The position numbers were made by a program, and so were the translations under genes. A model generated the notes under the pieces. It was not told the origin of the DNA and ran no database searches. It saw only the letters and a program-made list of their open reading frames with translations. A stretch of 32,256 bases of DNA, taken from positions 1 through 32,256 of the forward strand of contig CAJWCD010000022.1 of assembly GCA_913020725.1 (NCBI GenBank), read 5' to 3'. Source of the stretch: an uncultured Pseudomonadota bacterium (GTDB lineage: Bacteria > SAR324 > NAC60-12). Of the stretch, positions 1 to 32,256 are shown piece after piece. How positions within the stretch are numbered: position 1 is the stretch's first letter; each line of letters starts with the position of its first letter.

Positions 1-44
1 TGGAGAAGTATACCGAGCTAAAATCTGTCCTCACATTACTTTGA
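1..44 (+). CDS. 3' end of a probable aldehyde dehydrogenase (partial, runs off the window)
   Basis: The frame starting at position 3 reads EKYTELKSVLTLL-stop (TGA 42-44), resembling the typical ALDH C-terminus (xxYTExKxV). Only 13 codons are visible. Confidence 0.5.
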   Translation, partial: EKYTELKSVLTLL

Positions 45-74
45 AATCGGCATTGAACCAAAAGGCAGATTGAC

Positions 75-1166
75 ATGATTCCCCAACCCCGACCTTGTGT
101 GCTGGAACTTCCGGAGTATGTTCCCGGAGACCGTGAACTGAAAGGGATCGCCGAACCAATCAAGCTCTCCTCAAATGAGTCGACTCTCGGCCCCAGCCCG
201 CAGGCCTTGAAAGCGTATGCCGATGCGGCAACACAACTTCACCGCTATCCCGACCCTGATCAAAACGAACTGCGCGATGCACTCGCGGAGCACTTTGGCT
301 TAGCAGTTAACCAACTCATTTGCGGCAACGGCTCAGCAGAATTGATTCAGATCCTGATTCATGCCTATGTTGGCGAGGGTGACGAGGTGTTGCTGAGTGA
401 ATATGGATTTCCGCTCTACCGCATTTTTGCAATCTCACAGGGAGCGTCAGTGATTTCGTCAGCGGAAGTGGACTGCGTCACCAGTGTTGACCACCTGCTG
501 GAGTGCGTGACTCCAAAAACAAAACTGGTTGCCATCGCCAACCCAAACAATCCTACAGGCACCTACCTCTCCGGAAGTGAAGTGCGCCGACTCCATACCA
601 ACCTGCCAGCGCATGTGCTGTTGCTGCTAGATGAGGCGTATGCTGAGTATGTGACGGCAGAAGATTTTGAATCCGGATTGTTGTGGGCCACCGAAACCGA
701 AAATGTGGTGGTGGCCCGCACTTTCTCAAAGCTGTATGGACTTGCATCCCTGCGAATCGGTTGGATGCTCACACCCCGGCGAGCTTTTCAAACGATGCAA
801 CGCCTCCGCATCACCTTCAATGCCAACGGCTCGGCGCTGGCAACAGCGGTCGCCGCCCTGCATGATGTCAAGTACACTAAACACGTCCAGCAGCACAATC
901 AGCTATGGCGGAATCGCATGACCGATGATTTGGAAGCCCAAGGATTAAATGTGATTCCCAGCATGACGAACTTTCTGCTCATTCAGTTTCCGGACGAACC
1001 GAAATTAAACAGTGATGCTGCAGCAAATGCCTTGATGGACAACGGCATCATCCCGCGTCCTGTCAGTGCAGGAAGTCCAACCAACTGCTTGCGCATTACC
1101 ATTGGCAAATCCGAGGAAAATCAAGCGGTACTGAACACCCTCAAACAATTCATACAAGGAACTTGA
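75..1166 (+). CDS. HisC-like class II PLP aminotransferase (histidinol-phosphate or aromatic aminotransferase family)
   Basis: Motifs KLSSNE, RYPD, GNGS, ANPNNPTG, LDEAYAEY and RTFSKLYGLASLRIG (PLP lysine). The catabolic context argues against calling it the biosynthetic hisC. Confidence 0.88.
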   Translation: MIPQPRPCVLELPEYVPGDRELKGIAEPIKLSSNESTLGPSPQALKAYADAATQLHRYPDPDQNELRDALAEHFGLAVNQLICGNGSAELIQILIHAYVGEGDEVLLSEYGFPLYRIFAISQGASVISSAEVDCVTSVDHLLECVTPKTKLVAIANPNNPTGTYLSGSEVRRLHTNLPAHVLLLLDEAYAEYVTAEDFESGLLWATETENVVVARTFSKLYGLASLRIGWMLTPRRAFQTMQRLRITFNANGSALATAVAALHDVKYTKHVQQHNQLWRNRMTDDLEAQGLNVIPSMTNFLLIQFPDEPKLNSDAAANALMDNGIIPRPVSAGSPTNCLRITIGKSEENQAVLNTLKQFIQGT

Positions 1167-2737
1167 TGGCGGATTACGATATCGTCATTGCTGGCGGAGG
1201 GCACAATGCACTCGTCTGTGGAGCCGTGCTTGCTCGTGCTGGGCTGAGTGTAATGGTTGCAGAGCGTAACCCTTGGGTGGGCGGAGGGGTCATCACTAGA
1301 GAGGTCACACTTCCAGGATTCAAGCATGACCTCTACGGCTCCTCACATGTCTGGATTCACGCGAATGAAACCTTTAATGAACTGAAGCCCGAACTGGAGC
1401 AGTATGGCCTCAAGTACATTTGGGCGGAGGATCACATCACCGGACACCCCAACAAGGAAGGGCCGGGAATCATCGTTTACAAGAGCATCGAAAAAACCGT
1501 TGAAAGCATCTGCCAGTATTCCCGCAAGGACGCTCAGCGCTATCGTGAAATCTTTGATGAATTCGTCAACATCAAGGACGGGTTCATCAAAGGGATGTTC
1601 TCTCCACCCAGCCCGCCGAGCTATCTGCCCGCCGCGATGGAGAACAGCCGAGAAGGGCTACGGATGCTGCGCAGCTACAACCAAAGTGCCAAGGCCTTTG
1701 TGTTGGAGAACTTCGAAAATCCACATGTTCAGGCGTTCATTCTCGGCTGGGCGTTGGCTCCACAGCTTCTTCCGGATCAACAGGGAATTGGTCAAACCTT
1801 TTACATCATGATTCCGGCAATTCATTTTTATGGAGAATCGATTCCGGAGGGAGGGGCAATGATGCTCTCCAACGCACTGGTGAGCTACCTTGAAGCACAT
1901 GGAGGCACTGTTCGGACGAGTGCTTCGGTGAGTCAGTTCCTCGTTGATTCAAACAAGACTGCGCAGGGCATCCGCTTGGAGGACGGCACAGAAATCCTTG
2001 CGCGCAAGGCGGTGGTGACCAGCCTCGATCCCCAGCAAACCTTTCTACGTTTGATCGATGAGCAGCATCTAAATGAGGATTTTCTGCACATGGCCCGTAA
2101 TTTCTCCTTTGGGAAGGTTAGCATCTGCCGAGTGCATTACGCACTCAACGAAGCTCCGAGTTTCCTGAACGGAGAGGAAATGAGCCAGACGGCCTTCCAG
2201 CGCATCTTTGGTTCAATGGCCGACATTGACCGGCAGTATCAGGAAATTGCCGCAGGCATTGCTCCTACCAATCCATTTCTCTGGACCGCGTGTTGGACCA
2301 CGAAAGACCCCACCCGCGCTCCGGAGGGCAAGCACACCCTCATCATGGACACCTTCGTCCCAAATTGGTTGAACAATGGCGACCGCTGGGAGCATATCAA
2401 TGAGGATTATGTTCAGAACGTGCTGCTGTGCAAGTTGCAGGAATACACCTCCAACATGACGGAGAGCAACATCCTCGGACAGTACATTGACACCGCCGAA
2501 AGCCTCGCTCGCGACAACCTTTCGCTTGTCAACGGTACCACTACCGGTGGGGAGCGCATCCTCTCACAAAGTGGTTATTTTCGGCCTTTTCCAAACTATG
2601 CTCACTATCGCTCCCCCATCAAGAACCTCTACATGACTGGGCCTTCATGCCACCCTGGAGGGGGGATTTCTGCGATGGGGACCATCACCGCCAACGTGAT
2701 GTTGGAAGATTTTGGATTGAAATCCAAAGTATCTTGA
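1166..2737 (+). CDS. FAD-dependent oxidoreductase, phytoene desaturase-like family
   Basis: N-terminal GGGHNAL...VAERNPWVGG dinucleotide fold and C-terminal YRSPIKNLYMTGPSCHPGGGIS. The ATG at 1166 overlaps the upstream TGA (TGATG), suggesting translational coupling. Confidence 0.88.
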   Translation: MADYDIVIAGGGHNALVCGAVLARAGLSVMVAERNPWVGGGVITREVTLPGFKHDLYGSSHVWIHANETFNELKPELEQYGLKYIWAEDHITGHPNKEGPGIIVYKSIEKTVESICQYSRKDAQRYREIFDEFVNIKDGFIKGMFSPPSPPSYLPAAMENSREGLRMLRSYNQSAKAFVLENFENPHVQAFILGWALAPQLLPDQQGIGQTFYIMIPAIHFYGESIPEGGAMMLSNALVSYLEAHGGTVRTSASVSQFLVDSNKTAQGIRLEDGTEILARKAVVTSLDPQQTFLRLIDEQHLNEDFLHMARNFSFGKVSICRVHYALNEAPSFLNGEEMSQTAFQRIFGSMADIDRQYQEIAAGIAPTNPFLWTACWTTKDPTRAPEGKHTLIMDTFVPNWLNNGDRWEHINEDYVQNVLLCKLQEYTSNMTESNILGQYIDTAESLARDNLSLVNGTTTGGERILSQSGYFRPFPNYAHYRSPIKNLYMTGPSCHPGGGISAMGTITANVMLEDFGLKSKVS

Positions 2738-2758
2738 ACCACGAACCTAAAGAATTAC

Positions 2759-3916
2759 ATGCCACAGCGCATTGAAAAATACACGGGTATGATCATCCAA
2801 CCTGCGGTGACCGTCGCCAAAACCCGTGCTGACATCCAGAAAAACCTGAACCGCGTGTGCAAGTTGATCGATTTCGGAGTGGGGTATTTCTGGGAACGGC
2901 CTGTGCGTCTAGTCGTGTTGCCCGAGTATTTCCTGCAAGGCGTGACCACTCCGGGTAAGGGCGAGGCTGGACTCAAGGAGTTCATGGACAAGGCGATCAC
3001 CATTCCCGGACCGGAAATGAACGTGCTGGCTGAGAAGGCTCGCGAGTATAACCTGTTCATTTCCGGAGGTGGGGTTATTGAATTGCTCCCTGAGTTTCCG
3101 GATCGCTGGTTCAACACGGCATTCATCATTGCTCCATCCGGAGAGGTGATCCTCAAGTACCACAAGTGGCATATTCCAGCTTCCATCGGGATGGGCACCA
3201 GCCCACACGACATGCTGGACGACTACACCAAGGTTTTTGGCAACGACATCCGTCAGCGCTTCCCGGTGGTGGACACGGAAATCGGCAAACTCGGGGCAAT
3301 GACCTGTCACGATGGAGCCACCCCGGAGGTCTCCCGTGCGCTTGGGTTCAACGGGGTTGAAGTGATCTGCCATCCCACCGCGATGCAAGAGATTGAGGGC
3401 ACCAGTCAGCCATGGGACTTTTGGACATTCACCCGTCGGACACGTGCCCATGACAACATGTGCTACATTCTGGGATCCAACTGGGGCACCGTGGAGCATG
3501 AATATTACCCCAAGGGTTTCTGTCCCGGACACTCACTGATTGTTGATTACACAGGAATGCTATTGCGACAGGCGGCCTATCCAGAGGAACAGGTCATCAC
3601 CGCGACCATTGACATCGAATCCCTGCGGGAACACAGGACGATCATCAACCACAACATGTGGATTGACGTGCGCACGGAAGGGTTCCGTGAGATTTACGAA
3701 AAATCACTCTATCCCCCCAACCGCTTCCCGGCAGGCCGACCCCCGAAAACTCAAGCTGACAAGATTGAGACCACCAAAACCGTGATGGAACGCCTCTACG
3801 GTCGCGGACAGTTCATTCCTCCCCACGGGATTCGTCCGGAGGAGATGCCACAAGTCTTGGAGGAACGAGTCAAGCGGGCGCAGTCGCTTGGGATTTTGCG
3901 TAGGGAGGAGGATTGA
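2759..3916 (+). CDS. Nitrilase/carbon-nitrogen hydrolase superfamily amidase with C-terminal extension
   Basis: Catalytic triad motifs LPEY (Glu), YHKWH (Lys) and TCHDG (Cys). Confidence 0.88.
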   Translation: MPQRIEKYTGMIIQPAVTVAKTRADIQKNLNRVCKLIDFGVGYFWERPVRLVVLPEYFLQGVTTPGKGEAGLKEFMDKAITIPGPEMNVLAEKAREYNLFISGGGVIELLPEFPDRWFNTAFIIAPSGEVILKYHKWHIPASIGMGTSPHDMLDDYTKVFGNDIRQRFPVVDTEIGKLGAMTCHDGATPEVSRALGFNGVEVICHPTAMQEIEGTSQPWDFWTFTRRTRAHDNMCYILGSNWGTVEHEYYPKGFCPGHSLIVDYTGMLLRQAAYPEEQVITATIDIESLREHRTIINHNMWIDVRTEGFREIYEKSLYPPNRFPAGRPPKTQADKIETTKTVMERLYGRGQFIPPHGIRPEEMPQVLEERVKRAQSLGILRREED

Positions 3917-3919
3917 GCG

Positions 3920-4219
3920 ATGAAGGTCGTGAGCAAACTGGTTAATCTGGAATTGCACATTGGCCGCATTGAACGACGCGGTAAAGCGCTTTTGGTTCAC
4001 AGTGATCCGGAGCGATCCATGCCGACCACCATTCACATTGCTCCCAGCGATGTCGTGGAAATTCTGAAGGTGATGCTGAAGAGCCCGGGGCTGTGGCAAT
4101 TTCTGCTGTTGATGCCGTGGTTTGGTTTCGTGTCCGAAAAACCCGGCAAGGTTGAATCCACAACCGACTCGAATCCACACCCCCCCTCCGGACCTCAAAA
4201 ATGGGATCCGTGGGATTGA
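3920..4219 (+). CDS. Small hypothetical protein with one hydrophobic segment
   Basis: 99-aa ORF starting 3 nt after the amidase stop, with a strong SD (GGAGGAGG) upstream. Confidence 0.65.
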   Translation: MKVVSKLVNLELHIGRIERRGKALLVHSDPERSMPTTIHIAPSDVVEILKVMLKSPGLWQFLLLMPWFGFVSEKPGKVESTTDSNPHPPSGPQKWDPWD

Positions 4220-4434
4220 GCATTACTTACTTTACCGCAGACGCCAATTCAAAACGGGAGTATACCCCACTCCTGAGCATCTGTGGCTAATCTGACAGGG
4301 GGGGATTTAAACAAAGGAGGGCTTATGGATTAAAAATCAGTGACATCCGCGTTGATGTGAAAATCGTAATTAATCTTTAAAAATCTAATCAAGAGGAGGT
4401 TGAATAGACCCCTCACTCATAATGGAGAAACGAT

Positions 4435-5673
4435 ATGAGAATGTTCAAACAACAAAGACCTGCAAAGTTCGTGTTTGTGGGATTGATGGCCGCAAGCATG
4501 CTGGCCTTTGCTCCCATCCTGTGGGCTGGGGGAGATGTGGTACATTGGTGGGTCGGAGATGCCGAATCCAAGGCGCTCAAGGTGATCGTCGATGAGTTTG
4601 AGCGCGGCGGAGGCAAGTGGATTGATTCGCCACAAAACGACTCTGAAGCAGCGCATACTTCAGTGAAATCCCGTGTAATCGGCGGGAATCCTCCGGCAGC
4701 CGTTTTGATGGTGGTGGGCTCCGCCTCCCAAGAATGGGCAGAAGGTGGATTGCTCAATGACGTTGATTCGGTCGCCAAGGCCGAGAACTGGGATGCAGTG
4801 CTTCCTGACGGGGTGGCTTCCGCTTCCAAGCAGAATGGGAAGTACATCGCTGCTCCTGTCTTTATCAGCACAGTCAACTGGCGATATGCCAACCTGTCCG
4901 TGCTTCAGTCTGCTGGGGTGGATGAGCCGATGAGTTGGGGGGCGTTCATGACCTCTCTGCCCCGTATTCAGAAAGCCGGTTATGTTCCCATTGCGGTGGG
5001 AGGACAGGACTGGCAGGAAACTCTGCTCTTTGACCATGTTGCCTTGGGAGCGGGAGGACCACAGTACTTCCGGGAATTGCTGGATGGCAACATGGACACC
5101 ATCGATAGCGATGACACCACTCGGGTGTTCGCTGCCATGCGGACTTTGGTGCCGTATACCGACGCGGGCAAGGCCGGACGGGGCTGGGGAGACACCAACA
5201 ACCTTGTGATTACAGGCAAGGCCGCCTTCTTCTTTATGGGCGACTGGGCGAAAGGTGGTTTTCTTCAAGCCAATAAAACTCCCGGAGAGGATTTCTCCTG
5301 CCACATCTCTCCGGGGTCTGGCATGGTCTTGACCGCAGTTGACGGTTTTGCCTTCCCCAAAACCTCATCTTCCAGTGATCAAGCTATTCAGGGGAAGTTG
5401 GCCTCTGCGATGATGAACAAGGATGTTCAAAGCAAGGCGGCTTTGATCAAGGGAGCTTTGCCAGCTCGCACAGATGCTTCGACAGAAGGGTTCGATCACT
5501 GCTCCCAAAACGCACTCCGCTTGCTGGCAAACGGGAGTGCTGCGTTGCACTGGAACGTCCGTGCCTCTGGATTCAACGGTGTGCTGAAGGACGTGGTCAG
5601 TCAGTTCTGGAATTCAGACATGTCTGCCGCACAAGCCCGCAAGATACTGGTGGACGGACTCAATCAACTGTAA
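4435..5673 (+). CDS. Carbohydrate ABC transporter substrate-binding protein (GtsA-like)
   Basis: Signal peptide followed by VVHWW..DAE.KAL, GKAAFFFMGDW and VDGFAFP. First gene of a four-gene CUT1-type set; GGAG SD upstream. Confidence 0.85.
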   Translation: MRMFKQQRPAKFVFVGLMAASMLAFAPILWAGGDVVHWWVGDAESKALKVIVDEFERGGGKWIDSPQNDSEAAHTSVKSRVIGGNPPAAVLMVVGSASQEWAEGGLLNDVDSVAKAENWDAVLPDGVASASKQNGKYIAAPVFISTVNWRYANLSVLQSAGVDEPMSWGAFMTSLPRIQKAGYVPIAVGGQDWQETLLFDHVALGAGGPQYFRELLDGNMDTIDSDDTTRVFAAMRTLVPYTDAGKAGRGWGDTNNLVITGKAAFFFMGDWAKGGFLQANKTPGEDFSCHISPGSGMVLTAVDGFAFPKTSSSSDQAIQGKLASAMMNKDVQSKAALIKGALPARTDASTEGFDHCSQNALRLLANGSAALHWNVRASGFNGVLKDVVSQFWNSDMSAAQARKILVDGLNQL

Positions 5674-5751
5674 ATTTCTGAACCCCACTTATCCACAAAG
5701 GCGGTGGCGGCGATTATGCTGCCATCACCTTCGTCTTGCCGAGGCCCAGTG

Positions 5752-6621
5752 ATGCAGAGCCGTTCCCATGTGCTGACCTCTCAACTGGTCTTGGTTCCCA
5801 CCTTAATCATCGTGGTGTACTTCCTGTGGGGTTTCACGCTCTACACGGGCTACCTTTCCTTCACCGACTCCAAATTTCTCCCGAGCCACAATTGGATCGG
5901 GTTCAAGCATTATGAACTGCTCTGGTCTAACCACCGCTGGAAAATTGCCTATGCCAATATGTTCATTTTCGGCGGGCTTTACCTGTTTCTCTGTGTGCTA
6001 ATTGGAGGCTTGTTGGCGGTCCTACTTGACCAACGCATACGCTTGGAAAACTTTTTCCGCTCTGCCTTCCTCTACCCCATGTCACTTTCCTTAGTAGTGA
6101 CAGGACTTGCATGGCAATGGATTCTCAATCCCACATTAGGTTTGCAGAAACTTGCTCACGATTTAGGATTCCACGATTTTACCCTTGACTGGCTCGGTTC
6201 CTCCAAATATGCGATTTACACAGTGGTTCTCGCTGCCGTCTGGCATGGTTCCGGACTGATCATGGTGTTGTTCTTGGCCGGACTGAGAGCGGTGGATGAA
6301 GACATCTGGAAATCCATTCGCGTGGAGGGCATTCCAGCGTGGAGAGCCTATCTGTCCATCATTCTGCCTCAGTTGCGCTCCATCTTGCTTGCAGCCATTC
6401 TGCTACTGACATTCAATGTCATTCGCAGTTTTGATCTCGTGGTTGCATTGACTTCCGGAGGTCCGGGCTTCGCATCAGATGTTCCTGCCAAATTCATTTA
6501 CGATTACTTTTTTTCGCGATCCAATATTGCCAGAGGGTCAGCAGCAGCGGTCTGCACCGTCTTGACCGTGTTTCTGATCATTCTGCCCTACCTCTATCAC
6601 GAACTCCGAAAACAGAAATGA
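5752..6621 (+). CDS. Carbohydrate ABC transporter permease 1
   Basis: Multiple TM segments and an EAA-like loop (LAGLRAVDEDIWKSIRVEG). Start is uncertain (ATG 5752 or upstream GTG 5704). Confidence 0.88.
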   Translation: MQSRSHVLTSQLVLVPTLIIVVYFLWGFTLYTGYLSFTDSKFLPSHNWIGFKHYELLWSNHRWKIAYANMFIFGGLYLFLCVLIGGLLAVLLDQRIRLENFFRSAFLYPMSLSLVVTGLAWQWILNPTLGLQKLAHDLGFHDFTLDWLGSSKYAIYTVVLAAVWHGSGLIMVLFLAGLRAVDEDIWKSIRVEGIPAWRAYLSIILPQLRSILLAAILLLTFNVIRSFDLVVALTSGGPGFASDVPAKFIYDYFFSRSNIARGSAAAVCTVLTVFLIILPYLYHELRKQK

Positions 6622-7484
6622 GACCACCTGACGCACCTTTTTCTTGGCAGCGTGTTGCTCTTTATTTTTGCCTCTGCGTGTTTCTGGTGTTCTTTCTGGC
6701 CCCCCTGTATGTGATGCTCATGACCTCGTTCAAATCGCTGGAGGAAATTCGGGAATCCAACCTGTTGTTGCCTCCACAATTCTGGTTCTTCGAGGGCTGG
6801 TCCAAAGCGTGGGATCATGCCTGTGTCGGGCTTAGTTGCAATGGGGTCAAGCCGCACTTCATGGCGACCTTTGCAATCACGATCCCTGCATTGATGCTGG
6901 CGGTCTTCATTGGCGCCCTCAACGGTTATGCCCTCACCCAGTGGAAATTCCGGGGTTCGGATCTGCTCCTTGGGGGGCTACTGATGGGCTGCTTCATGCC
7001 CTTTCAACTTTACCTCATCCCCATCGCAATCACCCTGCGTGAACTCGGTATTTTCGGCACGGCATTAGGTTTGATTTTGCTCCACACAGTGTATGGTGTG
7101 CCGTTGGCAACACTGCTGTTTCGCAACTACTATGTCACGCTACCACCAGAATTAATGAAAGCAGCTTTGATTGATGGCGCAGGTTTTTTCCGCATCTTCT
7201 TCCACATCGTCCTCCCAATGTCACCCTCAATCATCATGGTGGCGGTCATCCTCATCTTCACCGGAATTTACAACGATTTCATTTTTGCCCTCACCTTTGG
7301 AGAAGTGGGACAGCAACCGGTCATGGCCGCTTTGAACAACATTGTCAACTCGACCTATGGCGTAAAGGAACACAACGTCAACATGGCAGCCACGCTGCTC
7401 ACTGCCCTGCCCACGTTGTTCATTTACCTTGTGGCCGGGAAATTCTTCATCCGTGGATTGACTTCCGGAGCCGTCAAAGGATAA
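6618..7484 (+). CDS. Carbohydrate ABC transporter permease 2
   Basis: EAA loop LPPELMKAALIDGAG and typical C-terminus FIRGLTSGAVKG; ATGA overlap with permease 1. Confidence 0.9.
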   Translation: MRPPDAPFSWQRVALYFCLCVFLVFFLAPLYVMLMTSFKSLEEIRESNLLLPPQFWFFEGWSKAWDHACVGLSCNGVKPHFMATFAITIPALMLAVFIGALNGYALTQWKFRGSDLLLGGLLMGCFMPFQLYLIPIAITLRELGIFGTALGLILLHTVYGVPLATLLFRNYYVTLPPELMKAALIDGAGFFRIFFHIVLPMSPSIIMVAVILIFTGIYNDFIFALTFGEVGQQPVMAALNNIVNSTYGVKEHNVNMAATLLTALPTLFIYLVAGKFFIRGLTSGAVKG

Positions 7485-7494
7485 GCCAAAGCTC

Positions 7495-8592
7495 ATGTCT
7501 CTGACCATCAAAAACCTCAGTAAGCAGTTCGACACAATTCTGGTGTTGAAGAACATCAATCTGGAAATCCAGCAAGGAGAATTTCTCGTTCTCTTGGGAC
7601 CTTCCGGATGTGGCAAATCCACCCTCTTGAACTGTGTTGCTGGCTTGGAAGCCATTGAAGATGAGGGGTGCATTCTGATTAACGGTCAAGAGGTCACGGA
7701 CAAAGCACCAAAGGACCGCAACATCGCGATGGTTTTCCAGTCCTACGCGCTCTATCCCACCATGACAGTTCGGAAGAACATCACCTTCGGCCTGCAATGC
7801 CGAAGGACGCCCAAAGTTCAAATTGAACAAACCCTGCGAAAAACCGTAGAACTGCTGCAAATCAGCGACTTGTTGGAGCGTAAACCCGCAGCGCTTTCCG
7901 GAGGCCAGCGCCAGCGAGTGGCAATCGCACGGGCACTGGTGCATGAGCCGGATGTCTTCCTCCTTGATGAACCGATGAGCAACCTTGACGCGAAGTTGCG
8001 GGCGGAGATGCGTGTTGAACTGAAGAACCTGCACCGCAGGCTTAATGCCACCATCGTTTTTGTCACACACGATCAGGTTGAAGCCATGACATTGGCGACC
8101 AAGATTGCCGTGTTGAATCAAGGGGTCATGCAACAGGTTGGCTCCCCCGATGAGGTGTACCACACTCCGGAAAACCGCTTCGTGGCCGAGTTCATTGGCA
8201 CCCCCAGAATGAATTTAATCCCCGGGAAACTAGCCCAATCTGAGGGTAAAGTGTGGGTGCAATCAAACGGTCTGCGTTTCCCGGCAGGCCACTACCCGTT
8301 CAGAGAACCACCCAACGAGGGCCGCCCCGTGGTTTTAGGGGTGCGCCCTGAAAATGTTCATGCCACTCTAGGAGATCGAGAAGAACGCACCACGCTTGGC
8401 GTGGACGTGCGGGTCTCCAACGTGGAAAACATGGGGGCCGACTTGAGCGTCTTTTGTGAATATCAGGACACACAACTCATCGGGCGGTTCTTGAAAACTT
8501 CTGAAAAACCCAGCTATGGAGAACAAATCCGTGTCTGGATGGATTGTGCAGGTTGTTCGATCTTCTGCCAATCCACCGGAGAGCGGTTGTGA
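7495..8592 (+). CDS. MalK/UgpC-like ABC ATPase
   Basis: Walker A GPSGCGKST, signature LSGGQRQR, Walker B LLDEP and FVTHDQ. Confidence 0.93.
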   Translation: MSLTIKNLSKQFDTILVLKNINLEIQQGEFLVLLGPSGCGKSTLLNCVAGLEAIEDEGCILINGQEVTDKAPKDRNIAMVFQSYALYPTMTVRKNITFGLQCRRTPKVQIEQTLRKTVELLQISDLLERKPAALSGGQRQRVAIARALVHEPDVFLLDEPMSNLDAKLRAEMRVELKNLHRRLNATIVFVTHDQVEAMTLATKIAVLNQGVMQQVGSPDEVYHTPENRFVAEFIGTPRMNLIPGKLAQSEGKVWVQSNGLRFPAGHYPFREPPNEGRPVVLGVRPENVHATLGDREERTTLGVDVRVSNVENMGADLSVFCEYQDTQLIGRFLKTSEKPSYGEQIRVWMDCAGCSIFCQSTGERL

Positions 8593-9983
8593 CCGAGGTA
8601 AAAACCCAACACGTCCCCTGGTCAACACTAACCCAAGAAGGCCACCTGTCCCGCTTGCTGCTGCTGTGTTTCGGGGTTTGGCTCTATGCGGCGGATGCCA
8701 CTCTGGTGGCCACCGTGATGCCGGTCGCCGTGGAAGACATCGGTGGGTTACCCTACCTGAGTTGGACTTATTCGCTCTACCAACTCGGCTCTGTGGCGAC
8801 TGGAGCCATCGCAGGCTTGGTGGTCCTCCGCACAGGGATTGCCAAGGCACAAATTCTCGCTGGAATTTTCTATGTCCTTGGTTGCACCCTCAGTGGCTAT
8901 GCTCCGGACATGCCCACCATGATCGTTGGCCGTCTCATGCAGGGCATGGGCGGTGGCGGGCTGGTATCACTGGCGTTTATCGGTGCGTCCACTCTGTTTC
9001 CGAAAAAATTGTGGGTGCGGATCATCGCTGTGATTTCCGGAGTCTGGGGCGTGTCTTCCTTGTGCGGCCCGCTGATTGGAGGGTATTTTGTAGCCGGGGG
9101 GAACTGGCGTGGAGCGTTTTGGGCGTTTGCGGCACAGGGCTTGGTTGCCGTGCTGGTGGCCCCACCGCTCTTAAGTCGGCAGTTCCAGACGCAAAAGGAA
9201 CAGACGCAGGTGATGCCCTTGGCACGGCTAGGTCTTTTAGGCATCGCGGTGTTGGCGATCTGTCAAGCCGGAGTGATGACCTCCACTGGGGTCGCCAGCG
9301 GCTTATGTGTCGGAGGCGTTCTGCTGCTGTTGCTCTTTCTAAAACGGGATGCGGGTAGCCAGAATCGTATTTTTCCACAAGGCATCCTCAACCCCCGGAC
9401 GATCTCCGGGTCCGGCCTGCTGATGATGTCGTCCCTCTTCATGGCAACCATCTCGCTGACGGTCTATGGCCCCCTCCTCATGTACATCATCTTTGGGGCA
9501 GAGCCGTTGATTGCAGGTTACATCATTGCCTTGGAGTCACTGGGTTGGACTGTTGCGGCGATCACCACGTCCGGTGTCAGCGAACGCATGGAGTCACGCC
9601 TGATCCGGTTGGGATCGGTCTTCGTGAGTAGTTCGATGGTGGGCTTGATCTACGCCATGCCCGCAGGTCCGCTTTGGTTGATCGCTCTGTTCGCGACTTG
9701 CATGGGCGTGGGCTTTGGCATGTCTTGGAGCTTTGTGTCCAAGCGTATCATCGCCAACGTTCCAGAAGCAGAGCGCACCCAGGCATCGGCATCCATCCCC
9801 ACTTTCATGCGGGTGTCAATGGCGTTGGGATCGGCCCTCAGCGGCATCATTGCCAACTTCTCCGGATTTTCTGAAGAAAGCAGCGTGGAAGTTGCGCAGA
9901 ATGTCGCGTTCTGGTGTTTTGCTGCCTTTATCCCACTAATGCTGGTCGGACTCATCAACGCATGGCGCGTCAGCAGAAATTGA
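8589..9983 (+). CDS. MFS transporter (DHA2-like, 14-TM type)
   Basis: Highly hydrophobic, with GRLMQGMGGG and GPLIGG..WRGAF motifs. Probable GTG start at 8589 overlapping the ATPase stop (GTGA). Confidence 0.85.
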   Translation: MTEVKTQHVPWSTLTQEGHLSRLLLLCFGVWLYAADATLVATVMPVAVEDIGGLPYLSWTYSLYQLGSVATGAIAGLVVLRTGIAKAQILAGIFYVLGCTLSGYAPDMPTMIVGRLMQGMGGGGLVSLAFIGASTLFPKKLWVRIIAVISGVWGVSSLCGPLIGGYFVAGGNWRGAFWAFAAQGLVAVLVAPPLLSRQFQTQKEQTQVMPLARLGLLGIAVLAICQAGVMTSTGVASGLCVGGVLLLLLFLKRDAGSQNRIFPQGILNPRTISGSGLLMMSSLFMATISLTVYGPLLMYIIFGAEPLIAGYIIALESLGWTVAAITTSGVSERMESRLIRLGSVFVSSSMVGLIYAMPAGPLWLIALFATCMGVGFGMSWSFVSKRIIANVPEAERTQASASIPTFMRVSMALGSALSGIIANFSGFSEESSVEVAQNVAFWCFAAFIPLMLVGLINAWRVSRN

Positions 9984-9986
9984 ATC

Positions 9987-10724
9987 ATGAAACCGCGAAC
10001 CGCCCTCATCACCGGATCTGGAAAAAACATTGGCCGCGCCATCGCGTTGCGGCTCGCCCGTAATGGTTTCAATGTGGTCGTCCACGGGGGCAGCGATCGT
10101 GTCGCCTGCGAGGCAGTCGCCGAAGCAGTCCGGGCCTGCGGAGTTGCTGCTCTTGTCACCGTCGGAGATGTGGGAAACCGCAAGGAGGTTTACCGAATCG
10201 CGGAAGCAGCGTTAGCCGAGTTTGGAACCATCGATGTACTCATCCACAACGCCGCAATCCGCCCGCATCAGGATTTCTTCACAATCACTGATGACGAGTG
10301 GGATCGTGTGCTGGAGGTCAACCTTGGAGCAGCATTTCAATTCTGCCAGCTCTTGCTGCCCGGAATGCTGAAGCAGCAGTGGGGCCGGATTGTCACCTTC
10401 GCAGGAGTCAACGCCATCCGGGGTTATCCGAACAGCGTCCATGTTTCCGTGTCAAAGCATGGCGCTTGGGGATTCGTTAAAGCACTCTCCCGCGATTTTG
10501 CAGATCAGGGCATTACTGCGAACACAATCTCTCCCGGACCAATTCTGACGGAGCGGGACGATCAGGACCTGGACGACTTCATTCGCAAACAAGCTGCTGC
10601 CGTGCCCGCAAAACGCTTGGGAACGCCCGAGGAAATTGCAGGAATGGTTGCACATTTGCTGTCTGATGAAGGAGGTTACATCACAGGGCAACTCCTGCAA
10701 ATCAACGGTGGTGGAGCGATGTAG
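9987..10724 (+). CDS. Short-chain dehydrogenase/reductase (FabG-like)
   Basis: TGSGKNIG, HNAA, NTISPG and YITGQ..INGG. The catalytic YxxxK appears as VSVSK. Confidence 0.88.
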   Translation: MKPRTALITGSGKNIGRAIALRLARNGFNVVVHGGSDRVACEAVAEAVRACGVAALVTVGDVGNRKEVYRIAEAALAEFGTIDVLIHNAAIRPHQDFFTITDDEWDRVLEVNLGAAFQFCQLLLPGMLKQQWGRIVTFAGVNAIRGYPNSVHVSVSKHGAWGFVKALSRDFADQGITANTISPGPILTERDDQDLDDFIRKQAAAVPAKRLGTPEEIAGMVAHLLSDEGGYITGQLLQINGGGAM

Positions 10725-10845
10725 GTGAAAAACCAGCGTTAACGGATTTTTAAAATAAACACTTCATGCGCCCTGAGCTTATCGAAGAATTCTGAAAGAA
10801 CGAGGACAGGCGGAGTCCATTTGTTTCAATTTTTTGGAGGTGAAC

Positions 10846-12879
10846 ATGAGCAGTGACGATCAGATTGAATTACAAATTAAGGAGCGCGTTCCCTTTGCAG
10901 AGGGTACTGCGTTTGGCGAGGTTGGACCCTACGAGCGGCTCAAAGGGCGGGTTCGATTTGCGGTAAATCCTGACGCTCCGGAACTGTCTGGAATCGTGGA
11001 TTTGGATAAAGCACCCTGCAACGCGCAGGGGCAGGTTGAATTCAGCACGGATTTCTGTCTGCTGCTGCCGGAAAATCTGGAGCGCGGCAACCGACGGCTG
11101 TGTTTTGATTACGGTAACCGTGCTAATAAGCGCATGCTGCAATTCTTCAACGATGCTCCTGCTTCAAACGAACCCCTCACGGCCGCAGACGCAGGCAACG
11201 GCTTCTTGTTCCGGAGAGGCTACACCATTGCTTGGGCTGCATGGCAGGGGGATGTGCTGCCCGGAGACGGCCGTATGTTGCTCGATCTGCCCGTTGCCCG
11301 CAACGGCGACCAGCCACTCACCGGACTTGTGCGCACCGAATTCATTGCCAATCAGTCCGGCGTTAACACGCTGCCTCTTTCCGGAAAGGTCTCCACGCGC
11401 AGCCACCCCACGGTTTCGCTTGATCCCCGCACGGCGAGCCTGACCCGCAGGCAATATGCCGATAATCCACGGCAACCCATCCCTCCGGACGCTTGGGCTT
11501 TCGCCCGGCAGGAAGGTGGGTTCGGATACGATGCTCAAGGACAGGAAACCAGCCTGATCCCTTCCGATGTTCACCTCCATCTTTTCAACGGTTTTGAACA
11601 GGGCTGGATTTACGAACTTGTTTACACAGGACGCGACCCTTTGGTGTTGGGGCTTGGACATGTGGTGGTCCGCAATTTTGTCAGCTTTTTGCGACATGCA
11701 GATGCCGATTCCTCCGGAACTCCGAACCCGCTGGCAAGAGCCGGGAGTCTCGAAAAAACTTATGCGTGGGGGCGTTCACAAACCGGACGCTGCATCCGCG
11801 ATTTCCTACATCAGGGCTTCAACGCCGATGCCCAGAGACGGCGTGTGTTCGACGGCGTGCTGCCGCATGTTTCCGGAGGCGGGTTGATGTGGATGAACCA
11901 CCGTTTTGCAAATGTTGTTGTCCCGGCAGGCCAGCAGCACGAGGATCACGAGAACATCGCCGATCGCTTTCCGTTTGCCTATGCAGAATCCACCGATCAC
12001 CTCACCGGATGCACCGACGCGATTCTCACGCGTCCGGACACTGACCCGAAGGTGTTGCACACGCAAACCTCCACCGAATACTGGCAACGGCGGGGTTCGC
12101 TCGTCCACACCACGACACAAGGTGAGGATCTGGAACCGCCCGAAAATGTGCGGGTTTACTGCTGGTCTAGTTCACAGCATTTTGCCGAACCCAATCTCCA
12201 GCAACCCACTCGCGGGATTTGTCTTTACGACAGCAATGTTGTGCAGACTTCCATGCTCTTCCGGGCAATGCTCGACGCACTTGACCGCTGGGCCAGCACT
12301 GGCACACTGCCACCGCGCAGTCGCTATCCCCTCAGGGACGAGGGTACTCTCGTTTCCTACGAGGAATGGCGGGAACGCTTTCCCAAGATTCCGGGCGCGA
12401 TGGTACCAAGTGGTCCCAACCAACTGCCACTGCTCAATTTTGGCCCGGACGCCAGCAAGGGAATCTTGAGCAAAGAACCACCTGCAATCATGGACGCCGC
12501 TGGTTACTCCATTGGCATTCCGGTTCCGGATGCGGACGGAAATGATTTGGGCGGGGTGGCTGCCCCCATGGTGCAAGCACCACTGGCAACCTACACGGGC
12601 TGGAATCTACGGGGACGCCACGCCGGACACGGAGCCACGTTTGAGTTCACCGGTAGCACCATCCCATTTCCGGAAACCCCGGAGGAGCGTGAGGCCACAC
12701 GAGACCCCCGCACCTCGATTCTGGAACGCTACGGCAGTAAGGAAGGCTACATCGCTGCCATCCGTACTGCCGCCGAAAAATTGGTTTCTGAGGGTTTGAT
12801 GCTTGAGGAAGATGTCGAAAGAGCAGTAGCGCTGGCTGCAGACTGGTGCCGTCCGCGACACGGAGTCCGGCTTCTTTGA
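10846..12879 (+). CDS. Alpha/beta hydrolase domain protein (tannase-like/Abhydrolase_10-type)
   Basis: Nucleophile elbow WGRSQTG, EYWQRRGSL, DADGN..GG and PLATYTGWN; SD GGAGGTGA before ATG 10846. Confidence 0.78.
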   Translation: MSSDDQIELQIKERVPFAEGTAFGEVGPYERLKGRVRFAVNPDAPELSGIVDLDKAPCNAQGQVEFSTDFCLLLPENLERGNRRLCFDYGNRANKRMLQFFNDAPASNEPLTAADAGNGFLFRRGYTIAWAAWQGDVLPGDGRMLLDLPVARNGDQPLTGLVRTEFIANQSGVNTLPLSGKVSTRSHPTVSLDPRTASLTRRQYADNPRQPIPPDAWAFARQEGGFGYDAQGQETSLIPSDVHLHLFNGFEQGWIYELVYTGRDPLVLGLGHVVVRNFVSFLRHADADSSGTPNPLARAGSLEKTYAWGRSQTGRCIRDFLHQGFNADAQRRRVFDGVLPHVSGGGLMWMNHRFANVVVPAGQQHEDHENIADRFPFAYAESTDHLTGCTDAILTRPDTDPKVLHTQTSTEYWQRRGSLVHTTTQGEDLEPPENVRVYCWSSSQHFAEPNLQQPTRGICLYDSNVVQTSMLFRAMLDALDRWASTGTLPPRSRYPLRDEGTLVSYEEWRERFPKIPGAMVPSGPNQLPLLNFGPDASKGILSKEPPAIMDAAGYSIGIPVPDADGNDLGGVAAPMVQAPLATYTGWNLRGRHAGHGATFEFTGSTIPFPETPEEREATRDPRTSILERYGSKEGYIAAIRTAAEKLVSEGLMLEEDVERAVALAADWCRPRHGVRLL

Positions 12880-13054
12880 TCAGGAAGGAGACTTGCAAAT
12901 TTCTCCATTTGTGAAAAAACAAAGTTCACCCTTGCGGTTCGACCTCTCCGGAACCCAATGTCCTTGGCTGGCGATTTTTGGGGAAAGGGATAGAATGAAG
13001 GCAAGAACGCATCGTTCCCATGCTTTGAGTGGGAGCCCTTTGCTTGAACCCCAC

Positions 13055-13189
13055 TATCGTCAGGTTCACCATGTTCCCGGCGGCATCGAGGTCTAGGTAA
13101 ACATTTTCAGAAACCTCTCGGATTTCGGAGACGGCTTTGTCCGTGAGTTCCAGCAGAGTGGTGTCGGTGTCTGTAAAGTATTTGATTTT
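13055..13189 (-). pseudogene. DUF2283-like (putative antitoxin) fragment without a start codon
   Basis: Reads KIKYFTDTDTTLLELTDKAVSEIREVSENVYLDLDAAGNMVNLTI, matching the family pattern as I recall it. The expected Met is replaced by His and the C-terminal end diverges. Confidence 0.6.
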
Positions 13190-13236
13190 GTGGCCGGTGA
13201 TTTTTGGAAAAAAGGTGTGGTCACGGCAATGAAAGA

Positions 13237-13857
13237 GTGGCTTTGAAACCCAAGCTGATCGTGGGGATTGCCGGAGGCTCCTGTTCTGGAAAAACAACCC
13301 TTGTGGAACAAGTGGTGGCGACCATTGGAACGGGCAACATCGAGGTGTTGAATCATGACGCCTACTATCGGCACCGCCCGGAGCTGACGCTGGCCGAGCG
13401 CAATCAAGTCAACTATGACCACCCGGATGCTCTGGAAACCGAACTGGCCATCGAACACTTAGAAAAGCTCTGCTCCGGAACAAGGGCGCCCCTGCCGATT
13501 TACGATTTCAGCGCCCACTTGCGTAGCACAGAAGTGCGTTGGTTAACCCCAACTCCGGTGTTGGTGATCGAGGGGATTCTGGTGTTGCACCAACCGGAGT
13601 TGCGAGCCTTCATGGACCTGAAAGTGTTTGTGGACGCCGATCCAGACGTGCGGGCGTTGCGGCGGATGGAACGAGACCAGCGAGAACGGGGCCGCACAAT
13701 GGAATCCGTCCAGCAGCAATTCTTGGAGAGCGTCAAACCGATGCACGATTGCTATGTGGACCCCAGCCGCAATCATGCCGATCTTGTCATTCCCAACAAT
13801 CGGCCAAATCCGGAGGTGTTACGGACCTTGGAGGCGCGTTTGCGGGCTGTGTTGTAA
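13237..13857 (+). CDS. udk: Uridine kinase
   Basis: GIAGGSCSGKTT P-loop, NYDHPDA, IEGILVL, RRMERD..ERGR and VKPMH. Start is approximate. Confidence 0.92.
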   Translation: MALKPKLIVGIAGGSCSGKTTLVEQVVATIGTGNIEVLNHDAYYRHRPELTLAERNQVNYDHPDALETELAIEHLEKLCSGTRAPLPIYDFSAHLRSTEVRWLTPTPVLVIEGILVLHQPELRAFMDLKVFVDADPDVRALRRMERDQRERGRTMESVQQQFLESVKPMHDCYVDPSRNHADLVIPNNRPNPEVLRTLEARLRAVL

Positions 13858-13984
13858 TTTGTTACCAAACAAAGCAGCGGTTTGGCAAGGCTTTTGGATG
13901 GAAGGTTCCGGCACCAAAATTCAGGCAAAAGGTGCTTCCGGAAGGACGGTTCCGCAACACTGAACTTCACAACCACAAGATACG

Positions 13985-14302
13985 ATGGCCCTCAACATTT
14001 TTCCCGATCAGCAGAACAACGGGGTTTTCCACACCCATGCTTTCCTCGAAGACGTTCCCATCCAGATCAGTGCGGAGATCGCCCGCAAGCGCATCAACTT
14101 TGGGGAACTGCTCAAGCTCAAGAAAGGTTCCACTCTGGAATTCTCCAAACTGGTGGGCGAACCGGTTGATCTGATGATCGTTGATCCTAACTTTGACAAC
14201 AGCTCGATTGCCGCCCGTGGAGAGATCGTCGTGGTGAATGAACGCTACGGTATCCGCATCACCGCCTTGGCGCGGCCCGAGGACAAGGCCGACACGGACT
14301 GA
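13985..14302 (+). CDS. fliN: FliN/SpoA-domain flagellar or T3SS switch-like protein
   Basis: DVPIQISAE..ELLKLKKGS...GEPVDL...ARGEIVVVNERYGIRIT. Confidence 0.8.
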   Translation: MALNIFPDQQNNGVFHTHAFLEDVPIQISAEIARKRINFGELLKLKKGSTLEFSKLVGEPVDLMIVDPNFDNSSIAARGEIVVVNERYGIRITALARPEDKADTD

Positions 14303-14303
14303 G

Positions 14304-15074
14304 ATGGACGTTTTCCCGCTTCCCTGCCTGCACGACAACTACGCCTATCTTCTCGTCTGCCCGCAAACGCAAGCGACCGCTGTGGTCGATCCGTCAGCAG
14401 CCGAGCCTGTGCAAGTGGAGTTGCAACGGCGTGGGTTGTCACTCACGGCAATTCTCAACACCCACCACCATTGGGATCACGTTGGGGGCAACGAGGCACT
14501 GCTGGCCAAGTCTCCCGGAATCCGCATTTTCGGACATGCTTCCGACCGAGGACGCATCCCCGGACAAACCGAGTTTTTGGAAGTCGGGGATGTGGTGAGG
14601 TTTGGGAAAATCGCAGGTCGTATCCTGCACAACCCCGGACACACCAGTGGGGCGATTAGCTACGTTTTCGGTGATCAGGCGTTCACAGGGGACACGTTGT
14701 TTGCGGCAGGATGTGGACGAGTGTTTGAGGGCACAATGGAGCAGATGCACCACTCCTTGAATGGAGTGCTTGGTGGCTTGCCAGATCCCACTCGGCTTTA
14801 CTTCGGGCATGAGTACACCGAACGCAATTTGGAATTCGCACAATCCGTGGAACCCGACAACGCAGCGGTCGCTCAACGGCTGGACGTAGTTCGCCAGCAC
14901 CGTCGCAAGAGGCAGTACACCACCCCCACCACGCTTGCAGAAGAACGGCAGACCAACCCCTTTCTGCGCTGCGGTAACTCCGAACTCCGGCAGGTTGCCC
15001 AGCGTAAATCCTCCGGTTCCTCAACGGAGGTCGAGGTGTTTGGAGTGCTACGCGGCCTGAAGGACCGTTTCTGA
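14304..15074 (+). CDS. gloB: Hydroxyacylglutathione hydrolase (glyoxalase II)
   Basis: DNYAY, THHHWDH, PGHT, FTGDTLF..GCGR.FEG, GHEYT and TNPFLR. ATG at 14304, one nt after the fliN stop. Confidence 0.92.
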   Translation: MDVFPLPCLHDNYAYLLVCPQTQATAVVDPSAAEPVQVELQRRGLSLTAILNTHHHWDHVGGNEALLAKSPGIRIFGHASDRGRIPGQTEFLEVGDVVRFGKIAGRILHNPGHTSGAISYVFGDQAFTGDTLFAAGCGRVFEGTMEQMHHSLNGVLGGLPDPTRLYFGHEYTERNLEFAQSVEPDNAAVAQRLDVVRQHRRKRQYTTPTTLAEERQTNPFLRCGNSELRQVAQRKSSGSSTEVEVFGVLRGLKDRF

Positions 15075-15084
15075 GCAATCCCGT

Positions 15085-15492
15085 CTAAATGTTCATCAGG
15101 GTGACCCCAAAACGCTGTCCGATCAGGTGCAGCAGCAGGGGGTCGTTCTCCATGCCTGCATAGCGGATCTCCGTCCGGATTTTCTCCCGAATCACGATCA
15201 ACTCCTGCGGGGTGTTGCTCATCTCAATCTCTTGGGGGAGGTTGAGCCGTATCAGTGTGTTGAGTACATCCATGCGTAGCCGATGTTTCACCCGACGCAT
15301 CTGGTCTGGAGGCACCACCTCCAGCAACGCCTCAATCTCGGATTGGCTGTGTCCCATCAATGAGAGCTTGAGCCAGATCGAGTACGGATTGATGCGCATC
15401 CCTTGCTCGGGTTGCTGTCCCAGTCCGGGCGGAACCCCCAGAATGAGCACAAGCAACAGCACGGCGACAACGAATCTCATGCGCAAGTGCAT
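15085..15492 (-). CDS. Hypothetical exported protein
   Basis: 135-aa ORF with an N-terminal signal-peptide-like hydrophobic stretch; convergent with gloB. Confidence 0.7.
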   Translation of the reverse strand: MHLRMRFVVAVLLLVLILGVPPGLGQQPEQGMRINPYSIWLKLSLMGHSQSEIEALLEVVPPDQMRRVKHRLRMDVLNTLIRLNLPQEIEMSNTPQELIVIREKIRTEIRYAGMENDPLLLHLIGQRFGVTLMNI

Positions 15493-15557
15493 GATTTTTC
15501 TCCATCATCAAAGGTCTGAAAAAGAACAAACGACCCCACCACAGCGCACAGAGCCTT

Positions 15558-15790
15558 GGAGGAATGCCACCGCTACGGGCCTGAAGCCGACAGCGGCGCA
15601 CCCCTCCCTGCCCCGTTCAGGAAAGACGGACACGTCACCTCTGCTCCCCATGCCGAAAGGCATGCTGTGCCGAAGGAGAGGTGGTCAGTCCGGCCCCCTG
15701 AAAGCTTGGGCAGGGCCATCGCTGAGAAACATTTGGACGCAGGATACGATCCTCGCCTCCAACGCAGTCGGAGGCGTGTCCGGGTTTCTC
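15558..15790. ncRNA. Candidate structured non-coding RNA (family not recognised)
   Basis: Nested stems CCCTGCCC/GGGCAGGG, TTCAGG/CCTGAA, CGGAC/GTCCG, CACCTCT/AGAGGTG and CATGCC-GAAA-GGCATG, plus flanking hairpins. No credible ORF in the interval. Confidence 0.55.
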
Positions 15791-15828
15791 TTCTATGCTT
15801 TATCGGCAGGTGAAGTGAAAACTTGAGG

Positions 15829-15854
15829 AAAAAGCACCCCTGCCGAAACAGGGG
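15829..15854 (-). terminator. Rho-independent terminator after rplC
   Basis: Minus strand reads CCCCTG-TTTCGG-CAGGGG then TGCTTTTT, starting 8 nt after the rplC stop. Confidence 0.7.
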
Positions 15855-15862
15855 CGGAGGGT

Positions 15863-16480
15863 TCAGCGCTTGAGGATGGTCACCAGCCCACCGTTGGGTC
15901 CGGGAACAGCTCCTCGCACCAAAACAGCGTTTTCGTCTGCAAGCACACGGGCAATCGTGAGGCACATCTGTGTCACGGTTGTGTTGCCGTACTGGCCGGC
16001 CATCTTCTTGCCTTTGAAGACCCGTCCGGGATCGGTGCCCTGTCCGATACTTCCAGTGGAGCGTTTGTTCTCGCGGTGTCCGTGAGACGCCGGGAAGCCG
16101 CTGAAGCCGTGGCGCTTGATCACTCCGGAGAAACCCCGTCCTTTCGAGGTGCCGGAGACAGAAATCTTTTCACCTGCGCTGAAGATCGTCGCGTCAAAGG
16201 TTTGTCCAACCTCAACTGCCGAGATGTCCTCGACCTTGAAATCGCGCAAGGTGCGCGTGGGTTGCTGATCCTTGAAGTGCCCCCGCATGGGGAGATTGAC
16301 CTTGCGCTCCGGGATCGGCTCAAAGCCGACCTGCACCTGATCCACCCCGTCCTTCTCCACGGTCTTCTTCTGGATCACCGTGACCGGACCGGCCTGCAGG
16401 ACGGTCACGGGCACCACGGTGCCGTCGTCCTCGAAGATTTGTGTCATTCCGACCTTTCGGGCCAGCATTCCGTTAATCAT
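15863..16480 (-). CDS. rplC: 50S ribosomal protein L3
   Basis: KVGMTQIF..DG..VPVTV, SKGRGFSGVIKRH, GSIGQ...PGRVFKGKKMAG and VRGAVPG. Confidence 0.97.
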   Translation of the reverse strand: MINGMLARKVGMTQIFEDDGTVVPVTVLQAGPVTVIQKKTVEKDGVDQVQVGFEPIPERKVNLPMRGHFKDQQPTRTLRDFKVEDISAVEVGQTFDATIFSAGEKISVSGTSKGRGFSGVIKRHGFSGFPASHGHRENKRSTGSIGQGTDPGRVFKGKKMAGQYGNTTVTQMCLTIARVLADENAVLVRGAVPGPNGGLVTILKR

Positions 16481-16568
16481 GGCTAAACTGCGTCTGAGAT
16501 TGCAAAAAAGTAAACCCTACCTTATAGCGCGGAATAGTATACAGATTCAAGTTTTTTCTGGATTCGTC

Positions 16569-19217
16569 TCAATCCTCATGAAGATCCGGAGGATCGGAAC
16601 GCAAATCGCCGCTTTGAAAGCGCAGGTATTGCGCTCGCAGGTAAGGAATGCGCGAGCGTGGGAAATTCGCTTCCAGCACCCCCCGCCGGAAAACATCCTG
16701 CGCCTCTTCGCGTTGTCCGGATTGGAAATGGGCCTCGGCCAGTGTGTCCAGATGGTCAATGCTCGGTTGCAACTCCACCGCCTGCAGTGCCAACCCCAAA
16801 GCCCGCTGCGGCTTGCGCTGACTACGATCCCGAATCGTCAGGTAACTCCACGCCAAGTTGTTGAGTGCCAGCGCATGGTTGGGTCGCTCAAGGATCAACT
16901 TCTCGTAAAGCGGAATCGCGGCGGCTTCCTCAAAAGCGAGGGTGTGGCCCAAGACGATCAGCATCCGGGTGTCGTAGTCTTCCGGAAAATCAACCAGAAA
17001 CCGCCGGAAGTGAGGGCGGGCGAGCTCGTACTGCTTGAGTCGATGTTGGGTGATGCCGATCCGCAACTCCAACCAAGGCTGAGCCGGGTGATGTTCCGGA
17101 AGCGAGTTGAGAACCGAACGGTAGTGTCGTTGCGCTGCGGAATTTTCATCCCGCCGTTCATGCAGGAACCCTCGCAGGTGCCGCACCCAAAGCGGCAGTT
17201 CTGGAGAATGCAGAGGCGTGGGGAGGTCTGGAGCAAGGTCACTGCGCTCCTTCAAGTGAAAATAAAGCACCCGCAGGGCATCGCGTTGCACAGGATCGAT
17301 CCGTAACTGTTGAAGCGCTTGCCACGCCGAATCCAGTTCTCCCCGGACGCTTTGCAACAGTACGGGTTGCAAAGCGTCCCAGTCCTTGCCGTACCACACT
17401 TGTGCTTCCGCTTCGGGCAACAGAGTCGTGAACTGGAGCCAAATGCCCAAGTCTCCCTCGGCGCGTTGCAATGCCTTCAAAATTGAACTGCGGGCTTGTT
17501 CCAGCTCTCCGGCAATCATTTGATTGCTGCCGAGGTGCATCAGCACCAAGGCATCTTCCGGATGCTCATGGGCCAGCGCTTCAAATTCCAACAACGCTGC
17601 TTCCCGCTGGCTTTGTTTTTCCAGCAGAATGCCTTGCAGCGAGCGCAGGGAGCGGGATTCTGGAAGTCGCTCCAATCCGGACTGGAGCAGATTTGCAGCC
17701 TCCCCAAGTCGATTTTGCTCCAACAACAGCCGACTCAGTTCAGCGTAACCCCACTCGTCTTCCGGATTGCGGGACAGCAGTTCCTGAAGTTCTTGTTCTG
17801 CTTCGGCGTCTTGGTGACGGCCCGCAAATTGGCGGATGCGCTGGGTTCGCGCCCAGTGCAGGTTCGGGTCCAGCTCAAGGGCAAGGTTGAGGTGCGTGAG
17901 GGCATGATCTGGCTCGTTGTTGAACAGGGAGAGCCGCGCCAACTGCCCCTGAAGCGGGGCGTTGCCCTCCGCGTTAGGAAGCTGCGTCAGCACCTTCCGG
18001 GCTGCTCCAAAGTCGTGGAGGTGATCGAGCAAACGGGCAAGTTCAACCCGCAGTTCGCCATGCTGTGGATGCTGCTGGATTCCTGCTTCCAGCACCGCTT
18101 GGGCCTCGTTCATGCGGACTTGACTCCAATAAAACCGACTCAATTTCCGGTAGGCGAGGGGTTGGGCTTGCTGGGTGGCGCATAGTTTTTCGTAGGTGGC
18201 AATCGCTTCGTCAATGCGACCCAGCTTTTCCAGCACAAAGGCGGTTTGCGCAAGCGCCCACGGGGAATCAGGCTGGTGTTGAAGTCCGCTTTGCAGTGCG
18301 CCCAGAGCTTCGGAATGTCGCTCACGGGTGAGCTGAAGTTCTGCCAGTTTGAACCACGCCCAAGCGTAGTTTGGTTGCAGTGCCACGGATTTCTGCAAGC
18401 GTTGCTTGGCGCTGAGCCAGTCGCCTGCGGTGAGCAGTCGACTGCCCTGATGAGCGTGAATCCAGGACGAACCCGGATGCAGTCGCTCGATTTGCGCAAG
18501 AATGAGGCGCAGTGTGTTGCGTTGTTCAGGATTGGATTGCGGGTCAAACTGCTCCAGCACTCCAGCGTAATCACGCAGCAAGTTCTCTGATTCCGGAGCC
18601 AGTGCTACGGCGTGCTTGTAGGCGTTTTCCGCTTTCCGCAGTTCTCCACGATCCCGCCAGATCTGGGCGATCTGCTGCCATGCCGTTTCGTGGTTGGCGT
18701 CGAGTTCCACGGTCTTGATGAACGCTGCTAACGCAGCTTCCTGCTGACCTGTTTGTAAAAGCGTCATCCCCCGGAAGTGGTGGGCATCCACGAATTCGGA
18801 ATCGTGGTCAAGCGCGGCTTGCGCATCAGCAAGCGCCCCCTCGTGGTCGCCGCGCTGCTTACGGAATTGCGCCCGGTCCAGCCGGAGCCTTACGTTTTCC
18901 GGATGGTCCGCAAGACTCTGCTGATAAAACCGTTCAACTTCCTCCTGCTCGCCCAGAGCGATGAGCAGGTTGCCCTTGAGCCGATCCAAAAGTGGGGTTT
19001 GGTCAATCCGGGAACGTCCGGAATTCAGCACGGCACGAGTTTCGCTCCAGCGCCCACGCTGCCGCAACCAGTTGGCGTAACGGGCATAGCCCTCCTCGTA
19101 GTGCGGTGCGATGCGGATGGCCGTCCGTAACTCCTGCTCGCGTTGGGGCTTGGGGGGAGTGAAGCATCCGACAAGCAGCGAGCCGATAAGTAAGAAAAAG
19201 AGAGAACGGAGCAGCAT
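16569..19217 (-). CDS. Large tetratricopeptide-repeat lipoprotein
   Basis: Lipobox LLVG-C, many TPR-like units and C-terminal ALNNLAW...LDTLAEA. Confidence 0.85.
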   Translation of the reverse strand: MLLRSLFFLLIGSLLVGCFTPPKPQREQELRTAIRIAPHYEEGYARYANWLRQRGRWSETRAVLNSGRSRIDQTPLLDRLKGNLLIALGEQEEVERFYQQSLADHPENVRLRLDRAQFRKQRGDHEGALADAQAALDHDSEFVDAHHFRGMTLLQTGQQEAALAAFIKTVELDANHETAWQQIAQIWRDRGELRKAENAYKHAVALAPESENLLRDYAGVLEQFDPQSNPEQRNTLRLILAQIERLHPGSSWIHAHQGSRLLTAGDWLSAKQRLQKSVALQPNYAWAWFKLAELQLTRERHSEALGALQSGLQHQPDSPWALAQTAFVLEKLGRIDEAIATYEKLCATQQAQPLAYRKLSRFYWSQVRMNEAQAVLEAGIQQHPQHGELRVELARLLDHLHDFGAARKVLTQLPNAEGNAPLQGQLARLSLFNNEPDHALTHLNLALELDPNLHWARTQRIRQFAGRHQDAEAEQELQELLSRNPEDEWGYAELSRLLLEQNRLGEAANLLQSGLERLPESRSLRSLQGILLEKQSQREAALLEFEALAHEHPEDALVLMHLGSNQMIAGELEQARSSILKALQRAEGDLGIWLQFTTLLPEAEAQVWYGKDWDALQPVLLQSVRGELDSAWQALQQLRIDPVQRDALRVLYFHLKERSDLAPDLPTPLHSPELPLWVRHLRGFLHERRDENSAAQRHYRSVLNSLPEHHPAQPWLELRIGITQHRLKQYELARPHFRRFLVDFPEDYDTRMLIVLGHTLAFEEAAAIPLYEKLILERPNHALALNNLAWSYLTIRDRSQRKPQRALGLALQAVELQPSIDHLDTLAEAHFQSGQREEAQDVFRRGVLEANFPRSRIPYLRAQYLRFQSGDLRSDPPDLHED

Positions 19218-19229
19218 GGTCCGGGAGGC

Positions 19230-19745
19230 TCAGCGCATTTGGGATTGGTAAGGCACTTCCCAGTGGGGCAGCATGGGTTCGAGTCCCACGTTCAAGCCCT
19301 CGACTTGTTCGATGAGTGCCATCAGCACCTCGGCGGCAAGGATGCCATCCGGATAGACGAGCAGGAGTGGGTAGTGTTCAGTCTGCCCGAAGCGTCGCTT
19401 GATGCGCAGGTTTTCGTCGGCGATTTCCGAGAAGTAGCGTAGCAACTCCGGATTCTTGCGCTTGATCTCCTGCATGAGATGCCCCAGCCGCACCACACGT
19501 TCGCGGTTGCGGAAGAGGTCGTAGTACTCGATGCGGTCGGCGTAACAGCGGATGAAGATGGGATTGACATAACCGGGAGCGCCAACCCACTGGAACTCGA
19601 TGGGTTGAGGCCGGGGCGGTTGCACGTCTTCCTGTGTGGTGACGACAAAGCTGATCGCCAAGAACGCCAACACGCCCATCGTGCTCAGCAGGACGCTGAG
19701 GAAGGGAAACAGCGAAACTCTGGGGGCTTGCGCCTGCCACCTCAT
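19230..19745 (-). CDS. Atypical ExbD/TolR-like single-TM partner protein
   Basis: N-terminal TM SLFPFLSVLLSTMGVLAFLAI followed by a soluble domain; ATGA-coupled to the MotA/TolQ/ExbB gene. Confidence 0.6.
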   Translation of the reverse strand: MRWQAQAPRVSLFPFLSVLLSTMGVLAFLAISFVVTTQEDVQPPRPQPIEFQWVGAPGYVNPIFIRCYADRIEYYDLFRNRERVVRLGHLMQEIKRKNPELLRYFSEIADENLRIKRRFGQTEHYPLLLVYPDGILAAEVLMALIEQVEGLNVGLEPMLPHWEVPYQSQMR

Positions 19746-20932
19746 GGACGGGACGGTTCTTCAGCCGCTGCGGGGTTCGAGTCTGCTACTTCCGGAGCCG
19801 CAGTAGCATCGTCTGTGGAGGTGGGTATTTCAGGCGGCGGAGTTTCCGGCGTGGGTTGGTTGAGCAGGCCAGCACTAAAATCTCGCAGCACTGGTTGCAG
19901 TGCCGCCACTTGAGCCTCCAGCGTTTTTGCGTGCTCTCCGACGGAGTTCAGCACCGGTGCGGCCTGCTGAGTCCACTGCTCAGTGAAGTTTGTCAACTGC
20001 TCCAGTTGCGCCTGTGTTACATTCTCCAACTCCTGCCGTCCGGGGTGGACGTGCAAATGCGGGAGTAGTTCTTCAAGGCAGTACTCCTCCACATTGAGCA
20101 GCAGCCCCTCTTCACCCTGGCGCACCATTGAAGCCAGCACCATGATCGGGATCACTCCCATGAGCGCGAGAAAGGTGGTATTGAACGCGATGGAAAGCCC
20201 GTTGGTCACTCCGCCCAGCGCAGAGCGGAGTTGCCCGCCGACCGATCCGGAATCGGCGCTGCGGATAAATTCCGAGAACTCGCCGATGGATTCACCGATG
20301 CCATAGACGGTTCCGATGAAACCGAGAATCGGAATCGCCCAGATGAAGACGTTGAGCAGGGTATAACGCCCTTGCAGGCGATTGTGATCAATCTCGGCCT
20401 GATAGTTGAGGATCGCCTGAATCTCCTCCTTCTTCGGCACCGCCCGCAGGTAGAGCAGGATGCGCCGGATGCGCTGGAAGACCACCGTACTCTGAAACTT
20501 GCGGATACCCCGTGCTTCGAGGTGGCGGCTTAGTTCGGCGATGCGCTCCTCGACTTCCCGGACGTAAATTCCGCTTTGGTAGGAGTGGTGCAGTTCGTGA
20601 TGCCGCAGGGCTTCCAGTGCTTTATCTTGCAGCCGATGACGATGGTAGCGGAAAGCAACGAGGGCCAGCGACCACGCACAAAGTGCGAAGATCAACTCGG
20701 AGATGCGCCCGGTGAACAACTGGAGGACATAGGCGTTGCGTGTCACTGGAATCGGGAAGACGAGGTAGAACACGCCTGTCACCAACGACGCGAGGATGAA
20801 GGCCTTGAAGACATCCCCGGACTCCGAGGCGGGCGGCTCCACGAGGTAGGTGTTGCAGCGCTGGCAGTAGGCCGCCACTTCCGGATTGGACTCGCCACAC
20901 TTGAGGCATTTCATGCTTTTGTTTCCATCCAC
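19742..20932 (-). CDS. MotA/TolQ/ExbB ion-channel family protein with N-terminal zinc ribbon
   Basis: CLKC-x10-CQRC at the N-terminus; WAIPILGFIGTVYGI and GLSIAFNTT channel helices. Start is GTG 20932 or ATG 20914. Confidence 0.82.
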   Translation of the reverse strand: MDGNKSMKCLKCGESNPEVAAYCQRCNTYLVEPPASESGDVFKAFILASLVTGVFYLVFPIPVTRNAYVLQLFTGRISELIFALCAWSLALVAFRYHRHRLQDKALEALRHHELHHSYQSGIYVREVEERIAELSRHLEARGIRKFQSTVVFQRIRRILLYLRAVPKKEEIQAILNYQAEIDHNRLQGRYTLLNVFIWAIPILGFIGTVYGIGESIGEFSEFIRSADSGSVGGQLRSALGGVTNGLSIAFNTTFLALMGVIPIMVLASMVRQGEEGLLLNVEEYCLEELLPHLHVHPGRQELENVTQAQLEQLTNFTEQWTQQAAPVLNSVGEHAKTLEAQVAALQPVLRDFSAGLLNQPTPETPPPEIPTSTDDATAAPEVADSNPAAAEEPSRP

Positions 20933-21165
20933 AGCTTGGGGTTCATGCCTTCAGCATAGTGGGAACCCCAGAGCCATGCAAGGAATCACGCCACCCGAGC
21001 ATGGTGTTCAATGCATTCCGAAATCCAGGCATTCAAACTCTTGTTGGCTCCTTTTGCCCCCAGAAGGCTTTGCGGTGAATCTGGGGAGAAAGCCGCTCAA
21101 TAGTATCATAAACACAAATCCGTTTGACCGAAAAATCAACTTCACCCTGTGCTTGACGCTTGAAA

Positions 21166-21600
21166 TTACCGTTGCAGAAAACACCGATGATACATAACGA
21201 GACTGCCCGCGATTGCCACATTGTAGGGGGCTTCGACAACGGATTCCAAAGAAACCACGCAGTTGCACACCTGCAAAACATTGGGAGGCAGGCCATAATC
21301 CTCGGCTCCCAGAAGATAAATTGCCTGAGCGGGATGCGTGAAGCTCGTCAATGGCGTTCCGTCCGTTTCAATCCCAACCAAAACTGCCCCTCTCGGTCGA
21401 TTTCGCAAAAAATCATCCATTGCAGGATAATGCCTCAAGGGAATCTGGTGCATGGTCTTGTGGCAATCACTGGGTTGTTTTTTGTAGCGGGAACCAATGG
21501 TGAAGATGCCTGCCGCTCCGAGCTGATAAGCACTACGCCAAAGGGTGCCGATGTTTCCCTTGATCTTGGGATGATAGATTCCGATTTCAAAATAACTCAT
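21166..21600 (-). CDS. SpoU/TrmH-family RNA 2'-O-methyltransferase
   Basis: NIGTLWRSA, LLGAEDYGL and YNVAIAG (SPOUT motifs). Confidence 0.88.
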   Translation of the reverse strand: MSYFEIGIYHPKIKGNIGTLWRSAYQLGAAGIFTIGSRYKKQPSDCHKTMHQIPLRHYPAMDDFLRNRPRGAVLVGIETDGTPLTSFTHPAQAIYLLGAEDYGLPPNVLQVCNCVVSLESVVEAPYNVAIAGSLVMYHRCFLQR

Positions 21601-21683
21601 GTGAAGAGCTGTTGCCCATACTCCCAGACGTACCCACAGGTTTTCATAATCACGGAACGGTTTAAGGCAGCAGAGCCGGAAAC

Positions 21684-22850
21684 TCAGAGCGGCAATTCCT
21701 GCTCGACGAGGGTGGCCCAGTAGGACGCGCCGATGGGCAGGATGTCATCGTTGAAATCGTAGTGCGGGTTGTGGACCATGCAACCACCTGTTTCGCCAAC
21801 ACCATTGCCGATGAAGACAAAGCAACCGGGCCGGGCGAGCAGCATGAAGGAGAAATCCTCCGAGGCCATGATCGGATTGGGATCACGGATCAGGTTTTCC
21901 TCGCCAACCACCGCACCAGCCGCCCGCAGAGCGATTTGGGTTTGCTCGGCATGGTTGACGGTGGCGGGGTAACCGCGACGATAGGTGAAGGTGCAGGTTG
22001 CGCCGTTGGCCGCACAGATGCCCTCAGCGATTTGCTGGAGGCGGGCTTCCGTGGCATCGCGGGTTTCTGGTTTGAAGGTGCGCACGGAACCACCAATCGT
22101 CACCGAGTCCGGGATCACATTGAACGCCTCTCCGGCGTTGAAGCGGGTGGTGCTGACCACCACCGAATCCAAGGGGTTAGTGCGGCGGCTGGCAATCGTC
22201 TGGAAGGCGTTAACGACCTGGGCACCGATCACAACGGGATCAATGGCAAGATCCGGCATGGCCGCGTGGCCACCCGTGCCCTGCACCACGAGTTCAAAAG
22301 TGTCCGCTGCCGCCAGCATCGGCCCCGGCCAACTGCTGATCACGCCTTTAGGAATGCCCGGCATGTTGTGCATTCCGTAAACCGCATCCACCGGAAACTG
22401 CTTGAACAACCCCTCCTTCACCATCACGTCGCCACCACCGCCACCTTCCTCGGCAGGCTGGAAAATGCAGTGAACGGTGCCCTTGAAGCGTTTGGTGTCG
22501 GCAAGGTATTTTGCCGCGCCCAGCAGCATGGTCGTGTGGCCGTCGTGCCCACAGGCGTGCATGCGGCCTTCGTTGACGGATTTGTACTCGAACTCGTTCA
22601 GTTCCGGCAGCGCGAGGGCGTCCAAGTCCGCCCGCATTCCAATGGAAGGGCCGTCGCCATTGCGGATCGTGCCCACCACGCCCGTCGTCGCCAAGCCCTG
22701 ATGGACCTCCAGCCCGAACGACTGAAGCTTCTCGGCCACCACCTCCGAAGTACGGTGTTCCACAAAACCGAGTTCCGGATGTCGATGGATGTCCCGACGC
22801 CACTGCGTCATCTCGTCATGAAACGTTTTGATTTCCGCTTTGATTCGCAT
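21684..22850 (-). CDS. M20D amidohydrolase (hippurate hydrolase/aminoacylase-like)
   Basis: HRHPELGF, RADLDAL, MHACGHDGH, FQPAEE, GGHAA, SEDFS and HNPHYDF. Confidence 0.92.
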   Translation of the reverse strand: MRIKAEIKTFHDEMTQWRRDIHRHPELGFVEHRTSEVVAEKLQSFGLEVHQGLATTGVVGTIRNGDGPSIGMRADLDALALPELNEFEYKSVNEGRMHACGHDGHTTMLLGAAKYLADTKRFKGTVHCIFQPAEEGGGGGDVMVKEGLFKQFPVDAVYGMHNMPGIPKGVISSWPGPMLAAADTFELVVQGTGGHAAMPDLAIDPVVIGAQVVNAFQTIASRRTNPLDSVVVSTTRFNAGEAFNVIPDSVTIGGSVRTFKPETRDATEARLQQIAEGICAANGATCTFTYRRGYPATVNHAEQTQIALRAAGAVVGEENLIRDPNPIMASEDFSFMLLARPGCFVFIGNGVGETGGCMVHNPHYDFNDDILPIGASYWATLVEQELPL

Positions 22851-22908
22851 GGGTTGTTTGTTGGTTTAGTTTCATAGAAAGTTGGGGTGTCCTTCACTGC
22901 CGGAGGCA

Positions 22909-23061
22909 TCAAGGGTAAGACACTGGTTGAAATTCGCACTCGGAATCGCTGAGTTTTCTCCGCAGCGATTCCGGGAGTTCAGAGCACGTCATCGCGTCCG
23001 CAAAATCGGTTCTCGTCCACTCTGGGTTGTCGTGGTCGAGCTGTTCGGATTCCTGTTCCAT
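22909..23061 (-). pseudogene. Truncated BrnA-type antitoxin N-terminus (50-aa ORF)
   Basis: MEQESEQLDHDNPEWTRTDFADAMTCSELPESLRRKL... The DNPEWTxxDFAxA motif is typical of BrnA N-termini; the C-terminal ribbon-helix-helix part is absent. GGAG SD upstream. Confidence 0.55.
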
Positions 23062-23077
23062 AAAGGCAAATCTCCCG

Positions 23078-23440
23078 TTATTTTAATGGTTTCGCCGCTA
23101 GCCGTTTAAGCTGCTTGGTGGTGGGGTCCACGATGCACCCAAGGTTTTCCAGCACGACCACGCCCAAGATCGGTTCGACTCCTTTGGGGCCGAAGATGAC
23201 TTGGGAAACCGTCTCCTGACCCATGAAGGCAACCCGGGCAAATCCCAGTTCGTACTCGACGGTCTCACCATTGGCCAACTCGTAAATCGTTTTCCCTTCC
23301 TTGGGCAGGCCGATTTTCTCAAGTTCGTCCTCCGGAGCCATGCAGTCAGTGGATCTCGTGTCCACGATAAATTCCGCCTCATACGGTTCACTCGTTCTCG
23401 TGAGATCAAAGAGTTGAGTGGTCACAGGCGTTATGCCCAT
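23078..23440 (-). CDS. Clan AA (retropepsin-like) aspartyl protease, possibly degenerate
   Basis: FIVDT(R)S, YELANGE and EPILGVVVLE.LG..VDP. The canonical DTG reads DTR. Confidence 0.75.
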   Translation of the reverse strand: MGITPVTTQLFDLTRTSEPYEAEFIVDTRSTDCMAPEDELEKIGLPKEGKTIYELANGETVEYELGFARVAFMGQETVSQVIFGPKGVEPILGVVVLENLGCIVDPTTKQLKRLAAKPLK

Positions 23441-23448
23441 TCTAACCT

Positions 23449-24633
23449 TTAGCGTGGCACCGGTGTTCCGTTTTTGACAACGAGCCGGTGGTTCTCGGAG
23501 TTGCTGACGGCGCTGATGTTCTCAACGGGGTTTCCGGAGACGATCAACAGGTCAGCAAAATAACCCTTGCAGAGCCGTCCGCGCTCTGCAAGCTGAAGCA
23601 AATCGGCAGCATTGCCTGTGGAAATCGTGAGCGCATCGGCATTGGAAATGCCGAGATCGGTCATGAACTCCAATTCCCGGCTGTTATCGCCGTGGAAGTT
23701 GAACGGCGTTCCGGCGTCGGTGCCCATCGCAATTTTCCCTCCGGCCTTGTAAAACATCTGGATGGACTGCGTATGCCGTTCCCGGACTCGCACCGTTTTT
23801 TCCACAACGTAGTCGGGAATGCCTTTTTCACGGTTGCGGTAGATGTTGTTGACTGCCGCGAGCGTTGGCACCAAATAAGTGCCGCGCTTCATCATTTCCT
23901 CAATGCACTCATCCGTCATGAAAATGCCGTGTTCGATAGAATCCATTCCAGCCCGCACGGCATTGAGGATGCCCGCGCCGCCTTGGGCATGGCTCGCACA
24001 GGTTTTGCTGAAGCGGTGTCCTTCACTCACACCGGCCCGCAGTTCCTCCTCGGTGTAGTGCGCGTCCTCCGGATTCACACCCGGCGTCATCACCCCACCC
24101 GTGGCCATCAGCTTGATCACGTCCGAGCCGGCGTGGATCTGCTCGCGAACGGCCTTGGTCACTTCGTCCGGACCATCGGCGATACGTCCGATTGTATTGC
24201 CGTGACCTCCAGTCATGCAAATCATGCGGCCTGCCGCCCTGATGGTGGGGCCGAGTTGCTTCCCGGAGTTACAGGCGTCGCGCACGGAGAATTCAAGGTA
24301 GTCCTTGCCGCCAAGGTCGCGGAGGCCGGTGACACCCGATCGCAGAGCAGCCTGCGCGTTTTGCAGGGCGCCCATCACGATGTCTCCGGGATTCAGGTTG
24401 GCCATCCTCGCTTTGGGGTCGGCCTCGCCGCCAAAGACGAGGTGGACGTGGCAATCAATCAGTCCGGGTAAGACGGTGCCCCCGGAGGTGTCCACGTGCT
24501 CACCCGTGAAACCCTCGAACTCGGAGTTGGGTGCGATGTGTGCGATGCGGTCGTCTTCGATCAAAACACCGTGGTTTTCCAGCAGCGTGCCGTGGCCGTC
24601 AAAAACGTGGCCGCCTGAGTAGAGTGTGGTCAT
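23449..24633 (-). CDS. Metal-dependent amidohydrolase (Xaa-Pro dipeptidase-like)
   Basis: PGLIDCHVH, VIKLMATGGV, SHAQG, SIEHG and GTDAG. Confidence 0.9.
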   Translation of the reverse strand: MTTLYSGGHVFDGHGTLLENHGVLIEDDRIAHIAPNSEFEGFTGEHVDTSGGTVLPGLIDCHVHLVFGGEADPKARMANLNPGDIVMGALQNAQAALRSGVTGLRDLGGKDYLEFSVRDACNSGKQLGPTIRAAGRMICMTGGHGNTIGRIADGPDEVTKAVREQIHAGSDVIKLMATGGVMTPGVNPEDAHYTEEELRAGVSEGHRFSKTCASHAQGGAGILNAVRAGMDSIEHGIFMTDECIEEMMKRGTYLVPTLAAVNNIYRNREKGIPDYVVEKTVRVRERHTQSIQMFYKAGGKIAMGTDAGTPFNFHGDNSRELEFMTDLGISNADALTISTGNAADLLQLAERGRLCKGYFADLLIVSGNPVENISAVSNSENHRLVVKNGTPVPR

Positions 24634-24723
24634 GATTTTGTGTGAAAAGAGTCAAGAGTTTGTACAAATTCGATTGTTGCGACTATTCGTCACCGGGGCA
24701 AGCCGGAACCGCCTGAAAGCCAT

Positions 24724-25764
24724 TCAGGGTTGGCGCAGCGTCTCGATTCGTGTTGGAAACGAAGGGTGTGTCGAGAACCACTCCGGAGCGGTCGTGCAAG
24801 CCTCTCCGCAGTGTTCAGCGAGCCGCGTGAGCATCCGAGCCAACGACTCCACAGAGCGTCCCGAACGTTTCAGGAGGTGTTTGGCTTCCGCATCCGCCTC
24901 GGCCTCAAATTCACGGGTGTAGGCGAGATTCAGCAAAGTTCCGGACGCTGCTGCCAGTTCTTCGGCAAGGCTGGCAGCATCATCCAACACCAGCGCAAGC
25001 ACGGTAACGATGAGTAGCGAACGCACTAGCCGACGGGCCGGATGCCGCTGCTGGACGTGTCCCAACTCATGAGCCAAGACCCCGATCACCTCATCCGGAT
25101 GCTCAGCCAACTCCACCAATTCATCCGTCAGCACAACAACGCCGCCCGGCAATGTGATCGCGTTGGGGCCGATCCGCTGACCCGTCCGGAAGGCAAGGGT
25201 GGGCGGGGTCGTTTGCTTGGCGGCGAGTTCATGAAATGCTTGAGAGAACTCTAGTCGCTGCTCTCCAGAAAGTTCGGAAGGCGCGAATAAGCCTTCATCC
25301 AAGACATCCAAAGCATGGATGCCCGCCAACCGCAACCACGGGTCGGGAAGCGTCCGGGCAATTTGGTCCGCCACCCACGGTAGCCCGTAGCGACCCGTTC
25401 CAACGATCAACAACATCAGCACACAAACCCCGATCAGCAAGGCTTTGCGGTTGTTTTCCAGCCAGCCCAGCCTGCTTCCGGGCAGACGCTGGCCTGCATA
25501 GTGAAGCAGGGTTTCGGCGTCTGCCGCATCACCACTCTCGAAAACACTGCCATCTGGAAAAACGAAACGGTAGGGCAGTTTGCCGACGGGGGCGTTGACG
25601 GTGATTTGATCGGAAGCCGCAGCCTGTTCGCTCGGCATCAGGGGCGAGTTGAGTCGGTAGTTACCCAGTGCCCATTCCAGCGTGGCGATGCCGGAGCGGG
25701 AACTGCCCGAAAGGTAGAGTGTGCCGCGAATTTTCACAGGCGTGATTCGTGAAAAATGACGCAA
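24724..25764 (-). CDS. M48 family zinc metallopeptidase, membrane-anchored
   Basis: PNAITLPGG, VLAHELGH, YTREFEAEAD and FSTHP. The real start may be GTG 25737. Confidence 0.88.
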   Translation of the reverse strand: MRHFSRITPVKIRGTLYLSGSSRSGIATLEWALGNYRLNSPLMPSEQAAASDQITVNAPVGKLPYRFVFPDGSVFESGDAADAETLLHYAGQRLPGSRLGWLENNRKALLIGVCVLMLLIVGTGRYGLPWVADQIARTLPDPWLRLAGIHALDVLDEGLFAPSELSGEQRLEFSQAFHELAAKQTTPPTLAFRTGQRIGPNAITLPGGVVVLTDELVELAEHPDEVIGVLAHELGHVQQRHPARRLVRSLLIVTVLALVLDDAASLAEELAAASGTLLNLAYTREFEAEADAEAKHLLKRSGRSVESLARMLTRLAEHCGEACTTAPEWFSTHPSFPTRIETLRQP

Positions 25765-25847
25765 TTCATCGGCCTTCCTATTCGTACTGAACGTGTCAAA
25801 GGATTCAGGCCGAACGGCATGGTGGGGGGCCCTTCAATTTGCGGCAG

Positions 25848-26435
25848 TTAGAGCGTCGGAGACAGCAGGTTAACCATGAAACCGTGGCAGACGCCCTTGC
25901 CGATGTTGGTCAGTTTATGAGCGGTTTCCGTGCCATAGCGCAAGGTTTCCCCAGCTTCAACCACTTTCCGATTTTCCTCAATCTCGATCTCCAAGGCTCC
26001 CTTGAGCAGAGAAATGCTTTCGATGCTGCCGGTGCCATGCGATTCGGAGATCAGACACGATCCCGGTTGGGCCTCGAACTCGTACCACTGCACGGATGCA
26101 AGCATACTGACCAGCCCCAGAATCCGGAGGGTGAAGCCGCCATCCTCGCTGGCAACCGACGGGGTGGCGTTGTATTTGAGCTTCTCGAAAGGCGAAGAGG
26201 GCTTGTTGGAAGAAAGCAGGTCTTCCAGCGGATGATCCAGCGCCTGCGTGATGCGCCAGATCGTCGAGAGCGTGGGGTTGCTCTTGTCGCGTTCGATTTG
26301 CGAGAGGATCGCCTTTGAGACTCCGGATTTCGTGGCCAACTCGTCCAGTGTGAGGCCGTGGGCGCGACGCAGGCGATGAACCTCGTCGCCCACCTTGGGG
26401 GGTTTGAAACGTTGCTGGTCGTAAATCTTCGTCAT
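25848..26435 (-). CDS. XRE-family HTH + cupin transcriptional regulator (SutR/PuuR-like)
   Basis: LTLDELATKSGVSKAILSQIERDKSNPTL HTH followed by a cupin domain (ESHGTGSIE...GETLRY...H). ATG at 26435; divergent from the sulfur-carrier operon. Confidence 0.9.
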   Translation of the reverse strand: MTKIYDQQRFKPPKVGDEVHRLRRAHGLTLDELATKSGVSKAILSQIERDKSNPTLSTIWRITQALDHPLEDLLSSNKPSSPFEKLKYNATPSVASEDGGFTLRILGLVSMLASVQWYEFEAQPGSCLISESHGTGSIESISLLKGALEIEIEENRKVVEAGETLRYGTETAHKLTNIGKGVCHGFMVNLLSPTL

Positions 26436-26443
26436 GGTGCGTC

Positions 26444-26498
26444 GTTTAATATACTGAACATCAGTTTGACAATCGGGACTCGTGAAATTATAGTGAAC
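26444..26498 (+). promoter_or_regulatory. Sigma70 promoter of the sulfur-carrier operon with two putative operator sites
   Basis: TTGACA (26466-26471), 17 bp spacer, TATAGT (26489-26494). Imperfect palindrome GTTTAATATACTGAAC (26444-26459) and a second TATAGTGAAC half-site over the -10. Confidence 0.72.
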
Positions 26499-26538
26499 TT
26501 TTAACGACTCGCAAGTCAAACCCCAGCGCAGGACACTC

Positions 26539-26820
26539 ATGGCCGTTACCATTGAAATCCCTTCCGCTCTTGTGCAATTCTCCGGGAACGAGGACGAAAT
26601 TGACGTTTCCGGAAGCACGGTGGGCGCAGCGTTCGACAACCTGCTTGCGCAACACGCCGCCCTCAAGTCGCACCTCTTCGAGGACTCCGGTGAGTTCCGC
26701 AGTTTTGTGAACGTCTATCTCAACGACGATGACATCCGCCAGCTTTCCGGACGCGACACCCCGGTTGCGGATGGCGATCTCATCCAGATCGTCCCTTCCA
26801 TCGCTGGAGGCTGGACATGA
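26539..26820 (+). CDS. MoaD/ThiS/CysO-type ubiquitin-like sulfur carrier, C-terminus GG-WT
   Basis: Beta-grasp pattern V.IPS.L...G.TV...FVNVYLNDDDIR.L.G.DTPV.DGD.I.IVPSIAGG followed by a 2-residue extension. Confidence 0.92.
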   Translation: MAVTIEIPSALVQFSGNEDEIDVSGSTVGAAFDNLLAQHAALKSHLFEDSGEFRSFVNVYLNDDDIRQLSGRDTPVADGDLIQIVPSIAGGWT

Positions 26821-27980
26821 CCGGCGAAATCACGCTCGGCAGCGAGGAAATCTCGCGCTACACCCGCCACTTGACCCTCCCGGAAGTGGGCATGGAGGGG
26901 CAGAAAAACTTCAAAGGCGGGAAGGTCTTGCTGATCGGCGCGGGTGGACTCGGTTCGCCAATGGCGCTCTATCTGGCTGCGGCAGGAGTTGGAGTGCTGG
27001 GAATTGTGGATGACGACGAGGTGGATCGTTCCAATCTCCAGCGGCAGATCGCTCATGCCGAAAGCGATGTCGGCAAGCCCAAGGTGGATTCCGCCCGCGA
27101 GGCCATCCGGGGCATCAATCCGCATGTTGAGGTGGAGGCCCACCCCGTCCGGCTCACGCGGGAGAACGCCACCAAACTGTTCGCGCAGTACGACATCATC
27201 GCGGACGGCAGCGACAATTTCCAGACGCGCTACCTCATCAACGACGCCGCCTACTTTGCCGGAAAGCCCCTCGTTTCGGCCTCGATCTTCCGTTTTCAGG
27301 GCCAGTTGACAGTGTTCGACCCGCACAACGGCGGGCCGTGCTATCGCTGTCTCTACGCCGAGCCGCCCCCCCCCGCCTTGGTTCCAAGCTGAGCAGAGGC
27401 GGGTGTCCTGGGCGTGCTCCCAGGCGTGATGGGGACTTTGCAGGCGACCGAAGTGCTCAAGCTGTTGCTGGGCAAGGGGAAATCCCTGAGCGGGCGTTTG
27501 TTGGTGTACGACGCGATGAAACTCTCGTTCCGCGAGTTGAAACTGCGACGCGATGAAAACTGCGCTTTGTGCGGCGACCAGCCCACGATTACGGAACTTC
27601 AGGATTACGAGGCGTTCTGTGCCGTTCCCCTTGCAACCGCTGAAGAGGAAAAGGAATTGCTTCCGGACGAGATCACCCCGCAAGAACTGAAAGCGTGGAT
27701 GGACGGCGAGCAACCATGCTCGCTCGTGGATGTGCGCGAAACGCAAGAGTGGGAAATCTGCCGCATCGACTCGGCACAACTGCTGCCGTTGAGTACTTTC
27801 AAAACCGCTGCGGACGCACTGAATCCGGATGAGCGCATCGTGCTGTACTGCTACAAGGGCAAGCGCTCCCTGCAAGCGTTGGAAAAACTCCGGGAAGCAG
27901 GTTTTACCAAACTGCACAGCCTGGCGGGCGGCATTGACCGCTGGGCAGAGCAAGTGGACCCGGAAATGCCGCGTTACTGA
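26817..27980 (+). CDS. moeB: MoeB/ThiF-rhodanese fusion (MoeZ-like E1 enzyme), 387 aa, with in-frame TGA at codon 192 predicted as selenocysteine
   Basis: Track ORFs 26817-27392 and 27414-27980 are in the same frame. Read-through gives CYRCLY-AEPPPPALVPS-[TGA]-AEAGVLGVLPG...CALC and a rhodanese domain (LYCYKGKRS). GAGGLG, SNLQRQ and DGSDNF are intact. Confidence 0.9.
27403..27427 (+). promoter_or_regulatory. Putative bacterial SECIS element
   Basis: Stem CCTGGG (27407-27412)/CCCAGG (27419-27424) with loop CGTGCT (G at loop position 2), a bulged T27406 and lower pairs G-C, T-G, G-T. The loop begins 20 nt after the TGA. Confidence 0.72.
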
Positions 27981-27988
27981 TTAAAGAT

Positions 27989-28468
27989 ATGTCGAATCAA
28001 ATTGCACTCAAGGTTCCAGAAGACCTGCTGGAGCAGTGTTTTGCGCAGGGGCTGTCGGATTACCCCAATGAAACCTGTGGGGTGTTGAGTGGTCCCAAGG
28101 CCGCTGCTGGAAAGGTGGATGCCTGCCACCCGCTCACGAACGTCTTGGAGGAACTCCACGAACTTGACCCAGAACACCATCCCCGCTCCCCGACCGAGGG
28201 CTACCTTATCGACCCCCGCGAGCAACTGAAACTGGACCGGGAACTGCGCAAATCTGGGCGAGCCATGCGCATCATCTACCACAGCCATCCGGACGTAGGT
28301 GCCTATTTTTCCCAGCAAGACATTGAGGATGCGCTCTGGGATGGACGCCCGCGTTATCCCGGTATCCAGTACCTCGTGCTTGGTGTGAAACCAAACCAGC
28401 GCGACGGGGCCATTCTCGCGGTGTTCAATGACGAAACCAGGGAGTTTGACACCCATCCCGTCTGCTGA
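27989..28468 (+). CDS. JAB/Mov34/MPN+ metalloprotease (Mec/HcyD-like)
   Basis: YPNETCG (Glu) and YHSHPDVGAYFSQQD (HxH-x7-S-x2-D JAMM motif). Confidence 0.92.
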   Translation: MSNQIALKVPEDLLEQCFAQGLSDYPNETCGVLSGPKAAAGKVDACHPLTNVLEELHELDPEHHPRSPTEGYLIDPREQLKLDRELRKSGRAMRIIYHSHPDVGAYFSQQDIEDALWDGRPRYPGIQYLVLGVKPNQRDGAILAVFNDETREFDTHPVC

Positions 28469-28484
28469 CTCTTCTCAGCATCCG

Positions 28485-30257
28485 ATGTCCGCCACTTCCC
28501 CTTTGCTCGCTCTCAATCAACCGGTTGGCGGCGAATTTGGCATCACCGCAGAACTGCCCACGCTTGAGTTGATCCACAGCTTCCGAGAGGGCAAGTTTCC
28601 GCTGCGCTACGGTTACTACCGCCACGTTGACCATCCCAAGCTGAAAGTTCTTCAAGAGGCCCTTGCCGAACAATGCGGGGTGCCCCACGCACGACTGTTC
28701 TGTTCTGCCCACGCAGCCCTTTACGAATTGCTGCGGCTGCTGGCCCACGAGCGCAAGGGACGCCGCCTGATCGTCTTGCACTCTGGTGAATTGACTCCCG
28801 AATGGCACGAACGCCTTGCGCTGGTGCAAGCCGAGTGCGTTTTCCTGCGGCTTGCTGTGGAACCGCTTCCGGAGGCTTCGGAATGGAGTCGTCACGATCT
28901 GCTGCTGCTGCTTCACAAGGGCAGTGATCCGGAAACCCTGCCTCTTCAGGAAGCTGGGCGCGGCACGTTGCTGGTGTGTTCGGATGCGCTGCCGCCATCT
29001 CTTGAAAACCATCCACACATCAAGTACTGGACCGCCCCGGTTTCCGACGCTCAAGGTGCGGAAATCGGCGGAGTCGTGTTGGGAAAAGTGGATCGGGTGA
29101 TGGGCGAATTGCACGAGTTGCGCAAACAACGCGGGGCTATCTTCTCCACGCGCTTGACGACTCAAGCCAATCCGCAAAATCTGAAGTCAGTTTCGAGCAT
29201 TTCAGCGGCTCTGACTGCATCCGTTGCCCATCGGGAGATTCGCCGCATCTTCACCGAAATGGACAATGCGGAGGATGCCCTGCTGTACCCCTCCGGCATG
29301 GCGGCGATCACGATGATTCTGGACGCCCTGCGCACCGTTGAGCGGCCTAAGATGATCATGATCGGCACGCTCTACACCGACACTTACGGACTGCTGCGGG
29401 GCAGTGTTCTGGAGGGCACGACGCTCGATTGGGAGTGGGTGAGTGTTGGTGATTTGGGACGGTTGGAACACGCCATCGACGACCGCACCGCGTTGGTTTT
29501 CACGGAGACGATCACCAATCCGTTGGGAGACGTTTCGGACTTGTGGGCCGTCAGTGAACTCACTCGACGTCACAGAATTCCGCTGGTGGTGGACAACACG
29601 CTGGCCACGCCTTTCAACTGCCAGCCTCTGGCGTGCGGCGCAGACCTCGTGGTCTATAGCACCGCCAAACACTTTTCCGGAAGCAACGCGCACCGGGGGG
29701 GGATGGTGCTGTTCCGTGAGGGCGCGTTGGCCGACACCTTGCGCTGCCAGCATCGTTTGCTGAACATGGAGCTTTGCGAGGACGAAGCGTCATCCTTGCG
29801 AGGGTGCTTGACCGACTTTCCGGAGCGCATGGCGCAGTTCAACACCAACGGACTCCGGGTTGCCGAGTTCCTCTGCCAGCACCCGGCGGTCAAAGAGGTG
29901 CACTTCCCCGGACTCCCGGATCACCCCAGCCATGCCGTGAGCCAACGCCTCTTGCGCGGTACTGGATCGGTGATCAGTTGGACGCTCCACCACGACCATC
30001 CAGAATCCTTTCAGGCGGTGTACGATGGTCTCTGGGGGCCAATCCTCAAAGCCCCCACGCTGGGTTCCAACACAACGCTGATGTGCCCTTACGCGCTGGT
30101 GGCGCACTACCATGCGACTGACGAGGAACTGCTGGACTTGGGGTTTCCCCGGACACTGCTGCGCATTGCAGTGGGTTGCGAATCTAACCTAAACGAGGTG
30201 CTGGCCGGACTGCAAACCGCACTGGCCCGCGCCTTTCCACAACCCGGACAGGGGTGA
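28485..30257 (+). CDS. Long Cys/Met-metabolism PLP enzyme (cystathionine gamma-synthase-like, Str2-type architecture)
   Basis: YPSGMAA, ETITNP, VVDNTLATP, YSTAKHFSG (PLP Lys) and KAPTLGSNTTLMCPYALVAHY...LRIAVGCE. Probable start ATG 28485; the track start is 28428. Confidence 0.82.
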   Translation: MSATSPLLALNQPVGGEFGITAELPTLELIHSFREGKFPLRYGYYRHVDHPKLKVLQEALAEQCGVPHARLFCSAHAALYELLRLLAHERKGRRLIVLHSGELTPEWHERLALVQAECVFLRLAVEPLPEASEWSRHDLLLLLHKGSDPETLPLQEAGRGTLLVCSDALPPSLENHPHIKYWTAPVSDAQGAEIGGVVLGKVDRVMGELHELRKQRGAIFSTRLTTQANPQNLKSVSSISAALTASVAHREIRRIFTEMDNAEDALLYPSGMAAITMILDALRTVERPKMIMIGTLYTDTYGLLRGSVLEGTTLDWEWVSVGDLGRLEHAIDDRTALVFTETITNPLGDVSDLWAVSELTRRHRIPLVVDNTLATPFNCQPLACGADLVVYSTAKHFSGSNAHRGGMVLFREGALADTLRCQHRLLNMELCEDEASSLRGCLTDFPERMAQFNTNGLRVAEFLCQHPAVKEVHFPGLPDHPSHAVSQRLLRGTGSVISWTLHHDHPESFQAVYDGLWGPILKAPTLGSNTTLMCPYALVAHYHATDEELLDLGFPRTLLRIAVGCESNLNEVLAGLQTALARAFPQPGQG

Positions 30258-30287
30258 GGCACACACCACCAAGCTCGCAGAAAAACC

Positions 30288-30316
30288 TTGCAAACTCTGC
30301 AATTTCCTCCTAGCAT
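30288..30316 (+). promoter_or_regulatory. Putative sigma70 promoter for the tRNA
   Basis: TTGCAA, 17 bp spacer, TAGCAT, ending 16 nt upstream of the tRNA. Confidence 0.55.
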
Positions 30317-30332
30317 TTGTGGAAGTATTTGT

Positions 30333-30408
30333 TCCCCGATAGCTCAGTTGGTAGAGCAGGTGACTGTTAATCACCGGGTCGCTGGTTCGAGTCCAGCTCG
30401 GGGAGCCA
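30333..30408 (+). tRNA. tRNA-Asn (GTT)
   Basis: 76-nt cloverleaf: acceptor TCCCCGA/TCGGGGA, D arm GCTC..GAGC, anticodon stem GGTGA/TCACC with GTT at 30366-30368, GGTTCGAGTCC T arm and encoded CCA. Confidence 0.97.
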
Positions 30409-30424
30409 GTGTTTGCAAGGGTTC

Positions 30425-30455
30425 ATAGGTTTTTACAATTCCCATAAAAACCTAT
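30425..30455. repeat. Perfect 11-bp inverted repeat just downstream of the tRNA (terminator-like or att-associated hairpin)
   Basis: ATAGGTTTTTA - 9 nt - TAAAAACCTAT. Confidence 0.7.
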
Positions 30456-30457
30456 TC

Positions 30458-30610
30458 CGTTCCACTCTCGTTCCACTCCCAGAAATCCTTCAAATTTCTC
30501 GTCTACCTTCCCTTATCTAATTCTTCATAATTTTATCCTTTTATTTCTGATAGATAGCAAGATAGCAGCGCTCTCCCGCCGAATAATTAGTGGAACATAA
30601 GTGGAACATA
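30458..30610. repeat. Two tandem pairs of GTTCCACT/AGTGGAAC repeats (putative integrase arm-type sites)
   Basis: CGTTCCACTC at 30458 and 30469; AGTGGAACATA at 30589 and 30600. Both pairs have an 11-bp period and are inverted relative to each other. Confidence 0.7.
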
Positions 30611-30749
30611 TGTTTATGTTCACTAACAATAACAAATAATATAAGAATGTTATCTTATGTGAACACAAGACTCACGGACATGTTGTCATCTCTCCTTAGT
30701 TCTGGTACCCTTTCCTAGAGTAACTTCCTAACCAACTTTCAAAGCACAC

Positions 30750-31820
30750 ATGGCTAGTATCCAGATACGAGAAAAGAATGGTCGGCCTTCATACACGGTT
30801 AAAATTCGCCTCAGGGGCCACAAACCCGTATTTGCAACCTTTCATCGGTTGACGGACGCCAAGAAATGGGCGACACAAACGGAGGCGGCAATCCGGGAAG
30901 GTCGTTATTTCAAAACCGCCGAAGCTCAAAGGCACACCGTAAAAGACTTGGTTGAACGGTACTGTGCCGAAGTTCTCCCTCAAAAACCACGAAGCGCATA
31001 CCACTACAAGATCCAGCTGTCATGGTGGAAAGAGAAAATTGGACACATTCTCCTTTTTGATTTAACCCCTTCATTGCTTAACGAGTACCGGACAAAGCTC
31101 GTTAAGCATCAAACTCTCAGAGGCACTGTGCGCTCCCCAAGCACTGTTAACCGCTACCTTGCTGCTCTTTCCACCGCATGTACAACAGCAGTCAGGGAGT
31201 GGGAATGGATGGAGGAAAATCCAGTTCTCAAAGTCTCCAAGCTTAAGGAGCCAAGAGGGCGCATCCGTTATCTGGACGACAATGAGCGAGAGGTGTTGCT
31301 AACGGCATGTAAGGCATCCAGCAACCCAAATCTTTATACAGCGGTCGTGTTAGCCTTGGCCACAGGAGCGAGGCAGATGGAGGTTTGGGGGTTGAGCTGG
31401 AGAGACATTGACCTCCAGCGAGGTTTCATCACTTTGATGGATACGAAAAACCAAGACCCACGCTCAATTCCACTTCGAGGACACGCCCTGGAATTAGTAA
31501 AGGAGAAATCCAAAGTAAGACGTTTGGACACCAACCGGTTGTTCCCCTCCAAAAAGAATCCACTTAATTCCTTTGATTTTAGAGCCCCCTTTGTCCGGGC
31601 GTTGAAGGAAGCCGGGATTGAGGATTTCAGATGGCACGATCTCCGGCATTCGTGTGCCAGTTACCTAGCAATGGAGGGAGTCCCAATTAGGACAATAGCT
31701 GAAATTCTGGGACATCGCACCCTCCAGATGGTGCAGAGGTACACCCATCTTTCGCCGGAACATTTGGCAGAAGCAGTCGGAAACATGAACAAGAAAATCT
31801 TTGGAGAAGGATCACAATGA
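30750..31820 (+). CDS. Tyrosine recombinase/integrase
   Basis: Complete catalytic set: TGARQME (R), TKN (K), WHDLRH (HxxR), LGH (H) and RYTH (Y), plus an N-terminal arm-binding-like segment. Confidence 0.95.
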   Translation: MASIQIREKNGRPSYTVKIRLRGHKPVFATFHRLTDAKKWATQTEAAIREGRYFKTAEAQRHTVKDLVERYCAEVLPQKPRSAYHYKIQLSWWKEKIGHILLFDLTPSLLNEYRTKLVKHQTLRGTVRSPSTVNRYLAALSTACTTAVREWEWMEENPVLKVSKLKEPRGRIRYLDDNEREVLLTACKASSNPNLYTAVVLALATGARQMEVWGLSWRDIDLQRGFITLMDTKNQDPRSIPLRGHALELVKEKSKVRRLDTNRLFPSKKNPLNSFDFRAPFVRALKEAGIEDFRWHDLRHSCASYLAMEGVPIRTIAEILGHRTLQMVQRYTHLSPEHLAEAVGNMNKKIFGEGSQ

Positions 31821-32256
31821 CCAATCTAACTGAACGAACTGAACTAGAACCGAGTAAGGTGATAACCCAATGTTATGGAAAAGAAATCTGGAATATGACA
31901 GATGATGAACTGGTATCATTTCTTAATTCCCAGTTTGGAGAGGCGGTTTCTAGAGGATACACGGCAATACATATTAATTGCGTTCCCGAAGACCGAGAAG
32001 AGTTAATCCGGAATTGGTCAAAAAAAAAGGAGGATACTTCCAACAGAATCAGTGTGAGTTATAAAATGACTGAGAGTGGTTTAACAACTGAAGAGGAGGA
32101 TGAGTTTGAAGATCAATGGAATTTAGAGCTACCAGATAATTCAAATGACCTATCAGAAGATGAGGAAAAGGAGTTTGAATTGAGATGGAGATCCAAGCCT
32201 GTTTATGAACAACTAGGTCTGGCAGAATCAATGATTGCTGGATTTAAGGAAGTTCT
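31817..32256 (+). CDS. Acidic hypothetical cargo protein (partial, runs off the window)
   Basis: ATG overlaps the integrase stop (ATGA). The frame stays open for 146 codons to the window end (MTNLTERTELEPSKV...EEEDEFEDQW...). Absent from the ORF track because there is no stop codon. Confidence 0.7.
   Translation, partial: MTNLTERTELEPSKVITQCYGKEIWNMTDDELVSFLNSQFGEAVSRGYTAIHINCVPEDREELIRNWSKKKEDTSNRISVSYKMTESGLTTEEEDEFEDQWNLELPDNSNDLSEDEEKEFELRWRSKPVYEQLGLAESMIAGFKEV

Follow-up and report, generated by a model that had tools for sequence, protein, structure and literature searches.

Gene Organization of the Locus

The window analysed here is a stretch of 32,256 nt (contig CAJWCD010000022.1, assembly GCA_913020725.1, forward strand) from an uncultured bacterium of the SAR324 lineage, a placement borne out by the SAR324 names of related proteins. 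It contains an operon in which a gene for a CysO-like sulfur carrier is followed by genes for an E1-like enzyme of the MoeZ/MoeB type, a JAMM metalloprotease and a long PLP enzyme (Table 1). The carrier stop codon is overlapped by the ATG of the moeZ/moeB gene, and of the two best PDB matches of the carrier, 3dwg_C is presumably CysO itself. RNA contigs, which cannot rank expression, cover part of the operon. Downstream of it lie a tRNA-Asn gene (30333-30408) and a tyrosine integrase-like gene (30750-31820; judged from translation), probably marking the edge of an integrated element.

Table 1. Features of the moeZ/moeB operon, in positions of the window.
Feature	Position	Strand	Remarks
XRE-cupin regulator, divergent	25848..26435	-	beside the operon in many relatives
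Short palindrome, possible operator	26453-26465		immediately 5' of the -35 box, in the gap that separates the operon from the XRE-cupin gene
Sigma-70-like promoter	26466..26494	+	ahead of the carrier gene; assigned by its match to the consensus (11/12)
CysO-like ubiquitin-fold sulfur carrier, 93 aa	26539..26820	+	ends in Gly-Gly plus a 2-residue tail that would have to be trimmed off; best PDB matches 4n6e_B, 3dwg_C
moeZ/moeB selenoprotein gene, 387 aa (predicted)	26817..27980	+	ThiF (E1-like) adenylation domain 15-250 and C-terminal rhodanese 287-378 (Pfam, read-through protein)
First Zn CxxC (C175, C178)	27339..27350	+	intact
In-frame TGA, codon 192, predicted selenocysteine	27390..27392	+	crossover loop; equivalent to Uba4 Cys202/Cys225 and MoeB Cys187
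Bacterial SECIS (predicted)	27407..27424	+	6-bp stem, 6-nt loop at 27413-27418; codons 197-203
Second Zn CxxC (C249, C252)	27561..27572	+	intact
Linker Cys268	27618..27620	+	aligned with Uba4 Cys305
Rhodanese active-site Cys345 (predicted persulfide)	27849..27851	+	intact
JAMM/Prok-JAB metalloprotease (Mec-like), 159 aa	27989..28468	+	
Long Cys/Met-metabolism PLP enzyme, 590 aa	28485..30257	+	PF01053

The moeZ/moeB gene had originally been noticed as two open reading frames that share a frame and are parted only by a TGA. Translation bears this out: 191 aa are followed by the TGA, 195 aa and a terminal TGA, 387 codons in all, with no other lesion. The GAGGLG nucleotide-binding motif (P-loop) lies undamaged at residues 41-46, and the E1-rhodanese hallmarks are all present, i.e., the P-loop, two Zn CxxC pairs, the crossover nucleophile position and a C-terminal rhodanese domain with its Cys, as had been claimed. 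The protein passes the cut-offs of NCBIfam NF006444 and NF004281 and scores under that of the actinobacterial MoeZ equivalog (476 against 647).

The residues around the TGA read PPPPALVPS-U-AEAGVLGVLPG. In alignments the TGA codon falls on Cys187 of E. coli MoeB (chain 1jw9), the equivalence proposed originally, as well as on the crossover-loop Cys in Uba4 (6yub; C202 in the numbering of the published paper, as counted from these alignments). All of the best 120 full-length homologues listed have Cys there (120/120, identity at most 59%). Assembled contigs, as distinct from raw reads, from two DNA runs belonging to different studies (X2 and X4) span the codon with no differences listed; an RNA contig (X14, 27239-27428) also spans it with no difference listed and then continues into unlike sequence. 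The TGA is thus present in independent assemblies.

Selenocysteine Machinery

In the genome to which the window belongs (G000, 93.3% complete), all four components of the selenocysteine machinery were found: selA (E = 9e-139), the tRNA-Sec gene selC (66.3 bits, anticodon TCA), a SelB wing domain within a 683-aa frame, and selD, which carries an in-frame TGA of its own. The tRNA-Sec is the only tRNA with a TCA anticodon found in the genome, and both the moeZ/moeB gene and the carrier gene stop at TGA where their homologues stop. These observations argue against a general reassignment of UGA to Trp or Gly, to which the Trp found at this site in one Bacteroidota homologue might otherwise point. 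Alternatively, the gene could act as two separate polypeptides, as a GTG at 27414 starts a 188-aa downstream ORF; however, the split falls between the two Zn CxxC pairs of the ThiF domain and loses the catalytic residue. We regard reassignment or two polypeptides as very improbable.

A home-made screen of G000, based on coding potential and a hairpin, gave 159 candidates, mostly ordinary stops, from which 17 were picked by eye. Five of the 17, a figure that does not amount to a selenoproteome count, match known (seleno)protein families across the TGA (two AhpD-like, one SelW-like, one UGSC and one PrdB-like); the remainder were one YtfJ-like candidate below the cut-off, four plain gene junctions and seven without a match. 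Probable selenoproteins, namely the two AhpD-like, SelW-like, UGSC and PrdB-like proteins and SelD, lie on contigs C83, C34, C5, C175, C35 and C93 (L239-L242, L244 and L012); two of their hairpin loops start with CGG like the moeZ loop, and the others are GGUC. A thioredoxin-like UxxC protein recognised by eye (L246) and the YtfJ-like protein (L247) are unconfirmed candidates.

Distribution of the TGA

The moeZ/moeB gene is present in 37 of 41 genomes, 33 of which have one TGA in the gene. In the whole SAR324-type order, 56 of 64 genomes match and 52 of these 56 share an in-frame TGA, so that the TGA is not unique to this strain. Codon-level reading placed it at codon 192, always instead of Cys, in 48 genes whose identity is as low as about 48%; the TGA-flagged genomes G042, G052, G054 and G060 fall outside this reading. 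Four genomes (G007, G010, G011 and G012) have the Cys form. The selA gene is found in 40 of the 41 genomes, the exception being the Cys-form G007, while the other three keep it despite their Cys form. Therefore, Sec is favoured but not required at this site.

A FastTree phylogeny was built from 102 of 255 domain sequences after dereplication and midpoint-rooted. In this tree the Cys orthologues form one clade (support 1.0) nested within the Sec clade of the order (0.97), which suggests a single Sec-to-Cys change within the order. A second Sec group is supported at only 0.42. Outside the order, the match covers the ThiF part only in 16 of 24 genomes, and two other-order genomes flagged with one TGA were rejected, having Cys (G076) and Ala (G074) at the site. 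A pattern scan of the genome contigs, whose patterns derived from one sequence, found 20 loci and for this reason picked up chiefly distant Cys forms. One Sec-form gene (L226, G019:C5:88142-89207) matches in two pieces (residues 3-243 and 285-387) and so appears damaged. In a Bacteroidota MoeZ (L049:4060-5217) the catalytic codon is TGG (Trp), and the sequence downstream is partly similar.

In the protein collection the 191-aa TGA-truncated fragment is recorded from 55 contigs, while the best 120 full-length homologues listed are Cys forms. The Sec family is thus largely concealed by annotation, the fate that had been expected of this gene in standard pipelines.

The SECIS-Like Hairpin

The stem of the predicted SECIS begins 14 nt past the TGA and its loop 20 nt past it, with G as the second loop base and a folding energy of -9.2 to -10.5 kcal/mol. 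With an MFE of -10.3 in this comparison, the hairpin lies within the bSECIS limits given in PMC13188914 (a loop of 3-9 nt, a stem of 4-16 bp, a G among the first two loop bases, 16-37 nt of spacing, MFE ≤ -7.5). Such a test is weak alone: 721 of 2000 random synonymous recodings (36%) of the same peptide pass it. Folding energy was rejected as evidence for a SECIS. Compared with shuffles, the stability equals chance (z = -0.08 for 27400-27430), and across four folding windows spanning the hairpin, two of which fold differently, z ranges from -0.28 to +1.56.

Conservation of the codons is another matter. When 26 TGA genes were compared at 94 conserved degenerate positions, codons 197-201 proved the five most fixed (0.96-1.0; next 0.69, median 0.46), and codon 202 is restricted to two codons that keep the pair. 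The same codons 197-201 vary freely in the 4 Cys genes. The loop sequence is invariant in 48/48 TGA genes, at loci of 35-67% GC, and all six stem pairs are formed in 46 of the 48 versus none of 5 Cys genes. Judged from these sequence comparisons, the hairpin codons are under selection solely in TGA genes, and the relatives do have a conserved hairpin. Stem changes in the TGA genes are one-sided wobbles; compensatory two-sided changes were sought among all 48 and not found, the variation being limited by the protein sequence. The stem, the loop, its G and the 14-nt offset of the original prediction were all seen, whereas the bulged U that it described is incidental: the base behind it, at the third position of codon 203, is not conserved (C, A and G in 11, 12 and 3 of the 26 TGA genes).

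Metagenomes were scanned for the hairpin with any of TGA, TGC and TGT allowed ahead of it; among the matches listed, the codon was TGA in 118 of 120. A genome-wide search for look-alikes of the moeZ hairpin after a TGA returned solely the gene itself at fewer than five mismatches. The loop of the selD hairpin is GGUC, unlike that of moeZ.

The storage of a truncated 191-aa protein in databases is what a nonsense mutation, a pseudogene or an assembly error would leave behind. On the other hand, the TGA stands at the same codon in the 48 genes and replaces Cys, the codons downstream are frozen, the codon occurs in independent assemblies, and the gene is the sole E1 found in a molybdoenzyme-rich genome. 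The conservation data refute this explanation, and its probability is practically nil. SelB acting on the hairpin would almost certainly bring Sec-tRNA to UGA 192 and thereby yield a 387-aa protein of the MoeZ/Uba4/MOCS3 type. With the machinery, the TGA conservation, the alignment with Cys and the frozen hairpin codons all in support of the original prediction of a 387-aa Sec enzyme, we consider a functional Sec E1-rhodanese enzyme the best explanation overall (probability roughly 0.88).

A Rhodanese-First Form in Other Phyla

Of the 118 TGA hits listed, most (92) continue for no more than about 115 residues beyond the UGA; a long C-terminal part follows in 14, and the other 12 are cut. An N-terminal rhodanese domain was found in all three short-tailed hits scanned (3/3), and a ThiF enzyme of this rhodanese-first kind, which shares the UGA and has an identical hairpin, is encoded at L104, L109, L113, L117, L125, L162, L165 and most of L099-L218. 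Its TGA-truncated products are held in public collections as 306-aa proteins, and named cluster members of the truncated forms include Candidatus Poribacteria and Actinomycetota. One form with a C-terminal rhodanese clusters with Akkermansiaceae, and a further three clusters are GC-rich. A rhodanese fusion, at either end, was thus seen in all TGA genes scanned for domains. No mention of a rhodanese-first form was found in the literature searched, though the online content of BSepDB may list such genes.

Relation to Known Proteins

A selenoprotein family called "Molybdopterin biosynthesis MoeB protein" was named in a Sargasso Sea paper of 2005, with 11 sequences and none in complete genomes (PMC1088965), and the GOS paper of 2008 gives 19 MoeB sequences (PMC2398784). 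The family is still predicted-only in reviews of 2022 and 2026 (PMC9312934, PMC13188914), and the table in the latter places it among entries from computational studies, outside the part headed "experimentally verified". The present gene fits the 2005 family, having a ThiF/COG0476 domain with a predicted Sec at the crossover-loop position. It shares with the sequences in the 2005 and 2008 supplements the Sec site, the GVLGVLPG downstream of it, the hairpin codons and the C-terminal rhodanese, and the earlier remark that the family may not be new proved correct. Unlike those read fragments, it is a whole gene, in a genome with the machinery and an operon, and is found across an order. One GOS "MoeB" read has quite different Sec flanks, which hints at an independent origin (PMC2398784, supplement 3).

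The accessible parts of the 2005 and 2008 papers (PMC1088965, PMC2398784) assign no catalytic role to the Sec, and no MoeB family entry was found in the accessible parts of the BSepDB publication and of Peng 2016. In the literature searched, which covered few subscription papers, we found no biochemical study of a MoeB selenoprotein, no assignment of one to SAR324 and no paper describing a selenoester mechanism or selenium dependence. The gene is a well-supported added member of a known, predicted-only selenoprotein family, of which neither the family nor the Sec site is new. What is new here is the sole-E1 status in 26 of 33 TGA genomes, the operon context and the rhodanese-first form in other phyla.

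Among characterised proteins, a close likeness in layout is seen to Uba4/MOCS3, the eukaryotic Urm1 E1 (6yub; E = 2e-63), which is likewise an E1-rhodanese fusion with aligned crossover-loop, linker and rhodanese Cys positions. Uba4 differs in having Cys where the Sec is predicted here and in serving Urm1 and tRNA thiolation. E. coli MoeB and ThiF (1jw9, 1zud) share the adenylation domain, the P-loop and the Zn site, but are without rhodanese and are described as thioester-free (PMC6007339).

Proposed Role of Sec192

In enzymes of this family, ubiquitin-fold carriers are adenylated on their C-terminal Gly by the ThiF domain, and the rhodanese domain carries a persulfide. Sec192 on the crossover loop would attack the carrier adenylate to give a carrier selenoester; the persulfide of rhodanese Cys345 would then accept the carrier from Sec192, and reduction would free carrier-COSH. 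This route, drawn by analogy with yeast Uba4, seems to us the somewhat more probable one. Cys225/Cys202 of Uba4 is the thioester site joining its two domains and is required in vitro and in vivo (PMC6007339, PMC7527816), and Sec192 is thus most likely selenoester-forming. However, the bacterial MoeB/MoaD system makes no thioester and archaeal UbaA reportedly does not use the crossover site (PMC6007339), so that the selenoester step may not hold.

The main rival is that Sec is inserted but has a redox or protective role, either resolving an acyl-persulfide or blocking self-conjugation by carrier-COSH, with no obligatory selenoester. The dispensability of C187 in E. coli MoeB supports such a reading. 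So do the thioester-free MoeB/MoaD route and the protection that Cys202 additionally gives Uba4 from conjugating to itself under oxidative stress (PMC7527816). The requirement for the Uba4 thioester site was seen in precisely a fused E1-rhodanese enzyme (PMC6007339), and every TGA gene scanned for domains is such a fusion; on these grounds a purely redox or protective Sec appears clearly less likely than the selenoester, though a serious contender.

The Operon and Carrier-Based Synthesis

A carrier with Gly-Gly, a JAMM protease and an E1 lie together at the locus. Carrier and JAMM genes flank the moeZ/moeB gene in 7 of 26 TGA loci (1.5-kb flanks) and likewise at 11 of another 13, most of which come from one genus; at loci fetched elsewhere, the JAMM gene directly precedes the PLP gene in 6 of 8, and the two are fused in G023, G013 and P0263. 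Carrier tails past Gly-Gly vary, and 4 of 28 carriers stop at Gly-Gly yet keep JAMM, so that a role in product release fits as well as trimming.

The PLP Lys395 is invariant in 11/11 aligned sequences, and BesB is the sole full-length aligner of the 590-aa enzyme among the listed fold matches (TM 0.66). The N-terminal lobe of the enzyme is degenerate, and homologues at E ≤ 1e-60 number only 17 among 8000 scored. The PLP gene occurs in 24 of the 41 genomes, in family f1 only; it was not found in family f2 (0/16). Genera g2 and g3 have the PLP gene, but a search there for the CysO-like carrier found none (0/7). Consequently, the link between carrier and PLP enzyme is not obligatory.

The gene set resembles the protein-thiocarboxylate pathways of M. 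tuberculosis (CysO/MoeZ/Mec/CysM), W. succinogenes (methionine route) and Streptomyces (MetO/Mec/MoeZ/MetM) (PMC6225789, GapMind 2026 preprint), which likewise combine a carrier, MoeZ, a JAMM protease and a PLP enzyme. It differs from them in its predicted Sec E1 and in its PLP enzyme, a long, BesB-like member of the cystathionine-gamma-synthase family in place of CysM or the ThrC-like MetM; a CysM-type synthase (PALP fold, PF00291) is absent from the operon. In this scheme the E1 would also charge the neighbouring CysO-like carrier and the JAMM protease would trim the carrier and/or release the product, while we give even odds to the PLP enzyme making homocysteine or cysteine on the carrier. 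Ordinary routes are represented in G000 by two metY genes and cysK, and a MetX-like match falls short of the cut-off.

The operon might instead be a selenium-carrying system, in which Sec helps to form a carrier selenocarboxylate for the synthesis of seleno-amino acids. All that speaks for this is that a Sec enzyme occurs together with a carrier and a PLP enzyme. The operon has no selD, selA or other selenium gene, the Cys-form genomes retain the same carrier and PLP genes, and the rhodanese Cys is ordinary; we consider this possibility highly unlikely.

A Probable Sole E1 for Sulfur Carriers

The moeZ/moeB gene is the one ThiF-family match in G000, where a second E1 could be missing from the assembly because the genome is 93% complete. 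In 26 of the 33 TGA genomes no ThiF-family gene besides it was found; the remaining 7 have another ThiF-family match. Also present in G000 are MoaC and MoaE, another carrier of the ThiS family and 10 matches to molybdoenzymes of the xanthine-oxidase family, with no ThiG over the cut-off; MoaE is found in 36 of the 41 genomes. A MoaD-like carrier in G000 (L067:1477-1731, contig C17) is encoded away from moaE and has three residues after its Gly-Gly, so that it may also need the JAMM protease. The sharing of one E1 has a precedent in TtuC of T. thermophilus (PMC3980101). We consider it likely that the Sec E1 charges the MoaD-like carrier for molybdopterin. As a sole ThiF-family gene in most TGA genomes, it probably makes molybdenum-cofactor synthesis in these genomes dependent on selenium. 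The gene fills an annotation gap in genomes that seem to be without a whole MoeB though rich in molybdoenzymes.

Significance

Catalogued selenoproteins are mostly described as redox enzymes. If Sec192 acts like the Cys of Uba4, selenium would serve as an acyl-transfer nucleophile in an enzyme of the type ancestral to ubiquitin-activating enzymes. Because nature offers both Sec and Cys forms of the same family (48 and 4 orthologues, respectively), the role of Sec is directly testable; the proposed selenoester chemistry merits following, as does the probable dependence of molybdenum-cofactor synthesis on selenium. Taken as a whole, and put forward tentatively, the picture would be that of a natural selenoester-forming E1 that is the single sulfur-carrier activator in most genomes of an abundant marine order and ties molybdenum-cofactor and carrier-based sulfur amino-acid synthesis to selenium, with a rhodanese-first form in Poribacteria, Actinomycetota and GC-rich lineages.
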